Below are positions 1-64,000 of a DNA stretch of 64,000 nt, in pieces; the first letter of the stretch is position 1; each line of letters opens with the position of its first letter. The translations under genes and the position numbers were made by a program. Below the pieces are notes generated by a model. It was given only the letters and a program-made list of their open reading frames with translations. It did not search any database and was not told the DNA's origin. The DNA comes from Phyllosticta citribraziliensis. Taxonomy: Eukaryota. The DNA lies in assembly GCF_038025025.1 (NCBI RefSeq), contig NW_027117346.1, positions 1,054,001 to 1,118,000 on the forward strand, written 5' to 3'.

Positions 1-357
1 AGCGCTCCGCCGCGCCCGTCGACTGCCCCGCCTGCGGCGCGCGCGCCCTGACCGTCACGAAGTTCAAGACGGGCAACACGACGCAGTAAGTAACCTCAAC
101 GGCTGCTCAGCACGAAAAAACACGCCCAGCCGGTCTGGCGTACAATGGCGCGCAGTTGTTATTTGGATGGGATATGGTTGACTGACTGTCTGGACAACAG
201 CGCCTGGGCCTTTGGTGTCTGCATCTGCGTCTGCCTCGGATGCATCCCGTACCTGGTCAAGGGCACCAAGGACGTCGAGCACCGCTGCGGCAAGTGCAGC
301 AAGCACCTCGCGACGTGGCACCGTAGCGGCACCACCGAGGTGCTGGCGCACGCTTGA
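1..357 (+). CDS. LITAF-like zinc-ribbon membrane-associated protein, 3' part (5' end outside window)
   Basis: Exon 1-85 reads RSAAPVDCPACGARALTVTKFKTGNTT. Intron 86-200 (GTAAGT...CTGAC...CAG). The next exon reads HAWAFGVCICVCLGCIPYLVKGTKDVEHRCGKC, with stop at 355-357. CxxC + hydrophobic segment + HxCxxC is the LITAF signature. Confidence 0.85.
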
Positions 358-1144
358 GCAAGCCGTCCACCTACCTCGACTCGCTCGCGAACATCGATAC
401 TTTTTTGGGTTTCTCCGGCGCGGTTGTTGGCGGCGTGTGGCTATCCTGGGTGCCTCCTCTTTTCTTTTCTTGATCTTTCATTCGTCGTTCTGGGACTGGA
501 CTGGATGGATTGGATGACTTCGGCGACTCGGAAAGACTGCAATGTACGAATAACGGACGGATGTGTTTGGGCCGGGTAGGGAGTGGCATTGGGAAGCGGT
601 CGGAGCTTGGTATATACCCACAGAACGAGACGGTGTGAAATGAGGCGGTTTAGACTCGCTGACTAGGTATATCTCTCTTCCTCGGCTTTGCAGCCTTCCG
701 CGTCGTGAAAATGGGGCCAAGAGAGACTAGTCCTCATGATTCCATCTCTTGACACAAGATCGCTCTTCTTATTTCCCCGGCTCTTTGTGTCTGTCGCGGC
801 TCACCGATCTCCGTTGCCTGTCTTGGACGCGCCAATTCCTTTGCATGACGTCGTCGCAAGAAGTGATCGCCTCGGAATGACCGGAGGAAAGAGTGAATGT
901 GGACAAAGAGGACAAAGACCAGCCTGGCGTGGAAACACAGACATGCTTCAGATGATTATGCGTCTTGTTCACACCAACAGCCGGAATTCAATCAGTGTTC
1001 AGGTCCGGGTTGGGTCCGGGTGCAGCTCGCATGCGCAATGCGGTCCGTGCGCAGATCACGTGCGTGGTCCAAAAAAATTCGACGCAACACCAAATAAATT
1101 GATCTCCAGCTTATTGACACATCAAAAGAGAAGGTCAAAAGGAA

Positions 1145-1254
1145 TTCCGTCGCCGGGAATTGAACCCGGGCCTTGCCGGCGCTTCACAGAGCGAGTCGGA
1201 CCCTCTTTGAGACTCTTTGAGAGCGGCAAATCCTAGCCACTAGACCACAACGGA
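1145..1254 (-). tRNA. tRNA-Glu(CTC) with 38-nt intron (1180-1217)
   Basis: Minus strand: acceptor TCCGTTG/CGACGGA, D-arm region GTCTAGTGGCTAGGA, anticodon stem TGCCG/CGGCA with CT-CTC-A, T-arm CCGGG-TTCAATT-CCCGG, intron at the canonical 37/38 position, TTTT Pol III terminator just downstream. Confidence 0.93.
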
Positions 1255-3947
1255 TTTCATGAGAAGGCGCTCAAACAATGCGCATATAACTTACAAATTG
1301 ACACCAGGTTTGATGATCATTCTCTTGCAACTCTTTGTCCATTCCCTCCATTCCGGTTAGATCTGAAGCCATGCAGAAGTGATGAAGCGGGGACACGGGA
1401 AAGTCTTTGTAGCCGGCCGGGGGGCTTGTGGGTGGCGTTCGCTGGCCGCTTCCAGAACCCCAGTCAAGTCAGGCAAGAAGCCGACCACGACTGGCCATTC
1501 TGCATATCAAAGAAACCGCAATAGATCTCCGAGTTGAAGCTGTGACGCTTGAGCATTTTCAAATGTGATATCCGCAAGCTGGTACCTTTGCGCGTGTGAG
1601 GAAAGTCTGACGAAGCGGTTCTGCCGGTGGAATGCTCGTGGCATCTCGCGCATTGAAAGTCCTAGTCTAAAATCACTTGTCCGAGTTTCAAGCTCCAAAT
1701 GTGGAGCTTACGGGAGATCGTTGTATCAGATGAAGTTGAGATGTTGGACCGCGTGGTTGTAACTCGTTGAGATTACAGCGCGACTCACTGATGAAAGTCT
1801 CAAACTTCTTCATGTGCATTTTTCAGGCAAAGGCTATACGCAAAGCTTGTCGTTTCCTGGAAATTTAGCCCCTCGGCAAGGCTGTTGGCATGTTGGATCT
1901 AATGCTGGAAAAAACTGTACATTATTGGTTGGAGGTTCATGTCTTGATCGCACGAGCGTTTTAGGACCTTTCTGGCATGTGAGTTGGACAAAGTGGAGGT
2001 GTTCCCATACGGCAGTTGTAGGTCACATTCAAGCGCAGTCGCGTTGCGTCAGTACGTACATTTTCAAGCCTTCGCAATGCATACCGATGAGGAGTGTTCA
2101 AGACCCAGTTCGCAAAAGCTGCGACCGTATGCCATGACACCAAGCCTCGCTTGCATAAATTTAGAAGATGTGCCTGGATTCGGCTACTTCTCGGCGCAAG
2201 TGGCCATGAACATAGGCATCATGACGTAGGTATAGCAGCCGACTGAAGAACGAATGGCTTTCGATGTCCAAGAGTGGTTTGTCTTTGCTCCGCTTTTCGG
2301 TAAGTGATGGATTGATTGGGCTCAGGTCAGAGAGTCCTGGGGCTGCCGCGAGGCTCGAGCAATGGCTCAAGGGTGAGCAGCCTGTAATGCATCTACAATT
2401 GGGAGGGGTTGCTCCGCTATCAGACGAGGCCAAGGCGTTGGAGTGGAGGAGCGAGCGGCCATCGACACTTATACGAGCAGCAGGCTCAAGAGCAAGGAAA
2501 GTGCCCAGCGTGTGGGACGACAGACATTCCGTTGCATTGACTGTAGCTAGGCGCCGTTATCAGTTCGGAACGGGAATCGGTCTCGGAGAGGGCGGCGAAG
2601 CATGTTACACAGATGTACAAGTCGGGGTACCAAGGGTGTCGAAAGTTCGGAGGTGGGCAGTGCGCTGTAGATCCAGAAGCGCATTGCCAGAGCATGGCTA
2701 AAACTCGCAAGAACTTGTGGTCAAAACGAGAGACAATGGCAGCGCGACTTACATTGGCATTGACGGGGTTCTGGTGGCATCATCGGGAGCATTCGATAAG
2801 GACTCCCACGCCGCGTAGCAGGAGAACAGAATAAGCAGGCGATCGGCAATGCACACATATGGTCCCTGGCCCGGACAGAAAAACACGAGAGGCGAGGTCA
2901 GATAAGGCGCACCCTCGAGTGTTTTTTTTTTATTTTTTTCGCGCGTCTCTTCGCAGCAGAAAATGTTGAGAGGGTCAGGGTGGGGATCCATGTGGTGTTG
3001 TACTGGATCTCTCAGAGTGGAAGGCAGGCTATTTTTGGTTTGTCGCGCAGTGGCACCCGCAGGACCCGCAGTTGCAGGTTTGGTGTCAGGGCGGAACGAT
3101 TTTGCTGCGACACGAGCTGGATTCGTGTTTGCGCGCGGTGGAGGTCCAAAACGCAGAGGTGTTGGTTTTGCAGAGGCACGACACGAGTAGGAGTAGAGGC
3201 GTAGAGGCGAAGAGTCGGGTGTCTCCTGTTGATTGACGGCGGACCAGGTTGGAGGCCGTGGAGAGAGTTGTGGAGACGTCGACAAGAGGTGAAGATAAGG
3301 TAAGCGGCGTGGAAGTGGCTGAGACACTAGGCCACAAGGGGAAATGCAGACGAAGCGGGCGACGATTGGCGCAGAAGCGCTGCACTGCACATCCCGGACC
3401 ATCACACTGGACACTGGACACTGCGCTCCGCTCCGCGTTGCCTCACCAGCCACTCACCCACCTCACCCATGCCCTCCCTGACTCTCCAGCTGCGGCGAAC
3501 GACCTCTGACATTCCTCTTCCGACGTGCTGATGCGTCACCTCCGTCGCAGAATGCTGGCATCCACCACTCACTGCAAACGTCGGCTGCCCGCCCATTACC
3601 CACAAATTCGCCAGACACGTAACCTGCCGCGCCCACGGCCGCCAGCCATGCCCTCTGCTTCCAATGGCAGCTCCCTCCTGCCCGTCTCCATCGCTATTTT
3701 GAGATGGCCCTTCCCATCTTCCCTGCTTTGCCCTTTGCGACCATCCTGCGTGACGATCGCTCTGCCACTATCTGCTCCCTGGCCCGCTCCTCGGTGCTGC
3801 TCCCACTCCACGTCTCCCGTACTGCCTGCCTCTGCCTTCGTCTCACTCCACTCTGCTCGTACTTTGCTCTCGACTCCGGATACATAATTCTGCCCCTCGC
3901 CTGCCATGCGTGACCCCGGGTTTACCGCTTCCTACTGCGCAGTCGAC

Positions 3948-5218
3948 ATGTCTACCGCCGCAAACCAGTCTCACGTCCAGCAGCAGCCTCAGAACCTGCC
4001 TCCTCCGTACAATATCGACTACACAGATGAAAAGGCAACTCGAGAGTACTCCAAGTGGCACCCCAAGTCATGGGGGAAGAACACGAAACGAGCCGCCTTC
4101 TTTGGCGTGTGCGCCATCATCGTCGCCATCATCTGCGGCGCCTACTTTGGTGTTCGTGCAAACAAGTACCCCAACTACAACAAGCTAAATTACACTTTGC
4201 GAGACACATGTAAGTTTACCGCACTACTGGTCAAGCAAACCTGACAATATCAGACTCTGGCTCCGACTTTTTCGATCGCTTTGAATACTTTACAGGTTAT
4301 GATCCCACCTCTGGTTTCGTCCAGTGAGTCTCTCTACTCTCTGCTCAGCGGATTATACTGACGAATGATCCCAGCTACGTCGACAATGCCACAGCTTCAT
4401 CCATGAATCTGACCTATGCCTCCACTGAACGTGCAATTCTTCGGGTCGACACTTCTGAACAGAGCGCAACCACTGGCCGTAAATCCGTGCGCATCACGTC
4501 GAAGCAAACGTACGACAGCGGTCTCTTCATCTTCGACATTGCGCATACGCCCTACGGTTGCGGCACTTGGCCCGCTGTTTGGCTGTCGGATCCTGCCAAC
4601 TGGCCTTACAATGGCGAGATTGACGTGGTGGAAGCAGTCAATAGCGTGCCACATGGCCAAGTGCAAATGACCCTGCACACCACTAAGAACTGCGACATGA
4701 ACCGGAAGCGCAAGATGAGCGGCACCAACATCAAGTCAAACTGCTACAACGGCACCAACGACAATGCCGGCTGTGGCGTCTATGGCGAGCAAAACACCTT
4801 TGGCGCGGGTTTCAACGCTGCTGGCGGCGGAGTGTACGCCATGGAATGGCGCGACGCTGGCATTCGCATCTGGTTCTTCGATCGCAATTCACTCCCCTCG
4901 GATCTTTCCGCCGCCATCGATGTCTCGGGCGACACTTCGTCATCGTCAAACTCGACCACCGCTGCCCCTGATCCGTCCGGCTGGGGCGAGGCCATGGCCG
5001 ACTTTCCCGGCACAAACTGCGACATCAGCTCGCATTTCCGCAATCAGAGCATCATTGCGAACATTGACTTGTGCGGGAGCTGGGCTGGTACGGAGACCGT
5101 GTACAACGGACTTGACTCGTGCCCCGGCACTTGCACCGACTACGTTGCGACCAATTACAGTGCCTTCACCAACGCGTACTGGGAGTTCAACAGCTTCAGA
5201 GTTTTCCAGGCCGAGTAA
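3948..5218 (+). CDS. Glycoside hydrolase family 16 endo-1,3(4)-beta-glucanase (fungal Lam16A/Mlg1 type) with N-terminal membrane anchor
   Basis: Exons 3948-4209, 4254-4323 and 4375-5218 splice in frame (YSGSDFFDRFEYFTGYDPTSGFVHYV). Motifs GCGTWPAVW, catalytic GEIDVVE, NIDLCGSWAG and AYWEFNSFRVF. Hydrophobic AAFFGVCAIIVAIICGAYFGV in exon 1. An alternative in-frame ATG lies at 3906. Confidence 0.9.
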
Positions 5219-6885
5219 ACGCGGGTATTTCGTTTTTTCAACACGGCAGCTTGCTCCGCCCGTCTGCTGGTCGACTGGTGGCGATGGCTGCCCGCCATAT
5301 TCTTACGATATGAATTTGATGATTTGATGGGGCTTACTTGAAGAGTGGGTGGGGTTTTGGCTTTCAGTTCCTGGATCATGGCATAGGCATGGCATTTTTC
5401 TTCTTCGGGTTTGGTTAATGACGTTGTCGAGGGTAATAAGCACATGGAGAGGCACAGGTTTGGTGTGCTGAGTGCTGGATGGTGGATGGTCATAGATACC
5501 CAAAAGTGACGCTCACGCTGCGTGTATAGATTGGTTGGATAGGCGGCAAATTATTGTCTTTGTATCTTTCACTGTGAACTGCTTTTTCTTGAGTCGTTCT
5601 CCTACTCCAGATTCCTTCGACACGGCCCTTCATTGTTCGCAGCCAAACCTGCAAATTGAAATTTTGCAGATAAACCGGTTTCAAGCGCTAGTTTGACTGG
5701 CTACGTCGTCTGCACCTATCCAGACATGTGCACATTGCACGTTTCCAACGCCAACGCAACATCCTTCTCGGGACCAACGACACGCACACATGTGCCTGAC
5801 CGTCTAGTGGCGCCATTCAGAGAGTGCCTGCTCCCAACGAACCACCAGACCCTGTGATGTCACACCAGACTGCAAACTCCCGTTGCGGTGTGCAGCGGGG
5901 AAGGGGGACGCGTCACCGACCGGCGGCCGCGCAGCCCTGCCCATGCCCTATTCCCCTCCCATTTGCTCCGTCGTCTATCGTGCTGCGTTAACTCGAAACG
6001 CCACCTGCCCGCCGTGGTCGGCCACCCGCGGATGCCGTGCTCGCTCATGGGCGGCGGGGCGTGGCATGGCGTGCGCGGCAAGCGGAGCTTCTACATGCAC
6101 GGCGGGACCAGCACATTGGGTACAATTTTGATCGTGATTGGGCTTAAGTGAGGCGACGGTGTTGGGAGCTTGACGGGTAGGAGCAGATGGCGAGAAGATG
6201 CGTTCATGATGGAGTGATTTCAAAGGGCAGAGTAGTCAAGAGAAACTGGAGCCAGTTGATGACGTCGAAGCATTATGAACAATCATCTGTAGGAGTGACA
6301 ATTTCCTCGAAAGTCTTGTTCATCATCCTCGGATTGCGAAACGTGAAAACGAAGGGTTCTGTGGACGAGACTGGTGCGAAGAAGAGCATCAAACCATTAA
6401 GCCTGCGGGACAAAAACGAATGACCGAAAGAGAATCCCATGCCTTTCAGACGGCACGTAGTACAGCAAAAATTGATGGAGACTGGAAAGCGATTTGTAGA
6501 CTCTAGGTTCTGAAGACGTTTTGAAGGAAGAGTTGAGATACAAGAAAAGGTCAGAATTGAGTTGAAATAAGGTTGTGTTGGCAAAACCTTGAACACCAGC
6601 CACACTACTCGTAAGGCGTCGACTGGGGCTGGCATCCGTATGCTTGGCAGGAAAGCCCTGAGTACGGAGATCGAGTCGCGCTCGTCTAGAATGGCGAACA
6701 AGGGCAAATTCAGATGTTTGCAAATCAAAGCCATAGATGGAAAAGTGGTGAGAGAATGGTCGACGAGAACGCTTGGAGAAAACGTTGCCGGTCACGTGAA
6801 GATCTTGGCACCTCCGAAATTCTGGAGCTCCGCAACCCAACACGACCTCCATCTGTGCATTATCGAGTCGCCTTCCACAACCAAA

Positions 6886-8057
6886 ATGCGGCAACTCACT
6901 CGTCTTACGCGGTCAATTGATCGCACGCTCGAATCTACCGTCCGACCTTCAGCTTTCTCCCCCGTTTGCAGCACCTGCCGCCAAACAGCCGCGCCGTTTT
7001 CCACCTCGTCGACGCGCGCCGCCGATCTGCCCAAGAAGTCAAGCCAAGGTCTCGAGGCCATCCGCAGGAAGCTATGGGGCACCGCCACACCGCCTGGTCG
7101 CGAAGATCCTTACGACCCCAAATCGCCCATGCGCCAGATTGAAGAGACGGAATCGAAGCCGGTACGGCCAGGACAAGCGGCGACTGCCGAGACCACCGCG
7201 GAAGCGGAAGAGGACACCAATTTGCCGAAAGTGGGACCTAGGAGAATCAACCGATCATCAGGAGACGGATATCAGCCCGCGAGGACGTGGGAAGGTTTGG
7301 AATGGGTCGGCACTCCCGATTGGGCTTGGAAGCAGAAGTCGATACCAAGCTTCAAAGGGCAAGTAGGCCCCTATTGGACTGCTCTGTGCGAGGATGGTAC
7401 CAGAAGCGCTGACTCCAGTCTCACAGTCGTCTAAGCGCAGACCCAGAGCAACAGGCGGGCGATATCCAGGCGGCACTCCGGAAGGCGCTGATCGAGGTGG
7501 TTGCTCAGAAAGAAGTATTTCGGTACGTCATCATAGCGGCGAAACAGGGAGGAAAGCCAAATTGGACAGACCGGGTCCAATTGGACGTCGACAGGAACAA
7601 AAAATTGGTGCTCAGATACATCAAGAAGACCAAGGACGCGCAGGCGCTGGAGGGCGAAAAACCTGCTTGGTTTGATGCATCACTTAGGGATCCCGGATTC
7701 AAGTTCCAGGTAATCTCAAGCGCAGGTTTTGACCGGATTGCATGCTGACGCCAACAGGTTGCCAAGAGGTTTTTGAAAGCTACCGGAATTCCCGTTTCCG
7801 ACATTGCTCTCCAACAGAGCAACGACCCAGTGCTTTTACTTCACGCCATCAAGAAACAAATCAACGTTACGAAGAAGGAGAAGCTCGCTGAAACCTTGAA
7901 GAACAGCTCTCGCTTCCAGGAGCTGACGAACGTCAAGATTGTGGACAGAAGAGTCACCCCAATTGACAAGGAGAAGGAGGTTGGCAGGTGGAAGCTCATT
8001 GAAGATGAGCTACTTGAGAGGGGCTTACCCGTCACCGGAAGGCCTGTGGTTCAGTAA
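6886..8057 (+). CDS. Mitochondrial large-subunit ribosomal protein mL50-like
   Basis: Arg/Ser-rich presequence MRQLTRLTRS..., YQPARTWEGLEWVG, and C-terminal LTNVKIVDRRVTPIDKEKEVGRWKLIEDELLERGLP typical of the fungal Ribosomal_L50 family. Introns at about 7359-7426 and 7710-7757. Confidence 0.8.
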
Positions 8058-11000
8058 TGGAGACTTGGAGGCTCACAAATATTGCATCTTTGCATGGCAA
8101 CCGCCAACGGGCGGGGGACTTGAAACATCCAACGCCTTTCCCGCTTCGATGACCGGAGCGGTGGCCACCTCGAGTTCTCCAAGTCCTGAAAATGAGGAAC
8201 AGTCTGGAATCCACTCAAACACGGTGGAGGGCTTTGTAAGATGCCGGAAAAAGGTCTCGCGGTTGTTGTGCTACCCGGACCAGAGCAGTGCCACTCAGAG
8301 AATCAACTACGATCAGTTTTGCTCCAACCACCGTTTCACAGTCAAGCGCAAAGCGGCAATGGTGATTGCTCACATTTGGAGGTGAAGCTCGAATACTGTA
8401 CATTCTGCAATGCGGTGCAGTTCAACAATAAGATCCAACCCTCCAGGATCGACCAACAGCAGGTGCCGGTGTCCACATGCCCCCTCCCGCTGGCAACTGT
8501 CGGAATGCCAGCGTTTCTGAATGCTCACTAGATTCACCGGCTGCTGGTTCGGTAAAACCGAACTAGCTTTTGTCACACCATGAATCATCAGTTCGATTTT
8601 AAGTGGAGTTCTGGAATCTAGGCAGGGAGCATTCCTCCGCCCGTCGTCGTCTGTTTTCCTATCTTGAAATCTCTTTCCATTCCAAGAACACTACACGGTT
8701 TCTGCTCGTGTGACTACCACATGGGAGACGGGTGTGGCGGCGTGTATGGCGATCAACTTCGCACAGAAAGCAACCCATTACTGACTGGCCTTGAATCGTG
8801 TACTCTCATACTAGAGCCCTTCTCGTCGTACCCAAACATTCAGTGGAAAATCATTTGAGAAGAACGCCCACCTGCAACTTTGGATATTAATAACAGGGCG
8901 CCTCGTTTACGCTCGAGTGCAGCACGCGCATCCAGGAAATGCGAGGTCTGGGCTTGGAGCTGCTGCATGTCGCGGGAGGACCCGGCGCCGCGAAATTGCA
9001 GCATCTCGCGCGAACAACCCTTGCCAGACTTCCATCATCACGCCGGAGGTAGAAGACGTCACATTTGGACTCGAAATCTAGTGTCAGATCGAACAGTGCT
9101 ACCGCGGGTTGGACACGGAATGTTGACTTCCAGTAGACCACAGGCATTCACAAAATTGCTTTTCCGGTCAATCTCGAGGCTACACGCCCAGGCCGGTGGG
9201 CCTTATCTGCAAGACGCGGCGGGTTACAACTTTTGCAGCGCCGTAAATGCAAGACTTGCAAAAAGTACGTACCAATTCCACGGGAGCAGACAGAACAGCT
9301 CATGATGCGTCTGCTATGACTGCAACCTCTCAACAATATAGCGCGCTGCCTGGGGTGCTACAATTTATGCCGTCTGCCAGCGCTATATTGAAAAAAGGTG
9401 AAGCCATAGGTTGGAATGCTCATGACGAAACTGGCTGCAGCCAATGAGGTACACTGCATGGCAATCCCAGCGTCGTGCAGCTTGACCGGCCCATCAGCCT
9501 CTTCTGCCTGAGCTGCAAATCAGGTTTCTGCAGCGAGGTGGGTGGCTTGCAATATTTCACCTATGGTACATTGCTTTGCAGTATCTCTCGGCTCGGGACT
9601 GCGCATGTCTTGCTTGGCGCAGCCCTACAATTACTTTGGATTTGCAGGACAACCACTCGAGTGTGATTCAGACGCCGGAAGCTCCTCTCGACTGCACGTC
9701 ATTCAGCTTTCACGGAGCGATGGAGCGCAGAGGATCCAGGCGTTCATCCCCTGCATGCGGTTCGGCGCGACACCCTCCCTTCTCATCAGCTTGTCATCCA
9801 CACCGCCGACCGCGGAGTCATGCCCGCCTGCCTGGAGGTACCAAGTAGCGGCGTATCTACTACGAGAGTTCATCTTGGTGAGCGAAAAGCCGCGCTCCGT
9901 CGCTTCCAAGAGATGCGCTAAAGCAAGTCAGGAGACACGCTTCGCCAAAGTCACCGTCTGACTGGTGAGCAACGCGTGCTTGAAGCCAGCCCGTGGTTGC
10001 TCAAATAACACCGTCAGCTAGAATTGTCGCTATACGGAGTCAAAGACGGATCCTCCTCCGAAAATCGCTTCGTCTGAGGAAGCACAGGGCTCGATTGCCA
10101 GCAGCAGCGTGCGTCTGTGGCCTGAGACCTTTTCTCCCCCCAAGCGCGGTAATCGAAGGCCCTGGTTCGGGATAATGGATGATTGGACCTTTCCAGCCCA
10201 CAGATCGAAAGATCCCTCGCAGGGCCAATCACCTCGACGGAGCTGCCGTAAGCCATCTCATAGAGGTCTGCAGGAACACCAGAAGATACGGTGGCGGTGC
10301 GCAAAGTCTTTGCTCGAACCCTAAAGAACCGCCAAACGCCACCATGTATTTTGGGCGGCAGGGAGCTGACGTCGCGGCATGTCATGAGACGTGGCTCGGT
10401 CAAGGACTTGGTCTTTACCGGATATCTGGACAGCGCTGGAGGATGAGAAGTGAACTAAGACTCAGCCCCGGCCTGATTGGTGATCACGACCTGACGTACC
10501 TAGGAACCCGGTGAAAGGGGAAAACGAGCACGGCAGCGCCACGGTGAGGCAAAACGTGGTCAAGATTAATTGTCCGAGCGCCCTCTTGCCCACCCAGGGC
10601 GCGCTAAGCTTGTCACTTTGCTTTTCCTGTTGGTCGAGTCCGAGGTGCAGTCGAGGCGGAGCGGAGCAGAACAAGTGGTCGTGTCTTTCGGACTGCATTC
10701 GTGCTCAGGCGACTGGCCGTCCCGAAGGTCGCGCAAGTCCCAAGCAATCTTTTTATTCCTTTGTGGCGAATGGTATGCAGGTAACATCTGCATGCGCCGG
10801 AGATCCCGCATGGGTGTCAAGCAGAAAGCCTCATTCGACAATGGCCTCGTCACGGTGCTTGCACCGCGAGGCATAACTTTTGCTTGGAGAAGGTATATAA
10901 AGGTTGGTGGGATTCACCTGGAGAGCATCATCAGTTCATTCCATCGAGCCATCAACAGTTCTCACCATCAAGACTTTCCTGAAAACCTCCACTTCACCTC

Positions 11001-13109
11001 TTTCCGCCGCTCCAAACATGGCCTTTTCCCAGAACAACTCTCAAGCAACTCGCCAGGCACAGCGTGGTCCAAAGGACCCGTGGCCCAGAGACCCGCCTCA
11101 GGGAACTTCTTAAATCAACACCTCCAGCATCTGGTATGTCTCAGTAAACACTTTATCAAAGCATCCTCAATGTTGACATTAGCTTCGGAAGCAGTCACAA
11201 GTCAGTCCTCAGAAAGAGCAAGACCGAAAAACCTCTACCTTCAATCAACGCAAAAAAATCCCTCACGGTCTCAAAAATCATTCGGCTGCGACCATCCTCG
11301 ACAGGATGGTCGCACGTACACGGCGTTGGCAGAACGGCTGCCTGAAGATTTGATAGATGTCATAGACGGAGCTAAAAAAAAATTGGGGAACAATGATTGG
11401 ACTTTTTCTCAGTGCAGGAGTTTTTTCGAACGGGCGTCCTTGCTTTTTAGAGTCTAGACTTACTCTCCTCTGCTGCTCATCACCACCCTAATGTTTAATC
11501 TGCATATTAATACTTTGGAGGTATACTTTCTGTGTCTCACACGCTTGCGACTCCGCTTTGCCTCTGCTTCTGTGATGGATGTGGCCGGTACCATTCCAGA
11601 CCATGGGCCCAAGAAATAGCTGCAGCAGATCATCGCCGGTCACTGCTTGATCACGATGCATTATCCTCCGATTGGCTGCTGTCCAGTAGCTCACGAAACG
11701 TGACTCACGACCAACCGTTACGCTAACCTCTGATTCCTCTCACGCAGGCACTTGAAAACGGCTCATGGCAACCATGGCAACGAGGGAAAAACGCCTTTGA
11801 CGTATAAGCTTTGTAGCTCCTTGCCTGGGCTGCCTGCGGTGGTTCGTTGTGACGGTCGGCCTCTGAACTTTCTCCGAAGCTGACGGAGAGCGTACCATCG
11901 AGGAGGAGGAGGAGGAGCGTAAGGAGCATCCCTCAGCTTCCAGCAGTCACCCGGCGGCCGCACGACTTCTCCACTTACCGCCGCATTCTTCTCAAGTGAG
12001 CTCATGTCCAAATCTCCTGACCGAGCATCCACACTACACGCGTACATTAGTCTCGTAGCAAAGACAACAACCATCATAGGGCATTGGTGCCCAACAGTAG
12101 CGAGGAAAAGCGTTGAAAGCAAGACTGCGAGTCCGCCTGCTTGGGTTTGCTTTGTGCACCCTCTGGTTGCTGCTGCTGTTGCTGCTGGGCCTCGAGGGAG
12201 ATCAGCAGTCGTGCACACACACCTTGGTACCCGAGACTAAATTTGCGAGTGTGGGTGTGGGCGTGGGCGGCGCGTGCGAGGCCTTTGCATATGTATGTAC
12301 CATGCGGGATCGAGCGAGCGAGCGAGCGCGAAAGAGAGTAGAAAAAAAAAAAATGCAGTGCGACAACAGGCTGCGCCTGCTGCGGACGCACCGCGGTCTC
12401 TTCCCCAAATTGACGCGCGCCGTATTCCTCAGCTCTTTCTTTGTTGATGTTCGAGTTGGACCCACTCCACCGCGTTGCGTGTGGTGGTAGAGAATGAAAG
12501 TGACTGTCTTGCCGTCGGGCAAGCCGATGCAAGAGAGAATGAGACGCGGATGCAGCGTGTCGTACGGACAAGGCCGAAGACGGCTGAGACGAACGGGTTT
12601 GTAGTTGCGCCACTCGTCGTCAGGTCTTGGCTCGCCTGGCTCGCGTGCGCTGTGGATAGACAGACCAGACGAGTTAGATGACGGTGGGGTGGCGATGGTA
12701 AAGGGATCAGTGAAAGTCGGAAGGGAAAGGGGAAGCACGAGGGAGCTCGCAGCGGCTGCAAGCCACAAGACCACCATACCTTGAGATCGCCGCAGGGGTT
12801 CTCTGGTTCTCTCCTGGTGTTGGAAGCCACGAATGCTCCGGGTTTGGGGCAAACCATCCATTTCGCAATCATGCCATGCCTCCAGATCTTCTAAATCGTG
12901 TTAAATGATGAATGAAGAGGATTACACCAAATGGCTAAGCCGGAATGAATTGATCCCACAAAGATTCTACCAATGGCTGTCCAAAATATGATGGCATCCA
13001 CCTTTCAAAACGCCAATCGCACAATCAACCCCGTCCCAAAGTGCTCCCAGATCCGCAGTCCTCGCCTACCTACTTATATAAAAATTGTCATGAAACTATC
13101 CCATCATGC

Positions 13110-14987
13110 TCAAGCAGCACCACCTGCTGTAGCAGATCGCTGCCTGTATTCCTGAAAGTCTCGTATGCTCTGCTCGCCTTCCTTGTCGCCGTCGCCAGCC
13201 TGCTCTCGCCTCCACTCCTCCTCTTCCTTCTCCAACATGGCCTGGAACCGCGGTTGCTGGCCGCGGCTCACGTAGACCGGTCGACTCCTCCGAAGCGCCG
13301 CGTCCCGCGTCAGCAGTATGTGCTTCGTCGTACTGCCTGGGCACTCGAACATGGCTTCACCGAGCAGGCGCTCCATCACTGTGCGCAGACCACGGGCGCC
13401 TGTGCTCATCTTGCCGGCCGCTCGTGCGATTTCACGGAGCGCCGGAGAAGTGAATTTGAGCTCGATTCCTGACAACGACAGGAGTTGTTCATACTGCTTG
13501 ACAAGCGAGTTCCGCGGCTCAGTCAAGACCCGCACGAGTGAATCCTCATCCAGTGCCGAAAGTGCGCATGAGATGGGAATGCGGCCAACAAGTTCTGGAA
13601 TGATGCCGTACTTTTGTAGGTCAGCGGGTTCAACAAGATCAAGAGTGTTGATGTCACGGCTGGAGGCCGAGGACGAAGTGGAGTTGGACGGAGGATCAGC
13701 CATGTAGAAGGGAACGTGCTTGCGATAAAGCGCCTCTTCGCCCTTGAAAGCCGTTTCCATCGCTCCAGTTTCAGGGTTGGAGGCGCGGACTGGTGCGCCA
13801 AAGCCAATGCTGCCTTTGGAAATGCGGTCAAGGACAATCTTGCTCAGACCGTTGAAAGCCCCGGCGCAGATGAACAGGATGTTGTCGGTGCGGACATTGA
13901 AGACTTCACTCCGCGGGGGTGATTGTCCCGTGTTCATGCCGCCTGCTCCTCCGCCACCAGTACCACCAGGTGGGCTGTAGGTGTAGCCCGAGGGGTGTCC
14001 TCCAGAACTTTTGGGGCCGCTAGCGGCGCCCCGCTCAGGCTTTGCTTGTATTTGCAAAGTTGTACCCTCAATAATCTTGAGGAGAGCTTGTTGAACGCCT
14101 TCTCCGCTGACGTCCTTGCCATGGCTGACGCGGGCCGTGGCTATTTTGTCTATTTCATCCAGCACGATGATGCCTCGTTCAGCGGCCTCGACGTCGTAGT
14201 TGGCAGCAGCCAAGAGTCTTTGTACGCAGACGTCGGCATCCTCGCCAATGTATCCCGCTTGGGTAAAGGGCGTGCAGTCAGACATGCTAAAAGGAACAGC
14301 AAGCACCCGAGCAAGCGTCTTGGCCATCAACGTCTTTCCAACTCCCGAGGGTCCAAACAGAAGAATGTTCGATTTCTCAATGGTCATGGGGCTTTCATCC
14401 ACTATGGGTGCATCGCCAAGTTTAGGGTGGGCGGGCGGCGCCGGCGATGGAGAGGGAGGCTCGACAGGGTAAGAATGGTCCCAGTCGTTGGTGGTTTGTT
14501 GCTGGCCAGGGAACTCATCTGAAGCAGACAAGTCAGCAGCGCGCGAGAGGTTGTCGGCGGTGCCATGGCTACCTTCGACTGGGTGGCGGTGCCCCATGGT
14601 TCTCCGGGCTTGCTGCTGCAGGCGCTCATTCTCCTCTTCTTCTAGCCGTTGCAGCTCCTGTACCCGCTTGTAGTGGTTGTATACGGCTACACTCAGGACC
14701 CTTTTTGCCCTCTCTTGGCCCACGACAAACTGGTCCAGATGTTGCTTGAGCGCTTTTGGAGTTAGCCGCGGGGCGCCGAGGTTGCTCGCTCCTCCCAGGG
14801 GTCCCGCAGTTGGAAGTCCAGGCTCATAGGTGCTCGTGAAGCCGCTGGTAAAGTCTGCGCGGTCATAGTAGCCCGAAGACGACCGCGAGGCCGAGGTTTT
14901 GAAGCCGCGACTTATGGAAGCCAGAGAGAGATAGGACAGGCGGAGCGGAGGCGCCGAGTGTATGGTGAGGCTGGCAGCAAAAGCCAT
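13110..14987 (-). CDS. clpX: Mitochondrial ClpX-like AAA+ chaperone (Mcx1)
   Basis: LKQHLDQFVVGQERAKRVLSVAVYNHY, Walker A KSNILLFGPSGVGKT, TQAGYIGED, Walker B IIVLDEIDK, DVSGEGVQQALLKIIEG, PELVGRIP, TGARGLR. Probable in-frame intron 14519-14572. Confidence 0.95.
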   Translation of the reverse strand: MAFAASLTIHSAPPLRLSYLSLASISRGFKTSASRSSSGYYDRADFTSGFTSTYEPGLPTAGPLGGASNLGAPRLTPKALKQHLDQFVVGQERAKRVLSVAVYNHYKRVQELQRLEEEENERLQQQARRTMGHRHPVEGSHGTADNLSRAADLSASDEFPGQQQTTNDWDHSYPVEPPSPSPAPPAHPKLGDAPIVDESPMTIEKSNILLFGPSGVGKTLMAKTLARVLAVPFSMSDCTPFTQAGYIGEDADVCVQRLLAAANYDVEAAERGIIVLDEIDKIATARVSHGKDVSGEGVQQALLKIIEGTTLQIQAKPERGAASGPKSSGGHPSGYTYSPPGGTGGGGAGGMNTGQSPPRSEVFNVRTDNILFICAGAFNGLSKIVLDRISKGSIGFGAPVRASNPETGAMETAFKGEEALYRKHVPFYMADPPSNSTSSSASSRDINTLDLVEPADLQKYGIIPELVGRIPISCALSALDEDSLVRVLTEPRNSLVKQYEQLLSLSGIELKFTSPALREIARAAGKMSTGARGLRTVMERLLGEAMFECPGSTTKHILLTRDAALRRSRPVYVSRGQQPRFQAMLEKEEEEWRREQAGDGDKEGEQSIRDFQEYRQRSATAGGAA

Positions 14988-15644
14988 GTTGGGCAACCGA
15001 ACGGGAGCAGTCGTGGTCGGATGACGCAGGCAGTCCTCAGCTTGTAAGCAGCGTCAGTGGCAGGGTTGCGCGAGATGTATGAAATGAAGGCTCATCGCAT
15101 GGCGATGGCTTCACTCCAGCGCGGGTACCCGCTTGAGTCAGCGCGGCGGGGTCAGCGCGGCGGGGAACAGGCAGCGGGCAGAGGCAGAGAGGAGGCTGGG
15201 GCCGCGATGAGAGGAGAGAGAAAGACGAGAAGGGGCAGCGAGGCACAGGAGATAAGAGGGAGAGGGAGAGCGACGTCGAGATGTTCGCGGCCATGGATGG
15301 GTGCCGGTGCCGTCGTGATTGAGCTCTTGACGCGCGCGATCCAAGCTCCTTACCCCAGGCGGGGCTAGCCCCGTTGCGGCAAGGCGCGGCGGATGACGTC
15401 TGGGCGAGCCGTATGTTTGCCAAAGGGTGCGGGTGCATCTCAGAGGCGACTGGGCGCAGGGAATGCGCTACTGTATGCCCGCAGGTGGAGAGAATTCATA
15501 CTCTTCTCAATCCCTACCCGCTACACCTGCAGCCTCTACTTAAGCCTCGCCCGCCGTCGCGTTGTCTGCTTGCTGTGCTCATCTCAACCATCCCTCAACG
15601 TACCCACTCCTCTCCGCATGCCACTCTGATCTTCCCCACCCGCC

Positions 15645-18095
15645 ATGGAAATCAACAACGCCTCTGACAACTCGGTCGTGGGCGACTCTGCCGGCTCTCT
15701 GCCCTCTGATGGCACCGGTATCTTATCTCGCCCGTCTCCAATCCGCTGCGCCGTCGTCTGACCTGACCAGGCATTGTATCCCTCGATCCGTGGCTGTCGC
15801 CCTTCAAGGACGGTCTCCGCACCAGGTACAAGAAGGCCCAAGACTGGATCAAGACCATTGGCGACAATGAAGGTGGTCTGGCCAGCTTCAGCAAGGTAAG
15901 GTGGCGGAAGCTCCCCCCCCAGCGCCTGTGCTGATCCCGCCTGCAGGGATTCGACAAGTTCGGGTTCAACGTCAACGCAAACAACGACATTGTCTACCGC
16001 GAGTGGGCCCCCAACGCCCTGCGCGCCTATCTGATTGGCGATTTCAGTAAGCCGTCCGCTTTTGCAGTGTCAATGGCAACAACTGACGTGAAATCTCACA
16101 GATGGCTGGAACCGGGACTCGCATCAGATGACCAAGGACAACTTCGGCGTCTTTGAAATCATCCTCCCCGCCGTCAATGGCCAGCCTGCCATTCCGCACG
16201 ATTCGAAAATCAAGGTACTGCAGCTTGCCGTGGTTGGGATGCAAGGCTAATGGCTTGACAGATATCACTGGTCGTTCCAAATGACCATGCGCGGCAGGAG
16301 CGCATCCCCGCATGGATTACACGAGTAACACAAGAGCTCTCCGTCTCCCCCGTCTACGATGCCCGATTCTGGAACCCACCCAAGGAGCAAAAGTATGTCT
16401 TCAAGCATCCGAGGCCGCCCAAGCCTGCAAGCGCCCGCATCTACGAAGCCCACGTTGGCATTTCATCGCCCGAGGGCAAGGTTGCGACCTACAAAGAGTT
16501 TACGGCCAATGTTCTCCCCCGGATCAAGCATTTGGGATACAATGTCATCCAGCTCATGGCTGTCATGGAGCATGCTTACTACGCCAGCTTTGGGTACCAG
16601 GTCAACAGCTTTTTCGCGGCTAGCAGCCGCTACGGTTACCCCGATGATTTGAAGGAACTGATTGACACGGCCCACAGCATGGGCATCTCCGTCCTGCTAG
16701 ACGTCGTCCACAGCCACGCGTCGAAGAATGTCTTGGATGGTCTCAACATGTTCGATGGCAGCGATCACCAATATTTCCACGAAGGTGCAAAAGGCAGACA
16801 TGAGCTGTGGGATAGCAGGCTGTTCAACTACGGCAGCTACGAGGTCCTGAGATTTCTCCTCAGCAATCTTCGCTTTTGGATGGATGAATATCAGTTTGAC
16901 GGTTTCCGATTCGATGGTGTCACGAGCATGCTGTACACCCACCACGGCATCGGAACGTAAGTCTGATTTCGAGTCCTCTTATCGTGTGTATGCTGAATTT
17001 GTCTAGGGGTTTCTCCGGAGGGTACCACGAGTACTTTGGTGACAACGTTGACGAAGAGGGCGTTGTGTACCTGATGCTGGCAAACGAGCTGCTTCATAGT
17101 CTCTACCCTAGCGTCATCACCATCGCCGAAGACGTGTCTGGCATGCCAGGACTGTGCGTTGCGCTCTCTCTGGGCGGGATCGGATTCGATTACAGACTGG
17201 CCATGGCGATTCCGGATCTTTACATCAAGTGGCTGAAGGAGAAGCAAGACATTGATTGGGACATGGGGGCCCTGACCTTCACTCTGACCAATCGTCGGCA
17301 CGGCGAAAAGACGATTGCTTACGCCGAGAGCCACGACCAAGCGTAAGTGTCCCGGTTGCTTGATTTGTTCAAGGCTGATGTTTGTAGGCTCGTTGGCGAC
17401 AAGTCACTGCTCATGTGGCTTTGCGACGCTCAGCTCTACACCAACATGTCTGTCCTCACTGAGCTAACACCGGCCATTGACCGAGGTCTTTCGCTCCACA
17501 AGATGATTCGCCTCGTCACCCATGGCCTTGGTGGAGAGGGCTACCTCAACTTCGAAGGAAACGAATTTGGCCATCCAGAGTGGCTCGACTTTCCGCGCGA
17601 AGGCAACGGCAACAGCTTCCACTACGCACGTCGACAATTCAACTTGGTGGATGACCAATTACTTCGCTACCGCTTCTTGAACGAATTCGACAGCAAGATG
17701 CAGTGGACCGAGGAGAAGTATGGCTGGCTCCACAGCCCTCAGGCATATATCAGTCTCAAGCATGATGGAGACAAGGTCATTGTCTTTGAGCGTGCGGGGC
17801 TGCTTTGGATTTTCAATTTCCATCCCTCAAGCAGCTTCACTGACTACCGGGTGGGCGTCGAGCAAGAAGGCACGTACCGAATCGTCATCAATACGGATTC
17901 AAAGGACTTTGGCGGTCACGGAAACGTCGACGACACCACGCGTTTCTTCACGACACCATTCAATTGGAATGACCGCAAAAACTTTTTGCAGGTCTACATT
18001 CCTTCAAGAACGGCAATTGTAAGTCGTATCCATTGGTGGCATTTTCAAGATGGAGCTAACATCGATAGGTCCTTGCGCTCGAAAATACCCTGTAA
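15645..18095 (+). CDS. GLC3: 1,4-alpha-glucan (glycogen) branching enzyme, GH13
   Basis: Eight exons, with introns 15718-15770, 15896-15946, 16047-16101, 16215-16261, 16957-17006, 17343-17387 and 18019-18068. Motifs [67 protein letters not shown]. Confidence 0.96.
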
Positions 18096-18871
18096 TTGTG
18101 AGAAGGAGGGGTCGAACGGACAAGTTTCGGGAGTGGATGCGAGATGGAGATGTCGGATGGAAGGCGTTGGTTGCTAGCTACAGATGGGCATAGATTCACA
18201 AAAATTCAACTCACCCCCTCTTCATAGTCGTCGAGGGGAGTTTTGGCCCAAACTTGACCTTGCTAGCATCCAAGGGGCCGAGAGAGCGGTTACGAATGGA
18301 GGCGAATGGAGTTTGGTCCGAGTTCGGCCCCAACGCGGGGGCTTGCCTTGAATTTGCCATGAGTGATGTATCCGCAGTTCGGCACAGGCGCGTTGACGCT
18401 CTCGAGAAGCGGTTGACATGCGAGCTGCTTGACCAGGCGGCTCGACTTGCCGCAATGGTAGAAAGGGCCGGCCGTGGTCAGCATACCAGCAAGCTGCGAG
18501 GGGAAGGCTGGCGAGGACGTAAATCGGGGCAAAGGCTGCCGGTGCAAGTCGGGGAGGCCCGAGGCAAACATGTCTGTACCAGCCACGTCGGCGAGGACGG
18601 TTAAGCGGTAAAGACGACAGTTGTGCAAGAAGCTACTCCTGTCGAGCACCTTGGAGCATTCGATGGTGCATTCAAACAGTAAATACGCAGATGAAGCTTG
18701 TTGGAGCTGCTGAAGACCCGAGTGTTTCCGGCGTTACTGGCTCATCACGTGCTGCTCTTGGCGTCAACTCGTCCGGCAGAGTGTGAAGCTCCGCCCTTCG
18801 ACGTCGGCACGAATCTTCTCTCCTACACACCTCTCCGCTCCCATCATCACCCCCCTCCGTCGCATTTCAAA

Positions 18872-20906
<2,035 letters not shown>

Positions 20907-21387
20907 TCGGGGTCTTTTAGTGGTTGAGTAGGGACAAAGCCCATTTTTGGGGTGTGCAAGTCGACAAGGTTGCCGCACATGCAGACGGAGCCTCGATGTG
21001 GGTTAGAATCTCCGAGATGAGGTTAGGTCTGCTTTGGGGGAACCGATTTTTTTTTAGCGAGACCGCCTCACAAATTTTTGTTGTACAGAGAGCAAAAAAG
21101 GAGATTCTAAAGCGGATGGGGCATCTGGCACGAAATATGTCTCATGTGCATCCCCCCGGAGGCGTGTAATCTTAAGTGAAAGACTTTTTTCGTGAACAAC
21201 AGCAGCAGCATGGAAGCAATATGTTTTGTCGTTTGGCCCAAATACTGGCAATTCTCGCCGCAATGTTGAGGACGTGATGTACGCATGCACTGCGTCCCGG
21301 GGTGATGGGCTTAGTACTGACAGTGGGCGAAAGAAATGAAACTCCCTGGGTCTAGCTATGGCAGCAAACCACAGCCCGGGCTCATCT

Positions 21388-21486
21388 GTGATGGCGGATG
21401 AGTGCTCCCTAGGTATTACTATGAGAGTAGATGACTGCTCCTCAGGCGTTACTGTAATGACAGGTGACTGCTCCCTGAGCGCAATA
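21388..21486. repeat. Degenerate 33-bp tandem repeat, 3 units
   Basis: Units GTGATGGCGGATGAGTGCTCCCTAGGTATTACT / ATGAGAGTAGATGACTGCTCCTCAGGCGTTACT / GTAATGACAGGTGACTGCTCCCTGAGCGCAATA share GRTGASTGCTCC at exactly 33-bp spacing. Confidence 0.6.
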
Positions 21487-22248
21487 GTGGCAGCGAACAA
21501 TGTCCAACGCTTTCGACACCCACTGAGGCTACGTCATATTGAGTGGAGAACGTGTCCAAGTCGTTATAGCGTTGTCTACTCCGTCATCTCATGTCTGTAA
21601 AACAAGTAAAATGCTATCACTCTTCTAAATGAAAGCCAGAGTGGCTGATTGTTTGATTTGTTGGGCCGCTGTAGATATGTCGCCGAGATGTTGGCGTTGG
21701 ATAGACGGCCTGTCGTCGTGTTTGGGTATTGATGAAGAGAAGGGAGAAGGGGGTGTGTCGTTAAGCAATCACTCAATCACTTCTTCCAATAAGTACTGTT
21801 CTTCTATTTCATTTGGATTTGGAGAGCTATACTACCCTAAAGAACAAGACCACCATGGAAAGCCACAGAAAACCACCTTGATGACCCAAGACAGTATGTG
21901 AAATATACGGGATAAGCAGGAGCTGTAACGTGGGATGAATGAACTCCGTTTACAAGACTTGCAGTCGGAAAGAAACCAATATATCCTCCTTGCTGACGTG
22001 GTATGAGCAAAATGGAAAGAGCATTGCCTCGCCATAGGGAAAAAGGCTGGGGTGATGGCTTGAGACTGGCAACCTCCACGGACGTCGCTAGCCGCCAAGT
22101 CTGGCTGTCTTTCCGAGATCATGACTAGCAGCTACGATGACCTCGCTCCACTCAACGAATGGAAGCGTTGCTTTTTCAAAAGATAGCAATCCAACCCCTG
22201 CCGAACGCAGAGCAGGGCCGCTCATCCGCCAGGCCGGCAGCAGCAGCC

Positions 22249-22947
22249 CTACTCGAAAAGCAAGTCGGCGACGCGCCGCAGGGCCGCCTCGTCGTAGCTC
22301 TGGGTGCGCACGACGGCCGTGCCCGCGCCCATGGCCGTCACCAGCTCGTCGACCTGCGCCGTGGCTTCCTCGCTCTCGGCGTCGTCGTCGACCAGGACCA
22401 GCACCGTCGGCAGCTCGCGCAGGCGCTCGAGCACGACGGCGCCGTCGAGGGTCGGCGCCAGCATCTCGATTGGCGGTTTGGGCGAGTCTGCCTCCAAATC
22501 GTCGTCGTCGTCGTGATGATGGTGGCTGTCGGCGACGGCGACGGCTGGATCCATCTTTAGGAGACTCTCCACGGGAGGCAAGCGTCGGCGTTCTTGGGGG
22601 TAGTTTGTGAAGATCACTAACACTACTGCGGCGGCGTGCTGCAGGAATGCCAGGTGTGTTGGGGTAAGGCCGTTCTCTGGCACGTAGACGGTATGGCGGA
22701 CCTCCTGGTGATAGGCGTGCAGCGCGCGGCCCAAAGGCTCAAATGGGTCTGACTTTGAGGGGAACGGAAGATATGGGGTGAAGAGCCATAGATTCTGAAG
22801 GGATAGAAGATTTCGGATCCCTGAAAGACAGGCCGGGTCTCGGTTCAAGAAGCGTGCTGTTGCTTGGACTGTTGGGGGAAGCTCCTCTTTTTCGTGCAGA
22901 GAGTCCCGGCGAGCTGCTCTGCGGTGGACAAACTTGAGCTCTCCCAT
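22249..22947 (-). CDS. Uncharacterised protein (232 aa) resembling the C-terminal alpha/beta domain of fungal GH3 N-acetylglucosaminidase-like proteins
   Basis: Intronless ORF with good start context (GCCATGG) and protein-like composition: LWLFTP...DPFEPLGRAL...VRHTVY...GLTPTHLAFLQHAAAVVLVI...SYDEAALRRVADLLF. The family link is from memory and unverified. Confidence 0.7.
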   Translation of the reverse strand: MGELKFVHRRAARRDSLHEKEELPPTVQATARFLNRDPACLSGIRNLLSLQNLWLFTPYLPFPSKSDPFEPLGRALHAYHQEVRHTVYVPENGLTPTHLAFLQHAAAVVLVIFTNYPQERRRLPPVESLLKMDPAVAVADSHHHHDDDDDLEADSPKPPIEMLAPTLDGAVVLERLRELPTVLVLVDDDAESEEATAQVDELVTAMGAGTAVVRTQSYDEAALRRVADLLFE

Positions 22948-24041
22948 GGCGAATATCTTCCGAGACTAGTGTATAGATGTCGAGAGCTGGAGGCACAGAT
23001 TTGGGACGGCTACCGAAGACGAGAAAAAAACTGACGGCAGATTTGACGAGGTAGGGTATCGAGGAGAGAAAATGACGCTAAAAGGATGACGATTGAACAA
23101 AAAATGCGGCTTGCAAAAATCCTCCCAAGGAAGCAAAGTAACTGAACAAAAAGTGTTGATAAACGCGATGCTGAAAACTCAATGATATGCTTTGGCGATG
23201 GATCTCTGTGGCTTTCGATATCTTGAGGCGAGACTGGACGAAAAGGTCGACATCTGGGCGACTATTATAGTGGCTCGAGAGGCGTCGTTGGGCAAGTATC
23301 GATGACTATGGAAGGAATGAGAGCGATTGGTGACACAGCCATGGCGGTTGTACAACATGCTATGGATAGATGATCGAAAAATACACCAAATAATGGCTCA
23401 GGGGGCGGCACAGCCAGTGCGACTCGGCGAGGGACAGGGGGGAGTATGTGTGGGCTTCGTCTCGTCGCTCCCAGGACAGACTGAATGAGCGGGATGAGGT
23501 GACGCAGGAGCAGAGTCGAACGGGAAGACGATGCAGCTGGTGGCGGAGGAGCTGGAAATAGGAATAACCATCCAGGTCAAGGCAGAGAGCAATGTCGGCT
23601 CGAGGTATTCAATCCGCGTGGACCGGGCGAAGAAGGTCGCACAAGACGTCCAATAATTCGCGGGCGCTGGCGAATTGAAGCTGGCGAGGGCTGAGGCCGG
23701 TGCAACGCCGTCAGACGGCGAGTGGAGCATGCGAAGTGACTGATGCAGCAGGATGCCAGCGATGAGCAAAGAGGCAGTCCGCGCCGCGTTGTTCCTGGGC
23801 CGCTGTGGGAGTTGGACGACGTCGTTTCGCGCGCTTTGCCTCTTTCGGCCACGCGTCGGCTGGCAACAACATGGGCTTCTGTACGGACCCTCTCGCTCGC
23901 TCGCATCCATGCCCACGGCATGCTCCTCCATGCGCTCCACCTCCACGCCGTTGCTCCCTCGCGCCTTCTGCAATGCCTGCACCGACTCATGGTCACTTGA
24001 TTCCCCTCCTGTCCAACCACCACACTCGAATCCCGCTAAGC

Positions 24042-26436
24042 ATGCCTCCAGACACGAATACCGACGCGAACCGTGCCATTGAGGCCCTCGCTGTAGGTCC
24101 GTCGCTTTCGTTCTGTGCCACGCCTGCTCGGGGATTGCCGCTGATCATCTTTCGACCAAAGCCTCCAGGACTGCTGCAAAGCACCGCAAGGACAAGGTCA
24201 ACACTGTTGTCGACCCAATCTGCAATTATGCGTACCAGAATGGCCTTGATCGCCAACAGCTCAGGGCCATCGTCTACCTCGTCACGCGCAAGACGGAACT
24301 CGACCAGTCCACTTGCACCACGCTCATCAAGAACTTGTATCCCCGCCAAAGTGTTTCTCCCCAGGTCGTCATTAGGGTCGTCACCGGTTTTGGTCAAGGC
24401 CAAACCAAGCCTTCCATTGCTACCCAGAGCGCCCTGTTGAAATGGCTCATTGCCGTGCTCGACGTGCTAGAAGACCCCTCGGTCCTGTCCAAGCTCTACG
24501 GCGTCCTCTTCAACCAGCTGGATGTCATGGGCACCAGAACTCCGTTGTGCCAATTGCTCAGCCTAATCACCAGGCGCAAGCACGTGCGGCCTTTTCGCAT
24601 CCAGCAGCTTCTCGAAATGGTCCACCTTACAGGACAGGATCCCGCCCTGGTCGGCCTCTTGCACGTCTTCAAGGACTATTATCCCGACATCATCATCGGC
24701 AATGCCGCCAAGAGCCGAACATCCCTCCCAGCGCCGTCCCATGACGAGTGGAGACAGCGCCTGCAAGCCATCCAAGAAGCCGACGTGGACAGGGCTGAGC
24801 AGCTCCTGACGCAGCCGGGTGGCTTCAAGGTTGTCCGCCGGGGAGCAAAACGAAGTAAGGCGTCCATTGTGCCTGAAGTGCACACGTCTCACGCAGGAGC
24901 ATCGTCCGTGACGCTCGAGGAGATTGACAATGCCGATGGCCTCGTGAAGAACCTACACAAGATTGAATTGCCGAATCAAGTTTTGGCTGCATTGAAGGAC
25001 CCTCTGTTTCAAAAGTATTTGATACTGAATCCCTCTGATGCAGCTCTCCGCCGCATTGAACTGTGGTTGGAAAGCTATCTCCGCGAAGTCGTCGACGCGG
25101 CGGCGAATAGGACGCCTACCCCACCACACCTGTCTGAGCTGCTCCAAGGACTCCTCACTTTTACGCAAGCCACAAAGGTGCGGATCTCAGATCCATGTGA
25201 TAATCACTTCTAATGGACGCACAGACGCTTCTGCCAACTGCCCAAGTGTTTCTCGAGACGTACCTCCCCCTGTGGAGCGGAGACCAGGACTCTGACGCAA
25301 TCCTGGGACTCGTTGCCTATTGTCCAATCCAGAAATTCAAAGGTGGTCATATCCAGCATCAGCAAGGGCTGTAATACTGACTTCCTGCAGCCTTCCGAAA
25401 GTCAATTCTCGAACCTGCCGAGCAAGCCGTCATTTCCAAAAGCGGCGCAGACGACGACTACACGCGCATCATCACGCTCTACACGCAGCTTAGCATCAAC
25501 TGGAACCTCGCGGCCAACAACGGCTCCAATGGCCCAGGCCCTTCCGACGGCGATGCCGCGGCGCAGAACTTTGCCCTCCTCACCTCGCACATTCATGCCT
25601 CGATACTCTCCCTCCTCGTGGCCTACCCCCCTCCCCCAACCACCGCCATCACCAGCGCCCTGCACCACTACACGACGCTGGCGTCATTATCCAGCGCGGC
25701 GACTCCACTAGCCATCCCACCGTCACACACACTGTACACACTTCTCTTCCAACCCTCCCTCGCCACGCTTTCGTCGACATGTGCGCTTTTAGCAACGTAC
25801 AAGCGCGCCTTTGAAAGCGGGCAGCACGCGGCGACGCTGCCGCGCGAGACCACAAACGCCTTCAACGGCTACCTCATGGACGTGGCCAATCTGCTCTGGC
25901 GCAACCGCGCCCTCACCAGCCACGACCCCAACGCCCTTGCCTGCCTATGCGCCCCACCGCTGGCCGCCTGTCTCAATGCCTACCTCGCAGCGCTACCGCC
26001 AGTCCCGAGCACCACACTGCCGCCTGGCAATGCCGCCGGCGGAGCAGCGGACGAGGCCGCAGCGGCGACGGGGACGGGCCCCGAATACGCGCTCGCCGCG
26101 CTCTTTGGGCTCCCCTTCAACGCGCTGACGGCAGCCATGGCGCTCGCGGCCTTTCGACGCGTCGAAGACGCCGCAGCTGCCGCAGCTTCAACCGCGACAA
26201 CGACGATAGCTACGGGTGTCCGCCATCCTCCTGGCCCTGTGACGCAGCGCAGCCTGCATCGCGTGGCCAAGGCTGGCGGGCTGGTCACCGAGCTCAGCTG
26301 GAAGGCGTATCGCGTCGAGGTGCTGCGGTGGCTGGTGGCGCGGGGAGCGCGCGGGATGCGCGATTTCATGTTTGTCACTATGAAGGATTTGATGAGGGAG
26401 GGATTGCCGGCGGCGGGGTCTGGGGGTGGAGCGTAG
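24042..26436 (+). CDS. mis6: Inner kinetochore protein CENP-I (Mis6/Ctf3)
   Basis: Introns 24097-24161, 25178-25224 and 25343-25390 join the frames. AYQNGL...LDQSTCTTLIKNLYP, TQSALLKWLI, LLSLITRRKHVRPFRIQQLLE, LVGLLHVFKDYYPDII, FNGYLMDVANLLWRNRAL. Start codon uncertain. Confidence 0.88.
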
Positions 26437-27101
26437 GCGTTAGGAAGTGGTAAGGAGATTTTCAGGACTTTGATTGTGGATTGTACTGGTCTTTGTACGG
26501 TCTTGTATCGTGTTGCTTTGCCGAGGTACATTCAACAGCTCGATCCATGCCTAGTCAGTTTGATAAACCGTGTTGGATCTTCGTACCAGAACGAGACGTT
26601 GTCCGGATCTGGCTACACGCTCAGGTACCGCACCATTACTCCGTAGCACAAGACCAGCTTCACGGTTGCGAATACACAAGTATGATCCCATGTGTGTGTA
26701 CTATACATACAAACGATTTGGCACGCTTCTTATGTTGACCAACCCTGCCCCTTTCAATCACCAACCATCGGAGAACCAAGACGAAGATTGAAGGTATAAA
26801 AATTCGTTTAGGAAGGTATTACAAACCGTGTATATGAATGATATGAACAAATCGCCTGCGCGAATTTCCCTTTTCGTTTCCCATTGCGCCGCGTCTCAGT
26901 GACCATGTCATGATTTCCTGTCCCATCTTGGCTTGGCAAAGAAGCCGCTCAACGCCGTCGCCGCGAGGGAGATCCAAATGCCGCGCTGCTATGCTCTGCT
27001 CTGCTCTACCTTCTCTGATCGTCCAAAAAAGAGGCCAGCTTTCATCCGCTCCACCACATTAATTTATCGTCACCTTTCCCACTCGGCACCAGGCAAGGGT
27101 C

Positions 27102-27803
27102 CTAGAGCTCCCCAGCAGCAGCGACGGGCCCCGTAGCGGCATTGGCAGCCGAGCCGGCACTGCCAGCGCCGACGACGCTCGACCGGACGGCCTCGGCGGC
27201 GGCGGTCGCGGCGGCCTTGACGGCAGCCACGGCGCTGGCGCTGCTAGCCCTGGCGTTCTCGGCCAGGTGGGCGGCGGCCGACGCCGGGTGGTCGCCCGAC
27301 AGGTAGTACAGGGCGCGGTCGGCCAGGAAGGATATGTGTTCGGGCAGGTAGAGCGAGGCGGCGATTATGATCATGCTGAGGAAGAGGAAGAGGAATGAAT
27401 CTGTGAGGGCGGGCGTGTTAGCGGTCGGGTCCGATTTAATTCATTCGCACGGTAGCTGAATATTGGGAAGCGGAGAGTGGACGAGGAGAGCTGAGGTCAA
27501 GTGGTGCGACGCTGATGTTGTTGCGTCTACGTCGGGTGCAGTGGAATGCGTGTATGAGCATCGGGACCGGGGCAAGCAGTGGTCACACGTACTGAAGATG
27601 AACTTTTCGGTGGGCGTTAGCATGTACAGCGAAAAAGTGACCTCGTACTGGTAGCGCTTGCGCTGCAGCCAGCGCAGCACGGCCGTCGGGAAAAGCATCA
27701 GGGCAAGGAGTAGGAGGCTGGCTGACGCGGCGATAAAGGCGTATGTGAGGGTTGACGTGTAGTAGTAGACGGTTTCGCTGAGGACGCTGTCGTCGCCCGG
27801 CAT
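27102..27803 (-). CDS. Serine palmitoyltransferase small subunit-like (SPTssa/DUF3317 type)
   Basis: RWLQRKRYQYEVTFSLYMLTPTEKFIF | intron 27401-27592 (GTACGT...CTAAC...CAG) | NSFLFLFLSMIIIAASLYLPEHISFLADRALYY. Start at ATG 27803 or 27698. Confidence 0.82.
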
Positions 27804-28232
27804 GTGTCTGCGTGGGTCGGGAGCAGATTCGGCGTGCAAGGCGCAGCGCTGGGGTACGGGTCGAGGTCGATTGAAAGTATATGTCGAGCCCAGGCCGAGT
27901 GGTGTTGATAAGACGGATTATTTCGGACGGTGCGGACGCGCGGCTGGGCGGATGCGGCGGAGTGTTTAAGGATTCGGCCGGGTGGTCTAGCAGTCTCTGC
28001 GAAGAGCACGTCTGGGACGAAGGAATACGTGTGGGGATAGGCGCGGAGTCGACTGGAGTGTTGAGCAGAGTGGAGCGGCGTGGGTTGTGCGTGCAGTAGG
28101 AAAAGGAGCGAATCGAAAGGCGGCGCGCCTGGTCCCTGCCGAGACCCTGCGATCCGCGGCTCGTGCGCTCTCGCGTCTCCCGACAGGCTGATGGCTGCTC
28201 TCTCGCCTCGACATCTCAAAACGACTCGCAGC

Positions 28233-28826
28233 ATGGCATCTCTGCTTGCGCGACATGCCGGCCATGTGATGCGAAATAGCCCATGCCTCAAAGCGCCCAC
28301 TCGAGCCTTGTCCGCTGCCGCAGTGCTTTGCGGCAAGCCTTTGCCGCCGCGCATCCCGATCAACGAAGATGATATTACCGAAAGCTTTCTCAAAGGCTCA
28401 GGGCCGGGCGGTCAGAAGATTGTACGCCAAAGCAGGTCATACATTTGAATCATTGTTGACCGTTGGCTCCAGAACAAAACGTCTTCGGCCGTGCAGCTGA
28501 AGCACCTTCCCACGGGCATTGTCATCAAGTTTCAGGGCACGCGGTCTCGCGAGCAAAACCGCAAGACTGCACGCAAAATGCTGTCAGAGAGGCTGGAAGA
28601 GATGGAGTTGGGGGACCAGAGCCGGACGGCCATCAAGCGCGCCAGCGCTGCAAAGAAAAAGGCAAGCAAGTCGAAGAAGTCGAGGCGCAAGTACCGCGCT
28701 TTGGACGAGGCCAAGAAGGCCGCGACTGAGGACGAAGGCGAGGAGGATGGCGACGCTGAAGGGGGCCAAGATGGTGTGCGGGAAGAGCAAGATGACGCAA
28801 AAGAGGAGGGGACAAGCAAGTCGTGA
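28233..28826 (+). CDS. Mitochondrial RF-1-domain peptidyl-tRNA hydrolase / ribosome rescue factor (C12orf65/mtRF-R-like)
   Basis: Presequence MASLLARHAG..., ESFLKGSGPGGQKI | intron 28422-28472 | NKTSSAVQLKHLPTGIVIK...TRSREQNRK, then a basic C-terminal tail. Has a GGQ motif but no codon-recognition domain. Confidence 0.9.
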
Positions 28827-30955
28827 CGAGCCTCGAGGTTAGTGAGTAAGGATTACGAACATCCCTATCAACCATTTGCTCTACTTGCGGATATTCTCTC
28901 GGGCTACCGTCGTCAGGTTGTCCCTTGATCTATGCAAGTCTAGAGAAACACTGGATGGATGTCAGCCCAATGGTACACGAGGGATCGGCCCGGGAAGTCA
29001 CACATGAGCCCAGCGGCATCACAGCATTGGTGTCGAGATACCGTGCCATGTATCTGCGGGTCCGAGAATGCTTGATGGAGGGGAAACAGGCTCACCCATG
29101 ACACCAGCGGCAACTTTAAGGGCTCGCAATTTGAAGAATTCAGCCTAGGAAGTTTCTTGCGAAAAAAGCAAAAAAGGTCTTGCTTTCTCAATAGCGGCTT
29201 GTTGATGGAGACGGGCCAGCAGTGTCACATTTCCGGCACCATGCACGTCCAGTTGCAGCGTGGAAAGCCCACGGCGCATGCCATCAGATACGAAGGCCCA
29301 ATCACATGGACATGCTTCTTGAAAGCCCAGGCCCGGGGTATCACAAGCTGGAGTGTGGTGGAACGGGTAAACATGGCGGGATCTGATTGTTTACTGCAAA
29401 TGAGCAGACGACTTGAGCCAACGCGGGGCAACCAGACGGGATTGGACTTGGGCAGCTTCAAGCGCGGCACGGCATGGATGGTCCCCGTCAACAGTACGCT
29501 TCTTACCATTTGGCGTTAGGCCGGCGGGTTGGGCGTGGAAGGGACAAAAGTAGGAGCCGACGCGCAGGTTGTCAAGTGTCAAGCTCTGTCGTTTCATCAG
29601 GGAAGTGAAACGCAACCGGTCAAGGCAAGGACAGATGGAAGCAGATGCAATGCGTGGCAACGCAACGGCTACATAGACGGAGACGAGCACCGGTTGCGGA
29701 GAGGTGCGTACAGATGCCCGGTTTTTCGGGGGAGGGTCTTCTCGAAGTCGAAGGGCATTATCAGATCAGAAGCGCCTTTGGCCCGCCACCTCCTGGGTGA
29801 GCAAGGACTTTTTTCGGGGGGGTGGTGCGGTCGATCCCTGGCGAAAGCATCCAGGTGGCGGGCGGGCGCACGCACCGAGGATGCTCGCAAAAGTGATTCC
29901 TGCCCTGCCCTGCCCTGCTCGCTGGCAGAATGGGGTGAAGGTAAGGAGACGGACAGGCGCATGTGGGGGGGCCAAAGTGTTGAAGGCCCCAACAACTTCT
30001 TTCGTAACTCGACCTGGGGTCGGTGGCCTGCAGCCCGGCGCCCTGATTGTCGCCGTGCGTGATATGCCGACGGCATCTTTTTGTCCTTGGCTCGACTGGC
30101 CGTCTAGCGTCCTGTGAGGTAGGTAGTGCATTATTGCCGTCCTTCTCGCCTTGTCCTGCCCTGCGCCAAAGAGAACTAGGTCGCTAGCAGCGCCGGCGGA
30201 TAGCCAAGCGTAGCAGCGGACAGCGGAGCGGCACCATCAAGCCAACACACATGTGCCACGCTGGAGAATCGGTACGGTACGGTACGGTACCCCACAGGCA
30301 GTCTGTGTGCAGCGCTTTGGCGGTCTGCTGCAGCCACTGTCGACGCGCCGATATCACATTTGCAGACGGTGTGTGCGTCGGCGGCGGCGACGGTGAGAGC
30401 TGGGGCTCCGGACGGCGACAAAGTGTGAGAATGTCTGACGGAGCTGAGATCAGGCTCGGGCTCAGGCTGGCTGTGCTGGATACACGACGTGACTGAGTGG
30501 CGGCCGTGAGATGGGCTGTTGGACTGCGGCTCGTTCGCGGTTTCGGTGCCGGGGGGTGGTGAGCAGTGGACCCCTGACCTGACCGACCGAGAACGCGCCT
30601 CGGCTGCCCTGCGCGACCCGGACCTCTGTCCTTCTAACCCACGGTTCACCAATTTTGCCATATGGCCATGCCAGAATCCGCACTAACGTAGATAATATCC
30701 CTCCGTCCGCCCTCGACTGTCTTCAAAACTCTTCCTTCTCTTGACAGGGCCCCTCCTCTGTCCAAGTCCTCTCCTCCACTCCCTCCCTCTCGCGCTCTCC
30801 CTTCCTCTCCCTCCAACCTCTCAACAACACCTCTCGCCCAACAAACTTTCCGCCGCAGACCCCCGCCGCCCTCTCTGCTCTGCTGCCACCCCTCCTCAGA
30901 GCACACCCGTCTCTCGCATCGCTCTTTCTTTCTTTCTTTCCAATTCCTCGAAACC

Positions 30956-32484
30956 ATGGCCTCCACCACGGCTATGCCTCAGAACCCGGTTCTGAAGCGC
31001 AACATCACCAGCTCCACCACCTCGTCCTCGGTGCCCTCCGTGGCCGCTTCTCCCAACGATTCGCCCACCCAGTCTCCTTCGTCGACCTCGCTGTCTTCGC
31101 TGGGCTCCATCGACGACGTCAAGAACGCCCGTGGAAAGCTGCTCGACACGTACGGCAACGAGTTCGAGATCCCCGACTACACCATCAAGCAAATCCACGA
31201 CGCCATCCCCAAGCACTGCTTCGAGCGTTCTGCCATTCGCTCCCTTGGCTACGTTGCCCGGGACTTTGCCGTTCTTGCGTCCATCTTTTACGTCACCTAC
31301 AAGTTCAACACCCCCGAACATGTTCCCTCGACTGCTCTTCGCGCCGTTTGGTGGGCCGTCTACTCGGTCGTCCAGGGTCTGTTTGCTACCGGCGTCTGGG
31401 TCCTCGCCCACGAGTGCGGTCATCAAGCCTTTTCTCCATCCAAGGTTCTGAACGACACGGTTGGCTGGTTCTGCCACTCGCTTCTGCTGGTCCCGTACTT
31501 TTCCTGGAAAATCTCCCATGGCAAGCACCACAAGGCGACCGGCCACCTTACTCGCGACATGGTTTTCGTTCCGAAAACTCGCGAAGAGTATGCCTCTCGC
31601 ATTGGCCGCTTCGTCCACGAGCTGCACGAATTAACCGAGGAGACTCCGATTGCGACCGCCATTCACATGTTCAGCCAGCAGATTGCCGGTTGGCTCATGT
31701 ACCTCTCCACCAACGTCACTGGCCACAACCAGCACGAGCGTCAGCGCGAGGGCAGGGGCAAGGGCAAGAAGAATGGCCTCTGGACCGGTGTCAACCACTT
31801 CAACCCGACGAGCCCCTTGTACGAGGCCAAGGATGAGAAGCTCATTCTTCTGAGCGACGTGGGTCTTGCCATTACCGCTAGCATCCTTTACTGGATTGGT
31901 TCGACGTTTGGCTTCACCAACCTCCTGCTCTGGTACATTCTGCCCTATCTCTGGGTCAACCACTGGCTGGGTACGCATTCCACATGCCAAATCTGACGGA
32001 CCAAAAGCTAATCAGAACAGTTGCCATCACTTACCTCCAGCACACCGACCCCTCGCTGCCCCACTACGAGCCTCACACCTGGAACTTCACTCGCGGTGCT
32101 GCTGCAACCATCGACCGCGAGTTCGGCTTCGTTGGCAAGCACATTCTCCACGACATCATCGAGACCCACGTCCTGCACCACTACATCTCCACCATCCCCT
32201 TTTACAATGCCCGCGAGGCCAGCGATGCCATCAGGCCCGTCATGGGCAAGCACTACCGCTCCGATACCAAGGACGGTATGATGGGATTTTTCAAGGCCAT
32301 GTGGAAGAGCGCTCGTTGGTGCCAGTGGGTTGAGCCCAGCGAGGGTGCCCAGGGTGAGGGCCAGGGCGTTCTCTTCTTCCGCAACAGGAACGGTCTCGGT
32401 GTTCCGCCAGCAAAGATTGCCGCCCCCACCGAGAAGAAGGGCAACGGCGTCGTCATCGGCAGCGAAAGCGACGTCGACGCATAA
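30956..32484 (+). CDS. FAD2: Oleate delta-12 fatty acid desaturase (OdeA/FAD2)
   Basis: Three His boxes HECGH, HGKHH and HVLHH; IHDAIPKHCFERS; one intron 31971-32020 (NHWL|VAITYLQHTDP). Confidence 0.94.
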
Positions 32485-35187
32485 GCGCTCATGTCCGAAA
32501 CGGCTGACCTCATGGATAACGCATCTCTTTTTCTCGCCGGGATTATCTCCGCGTCATTTGCCGTCAAAGAATAGATGAGGTCGTCCGCATTGGAAGTATC
32601 TCGACGAAGACGATGTTGAGAGTTGGCATCGTCCTACCCCGCCGGCTTTTCGGCTGCGTCGTCGCTCGTTCTGACACCCCGGACACATGGACCTCCTGAC
32701 CTAACCCCAGCCTCACCGCCCTCTCGTTGCACCGCCGTACCGCCACCGCTACGAGCTCGGCTACCTTAGTTTGGACCCTTCTCAGCCATCGTCACCATCA
32801 TCGTCCGTTTTTGCAGTAACACCACCAACACATCCTTCCTATCGATCGTTTCTCGTTGGACATGCCGAATAATGGTGCGTGGAAAACCGAGACAGCAGCA
32901 CAAAAAAACTTTAGGGATATGGACATGAGGGGTACCGGGAGACGCATTTTAGACATAGAGACAGACTTTACTCGCCACGCTTTTTTCAAGCTTTGTCGGG
33001 GTTGTCTTTTTTCTGTTTGCTACAAAAAACAGTAGACGCGTGGAAGATCCACGCACCAAGCAAGAGGAGGAGGTATCAACGTAGGCTCTTTGCCTCGTGG
33101 CCTCATCTACAATCGAAACGCTTTTCTTCTTCACTTTGCACTCCCTTGACTGAGACATCGTGTTTCATGCCTTTGAGATGACGGTTGAATCAGTGATGAC
33201 CCGAAAACCAACTATGTAGCCAAATGAATGGGCCAAAAGTTTGCTGCATTTTCTGATTCCGCCCTCTGGCCACTCTTGTTAATGCCCACTTTCCATTGGT
33301 CGGCCACTTGCTGTCCCCTCGCAAGCAAATCTGGAATGTCACCAACCCCTCTCTCCTTACCCTCCTGCGCTGCCACCTCCCACCACTCGCTCTCCATTTT
33401 CCGGTAGTAACTCGTCCTTGGTACGTAGCAGCCGAGGCAAACTGGCTGACTGACAGACTGAATGACCGACCAAACGGCATGGAGTATGAGACACTTCGAC
33501 GAGCCGAGACTAATGCACGCTAGACAAGGCAAGGTAGGTAGGCAGGTATGTAGGCGTGTGGGGATGTTGTTCTCTGTAAGCTGAGTAGCTACCTACAACT
33601 ACCACGTGGGTACGTACGTTGTTAGTTGCTTTCAAGTTGCAGATGTCGCTTGGGCAGATGGCCAGTCAAGTGTTTGGCATTGTGTTGTTGACGCATCTTG
33701 ATCTCAGTTGGTACGACCACACGGCGTGCGTGTGTGCGCCAACATGAGTGCGGTAGTATGTCTGATTAGCTCGCAGCGTCATCATCACAATATGGAATAT
33801 GGACTTTACTCTCCGTCTCAACAAATGCACCACCACACACACTTCCGTAGATAGTACCTCATCACCCGTCGCCACCGGTCCAGTGATCTGCGGCCGCCGT
33901 AGCTATCTACTGTACATGTAGCCAGCCACCCAGCTACCTCGCTCTACTGGCCTACTCCTACTACTCCCGTCCGTCCTACCTTACCTTACCCAGAGCGATC
34001 CGTGCCACAAGTAACGGGCAGGCAGTTACCTACCCAAAGCAGCTAGCCAGCTGCCCAGCCGCGCGGGCTCCTTGGGACAGGGCACCAGCTGATGCCCTTT
34101 CAATTGCCACGACTGAGCCTCGACCACGGCTCCGCCCCCCGCCGCCACCACCACCACTACCACCACCCCGCCCGCGTGCCTGGACTAGTGGATGCAAGCT
34201 TGACATGCTGACCGACTACTGCACGTAAGTACGTACGTGCTTTGCCCACCTGTTCGTCGCCACCGCGCTGCTTGCTGTCTGTTGTTGGTGCGATTGCTCC
34301 TGCCTGGAGGAGGCGAGGTAAGCCAGATAGACGGGGGCGACGGGCAGATTCCTGACCACCTACTCGTGGAGCCCGGGCACTTGCGGATGGTTAACTTCAA
34401 TGACATCATTCGCATCTCACTTGGCTGGACAACAGACAACAATGGATTGAAAGTCAGAAGTTTCGTCTCGTTTTCCATGGGGTTTCCCCAAAACATCCGA
34501 CCGCGTGTCATTGTGTTCTCCGTGCAACTTCTAGCCCTCGATATTACCAGTGACAGGCCAAACATACGTACAGTGCCCTGCTCTGACCTGCCCACCGTGA
34601 CGTCCTCTGCCGTGCGCTGCCGTGCATGCCGTGTGGCCGTGTTCTGTCTTTTCTCTCCCTCTTTCCCCTTTCTAGCCAGATGTCCGCGTGTATTTCCCAT
34701 GATGAAAATGAAAGAAGGGGATGAGGGGAGAGGTATGGAGCATAGTGGAGCGGAGTGGAGTGGAGAGGAGAGTAGAAGGGCGCAGGGAATGGCCAAAGAC
34801 ATGTCTCTTTTGGAATCCACTGCGAAGGGGAGTAGACAGGGAAAGGGATAGATTGAGAGCGTGTAGTTTGCCTTCAGTCCGTGACGCGCCTAGATGGGCT
34901 TTTCTTCCTCATCTCGTTCTTCATTTTCCTCGTCCTGTTCCCTTTTGACGGCTCACTTTCTTGTTTTCGCGCGTAAAATGGCGTCGCTTCGAGTACAAAT
35001 TCTTCTTGTTTGATATCGATGACAAGTTTTTGGCTTTTGACTGTCCGATCTCCGCAGAGACTGGAGATGAAAATGCTGGGTCCAACAAACGCCTGAAATA
35101 TGCAGAATTCGTGGGTGTTGACCTTTTCCTTTTTTCGTTTTTGATTGTGGATAGGAACGGAGACGCTTCTTTGCTTCCCCGTCTCCC

Positions 35188-35949
35188 TTACTCCTCGCCC
35201 CAATTCAGCTTGAAGCGGCCCTCGGCGATCTTGTATTCCTTCAAGCATTGAATGACCTCTTCAGAATCCAGAGCCTCGACCATGATGCCGGCGTTGGTAG
35301 GGGCTATAAAGCCACTGCTGACGGCGTTCTTGACCCACGTAATGAGGCCGTCCCAGTAGCCGTCGACATTGAAGACGACGATGCCGCGATTGTGAATGCC
35401 AAGCTGGTTCCAAGTTATGACCTCCATGAGCTCTTCGGCGGTCCCGAATCCTCCGCTGAGGGCGACAAAGCCGCCGCCAGGTCCGCCGCGGATCACTTCT
35501 TGTGCCATCATCTGCTTGCGGGTGTGCATGTCCTTGACGACGGTGGTGCGGCCGTACAGCTGCTCATTGATGACGTTGCGGGGTCCCGACGCGGACGGCG
35601 GCAGGCCATTGTCGAGAGCCTCCTGCTCGGCCTGCTTGGAGGCTTCCTCGTAGTTTTGCTCCAGCTTGACCAGCGCCGCTGGGATGATGCCGTGCACGGC
35701 TGAGGGCCCGGACAGCGATACCAGGGTCCGGGCGACCTCGCCCATCAGGCCGACGGTGCCGCCGCCGTACACAAGCCGCATGTCGTTTTTGTGGAGGGCA
35801 TGGGCGAGTGCGCGGGCCGCTGCCATGTGCTTCGGGGAAGTGCCGCTACTGGCGCCGCAAAAGACGCAGACGACGGGGCGCGGATCTGTCGGCGTATTCG
35901 TCACGGACGAGGCGGCAGCTGCGCTTGACATGGCGGCGGAGAAGGTCAT
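35188..35949 (-). CDS. LOG1: LOG family nucleotide phosphoribohydrolase (cytokinin-activating / 'lysine decarboxylase-like')
   Basis: VCVFCGASSG, LVYGGGTVGLMG, VKDMHTRKQMM, ALSGGFGTAEELMEVITWNQLGIH, FNVDGYWD. Probable ATG at 35949; the ORF is also open further upstream. Confidence 0.92.
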   Translation of the reverse strand: MTFSAAMSSAAAASSVTNTPTDPRPVVCVFCGASSGTSPKHMAAARALAHALHKNDMRLVYGGGTVGLMGEVARTLVSLSGPSAVHGIIPAALVKLEQNYEEASKQAEQEALDNGLPPSASGPRNVINEQLYGRTTVVKDMHTRKQMMAQEVIRGGPGGGFVALSGGFGTAEELMEVITWNQLGIHNRGIVVFNVDGYWDGLITWVKNAVSSGFIAPTNAGIMVEALDSEEVIQCLKEYKIAEGRFKLNWGEE

Positions 35950-36348
35950 GGTGGGCGAGGAGGAAGAGGGCGTCGTCGAGAGGTGGCGGCGGCGTCTTTT
36001 TGAAAGATGGGCAGTGACAGAAGGATCGTGATGTTGAGTCAGGACGTCAAGTTGCGGGAGAATACGGTGCACCTGAGGGCGGGTGGAAGCAGAGAATCAT
36101 CCATCGGGGGCAACTCCATGGTATATATACGGAAGCCAAGTACAGAGGACAAGTCAGTTGATCTGTTGACGTGCGCAAGCTTGCTCAATCGTCGGATCCG
36201 CCCCGCTGCCCGACGCTGGCCGGTCCCGCCTCCGCCCCAGCCAGCCCCAACCCAGCTCTGCTCTGCTGTGCCTCCGTCTCTTGAACTCTTCACCTTGCAA
36301 GTCAACCTCTCGAGCACCCTCGAGACGACCAAGGCACCCCTCTCCACC

Positions 36349-38331
36349 ATGCCCGAACAAAGGCGCGAGGAGCAGAGCCAGCAGAGCGTACAGTGTGCCC
36401 CAATCCGAAGTCCCCGACTCTTCTAACAGTCCTCGCAGTTCCTGCGCACAGCCGCTCAGAGCGTCGGCATCTTCCTGCTGATGCAGTTTGCGGCTAAACA
36501 AATCTTCGGCATCGGTTCAGGCTCTTCGGATCAGGGCGCCTCTGTCCCCGGTTCAAACGTCGCAATCCCAGACTTCAAATCGAGGCCCGCCGGCCTCAAC
36601 CCGGACGCCCATTACAGCGCAATTCCCAATGCCATTGCGCCAATATGGCAGCCGGGCACGCCGCTCGACATCAACATTTACGTGTCGCCCTCCATGGTCA
36701 TGCCCTCTCTCAAGTCAATGCCCAAGGACTCGCTCGTTGTAGACGAAAAGGCGTTCGAATACGGTGACTGGAAAGACCAGCGTGAAATTGATACCACGAT
36801 CCAGGTTCCCAAGGAGGCGCAGGCTGGTGGTCCCATCTGGGCGCATTTCTTCATCGCGCAGTCGGGAAAGCAGATGGACCCCGCCGCGCCCGACTATGAC
36901 TCCTCCTTAGCATACAACTTTGCACGTCCGCTGACCCAGCAGCTGCCTAAGCGCAAGCAAAAGAAGGCGAGGAACCTGCTGGCGGACAAAAACGACGTGT
37001 TGGAAGAACCCGAGCCCGAGTCCCAGGGCTTGCAGGTCGCCAATTACTATCATCCAAACCACACCTTTTCTTTCATTCCTGACGCGGGCGTGCAAAAATT
37101 CCCCTCGCTCCACCCAGGATTGCGCCAGTTCTTCCAACTCGAGGCATCTGGCGCCCGGGACGTTACGGGCCAGAACGGCTGGTACTATCCCATCCTGTTT
37201 GTCAACACGTTTTGGCAGCTCAAGGACCACATGATGGAGCTCAACTCCACTGTCAAGGAGGTCCCGCTGCGTATCACGCTCAACCAGCAGTCGTTTTGGA
37301 AATTCAGCATCATTGCCAGCATCGACACCAATGTCAAGTCGAACGGCATCAACGCCGCTGCTAATCCTGGCCAAATGTCCATGAGCGGAGACGGCGCCGA
37401 ATTTGAAGAGGTCAAGCGCATCATTCTCGACAGCAACGTGTACTTGCTAGCGACCACTGGTGTCGTGTCTGTCCTCCACATGATCTTCGAAATGCTTGCG
37501 TTCAAGAGTGACGTCTCTCACTGGCGCAACAAGAAAGACAACGTAGGCACCTCTGTCCGCACCATCATCGCCAATGTCTTCATGCAGACTGTCATTTTCT
37601 TGTACCTCATGGACAACAATGAAAACACGTCCTGGATGATTCTCTTTGGGCAAGGCACAGGCATCCTCATTGAGGCCTGGAAAGTCACCAAAACGGCCGA
37701 CATTCGCATTCGACAGGCCCCTGAAGGCTCCTTGATCCCCTACAGAATCACCTTTGAGGACAAGCATCAGCTGTCTGAGACGGAGAAGGAGACGCAAGAG
37801 TATGACCGCATCGCTTTCAAGTACCTTTACGTGATAGCGGTGCCGCTACTACTGGCGTATGCCGGCTACTCGCTCATCTATGAGACGCACAAGTCGTGGT
37901 ACAGCTTCACCATCGCCACGCTGGTCGGCAGCGTCTATGCCTACGGCTTCTTGATGATGGTGCCGTCGCTGTACATCAACTACCGCCTCAAGAGCGTGGC
38001 ACACATGCCGCGCAAGGCCATGACGTACAAGTTCCTCAACACCTTCATCGACGACCTGTTTGCCTTTACCATCAAGATGCCCACCTTGCACCGTCTCGCT
38101 ACCTTGCGCGACGACGTCATATTCTTCGTCTACCTGTACCAGTGCTGGGTCTACCGCGTCGACTATTCGCGTGTCAACGAGTTCGGTCAGGGTGGCGAAG
38201 ACGAGGTTGACGAGAAGAAGGATGCTGACACGTCTGCCGGTGCTCTGACAGAGGGCGAGAAGACGAAGACGGATGGCGAGGCGAAGACGACAGGTGCGGC
38301 GAAGGAGGGCAAGGCGAAGAAGAGAAAGTGA
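36349..38331 (+). CDS. CLPTM1: CLPTM1 family polytopic ER membrane protein
   Basis: Exon 36349-36387, intron 36388-36438, then a long exon with YYPILFVNTFW, LHMIFEMLAFKSDVSHW, IEAWKV, GFLMMVPSLYINYRLKSVAHMP, YKFLNTFIDDLFAF, YRVDYSRVNEFG and a C-terminal KKRK. Confidence 0.92.
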
Positions 38332-38811
38332 GGGGTTGGTCAGTGTTGTTGGGCGTCGATGTGTATATGGATTGAAGAAGGAAAAGTTCTTGTTGATTAT
38401 CTAGGATGGTCTTGCTTCTCTATGTCCGCTAAAGACATGATGAGTGGAACCTTCGTAGGTTGAGTAGATGTGTCAGTAAGGAATGGATGTGGATCGACAG
38501 GAACTATGTGGAAGTTTATGTGATGTTAAATGAAGCATGTTTGTGCTTAGGTTTAACTTCCAAAGCTTACCCTACAGCACGATAGATAAAGTGATCCTCT
38601 GTGTTGGAATACGAAAACAAGTCATCGACGATGGGATGAGTATTTTGAGTAAATCGAGGCAGTTGCTTCCCGGCCACCACATCCCTGCAGTGCGAAGTTA
38701 CGGCGTTCGACGCGCACCATTCCCACATCCACCATCCCACCTCGCCGGCCATCTATCGGACTTCACCCACCTCAGCCACGGCCTTCACCTCACCAAACCA
38801 ACCAGCCCATC

Positions 38812-39765
38812 ATGCGTCTAACACCACGCAGCAGCGGAAGCTCCCGCAGCTGTTCTCACAGCTTGCTCACCGCCGCGACCGCCGCCGCGCTGCTCTCGTC
38901 CTCCGCCGTCGTCTCCGCCGCCAACATCACGCTCAGCATCGGCACCGCACACGCCGCAGTTCCCTCTCTCCTCGGCGCCTCGACGCACGCGACGCTGCAC
39001 TCGGCGGGCCCCGCGTTGTCGGCGCCGCTGCGCCGCGACAACTCGTTTGCGTTCGACGACGTGGCGCCGGGCAGCTACCTGCTCAGCGTGCACAGCCGCG
39101 ACTACGCTTTCGAGAACTTGAGGGTCGACGTTGCGATCGAGGGCGCCGAGGCTGGGCAGGAGGAGGTTGTCCGCGCGTGGCAGACGTTCCGCGGCAACGA
39201 GTGGGACAATCGCGGCGAGAAGCGCGGAGAGGGTCGCGGCGGCAGGGCGACCCTCGAGGTGCGCGTGCTGGGTGGGAAGGAGTACTATATCCAGAGAGGT
39301 GGATGTGAGTGTTTGCCTGCCGTTGCGTTTACATCCTCCACGACTGCCCGCTTTTGGTCTCACGGAGATGTGGTTGACTAAATGCTGATTATGTGACACG
39401 CAGTCTCGCCACTCTCTTTCCTCAAGAATCCCATGATTCTCATGGGTCTCTTCTCTCTTGGTCTCATAGTCGGCATGCCGTACCTGATGGACAACAGTAA
39501 GCCGCCACTCCCTTTCCTACAGCCCAGCCCATAAAGGCCACCCGCTCACCAACCTCCTACAGTGGACGAAGAAACCCGCGCCGAATTCGAGGAAATGCAA
39601 AAGAAGAGCCCCCTCGCCTCCGCCGGCAATCCTGCCGCCCAGCTGCAAAACTTCGACCTGGCATCCTTCTTGGCCGGCAAGACCAACGATGGCGGTCAAC
39701 AGCAAAGTGCAGGGGAGACTCGAGGGGAGAAAAGCGGCGGCGGTGGTTCGAGGAAGAGAGGTTGA
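38812..39765 (+). CDS. EMC7: ER membrane protein complex subunit 7-like (DUF2012)
   Basis: Signal peptide, beta-sandwich FAFDDVAPGSYLLSVHSRDYAFENLRVDV, then YYIQRGG|FSPLSFLKNPMILMGLFSLGLIVGMPYLMDN|MDEETRAEFEE. Introns 39305-39403 and 39497-39562. Confidence 0.85.
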
Positions 39766-41064
39766 TGGGAACGAGACAAAAAGAGGAGGAGGAGATCCTG
39801 GATGAGGGGCCGCTGTATCAGTGGTAAACTGATCGAGTGCGTCAGGGTAGACGGGTAGGGCTTGGTTGGCTACGAGCCACAAAAAGTAGAGCGGAAGCAG
39901 GACTTTGAAGTTGCTTCAACTTTCTCAGAGGAGACAAAATGATGAAGACACGAGCAACCCACGTCACGTCAATGTCGTCTTGTCGTCAGTTGTCACGAAG
40001 ACAATTAACGGAGCACGAAAGTTCGTCGCAACTTTGAACTTTTTTCGCCTCCTAGCTGCCATCGTACCACATTACATACATGTACCTGACCCGTCCCCCA
40101 GAGGAGAGAAAGCCACAACGAAAGGAACACATGAAAAAGGACAATCAAGAAGAACTTTTAATCAAAAGACCAACATGATAGTAGTCTGCCAGCCCAACGC
40201 TATGATCGTCCGGTGTCCCACCGCATTGATGCCAGAGAATGCCGCCGAGACGCAAAATGAGTAGAAAAAAGTGCCGCCCTGTCGCTTTTGGTGTTGTTTT
40301 TAGAGAAATGAAAGATCCTCCGAGTGTCTGCCTTCCCCTCCACTTTCGCATCCTCTGCGTTTCTGGTACGCCTCATCGAGTTATCTTTCCACCTCCAACA
40401 TAGGCGACTTCTTTGGTTGAGTTGCGAATGTGTGTATGTACTGAGCTGGCTGCGTGCATCTTGAGTGCGCCAGCCGTAGTCCCCCACCGAGGCTTTGCTT
40501 GTGCCGCGACAACTTTTACGTGAATGTTGAGAGAGAAATCAAAGAAAGAGTGCAGTCCCCCCTGATTGAACGAGAACTTTTGCGCCAAAGACAGCTTGTT
40601 ACTCAAGTCTTTCCCTTTCAGCGTACATGATGGATGCACTTTCAGCCGCCTCGCAAGTGTTTGTTTTCTACGAAGTGGGAAAGAGAAAAGAGAGCGCAGA
40701 GGATCCAGGGGATGGAAAGGGGTTTGCTTGATCCACGTTGACAGGACATTGGCGAGCAGACTGAATGAAGAGAGTAAAAAGGACAAAGAGACAGAAAGAC
40801 AAGGGGATGTACAACGCCCGGAAGGGTATCACAGTGTGTAGCAAGGAAAAAGCAAGACTGGAAAGGATGGAACAAAATCAATGTCCGATCCGGGGAAACA
40901 GGAGGGGAATTTGTCGTTGACAAGAGGCGAAAATTTTGATCGTGTCATGTCTTGAGTATGGCACTGCAAGCCAGGATGAATCCAACACCAAGTGCAGGAT
41001 GACCATTGTGGGAGATGTGTAAGTCCTGGGCCTTTCAATGGGAGCAATCAAGAATCTTGCGTCC

Positions 41065-44000
41065 TCATTCACTCGTGCTGCCAACGCTTGCAAAGCTCTG
41101 TCTCTGCCCAAACGGCGCTCCAGGAGCGGCCAGCCCGCCACCGACCGCGGATCCTGCCCCAGCTGCCGACAACCCCGTGACAGGAGGTGTTGGGGTTGCA
41201 GCGACAACGGCGGGGGGAGGCGCATGCTTATCCCACAGTCGTTTAATCTCGCGAAGCCTGTTGCGCCATGGCGAGACGTACTCCCCCGCTTCACGGGCAG
41301 ACCAGACTTGGCAGAACACCGAGGCGTTGAGCGCAAGCATACGAACGTAAGCGGGTAAACCACGACCGGAGATAATTTTGGTTTCCGAGGCAGGCGAAAT
41401 CTCTGGGAATCCAGGACGGGTGAGTACTTGGACTTTGTAGTAAGCGTCGAGGTGTCGGCGTTGGTGATGTGAGTAGTGTTGATTTGGATGGACTGACTGA
41501 TCGACAGGCTCAGATTGCGGCGGCGGGATGAGTGTGGGATGCGATTCTGGAGTAATGACAATGTACACATAGTTGAACTGTGAGGGGAACATGTCGAAAT
41601 GGAACGGGTTTCCTGAGTTGTTGAAGACGATGTTGATGAAGTCATTGCCAATGTGCCGTTTTTTGTTGATGCAGAGGGGATCCATTTCGAGATTGGTTGG
41701 CATCAATGTAAGAACGTGGAAGATGATCTCAACTGCTCGATCACGCCAGCAGATGGCGAACTCGCCGTCCATGTCCATGGAAGTGTCCAGGCCTTGCGTG
41801 TTGAACTTCGCGTCTTTCAAGCGCATAGCTTTGTTTTCTCCCAGGGCAAGAACAAATGATGTGTAATCACCGGTACCCATGACGTTGGCGAGTACTTCTT
41901 GTTCTGTTGTTTGTCCTTCTCCGATAAATATGACGCCGACTTTGTGGCCGTCGACGGTTGGAGAGCGATCGAGAGCTGCGATGGAGCGCTGCGTGGCAGC
42001 ATCGTCAGGTAATTGAATCCATGGGTTCTTTTCTCCGGCATTCGGGTCGAGGAGCGTGATCGGCGCGAAAAACCCTTGGAAGATGTCTTCCGGAAGGACT
42101 CCAACATAGGATGAAGTGTAGAACGCTTCAGCAGCCAAGCCAGTGAGCAATGGCACCTGATGCATGGGCGTCGGGGCAAGGGACGGGCGGTAGATGCCAT
42201 AGCTGGTGTAGGACTGCTCAAGTCAGCATGCTGATCGAAAAGTCGACGGGGAAACTTACTGGTCTGCGTTTGATCATCTGAGTGACACCAGTTCGAGCCG
42301 CAGTCTCAAATGTCAGCAGCATCTCTTTGCCAATCACCCAGGACATTTTGGAAACTGGGCCATCTGCCTCCGAAGAAAATTGTTCCGTGTACTTGGTCTC
42401 GTCACGATCAGTGTGCGCACGGCTATGCAACATGTCGATTGTGATCTGAGCTTGCTCTTCCAAAGTCTCGCGGCCGAAGCGATCGGTATGGACCAGTCTC
42501 CTTACGATCCACGGGACAAACTGTTTCCGATCCTCGAGTTTCATGGCCATGAACCAGAAGGTAATGACGTGGTAAGCCAGAGCATGAACGTATTGGGAGA
42601 GGTCGTCAACTTGGGCCCGGGTATCTGATAGGCGATCTCTCTTAGAGCTCTGCTGTTCAGACATTTTTGAATCTCGAAGATCGCGAGACGGCCCACTGTG
42701 TCTCAATGCACCACCGCTCAACCGAGCAGATGCAAGCTGACCTTTCTCCGCCTGATCACGAACGTAGTCCAGGTAGCGGAAGCATACACCAAACACCATC
42801 TTGAACTCGTCATCTCTGAAGTTGACGTACAGGTCTGGCAATCGGACGAGGTGGGTCAAAAACTCCAGAATGTGAATGGCGATCTGTGGCTGGGTGATGA
42901 TTTGAGACATCCTTTGGACAAAGTTCTGAAGATGCTTTGTTGTCGACTCTGGTATTTCGTGACAGCAGACTGTAAGAGCATGGATGCACCACTTAGATGT
43001 TCTCTCCCACGTGCCCATGCCGAGCAAGAAGGACTTGACCAATTCGTCTTGCTCGCTCTTTTCAAAGTTTTTGTGGTAGCTGAGCAGTATGGTCAAAATG
43101 TGGAAATAGCACACTGCAACATCCGCCCTTTTGAGGGAGGTGTAGGACGGCGGTTCCGGGACTGAGTTGTTGCGAATCTGCTCACAGATTACATTGCGCA
43201 ACATCTTCATCGCAGGAACGCTATTCCTCCACGCAGTATGATTGCAGAGTTGCGGCCCAATATGGACAAGAAGATAGCTCAGAACCTCCCAGTCGGTGCA
43301 GTTTTGGAAAAGCTTGATGACTGTCTCAATCCAAAGACCAATGTCGAACACCGCACGCGTGGTTGGGACCAAAGGCAACTTCAGCTCAGACTCGGTCCCG
43401 TTGCTCTGTGGTTCTTTCTCCTCATCGTGTTGGACCACTGCTGGCTCCAAGTGCGTGAACAAAACCAGACTCGAACTTGATGGGGGGTCTTCTGGAAGTC
43501 CTGGTTGACCGGCGCCATACATCCACAAAGGTTGCACCGGCCTTGGCTTTGCCATACCGCTGGAGACTCGAGAAGGCACTCGAGAGTTGGGGCCCGTAGA
43601 CACACCCGGCACACCCTTACCGCTAGCAACAGATCCACGATCGCGAGATGGAGCACGTTCTTCGACACTTGTTGGGCTGATGGCTTCCACGGCGGGAGCG
43701 GCGACATCCTCTTTCTGCGCCGCGGCAGCTGTGTCCGCCGTGCGACACAACACGGCCGCCATACTCTCACCTTCCGCCGCAAGACTGATCCGCAGTCCAT
43801 GGTCAGCGTCACTCCGGAGACGGGACAGGAATTTGACGGCAGTGATCCGTGCATCCATGTCGCATTTGTCAGTGGCTGCGACCCAGATGATGAGCTCATA
43901 TGCTTTGTTCGTTTTCCAAACCGAAGTTCGAAAGTTCCTAATGAAGATGCGAACAAGGGCTTTCGTGAGGACATTGCTCGGGGACATTGGATTCTCCGCA

Positions 44001-46171
44001 AGTATCCAATCCTCCTTGGATTTCTCGGGCAAGCTCCCGATGAACTCCCACAAGTAGACCTGGAAGATGTCCATGGAGTACTCGACTAATTCTTCCGACC
44101 CTTCCGAAATCACCTTGACTGCGGCATCGGTGAGGACTTCAAGAACAGCCGGATGGGTCTCTTCGTTGATGTGGTCGATGACCAATTTGGCGCATTCAAC
44201 CTGCACCTCAGTTGGAAGGACAGCGGCCACGTAGTCATATGCTTCCACTATAGCGCGTATGCTGTAGATACGAAGCACTGAAGACCGCTGTTTATCCCTA
44301 AAGAATGGGCCAAGCAAGTGTTCCCAGGTGTCCTTCCACGACGGATTTGGCGGCTGTAAGAGGCGTTCATCTCGGTGGAAATCAATGACCCCCTTTGCAA
44401 CGTCGTCCGGAAGCTTTCCGCCAAGTCGAACAAGGAGAGCCATAGTCTCCAGTCTCTGAAAAATATCCAGTTGATCACGGATTTCGTAAAGCCGAAGCAG
44501 GATGCCGCGCAAGGGAACTGATGGATGAAGGTTTTCGCTCTCCTCGCTGTCGACTGATTGGGGGAAGCTGTGATGTTCAATGCCGTCGAAATCGCGTACG
44601 TCATGATCCGGAACCTCGAACGAGCATTTGAGAATGATCTCGAGGAATATGGTCCAATCATACTCATCAAAGAGTTGGCGTTTGTACTTGTTCTTGTCGC
44701 TTGCGGTGAGCAATTTCCATATAATGATGAGGACATCAGCATCTAGATGTAAATTGTCCGTCTTCATCTTGAGCAAGACCCGCTCATCTTCAGTCTTGAA
44801 TTCGTTGCCCTGCCGATGGCCGTTTTCATCGGTGATAAGCTCACTCAGGGCCGGCAAAAATAGCGACAACTGCAGCTCGGCAAGATGCTCAGCCCTCTCG
44901 CTGAAGAGCAAATCATCAAGCACCTTCACGGCCCCTCGCACAACGTTGGTGCGTTGTTTGGGCGAGCTCAACTTTCCATACAAAATGTTGAGAAAGTCGA
45001 AGACCGCCGCCGGAGCAACGTGTGAGCCATATAGGTTGACAATGACTCTTTCGGCAAGATCTCGCAAATCACCCAGTTGAAGCAGCCGGTTGCATACGGA
45101 ACAGAGAAGCTCCAAGCAGGGCTGGAGATGCTTCTGCGGGATGTCCTTGTATGTGATGAGAGTATCAATGACCACAATGCCGTTTCTGAGGTCGGGCTTC
45201 CTTGTGGTACGCCGTGAGATGAACAGCACCTTTTCCAAAAGATCTTCGATATGCCTGTCGGACAGGAGCTTCGCATTGAATTTAATCAAGTCAATCAATA
45301 GTCGGAAGACTTCTTCCAACTGGACATCCTCAGCGAGAGCGACATCAGCTTTGGCATTCCGATGGGTATCTCTTGCTGTCCGCGCCACGGCGAAGCACTT
45401 GTCCAACAGTCGGCAGAGTACGGGGGTAACTTTTGTCTCCAAGGCATCGATATTGCGACCTCCGCTTGTCAGGGAGTTCAAGAGCTGTAGCCTCATGCCC
45501 GCTATTTGTTCATGTTCGCTCGTCGCTATGAGGGAGAAGAAGTTGCTTCTCTCGGCGGACGACAGGGTCGGAAGCTTGACCAAAGAGTACAAGAGCCGAT
45601 ATGCTGCTTGAGCAGCATCCGGGTTCTCTGACCTAAGCAAAGACTCTTGCGCGAGAATCCATATACCCCAGACACCTTTTATCGCATATTGATCGAGGAT
45701 GGGACAAAGCCTGTGCGCCGCATCTATGCGTTGAAGGAGGGGTGCTCTGGGGCTAAGCTCTTCGATGTATTGAGAGAGTTCCGGGGGGCCTCCCATGACC
45801 GGAGGGATTGTAATTCCAGAAGCGTCGAAATGGCTTGGTCGCGAGCGTACGACGTGCCGACCCGGCGTAGGTTCCGTACCGTCGGCGGAAGCTGGCTCGA
45901 GATGTCGGGGAAGGAATGAGACACTAGGTCGCCTTGCGAATATGCCTTGGACGGGAGCTCCGCTGGTCACCGACGAGGGGATGTCTGTTGTCGATTGGCG
46001 ATTGCGGCCGATGAGATCCTTGAACAGGTTGGAAATGGAGCTCGCAGACGCCTGGTTGCGGATGGGTGTCTCGGGAGACTTTGGAGGCTGAGGCAGAGCC
46101 TCGGGCGGCGGAGACGGAGACGACATGGCGGCGGGCACAGGAGCTGAAGGAAGGAGCTGGTCTGAGGCCAT
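41065..46171 (-). CDS. TSC2: Tuberin (TSC2), Rheb GTPase-activating protein
   Basis: Long helical N-terminal exon (CIHALTVCCHEIP, AIHILEFL, LAYHVITFWF), intron 42214-42259, then a Rap-GAP domain (HKVGVIFIGEGQ, EIIFHVLTLMP, catalytic KKRHIGND). Start at ATG 46171 or 46126. Confidence 0.93.
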
Positions 46172-46962
46172 GGTTAGTGGGAATTCGAGCGATGGGTATG
46201 GCGGAGGCGAGCGTACAGCCAAGGGTCGCTCTCGAGTTGGATCAAGCAAGACTCAGTCAGCCTGAAGCATGAGAGAGCCTGCCCAGCCCAGTGTCCCGAC
46301 AGCAGGCCCGTACCAGCAAAGGGCGAAGGTACGAGGGCGCACCCTCAGGATTGCTCGAGCTGACGTCCAGGAGTTGGCAGGTGCGGGTCGCGACAGGGCC
46401 GTGTTGGAGATGTTGTTGGAGAGGTCGAGTCCGGGGCGGCAGAAAAGTCCATGAGGGCGATCGGCGGCATGCGGACCAGGCGGCGAAGTCAGACGGGAGC
46501 CCAAGCCCTCGGCCCAACAGCGAGAAGAAGCGAGGGAGAGGGGCAACGGCGAGGTTGGAGAGGGAGGAGAGGCCAGGTACGCAGCGAAGGAAAGACAGAA
46601 TGGAGAATCAAAGGCGCAAGTTAGACAAACCGACCCGAGTGACTTGCAAGTTCCAACTACTACTGACGGCATCGACAGCCACCGTGGGGTAAGCGGACAC
46701 TAAACCCAAAGCTCGCTAGTTCCACCGCCGGGCTTGCAAGGCCTCCCTCGTCGCTCTATTTACATGCACTCGACGCGTCTTAGCCCTCCTCTACACCATG
46801 GCTGTCTCTGGGCGCATCCGTCGTCCTCGTCCACCAAAAGCCATGTATTCCATAAATGCTCCGTCCAGCTGACGAGCAGCTTTGAGACACCCATCCAACG
46901 CCCGCCGCGCCATCATCCCATGTCTCTCCATTTCCCCGCAATGGCTCCTGACCCCCCTCCTC

Positions 46963-49900
46963 TCAGACCATCACCTGAATCGCGCACAGTGGATTTGCGT
47001 GATGTCCAGGGAATGGCCCCTCGGTAATATCCACGCCCAGCTCTACCTTCATTCCGGGCATTACTCCCAAAGGCAGCACAATGTCGGCTTCGAGCTGCTG
47101 GACCGCGTGTGGTTCCAGCGTGATCAATTTCGCCCAGTGCAGCAGCTCCTTGCGAATTTCGCTTTTGATCATCTCCAGCGGGTCAACGCCGTCATCATGC
47201 CACACGTTGACCTCGGGAAAGAGCTGAAATTCGTAGTTTGTCGCACTCGTATTCTTCAACGTCACGCTCAGCTGGACGCGCTTCCCGCGGCCCACGCAGT
47301 AGAGTGGCACCGCGGAAAAGGTGGCCTGGAGGTGCCGGCCGTGTGCATCCAGGACCAAATGATATTCATCTCCAGCGGGCAGGGCTAAGCGCTCGGAGCC
47401 GGGTATCGAAAACTGGATGTCCAGAATGCCCATGACAGCTCCAACGTCTTGAGGTGTTAGACTAAGAGCCTGGCAATTCACTTGGCCGGCACGGCCGGCA
47501 CGGTCGCGCCAGTTGCAGTGAAGACACTCGAGAAGCTTTTGTCGGTACCAAAAGCACATCTTGTCTTCGCGCGAAATCTGTTGGACATCGGTGAGGACAA
47601 ACTGGCGATCTTGAGCCGCTGGGATCGCTTCGTTCGCGTAATCCAAGAAAATCCGAGGAAGCAAGACTGCCATACTGCTAGTCTGGCCAGGCTCAAGAAA
47701 GTCAGAACGAGCAGTGAGTTCAAGGGCTTGATTCTCGGCCGAGGCACCATCGCTGTACCAGGCGTCGACCGAAAGCTCCCGGTCGGAAGCGTTGGTGTAA
47801 TCGAATAGAAGCACGAAGTGGCTGTCGAGGTCCGCACTTGGATATTTTGCCCCGATGATCTCGCTTGCTGCCTTGCCTGGAAGAATCGAAAAGTTCGATG
47901 TCGTGATGGAAGGCTGCACGGTGACGGAGATATCTTGTGACGCTCTACTTGTAATGTAGAATCGCTCAATTTCTGGGGGTGGATTGGTCGCGGCATACTC
48001 GACGCTTATCGTGCCTTTGGTGAGACCTTGTACACCGTACACGTCGACTGAAAAGGCCATTATGCCGTTCGGCACAAGCTCAGCGGATGGGCGAAAGTCT
48101 TGCGACTTCCACTCAGCCTGGGCAATGTCCAGTCCAAGCTCGTATATTTTCGAAGGAACATTGCTTGCTCTCCTCAGTCCTTTCAAAGCGTCGGCAATGT
48201 CATTACGTGAATGAAATTGCAGCACATGAGCAAGACAGGATGGGTCCTTTTCGCTATGAGCGAGCGTGGCCTCGAATTTCTTCGTCTCTCCCTCTAAAAG
48301 AGCCAGCGTGTTTTGGACCAGGTCGGTCTTCATGAGCAGTGTTGGCTGTCTTGGAACGACCGAAACAGATGGCATGAGCGGCTCACCGCTGGGCTGCAGC
48401 TTCACTGTGGAGGCAGTCCCAGGGCGAGAGGATTCATCTGACTTGGGATACTTTACAGCATCATGGCCTGTTTGTTTCATCTTTTCGAGCTCTTCCGGTG
48501 CGACGCCACTGACTGATACCTCAAAGTCATGCTCGCGGCAGTCTTCCAGCTTGATCCGCACTCTTGTCAGATTGTGTATGTCTGAAATGTCGGCAACCAC
48601 TGGAACTCTCAAAGGCTGAACGGCTGATCCCGGGACGTCGTATTTGAGGTTTGGCAGGCAGTATATTTCGACCCCCCTGTCTGACACAAGCTTGATCGAA
48701 TTGACGGTCAGAGAGAAAGCAAAAGGGTTGCGGAGGGTAATGATGAATTCAGCAGGCTCCCCAGCAACGAGCGGCACGATTACTGCACCCTTCGACTGGT
48801 TCCCAAAGGCTTGATGTTCGAATCTGGCGCTGCCCCTCTGATTTGGATCATCTCCGTCTAGGTTCTTGCGCAAGTGAAGATCTCGCTCTGCGCGCTCGTG
48901 GTCGTACTTGACGCTGTGGACGAGATGGTCGTACCAAAAGATGGCTTCAAGCTCTGAAAGATCCTCTCCCATGGTCTTTGCGAAGCCCAGAGTGCGCCTG
49001 ATGTTCTCTCGGAGGCGCTGCTGGTCGTCTCTCGGCAGAATACATCGAAATCCAGGATCGTTCTCTTCTAGAGGCTCCTGGGGAGCTGTAATGTAGAGAA
49101 ATGCAGACGAGAAGTCGACGACACCTTTCAAGTCTCCCATGGCTTCGCAAACTTTGATGCATCGTCGCAGAACTTCGGCCTTCAACACCAAGCTTCCATA
49201 GGTACGGAATTCATCTTGCCTCTTGATGTGAGGGTCTATTCTCCTTCGCGGAGGAACGCCGTAGTCGCGGATAAATTGTTCAAGGAAGATGAACACCGTT
49301 TCGCCATGCTTCTTGTCGCCAGGAGGGACGATTCCTCCAGAGAGCATACCAGCTGCAGGATGGATACCCAACTCTGCAGCACCGAGCTTACGAGCTTGAA
49401 GCAGTGCAGGAACCAAGATGTCCATGAGAAGGGTGACGACAAAAGCCCTCTTTCTGGATAGTCCCAGCCTGGCCAGGCAGCCCGCAGCTTCAGAATAAAC
49501 AGTTGCGCGCTCGGCATCTGTCACTGCATTCGACTGGTTGACCTCTTCGATGGCCTCCGACAGGATGTTTGAAATGTGCACAACCTTTTCTGAACTTCCT
49601 TTAAGGGGACGCAGCGAACTGCTGTCTTCGCTCCCTTCCAGTAGAGACATGAAATCTTCTGATGTTGGCACTTCTGTCTTGCCTATTCTTTCAATCGTTG
49701 TCAAGAGTTTTGCGGTGCGGATTTTATTCTCCGAGTCGATAAGGGCTAGCAACTGTGCTGAGTCGGCTTTGAAAGACAACTTGTAAAAGCTTGTAACGCG
49801 CGACGTAAGATCTGGCGTCCACTCAATGATGCTTGATATGTTGCCTGCCACAGCCACCCCCTTTGTGCTTGGTGTGCAAGACGTGGGTATCTGTTCGAAT

Positions 49901-51196
49901 ATAGCGTCAGATGATTTCTGGCCAAATTGGCGAAGTGTTTGCCATACCTCAAATTCTTGGCCCTGTCCGATGAGGACTAGACTACAGATGACCATTTGCT
50001 CCAGCGTCTTCGCCATGACTAGATGATCATTGATTGACTCGGCTCTGAGATGGACCTCGTGCGACCTTTTTAATGCTTCGAGAACGTGCCCTGCCATCAG
50101 GCAGACTTGAGCATCAACCATGTCATGGCGGCATGCGTTGCTCAGCCGAGCTCTTTCCTCCATGCTTCCAGACCCAAAACCTTGAATGGAGAATCGCTGT
50201 AACGCGCGAGGCCTGGAAATGGACTCCATTGTTGGAGTGGTCTCTCCAGATCTTCCACCGGAGGGCTCTTCAGCTGGCGAAAGTCCTTCCGGTGGACTAG
50301 GTCGTTGCGTTTCATTTGGCAAAGTCAAGCGCAGCGGCACCGGGGACGCGCGGTTTACCGAGTCCCTGTTCAGCTGTGCCGGAGAGACTGAACGAGAGCC
50401 CGGACTGTCGGGAGTACCAATACCAAAGGATGATTGACGCCGAACAAGCGAGAAAGGAGATTTGGGTGGTTGCTGAGGGACGTTGGCGCTGGAGATGGTA
50501 ATCTCTGGTAGTGCTTGAAGGGATTTTGCGAGTGTTGTCATTTCGGCGAGAAGTAGCGAAGACAAGTCGCACATGACCGTCTTCATTGTTGTTTTCTTCG
50601 ATTCCGAGAGCGGAGGAACCAAGATTGTCTCCTCGGGGCACCAAGATGGCAAGGAAGGGAGCACGCTATCAAACAAAAGAAGACTGTGCACCAGTGCTCT
50701 TGAGTACTGCTCTCGAAGGACATCGACGGCTTCATTCAATTCCTCTCTTTTCAATGCCACGTTGGTGCTGTCTACCACAGCGCCTGACGAGCCTTCCTTC
50801 TCCAGGGTTTGATATTCTTGACCGTCAGCAATACCTAGAATCATGAGCGGCTCCCTGTACAGCTCAAAAGGAGACAGAGCAAGATAAGAAGGTGGAGGCA
50901 TAGACGCTGTGAAATGATAGAGAAGCATGCCATGTGGATTGCGTAGCGGAGAGAAGGTTGCTTTTGGTCGCACCATTAGTATCGTCATCTTGCAATACAT
51001 GTTTCTTTCTGAGTGGCAGGGACGGCCTACTTCTATCCGGCCGCGGGTCCGGGCTTATGTCTCCCAGGCGTATGGCATGCTCCGGTTGTAGACGTTCAAC
51101 AAAAGAGGTAAATCTTGAGCGCTTGATCTTGCCCGCAGGCACCACCAAGACCCTGATGCGGGCCGGGGCGATGGGAGAGAATGGATCAACGGCCAT
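46963..51196 (-). CDS. TRS120: TRAPPII complex subunit Trs120 (TRAPPC9)
   Basis: MAVDPFSPIAPARIRVLVVPAG...RLGDISPD | intron 50961-51030 | TFSPL...LSPFELYREPLMILGIADG, MKTVMCD, LGLSRKRAF, GAAELGIHPAAG, LVAGEPAEFIITLRNPFAF. Probable in-frame intron 49891-49947. Confidence 0.9.
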
Positions 51197-52033
51197 GGTG
51201 ACATCTGGTATGTGTCGTGACGCTCAAGCAGGGACAATGAGAGGAACAGTCCGGTGGTAGGTCGGGCCGGTCACGGGTGGGCGAGATACATGAGAGCGAA
51301 TGTGCTCTGACAGATCGCTTGGCTCTCCAGCATAGGCGAAATCGGGAGGATGCAGGGTAGAGGCCAAAGGGGTAGAGTTTGATGCGATGAGAGCCCCCTG
51401 CTGCTGTAGGATCCAGTAGCGCCACGGGGCATCCAGAGGCGGTGAGGTGGCGGAAGTTCGTTGACGCGGCGGGTTTCGGGGGTTTGCGGGCCGACAGACA
51501 CGCGGGCGGGCAAGGAACAGCCAGGAAGGATCCCAGGCACCCAGGCACCCAGGTAGCCTATGGGTCGCGGTTTGGAGCCAAAAGTCGTGGCGTAAACAAC
51601 CGCGCCCGCGTGCCACTCGCATGGGCCACGACCTTTGGAGATCGACTTGAGACATGACTCGCTGCGCTTTGCACTCGACGTCCGGCCATCAACACTCACC
51701 CAACAACACCCCTCTCCTCCATCCCTTCTACCGCACCTGATCAGTCCATCTTTGGCTCCTTATATCTTCCGTGCCATCCGCCGCCCTAAGTCTCCTTTCG
51801 TCGTTGAAACTCATCCGCTCATCAATCTTCTTCAACGACCTGGCCTTTGCTTCCCTCGGACGCATACATTATCGGATGCGCGCTGTCATTCAGTACCTTG
51901 TACATACGCAGCTTCTTGGACCGATTCACCTTGGACGCCACTGGGCGCTTGCCATCTCTCTTGGGGGGAAATCTTGCTCCGGCCTCGCGCCATCGCCACC
52001 ACTTTTGCCCGTTGACTCTGAAAAGTCGCCACC

Positions 52034-55000
52034 ATGGCCGGTGTCAACTATGCTCGCATGCGCGAGCTGACTTTGCAGGAAGGTCAAGATGATACCGTCA
52101 CGGTCAACACACGTGCCTTGATCGACAAAGTCCTCGCCCGCTACTCTGCCGAATTCACGACACTCAGGGAACTCGTGCAAAATGCCGCGGACGCTGGCGC
52201 GTCCAAGGTGACTATCAAGTTCGAAACAGATCCATCAACAAAGGTGCCTTTCCCAAGCGATCAGGAGCCGGGCACAGTCCTACGCCACGTGATTAAGCAT
52301 CACAACTTGAGGAGCATGGATGTGTCCAACAACGGCAAGCCCTTTACTGATCCGGACTGGGCCCGCTTGCGATGCATTGCCGAAGGAAATCCTGACGAGA
52401 CCAAGGTCGGGGCATTCGGTGTAGGGTTTTACTCTGTTTTCAGCGAGTGCGATGAGCCTTTTGTCATTTCGGGCAACAAGACCATGGCATTCTTCTGGAA
52501 AGGAAACACGCTGGCCGTGCGTTCATCATCTCTGCCTGCTGATCAAGCCTCTTCCTCTACTCGTTTCATACTGGACTACCGCAAATCATCCGAGAAGGAA
52601 GGGGAATTTACTCCATCGGGAATACCTGACCTTTTCGAACTCTCCAAATTTTTGACGACGAGTCTTACCTTCCTTGCTCTTGAATCAATAGAGCTTCATG
52701 TTGATAGCTTCAAGATATTAGAGCTCACCAAAACCATTTCCACAGCTGTTGCTGCGGCTATCCCGTCTCATATTACAACGACCTCTCAGAACGGCATTAT
52801 GAAGATCCGCCAGGTCACGCATCAAACGGCAAACATTCGAGCAGACTGGAGCAACGCCGTTGCATGGGATAAGAGCGAGCCAACTCAAGAGACTGCTGTG
52901 CAAGAACCGCCACCCAGCATTCCTTCGATCAAAGGCTTCTTCGCCAAGTTCAATATTGGTACAGCTAGCAAGAGGGAACAGGAACAACGGGCTGCAAGAG
53001 AGATTGCGGCCGCAAAGCAACGTGCGATTGCTGAAGACGTGGCCGGGCGGTCGCAGGCGACGATCTCCCTCAACATCAACTCCGTCAACATCGCAACAAA
53101 GGTTCCACCAACTCTCTCCCGGGAGCTCCTTCGTGCCACCAAGAAGCCTCCACCGCAGCAGACTTCGCTGTCGATCCTCACTACTCCCCACACCCACTTG
53201 GAACATTTACTGTCCAATGCCGAAGGACTTACCGTCGACCGTGCAGCAGACTTGTTCGCGTCTGCGTTACCCATGAAACACGGGCGCGTTTTCATCGGCT
53301 TTCCAACTGGACAAACCACCGGCTATCAGTGTCATATCTTTGCCCCATCGCTAATACCCACTGTCGAGCGCGAAAGTATCGACCTCTCAAACAGACATGT
53401 GTCGATCTGGAATGAGAGCATGCTGGAAATCGCGGGCATTGCATGCCGCATGGCGTTTGATAAAGGGATGAGTACAGTCAAGGAGAAAATGGACGAGGTG
53501 CTGAAAGCCGAGGGCGTCAAAAGGCCCACCGACGCCCATGTTACCAAAACAATCCCAGATACTGTCCACGTCCTAGCGCAATGGACTGCGAAAGAAGCAA
53601 CGCCCTCTGCCCTTGTCGGCAAGTGTGTCGAAGAAGGATTCTGGAAAGCGTCAAACAGGGCAGAAATTATGTCCACGCTCGGGGTCCTTCCTTGCCAGGA
53701 AGTGCGCGTGTCCGTCATGAAGCTCAACTTTTTGCGCGACCTCGCAATGATTCCAGAGGAGCTGATAGAACAGAGCTGGGCATTCATCGAAAAGCTCGCC
53801 AATCGCCGCATCATCCAGTATCTCACGGTTGAAGATATTGTCCAGAGATTGGAGAACAAGCCTCTGGACGAAGAAGAGATGCGGGAATTCCTCAAATTCA
53901 CGGCGCGCATGTCCAACTCGGAAGTCATCGATGCGAGCGACCTGAAAAAATTGTTCAATGCCGCAGTTTTGTCCACCGAACAGTCAATAATTGCACTCGG
54001 AAGCATCAGCTACTATCTCGTCCCCTCGAAGTATCCACCTGAGCTCCCGTATCCGATTACGGTAATGCCTCTTCGGTACACTAAAGATTTCAGCCGTGCA
54101 GAATTGGAAGGCTTTGGATGGAACGAACTCCCTGTCGAGGAGTGGGTTCGTTTCCTTCTTGACTTCAACCAACGGACGGGTCCTAAATCGATCACCAAAG
54201 ACTCTGAATTCGCCACCCAGGTTCTCAAAGTCATCTCAAAGCAGTGGGATCAGATGAGGACCAACCAGAGGAACGAGGTAATTGCGATGCTCCAACCACA
54301 TGCCGTCATGCCGACGAAGAACGGCATGCAAAAGCCTCAGCAAACCTATCACCCAAATGTCAAGCTTTTCGAGGATCTTCCCAACTTGATTGTCCCTGGC
54401 CTCAAACCAAGATTCCTCGAAGCTCTGGGTCTTCGCCAAACCATTGATCTCGATTATGTCTTCACTCGCCTATTGGCAGGACCAAATACATCGTCCTCAG
54501 ATTCCAAGCCGAGATGGAGCCATATGGATTTGATAGAATATTTGACCCAAGTGCGCGATTCAATTCCCCAAAAGGACCGCGCAACCCTGGCTGAGAAGCA
54601 AATCTGGCCTGTCGAGGACTATCCTGGCTTCCGGGGCGATGCCTCCAAACTTTATCAGCTCCAGAAGCTCCATGAGCCTGTCAAGGAGAATAAAGAATTG
54701 GGATTGCCCGTAATCAAATGGAAATCCAACGTGGAATATCGCTCTTTTGACCCAAAGGCAAGATTTCTCAAGGATCTGGGCATGCGTGGATTGCCCACTT
54801 GGATTGAACTCGTCGAGATGATGACTCAATCTGTGAAGGAAAAGGACGCTGCTCACTATGAAACTATCCTCAAGCACTTTGTGGCCAATCGTCAACAATG
54901 GCCGAGCTCGACTATTGAGGTCCTGGCCGAGAAGAGGATCTTGCCCGTGGAGAGCAAGCCCTTTCCGTTTCTTGTTCGGTCTATCGACTGTGTGACCAAC

Positions 55001-57268
55001 AACCAGGCCTCTATTTTCGGTTACAACATTCTCCGAAGAGATCTTCAGCCATTTTCCAGTCTACTAGGCGTTCGCCGTGATCCACCCGTCGAAGTTTGTG
55101 CGAATTACATCATCAACACTCCACCAGGGAATCAAATAGAAGCTGCAGTATTTTTCGGATACATGGCTGGAAGGGTTGCCGACATCCAGAGCTCACGTCT
55201 CGTTGCGCAGGAGCTCGGCAGCGCTCCCATTGTGCCTATGGAGAGTCCTGGCGCGAAGAAAGTTCGTTACATTGCACCTCAGTCGTGCTTCGTAGGCAAG
55301 AGCAAGGAATTTGGGAACATATTGAACTTTGTGGACTTTGGAAGCATTTCGAATGCGTTCCTTCGAACTGTCGGAGCCAAGGATCATCCGAGTATTTTGG
55401 AGCTTGCCCGCATGGTGATTGAGAATCCCTCCAGGGTTTTACAGGAGCTTCAAGCATCAAAATACTTGGACCTCCTGAGGCAATTTGCTGTTGACGAAAA
55501 GGAGCTCAGGTCTGACAAGGTCGTTTGGAATGCTTTCAGGTCGAAACCTGTACTTCTGGCGCTAAAGGATGAGGTACATGGGGCCAAGGCACCCGAGGAA
55601 AAGGAGAAGGATCTTCTCGGAGACGACAGCGACGACGATGACGAATCCGCAGCCCAACAGGTCATGGTCAGCGCTGCAGCATCCCAAATTGCCATTCGCG
55701 ACAACGTCCAGTACTACGCCGTCTTCAGAGGCTCGATTCTGATTGCGCCAGAGGACGATGTCATAGAGCAATTTTACATGCGGCTCGGGGCTGAAAAGCT
55801 AAGCGTCCGCGTACAGGTCGAGAAGATTGCCGGGAATCCAGTCCACGGTGGCGATCAACAAGCAGCGGCGCTGCAGAAGATGATTGTCGAACGCGTCCCC
55901 ATTTTCTTGACACAGTACGACAAGAACCAAATTCACCACGACGCTCGTTGGCTTGAGCGCAACTTGGAAGTCAAGGTGGTCTCGCACCTCACTCACAAGC
56001 TACAACTTCCAGGACATCGCCCTGTGTCGTTGAAGACGACTGCTGGTCTGCTCCGTCCAAAGTCTCGGTTCGGTTCGGTCACGACTTTATATGTGATGCC
56101 TCAATATGACTTTTACGAAGTCAGTCGGGAGCTGGTCCCCCTGCTCTTGGTCCGTCAAAATCCAAAGCATGAGGTATTGATTCTCGAAACCATCCTCAGC
56201 AATAGTCTGCGGAGGCTGCGCGACAAAGGGTACGATGTCCAGCGCATTCTCGCCCGGAAAGAGAAGCAAAAGGCTTTGATGGATGCTCGGCTTGCTGAGG
56301 AAGAAAAGCAACGTCTCGCACAAGCGCCAGTCGCTGAACCCCCTGCATCTCCGCCCGTCGCTCGGCAGCCCCCACAGATCGAGGCGGCAGCCAATCAGCC
56401 TCCACCAAATCCTCGTCCGGCTACACCTGAGCAGAACAAGATGCCAGGAGGATTCGAAACTCCAAGTCCCGAGCGTGAGAAGCACGAAAATGAAATCACC
56501 AATCCTCGCAGGCGGAGTAATGACTCAACAGCTTCAGGGCCAGCAGACAAGCTCTTATCAAATCTTCCATCAGGATGGTCCAAGACCATACGAGACGCTT
56601 TTAACCGAACCACGGCAGCCGGTGGCCAGCCGAGTAGCCAGGGCAACAATACCGATTCTCGTCCCGAACGTCGTCGCCAGAACCCCAACAGCCTTTCTTC
56701 CGACATTCAATCCAACCTCTCTGCAGCAATTGAAAAATGCCGTGCCCACAACTCTGATAGTGTCCAATCATCGGCCAAAACCAAGGAAATCGAAGAAGCA
56801 AAGGGCTCTTACTGTGACAGCAGTACAAGCACGGACCTCAGCAGATGGAACGTTACAGCGAACGGCATCACCGTCTTCTTGACCAACCGTCCGCACGACC
56901 CCATTCCCATCGCAGATGAAGCGTTCAAGTCTGGCATCGGAACGTTCGCCAACCTGCTGGAGCGCATCGGAGGACTCTTCCGTCTGAGCAACAGCGTCAT
57001 CAACATTTTCTACGAAGACGCCAGCAGCACCATTGCGTTCAATAAAGGCGGCTCGCTATTCTTCAACTATTTCTACTTCTTCAACCTGCACGCTCGGAAC
57101 GTTGGAGGAGGTGGCGCGGCTGATGCTACGTTGTATTGGTGGGAGGTGTTTTGCCACGAGATTGCGCACAACTTGAGTGCGGAGCACTCGGCGAAGCACG
57201 TCTATTATGAGGGAAGCTTCGTCAAGGCGACTTTCAGGAATGTGGCCAGCTTGATTGGCGAGTCTTGA
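52034..57268 (+). CDS. Large GHKL (HSP90/sacsin-like) ATPase-domain protein, DUF3684-like, with C-terminal HExxH motif
   Basis: Uninterrupted 1744-aa ORF. N-box LRELVQNAADA, G1 VSNNGKPF, G2 GAFGVGFYSVF. C-terminal TIAFNKGGSLFFN...YWWEVFCHEIAHNLSAEHSAKH. Confidence 0.88.
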   Translation: MAGVNYARMRELTLQEGQDDTVTVNTRALIDKVLARYSAEFTTLRELVQNAADAGASKVTIKFETDPSTKVPFPSDQEPGTVLRHVIKHHNLRSMDVSNNGKPFTDPDWARLRCIAEGNPDETKVGAFGVGFYSVFSECDEPFVISGNKTMAFFWKGNTLAVRSSSLPADQASSSTRFILDYRKSSEKEGEFTPSGIPDLFELSKFLTTSLTFLALESIELHVDSFKILELTKTISTAVAAAIPSHITTTSQNGIMKIRQVTHQTANIRADWSNAVAWDKSEPTQETAVQEPPPSIPSIKGFFAKFNIGTASKREQEQRAAREIAAAKQRAIAEDVAGRSQATISLNINSVNIATKVPPTLSRELLRATKKPPPQQTSLSILTTPHTHLEHLLSNAEGLTVDRAADLFASALPMKHGRVFIGFPTGQTTGYQCHIFAPSLIPTVERESIDLSNRHVSIWNESMLEIAGIACRMAFDKGMSTVKEKMDEVLKAEGVKRPTDAHVTKTIPDTVHVLAQWTAKEATPSALVGKCVEEGFWKASNRAEIMSTLGVLPCQEVRVSVMKLNFLRDLAMIPEELIEQSWAFIEKLANRRIIQYLTVEDIVQRLENKPLDEEEMREFLKFTARMSNSEVIDASDLKKLFNAAVLSTEQSIIALGSISYYLVPSKYPPELPYPITVMPLRYTKDFSRAELEGFGWNELPVEEWVRFLLDFNQRTGPKSITKDSEFATQVLKVISKQWDQMRTNQRNEVIAMLQPHAVMPTKNGMQKPQQTYHPNVKLFEDLPNLIVPGLKPRFLEALGLRQTIDLDYVFTRLLAGPNTSSSDSKPRWSHMDLIEYLTQVRDSIPQKDRATLAEKQIWPVEDYPGFRGDASKLYQLQKLHEPVKENKELGLPVIKWKSNVEYRSFDPKARFLKDLGMRGLPTWIELVEMMTQSVKEKDAAHYETILKHFVANRQQWPSSTIEVLAEKRILPVESKPFPFLVRSIDCVTNNQASIFGYNILRRDLQPFSSLLGVRRDPPVEVCANYIINTPPGNQIEAAVFFGYMAGRVADIQSSRLVAQELGSAPIVPMESPGAKKVRYIAPQSCFVGKSKEFGNILNFVDFGSISNAFLRTVGAKDHPSILELARMVIENPSRVLQELQASKYLDLLRQFAVDEKELRSDKVVWNAFRSKPVLLALKDEVHGAKAPEEKEKDLLGDDSDDDDESAAQQVMVSAAASQIAIRDNVQYYAVFRGSILIAPEDDVIEQFYMRLGAEKLSVRVQVEKIAGNPVHGGDQQAAALQKMIVERVPIFLTQYDKNQIHHDARWLERNLEVKVVSHLTHKLQLPGHRPVSLKTTAGLLRPKSRFGSVTTLYVMPQYDFYEVSRELVPLLLVRQNPKHEVLILETILSNSLRRLRDKGYDVQRILARKEKQKALMDARLAEEEKQRLAQAPVAEPPASPPVARQPPQIEAAANQPPPNPRPATPEQNKMPGGFETPSPEREKHENEITNPRRRSNDSTASGPADKLLSNLPSGWSKTIRDAFNRTTAAGGQPSSQGNNTDSRPERRRQNPNSLSSDIQSNLSAAIEKCRAHNSDSVQSSAKTKEIEEAKGSYCDSSTSTDLSRWNVTANGITVFLTNRPHDPIPIADEAFKSGIGTFANLLERIGGLFRLSNSVINIFYEDASSTIAFNKGGSLFFNYFYFFNLHARNVGGGGAADATLYWWEVFCHEIAHNLSAEHSAKHVYYEGSFVKATFRNVASLIGES

Positions 57269-57856
57269 GTCGAAGGACTGTTGGTGGCCGTATAGAGATT
57301 TCCTATTCCCTGCAAATTCATATGGCATGAATACCATTGGCTAGAAAGATTCAACGTCTGGTTGTCCCTGCTGTGTTCGACTTTCAGAATCTGGTTTGTT
57401 CAATCATCAACCAGTCTTTACATTTCAAGCCCTCAAGAGCATCCTTATCCGCCGCCATTCGACTGTCAAAACATTTTGATTTTGAGTCTTTTCGATTTCG
57501 TAGGCAGCATTGGTGCTCTAGGTTCCTGCTGTCCTAGGTCTGCTAAATCACTGCCCTTTGGTCTTTTCGCACGTCTCTCCAACAGCTTGGACCTCCCGCC
57601 AACCCATTGCCGCCACCCATTGCTGACCGAAACAGCCTGGCCGAAGTACGACCGCCCGTAGCACAACGACTAGAGGTCCTTTTGCCCGTCCTTCCAGGAC
57701 GCAGCCCTCTGCCCTCAATCAGGCACACAACTCTTCCAAGTCAGCAATGGTGCCAAAACAGAACAACTCGCCCCTCAAGCCTTGTGCTCCGTCATGAAAA
57801 GGGAGTATCGACGACAAACGAGCAACAGAAACGGCGTGCAAAACGGCAAAAAGGAA

Positions 57857-57946
57857 TGCTTCCACTGAGATTTGAACTCAGGACCTCGGCATCGCTGATG
57901 AAGATCAGCTACTAGTGCCGCGCTCTACCAACTGAGCCATAGAAGC
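57857..57946 (-). tRNA. tRNA-Thr(AGT) with 17-nt intron (57893-57909)
   Basis: Minus strand: acceptor GCTTCTA/TGGAAGC, D-arm GCTC-AGTTGGTA-GAGC, anticodon stem CGGCA/TGCCG with CT-AGT-A, T-arm CTGAG-TTCAAAT-CTCAG, TTTTT terminator downstream. Confidence 0.95.
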
Positions 57947-58609
57947 GGCTGCAAGCTGATTGCTTGGTGAGAGAAAGCGCTGCAATCCTGAATTATATTC
58001 TGCAAGCCTTATCCTGACTGTTTGTTCTGGAAGGCTCATCATCGAATTGCGGTCACCACAGATCAAACACGCTGTCAAGGAACGTGCGTGCGAGCGTGCG
58101 TGGATGCAAAGATTTTCTCGTCGGCGACGCCAGGGGTGTGGAGCAAGATCTGCTTGCCATTCTGGGTTTAGCGCCTGCGAGGGGACGGGCCGGCGCCGCG
58201 ATGGGCAGGGTCTTGGTCGCCTCGTGGGTGACAACAAGCCAGAACAGACACCATTTTCTCGACCAAAATGGCTGCTCTGCACTTGTTTGTTGAACGATAT
58301 TTCGAGTGGTCTGGTCAAGTTTGCCACGCCTTGACGGCATTGCTGATCGCGTGGAGCCAAAACGCTTGTTGGTCTTTGCGAACCACGTCAACACGGGGCA
58401 GCACCCAACGGCATTGGTCTTTACCAGCTCTGTCAAGTTTTTCACCGACTGTGGGGCGAGATCTTTGATGGCGAATCAATACTCGTTGCACCAGAGGAAT
58501 GTTAAGGCCGCAGAGCCTCGTCACGTCCCCTTTCTGAATGTTCGCTCGCACCAACGCCCTCGCGAGCCTGTCGGATTCTGCCTCGATTATAGTGCGGACA
58601 TGATTCATC

Positions 58610-61600
58610 ATGCCTTCGAAAATCGATCGATCATTCGAGTCTATAGCGTCGCCGCTCGGACCCGATCATCTCGCGCAAGACCTTTTGGATCCCTCAGAAG
58701 TTGGTCGTATTCTATGGGATGAGGCAAAGAGCAAGGTCAAGAGCGAGGAGTTGAAGCAGCTTGATTCCAAGCAAGATGAGACCCCAGAAGCTGTAATCCA
58801 GGAACTTCAAGAAGCAAAGAAGCAAGTTGAGCCTTACCACCATGGGACATTCGACAGCATCATTGGGCGATTCAACATATTTTGTGACATGGCGAGCACC
58901 CCCATGAGTTTCGCCCCGCAGACGATTCAGATCGTTTGGACTGTCTTCGGATTGCTCATGAAGTTCGTCACGGCCTACAAAGAGCTTCGCGGAGTCATGA
59001 TCGATGCTGCAGATGCCATTTCGGACGCAATGTTTTTTTGCGGCATTTACATCAGCCAGTGCCGCCAGTGGACCACAACCCAAAACATCACAGAAAAAGT
59101 TCGCGGGAGAATTCTCAATGTCTATTGCGAAGTTCTCTGTCTTTCCACCCGAATCATGAAATGGGCCGTCAAAAGCGACCGCTATGGACGACTCGGTTTG
59201 ATGTGGAAAGTTGTCAAGGATTCTGTCGAGGCGGTATTCTGGAAGACAAGCGAGCTCAGCGCGATCGTGCAAAGTCTGAGAGCACAGCTTGAAGAGCTCC
59301 GTCAACTCAATGCAGAGAAGAGCCGCATGTTCGAGGAGAATGCTTTCAGAGCACTCGGAGAGAGAATGAAAGACAACACCGAAAAAATCTCTCAGCTGGC
59401 TAGCAATTTTGGCTTGGTAACGAAGCAGAATCAAGCATTTTTCAAGGAACTGGCCGAGAAACAAACGCACCTTCTGGACGTGTACAAGGAGACCGAAGAA
59501 TTGAGGAGTGAAGAGAGGGAAGAAGACAAGATCAACGAGGAGTACATGGCGAAACTAGAATGGCTGAAGGCTGGAACGACACTGGGAGCCTCACAACCAG
59601 ACGATCAACGACAAGAGAAAACAACAAACATGAGTTCAGGGACTTGCGAATGGATACTGGCCGAGGAAGATTTTGTTTCGTGGAAAAGAGGTGCGGGTAA
59701 CAGGATCATCTGGATCTTTGGAAAAGCAGGATCAGGCAAAACGTTTCTGTGCTCCTCGGTCATCACCCATCTGACGGAACAAACAACTCCAAACGACGCA
59801 GCGCCCATATTGACGTATTTCTTCTGCAAGATTGATGATTCTCGCAGATCCAAGGGTGAAAATATCATGCTCCACCTGCTCATGCAGCTGTTCGGAGCAC
59901 TGGGCAGCCTAGACAAAAAGTTCGCAGTCCCCATCCATTCTGGAGATCGCCGTGCCAAGACGAATATCATGCAAATTCTTGCAGAAGAAGCAAAGGACAA
60001 GAAACGGGCTGATGAACTTGGTCTTGCTGTTTGTGCGCGTATCTTTCAAAGGATAGCAAAAGAGTTTGACCGCAAGATTTTCATCGTCCTCGACGGCTTG
60101 GACGAGTGTACGGACCGACAGAACAGTGGAGTTTTCAATGCCCTGACCCAAAAGATTGGGCAGGAACCGAATGTTCAACTCCTGATAGCAAGCAGAGATG
60201 AAAACGACATAAGAGCAGCCTTCATGTCGGAACACACACCTATTCCCCCTTTCTACACCATCGAAGTCAGCGAAACCGCGACAAGAGAAGACATTGCCAG
60301 TTACGTGGCTCAAAGCCTCAACAGATATCGTCTGACAGATCCGGAGTGGGCGCATCGAGAAATTCTGGAACGTTCCGAAGGAATATTTCAGTGTGAGTCA
60401 AGTTCGGAGCTACCTCTGCGCAAAATTTTAATTCTCTACAGATGCTGCGATGGCACTTCGGATCCTTGAATCAGACCCCGTGACAATGAGTGGAAACCCT
60501 GCCGTGGCCATTAAAAGACTTCCCAAGGGATTGAACGAACTCTACGACCAGCGATTATCCCAAATGAATTCAGCATCAAGAAGAAGCCTCAAAATAATGC
60601 TTCGCTGGCTAGCATATGCAGAAGGATCTTCTGTCAAACTCATTCCAGTCATCGATGAGATCATCGAGCGCTATCGACATGAAGAAGACGAAATTCTCAC
60701 AGGACCGGATCTAGAAGATACAGAAGAAGACAAGAGGAAAACTGCGCGACATTTCTGGGAGATTTTATACCCTGAAGTCCGGGACTTCGTCAAGTACAAC
60801 GACGATAGAATTGTCATCGAAGCGCAGCATAAGTCCATTCTCGACTGGATCCGAACGCCTGTCCAAGATCCTTCGGTGTGCGGGAAATGTGGCCAGGGGC
60901 AGGCGGGTGAAGCACCTACTTGGGACGTTTCCCCCCCACGTGGACGATTCATTATGGCCCGTGGTGTCATGAAAACCCTTACACACCCCAGATTCCTAGA
61001 AAAGTATCTCAATTCGAACGATAAGAACCTGTCGCGAAGGTACGAGCTTGAATACTGGTGGCTCCTTATTCACGGCGCCGAAAGTGAAGCAAGTGGGGAA
61101 GACCGAGAAAGAGACGAATGGAAACGCCTTTATGAAGATATCGACAAATTTGTCTACGAAAAGAGCAACAGAATCTACTTTGAACATTGGCGAGCTCAGC
61201 GACAGAACCTCGGCTACCTCCCCTTTCCAGAACAGCCACTGTCTATTGCGGCAAAGATCGGGAGTCTGGGTTATTTCAAACGACACTTCGGGTTTGCCCT
61301 CGATTACGAGCAGAATGATGTTCTCAGTCAGAAGGACAGTCTAGGGCTTTCACCTTTACACTGGGCTTGCCGCTTGGGAAACATTGAGATTCTAAGATTC
61401 ATTCTCGATGAAGACCAATCTCATGTCAACGTTCAAGGCGGCGATGAGCACAGGACCCCTTTTCATTTGATGCTCAGCGAACGTCAGTATTTGAGAAAAG
61501 ACTCCATAACTGTTGAGCACGTCAGGCTCCTTTTCCGTAAGGGCGCACGCGCAGATATACAGGATTCGAGTGGTGACACTTCCCTCCACGCGGTTCTCGA

Positions 61601-63116
61601 ATCAGGAGACTTGGACATTTGCAAAGAGATCCTCCGGAATGGGGAAGTCGACATCAATGCCAAAAACAAGTGGGGTGAAACGCCAATTTTAAAGCTTGGC
61701 CGAGACGCGAAAGATCTCATGAACATAACTCGATTGCTGCTAGACGAGGGAGCCAGCCTGCAAGTTAAACGATGGGACAACCAAACCCTGCTCATCAAAG
61801 CTGTTTTTTGGAATAACCTCGAACTTGCCAATCTTGTTCTTAAGGAAGCACCCGAGATAGTGAACGTGACGGGGCGTTCCCAAGCGGAGACAGCACTACA
61901 TGCAGCCGCGTGCATGCTCAACAAGAGCATGGTGGAATTGCTGCTGGAGAAAAATGCGGACATCTCTCACAGAAACTCTAGTGGCTTGATACCTCTTCAG
62001 GTCGCTCTTGTGTCATATGCTACTTGGGCACGAAAAGATACTGGTACGGCCGATGCGCTCCATGTGTTCTTGAACAAGACTCCTCCCGGCGAAAACGACA
62101 TCGAAGTCCTGAACACCGCCATTGAGCATGATCTTCCCGAGGTCTGCAAACGTTTTGCACACCTCACCAATCACCTCGACAGACACGGCTGGCCTCCGCT
62201 GGTGCTTGCAAAACAAAGAGAAAGAGAACGTATCTACGAAATGCTGTTCAAGAACTCAGACACAAAATGTTTACAAAAGTCAAACCAAGCGAATTGCCTC
62301 CGGAGTCCTCAGTTCCCCAGTTCTTGGAACAGAGACAGTGCAAGAGGTCTTTTGTCTGTGGCTAATAATGGTGTGACTATTTCTGGGGCCCTAGGTAAGT
62401 CCAATGAAATACTCCAAGGCTATCCTCGAGCATACATCACTAAGATTGACAGATGGCAAAGGCGAAAACGGACCCAAGGCCGATCCAGTGGTCAGAGGAA
62501 ACCATCCCATACCCCCAGGACAGCGGTTCTATTTTGAAATCAAAATCGACGAGCTCTTTGGACAAAAATATCATAAAAGGTAAGCAGCACTTCCTCAGAT
62601 TGACGTGCCAGGTCAAAACAGAGATGCTAATCATGTTGCGAGGCAGAGAAATTGACATCGGGTACTGTTCGCAAACATCGATACTGCGAAGATCTCTCGA
62701 ATCAAGGCGAGACGGCGAACGTGTCCCATCCTGGGAGTATCCGTCTTACAGTGACAAAGCTTGCGCATTTCGCCACGGTTATCAGCGTTTAGAGGCGCTC
62801 AGCACCTATTTTACCTGCGGTGATGTTTTAGGGGCTGGGATCGACTGTGCTGCCAAGAAAAGCTGGTTCACGAGGAACGGGGAGCGCTTGGGTAAGCAAT
62901 TCTGGACTTCCAAAAGATCCATTCTAATGCAAAAGTTTTCAACATGCTAATCAAACAGATGCCACTTTCGAACGCAGTTGTATGAGAGGGAAGCTCTTTC
63001 CCATCATTCAGATGGTCAATGTTGGCGTCAAGATCACTGCAAACTTTGGGACGCCGGGATCGCCGCCGTTCAAGTACAAGTGGGAAGATTACCTTCAAAC
63101 CAAGGAGCAAGGCTAG
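58610..63116 (+). CDS. NLR-like protein: N-terminal helical domain - NACHT - ankyrin repeats - SPRY
   Basis: Exons 58610-60392, 60442-62394, 62453-62579, 62647-62891 and 62959-63116 join in frame. GTCEWIL, Walker A WIFGKAGSGKT, YFFC, Walker B FIVLDGLDEC, LLIASR. About 8-10 ankyrin repeats (GLSPLHWAC, GDTSLHAV, AETALHAAA). SPRY motifs VRGNHPIP..FYFEIKI, GDVLGAGID...FTRNGERLG, GKLFPII...ANFG..PFKY. Confidence 0.88.
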
Positions 63117-63520
63117 ATAGCAGAAGTCGTGGCATGCAGTACCCCTCGAAAGCTCCCTTTTTCCATCCGCCACAGAGCTTCAATGCTTCCAAATCCCTTG
63201 ATGATGAGGTGATTTGAACGGTCCCAATTGAGCCGATGAATCAGAATCTTGAATGTCCTCCGTTCACTTTTTTTTGGCTTGTGCGTGCCACCCTGGCTCG
63301 TATGCGGCAACTCCGAAGTGCAGTGCAGCATCTGTCTGGAACAAAGTCTTCCACAGTTCATGTCCCCTTGCAGCAACTTCAAGTGTAGCAAATAACGTGC
63401 TCGGCCATGCAAGATGTTTAGTATGGGCGGCGAAGAATGAAAAATAAAGTCCATTTTCTTGCTTGGAAATTGACTTGTGGGGTATCTTTTAGACTAAGAC
63501 GAACGACTTCCGCCGACAGC

Positions 63521-64000
63521 TTATCCAGAGGAAAATTTTCTTGCCAGCCAGTTGCTTCCATTCTCCATGTAGTCTTCCCTGGTCACGGCCAAGCTCTTCA
63601 ACAGGTCTGTGTTCTGCGCTAGCTTCACACCGCCAAGCCATGTATACGTGATGGGATCGTCTGGCCGTCTGATTCTCAAAGGCCACTCTCCAGGCATAAT
63701 GCTCCTCAACTCTGCCTCCAACTTCTCCATAAAGCCAGGTATCAGGGAGTTTCCACCGACAACTACGACGTTGGCTAACATAGCTGGCCAAAGCCCTTCT
63801 GGCAGTTGCTGGAGGCACTGAAGTATTGCCTCTGGGATGCCAGGTTCCTGGAGCCCAACATCCAGCGGATTGAACAGCAGCTCTGGGACCGCAAAGCGCT
63901 CATTTCCCAGTGGCAGAATGTCTTCCTTTGGCCCGCCCGACATTCCCAGTCGTTTTGCTTTTGCTGCTGCCGAGGGATCATGAGGGCGCGCATATCCACG
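63521..64000 (-). CDS. ARP6: Actin-related protein 6 (SWR1 complex), 3' part (5' end outside window)
   Basis: Frame is open from 64000: LGNERFAVPELLFNPLDVG, GIPEAI, ANVVVVGGNSLIPGF, DPITYTWLGG, VTREDYMENG; stop at 63521-63523. Confidence 0.88.
   Translation of the reverse strand, partial: RGYARPHDPSAAAKAKRLGMSGGPKEDILPLGNERFAVPELLFNPLDVGLQEPGIPEAILQCLQQLPEGLWPAMLANVVVVGGNSLIPGFMEKLEAELRSIMPGEWPLRIRRPDDPITYTWLGGVKLAQNTDLLKSLAVTREDYMENGSNWLARKFSSG

Follow-up and report, generated by a model that had tools for sequence, protein, structure and literature searches.

A transcribed five-exon Phyllosticta gene encoding a putative NLR with a C-terminal SPRY domain

Gene structure and transcript evidence

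The window, a 64,000-nucleotide (64-kb) stretch of DNA from Phyllosticta citribraziliensis, carries one intact, transcribed gene of five exons on the forward strand (Table 1). Joined, the exons comprise 4266 nt and form a frame of 1421 codons that stays open up to its terminal stop, as anticipated by the original prediction, which had connected the fragments across four introns into one intact frame. All four introns are canonical, with the borders GTGAGT..CAG, GTAAGT..CAG, GTAAGC..CAG, and GTAAGC..CAG for introns 1 to 4, respectively. A tblastn search of the window with the joined protein returned only the gene itself.

Table 1. Features of the gene, with positions counted from the first letter of the window
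Feature	Position	Strand	Basis
5ʹ leader, minimal	58251..58609	+	X1 contig colinear from ~58251
Exon 1: start codon, putative DUF7708/Goodbye-like helical domain, NACHT NTPase; aa 1-594 + 1 nt	58610..60392	+	
Predicted N-terminal helical domain, aa 35-333: divergent DUF7708 (Goodbye-like group) + coiled-coil linker	58712..59608	+	
NACHT / NPHP3_N-type NTPase, aa 344-553	59639..60268	+	PF24883 + PF05729
Intron 1, 49 nt, GT..AG, phase 1	60393..60441	+	Skipped in X1 contig
Exon 2: post-NACHT helical region + ankyrin repeats, aa 595-1246	60442..62394	+	
Ankyrin-repeat array, ~aa 896-1200, approximate borders	61344..62258	+	Ank_2, Ank
Intron 2, 58 nt, GT..AG	62395..62452	+	Skipped in X1 + X2 contigs
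Exon 3: first SPRY strands (VRGNHPIP..FYFEIKI)	62453..62579	+	Joined frame, contigs, SPRY profile
Predicted SPRY domain, whole, aa 1256-1412 of 1421, split by introns 3 + 4	62482..63086	+	hmmsearch
Intron 3, 67 nt, GT..AG	62580..62646	+	Skipped in X1 + X2 contigs
Exon 4: SPRY core (IGYC .. GDVLGAGID .. FTRNGERL)	62647..62891	+	Weak SPRY match alone; contigs; profile
Intron 4, 67 nt, GT..AG	62892..62958	+	Skipped in X1 + X2 contigs
Exon 5: last SPRY strands (KLFP .. ANFG .. PFKY) + TAG stop 63114-63116	62959..63116	+	
3ʹ UTR, minimal	63117..63323	+	X1 record 2 to 63323; X2 record 6 to 63237

Splicing is evident in contigs assembled from two public runs, X1 and X2, each belonging to a different study; these contigs lack the introns at exactly the proposed borders. 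The X1 contigs have all four introns spliced out, and those of X2 have lost each of the three introns that they cover (introns 2-4). The label of both runs, "RNA?", is a guess; they are treated as cDNA because gaps bounded perfectly by GT..AG, seen in both studies, are the pattern of cDNA. Termination or different splicing before 62453 had been named as the outcome that would separate the SPRY exons from the gene. The contigs instead continue through exons 3-5, with one from X1 (61885-63323) and one from X2 (62234-63237) running without interruption from the ankyrin exon into the 3ʹ UTR. Assembled contigs are blind to minor isoforms such as retention of intron 2, in which case the frame would stop at 62537 and SPRY would be lost.

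At the 5ʹ end, the first X1 record begins 49 nt before 58300 and has no joint before 60392. The leader contains five upstream ATGs; a TGA at 58601-58603 is in frame, and the proposed start codon aligns with residue 1 of P0002, a relative from P. capitalensis. An upstream coding exon is ruled out by the colinear contig and the in-frame TGA. Also ruled out is a separate downstream gene made up of the SPRY exons, which have no start codon context and are joined to exon 2 in the contigs.

Domains of the encoded protein

The NTPase region matches both NPHP3_N (E 2.4e-32, 112.9 bits; cut-off 24.8) and NACHT (E 3.6e-10, 40.4 bits; cut-off 26.7), and its Walker A (GKAGSGKT, aa 371-378, nt 59720-59743) and Walker B (FIVLDGLDE, aa 491-499, nt 60080-60106) motifs are intact. 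The NPHP3_N match is compatible with the TLP1-like (T-NACHT) subtype but differs from the criterion of PMC12258605, in which that subtype is defined by a winged-helix (HETHS) consensus. Downstream, the repeats are recognized by Ank_2 (E 9.6e-31, 106.6 bits, five stretches) and Ank (E 2.2e-24, 84.6 bits). These matches, the open frame, and the contigs uphold the earlier reading of an NLR-type NACHT-ankyrin protein encoded by one spliced gene. At the DNA level, no near-identical internal repeats were found in the ankyrin array, and a tandem-repeat search of the gene returned only an 8-nt, two-copy repeat. The array therefore lacks the repeat shuffling that marks fast-evolving fungal NLRs.

Assignment of a SPRY domain to the extreme C-terminus, directly after the ankyrin repeats, is sound at the level of sequence comparison. 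The call is made via a tail profile and collinear relatives, with Pfam SPRY (PF00622) scored on single exons. A profile of SPRY tails from four non-Phyllosticta proteins matches the spliced C-terminus at 76.1 bits (E 1.4e-20 at Z=100000), whereas a C-terminus with no SPRY match would have spoken against the original prediction. All of the SPRY motifs that had been picked out by eye (VRGNHPIP..FYFEI, IGYC, GDVLGAGID, FTRNG, KLFP, and ANFG..PFKY) are in the joined translation. The domain was indeed hidden from an ORF scan: exon 4 alone matches Pfam SPRY at E=0.013 and 16 bits, under the 26.3-bit cut-off, exons 3 and 5 give no Pfam SPRY match when each is taken alone, and only splicing brings the domain into view. 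Pfam SPRY is above cut-off in the relatives P0002 (56.6 bits), P0027 (64.2 bits), and P0036 (71.0 bits); the match in P0002, which is collinear with the window protein, spans profile positions 1-119 of 121.

Judged by its sequence matches, the SPRY family of the P0002 tail is the RanBP9/10 type. Among solved structures, the nearest to this tail are RanBP9/10, SPRYSEC, DDX1, and Vid30, not TRIM B30.2, and a PRY subdomain (PF13765) was not found at E ≤ 10 in P0001, a P. citrichinensis relative, or in P0002. Because the SPRY is of RanBP9/10 type with no PRY match, it would be analogous to the B30.2 domains of TRIMs, pyrin, and fish NLRs but a different module. Exon 4 alone matched no chain among PDB sequences at E ≤ 1. 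A search with the SPRY region among shorter proteins gave only two matches; the word-index method lacks the sensitivity needed to show where the domain came from.

The N-terminus had been described as helical with no recognizable effector, and this description has to be replaced: profile-level homology makes a solid case for a divergent DUF7708 domain. Aligned with eight DUF7708-positive N-termini by hhalign, the N-terminal clade gives a probability of 99.8 % (E 3.6e-30, 273 columns, query 35-333). Moreover, phmmer links the window N-terminus to P0031 (E 7.6e-17), which exceeds the curated 25-bit cut-off of DUF7708 (PF24809) at 27.3 bits, as do P0033, P0034, and P0036 (38.8, 33.3, and 31.2 bits, respectively). 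Nine of the 14 members of alignment A1 match PF24809 at E ≤ 0.1. Direct hmmscan of the window N-terminus gave no DUF7708 match at E ≤ 10 and no Pfam family above cut-off, the best being Goodbye (E 0.099, 13.5 bits; cut-off 24.8). Within A1, Goodbye is matched weakly by four of the 14 members (best E 0.039) and NACHT_N by two (best E 0.0019); such weak co-hits hint at a link from DUF7708 to Goodbye/NAD1 (PF17109/PF17100).

An AF2 model of the N-terminus from a 14-row alignment is all-helical with moderate confidence (pLDDT 65.5); the single-sequence model is useless (pLDDT 42.3). Foldseek comparison of the model with the PDB gave no match at E ≤ 0.001, and the best scores in a wide VIA-align comparison (Z 10.5) were to designed helical bundles. 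The coiled-coil domain of a plant resistosome (9h2l) reached only Z 7.1, within the noise band for helical models. The fold comparison thus supports neither a fold assignment nor the absence of a known fold. The papers searched contain no mention of DUF7708 by name.

In fungal NLRs, the DUF7708/Goodbye-like domain is one of the standard modules at the N-terminus. Since the N-terminus is such a canonical module, nothing calls for the partner in trans that had been suggested to supply signalling. The flanking genes are housekeeping genes and do not qualify as candidates for such a partner.

Relatives, divergence, and annotation

The Phyllosticta relatives P0001 and P0002/P0025/P0048 are collinear with the window protein along their full length, with the same four domains and a SPRY above the Pfam cut-off. 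P0001 (1202 aa), the closest, is 68 % identical over 1167 columns; its model is missing the first 240 aa and has an extra ~25-29 aa where intron 3 lies, probably a modelling error. P0002/P0025/P0048 of P. capitalensis (~1410 aa) are only ~43 % identical and are paralogue-level relatives, with P0002 (1409 aa) aligning end to end at 42.6 % identity over 1373 columns. The Phyllosticta paralogues, comprising the P0002, P0029, and P0031 clades, are deeply diverged at ~40 % identity. Against P0001, the C-terminal parts diverge fastest, with identity of 72 % in the N-terminus, 78 % in NACHT, 76 % in the middle region, 61 % in the ankyrin repeats, 57 % in the linker, and 53 % in SPRY. This gradient could reflect relaxed constraint instead of selection for new specificities. 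P0002 and P0025 form a mosaic, sharing 38 % identity in the N-terminus, 62 % in NACHT, and 86-93 % in the remainder.

Beyond the genus, P0036 (Cirrosporium, Xylobotryomycetes) and P0027 (Bathelium, Trypetheliales) both begin with a related domain, followed by NACHT, ankyrin repeats, and SPRY; of the two, only P0036 has DUF7708 above cut-off. Taken with the window protein and a Geoglossum protein, these sequences suggest that the ankyrin-SPRY back end is ancient and occurs widely across Pezizomycotina.

Deposited gene models obscure the SPRY tail. In a cluster of eight Phyllosticta paralogue models, six run on into the first small intron and end there, another stops in the next intron, and only one keeps part of SPRY. 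Because the tail is mostly lost in this way, surveys of deposited proteins undercount it. The window gene, correctly spliced and backed by transcripts, exemplifies what is probably the Goodbye-like - NACHT - ANK - SPRY architecture in a Dothideomycete lineage, outside Sordariales. It raises no new question.

Proposed function and comparison with known systems

The 1421-aa product is probably an NLR (a STAND ATPase) built from a DUF7708/Goodbye-like domain, a TLP1/NPHP3_N-type NACHT, ankyrin repeats, and a RanBP9/10-type SPRY, with a sensor function proposed from NLRs generally. By that analogy, the ankyrin and SPRY unit would bind a ligand or guarded protein, freeing NACHT for nucleotide-dependent oligomerisation, which would in turn gather the N-terminal helical bundles as the output module. 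The output may be membrane-directed, as in an MLKL/HeLo-related cell-death module, and a separate effector partner would be unneeded. Cell-death activity of Goodbye-like domains is described as explicitly unproven in PMC9815663.

The original prediction viewed SPRY as an extra sensor or integrated decoy, an existing hypothesis for this architecture (PMC12258605). A constitutive second sensor surface is most likely, and a recent decoy less so, because the same tail follows the ankyrin repeats in distant classes. As a decoy, the tail would be a copy of a RanBP9/Gid1(Vid30)/Ssh4-type protein that is targeted by an antagonist effector and has been fused as bait, the real sensing event being effector binding to, or modification of, SPRY. 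The closest solved SPRYs are in keeping with this, being those of RanBP10 and RanBP9 (E ~4e-10 to 6e-10), Vid30/Gid1 (E 3e-4), and the nematode secreted SPRYSEC-15 (4.6e-10), as are the UniRef name of P0001 ("Protein SSH4"), the position of SPRY as the part most divergent from P0001 (53 %), and the discussion of non-canonical NLR domains as possible decoys in PMC12258605. However, the same paper favors SPRY as an additional canonical sensor that is frequent, always C-terminal, and always accompanied by ankyrin repeats. Furthermore, identity to RanBP9/10 is low, and the fusion is old and common to several classes, unlike typical lineage-specific decoys. A decoy is accordingly judged unlikely. 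Somewhat less credible still is the proposal that specificity in this NLR clade is set by the SPRY tail as bait and not by the ankyrin array. The tail would be a RanBP9/Gid1-type mimic of the cellular CTLH/GID ligase scaffold, and the receptor would fire when an antagonist effector grabs that scaffold; since gene callers routinely miss the three tiny exons, SPRY-bearing NLRs would then be far commoner in Pezizomycotina than catalogued.

The gene might also encode a conserved housekeeping STAND scaffold and not an immune or non-self receptor, its ankyrin repeats and SPRY recruiting substrates of the cell itself to, for instance, a ubiquitin-ligase pathway (compare RanBP9/Gid1 and Ssh4). Such a role would suit the neighborhood (TRAPPC9, a DUF3684/sacsin-like gene, and an actin-related gene), an ankyrin array free of hypervariable internal repeats, expression under the ordinary conditions that yielded contigs in two studies, and the copy number in table S3 of PMC12258605, where most of the Sordariales rows show about one Goodbye-NACHT-Ank-SPRY NLR for each genome. 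It is nevertheless very improbable: Phyllosticta has several paralogues as deeply diverged as ~40 % identity, the P0002/P0025 mosaic fits NLR-style turnover better, and fungal NLRs are the only proteins in which this type of N-terminal domain is known.

Read as an NLR, the protein has an architecture that is already known, the Goodbye-like - NACHT - ANK - SPRY class having been catalogued in Sordariales in 2025. That survey reports 46 NLRs with SPRY, in every case at the C-terminus and in combination with ankyrin repeats; 33 of the 46 are NAD1/Goodbye - T-NACHT - Ank - SPRY and 10 are sesB/DUF676 - T-NACHT - Ank - SPRY (PMC12258605, table S3). In the former class, exemplified by podans-001_g9691 of Podospora anserina (PMC12258605, Fig 7B and table S3), the four modules have the same order and similar positions, with Goodbye-like to ~aa 300, NACHT at ~330-590, ankyrin repeats at ~900-1450, and SPRY at the extreme C-terminus. 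Compared with this class by architecture, the window protein is shorter (1421 versus ~1600 aa) and belongs to a Dothideomycete lineage, and its N-terminus on its own has diverged too far to reach any Pfam cut-off. The sesB/DUF676 NLRs, including P0028 of Geoglossum umbratile, share the NACHT-ANK-SPRY back end but carry a lipase/esterase-like N-terminus instead of the helical Goodbye-like domain, and their ankyrin array is much longer (~1900-2100 aa).

The SPRY itself has its nearest solved counterparts in RanBP9 and RanBP10 (PDB 5ji7 and 5jia), which the P0002 tail matches over ~145 residues (E 4e-10 to 6e-10) and with which it shares the motifs GDV(I/V)G..(D/N) and NFG..PF. While RanBP9/10 and yeast Vid30/Gid1 are CTLH/GID ubiquitin-ligase scaffold parts with LisH/CTLH/CRA, the SPRY here forms the C-terminal end of a STAND ATPase. 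Teleost NLR-B30.2 (NLR-C) and TRIM/pyrin B30.2 proteins likewise have a SPRY fold, placed after the repeat array in the NACHT receptor, and the SPRY-fold domain of such receptors is discussed as a recognition module (PMC12258605). In teleost NLR-B30.2, PRY and SPRY follow LRRs, whereas the window gene combines ankyrin repeats with a RanBP-type SPRY and no PRY match. The resemblance to teleost NLR-B30.2 and TRIM/pyrin proteins is a functional analogy and most likely arose by independent fusion.

A single spliced NLR transcript

The gene encodes an intact STAND ATPase with a repeat and SPRY C-terminus and a helical N-terminal module, and it is expressed as one spliced mRNA, the whole-gene span of which rests on two contigs overlapping by only 11 nt and not on a single molecule. 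A stop-to-stop ORF scan divides it into two long plus-strand frames (58604-60469 and 60432-62537), with SPRY-like words in three short frames downstream of the second. The four introns originally predicted to join these fragments each carry canonical border sequences and a plausible branch site, and splicing them out yields 4266 nt encoding 1421 aa with no internal stop. An in-frame TGA at 58601 precedes the start ATG at 58610, which aligns with residue 1 of P0002, a protein of P. capitalensis.

A run search located the gene's DNA in two public sequencing runs from two studies (X1 and X2), both taken by guess to be RNA. When contigs were aligned to 58300-63400, those of X1 skipped all four introns exactly and those of X2 did the same for introns 2, 3 and 4, which bears out the predicted gene structure. 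Every skip is bounded by GT..AG, and the single further letter difference is in X2. X1 record 2 and X2 record 6 each run from the ankyrin exon through all three SPRY exons into the 3ʹ UTR, so these parts are physically linked. Contigs are blind to minor isoforms; a transcript keeping intron 2 would reach a stop at 62537. The transcript leader contains five upstream ATGs, and translational control by leader uORFs could occur.

Features of the gene, its supporting contigs and the flanking genes (window positions)
Feature	Position	Strand	Remarks
TRAPPC9/Trs120	46963-51054	-	E 2e-179; housekeeping-type
DUF3684 + sacsin-domain (sacsin-like) protein gene	52022-57268	+	1120 bits; housekeeping-type
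tRNA-Leu	57857-57946	-	anticodon TAG (ARAGORN); ~660 nt upstream of NLR start codon
Transcript leader	58251-58609	+	at least 359 nt; two upstream ATGs open frames across main start codon, ending at 58722
Exon 1	58610-60392	+	NPHP3_N E 2.4e-32, aa 344-529; NACHT 3.6e-10
Intron 1	60393-60441	+	49 nt
Exon 2	60442-62394	+	ankyrin repeats, Ank_2 9.6e-31
Intron 2	62395-62452	+	58 nt
Exon 3	62453-62579	+	
Intron 3	62580-62646	+	67 nt
Exon 4	62647-62891	+	
Intron 4	62892-62958	+	67 nt
Exon 5	62959-63116	+	
X1 record 1	~58251-61895		colinear
X1 record 2	61885-63323		
X2 record 6	62234-63237		
Actin-family (actin-related) gene	63521-64000	-	convergent with NLR; housekeeping-type

The SPRY tail and its annotation

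In a per-exon domain search, exon 4 alone gives a sub-threshold SPRY match (E 0.013; 16 bits vs a cut-off of 26.3), and exons 3 and 5 searched singly give no domain match. Residues 1256-1412 of the joined protein match a SPRY profile built solely from the tails of four non-Phyllosticta Pfam-SPRY proteins (P0027, P0028, P0036 and P0040) at 76.1 bits (E 1.4e-20 in a nominal 100,000-sequence space), in an alignment spanning both internal exon junctions; the SPRY domain predicted to follow the ankyrin array is thus present. By blastp, the tail matches P0001 of P. citrichinensis (1.5e-56), P. capitalensis proteins (~1e-29 to 2e-32), P0036 (4.8e-17) and P0027 (3.7e-11). Among solved structures, the P0002 tail matches RanBP10 and RanBP9 SPRY (E 4e-10 to 6e-10), nematode SPRYSEC-15 (4.6e-10), DDX1 (5e-5) and Vid30/Gid1 (3e-4), and the PRY family is absent from the domain lists of P0001 and P0002, even at E ≤ 10. 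Together, these structure matches and the lack of PRY classify the tail, by sequence comparison, as a RanBP-type SPRY and not B30.2.

Deposited models of relatives differ in this region. Eight models (P0029 and P0041-P0047), belonging to P. citricarpa, P. citriasiana and P. paracitricarpa, are listed in the 90 % cluster around the paralogue P0029. Six models (five of 1300 aa and one of 1295 aa) lack SPRY and carry short unrelated tails, which start directly after a conserved '...TVSGSG' preceding the intron-2 position. P0047 (1310 aa) continues beyond '...TVSGSG' with the exon-3-like 'DHPVPARQKFYFEIRIEEL' before it stops. The model P0044 (1068 aa) is already cut off inside the ankyrin region, and P0043 (1423 aa) is the only one in which part of the SPRY survives (47.1 bits). 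Judged from the protein tails alone, these ends look like read-through into the small introns, and the three small exons appear to be systematically mis-annotated in the cluster. The P0001 model begins at the equivalent of window-protein residue 240 and has an extra segment of ~25-29 aa exactly at the position of intron 3; the model has probably lost its N-terminal part and either retains an intron or misplaces one. Its UniRef name, 'Protein SSH4', is misleading for an NLR.

The N-terminal module and signalling

The N-terminus was originally described as helical, with no enzyme motif; both points stand, and the domain can nevertheless be identified through its match with DUF7708. When 1.84 billion representatives were searched by phmmer with residues 1-344, 12 proteins reached E ≤ 0.001, four of which (P0031, P0033, P0034 and P0036) exceed the curated Pfam DUF7708 cut-off, and nine of the 14 members of the N-terminal alignment A1 match DUF7708 at E ≤ 0.1. 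When an alignment of the gene's own clade (its protein, P0002, P0025, P0029 and P0030) was compared by hhalign with eight DUF7708-positive N-termini, the probability was 99.8 % and E 3.6e-30 over 273 columns (residues 35-333). The N-terminus of the protein itself has only a faint Goodbye match (E 0.099), and Goodbye and NACHT_N matches in its relatives are likewise weak; because of this faintness, membership in the literature's 'Goodbye-like' group is likely, short of proof. Given the alignment as input, AF2 produced an all-helical model (pLDDT 65.5), and fold searches with this model returned only generic helical-bundle matches, inside the stated noise. Passages of PMC9815663 describe a four-helix-bundle core common to Goodbye-like domains, HeLo and MLKL, with an N-terminal extension in the Goodbye-like domains, whose cell-death activity they regard as still to be demonstrated.

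The NTPase retains an intact Walker A motif (GKAGSGKT, aa 371) and an intact Walker B motif (FIVLDGLDE, aa 491). From general NLR knowledge, the ANK and SPRY parts would bind the trigger and, before that, keep the receptor inactive, nucleotide exchange would lead to NACHT oligomerisation, and the clustered N-terminal bundles would deliver the output. A partner in trans, originally suggested as a possible need, is not required because the N-terminal domain is present, and no signalling-partner-like gene occurs among the flanking genes in the table.

Relatives and known architectures

The closest proteins are the Phyllosticta models P0001 (76 % identity over exon 1) and P0002 (42 %), which points to a Phyllosticta-like Dothideomycete as the source. 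Outside Phyllosticta, a related helical N-terminus is combined with NACHT-ANK-SPRY in P0036 (Cirrosporium novae-zelandiae, Xylobotryomycetes), where DUF7708 exceeds the Pfam cut-off, and in P0027 (Bathelium mastoideum, Trypetheliales), for which DUF7708 is unlisted and the N-terminus is linked to the family by alignment only. P0028 (Geoglossum umbratile) carries the NACHT-ANK-SPRY back end behind another type of N-terminal domain. Identity to P0001 is 72-78 % in the N-terminus, NACHT and middle, 61 % in ANK, 57 % in the linker and 53 % in SPRY, a gradient that would fit a faster-evolving sensor end, though selection and relaxed constraint could equally produce it. The identity between P0002 and P0025, which both bear the label P. 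capitalensis, is mosaic (N-terminal domain 38 %, NACHT 62 %, middle 86 %, ANK 90 %, SPRY 93 %). This pattern may reflect alleles of great age, or paralogues that have swapped domains or undergone gene conversion.

In the earlier catalogues, word-occurrence counts found no SPRY in the counted text of PMC4986451 and 0 occurrences in the main text of PMC9815663. Sections of PMC12258605 (PLoS Genet 2025) report 46 Sordariales NLRs with SPRY, C-terminal and accompanied by ankyrin repeats in every case, propose that SPRY serves as a further sensor and draw a parallel with teleost NLR-B30.2. By our own count of the 46 SPRY rows in its table S3, 33 are NAD1/Goodbye - T-NACHT - Ank - SPRY, 10 are sesB(/DUF676) - T-NACHT - Ank - SPRY and 3 lack an N-terminal annotation. 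Given this catalogue and proposal, both the architecture and the original interpretation of it are already in print, and the present gene is a new member, from a class of fungi other than that of the Sordariales survey.
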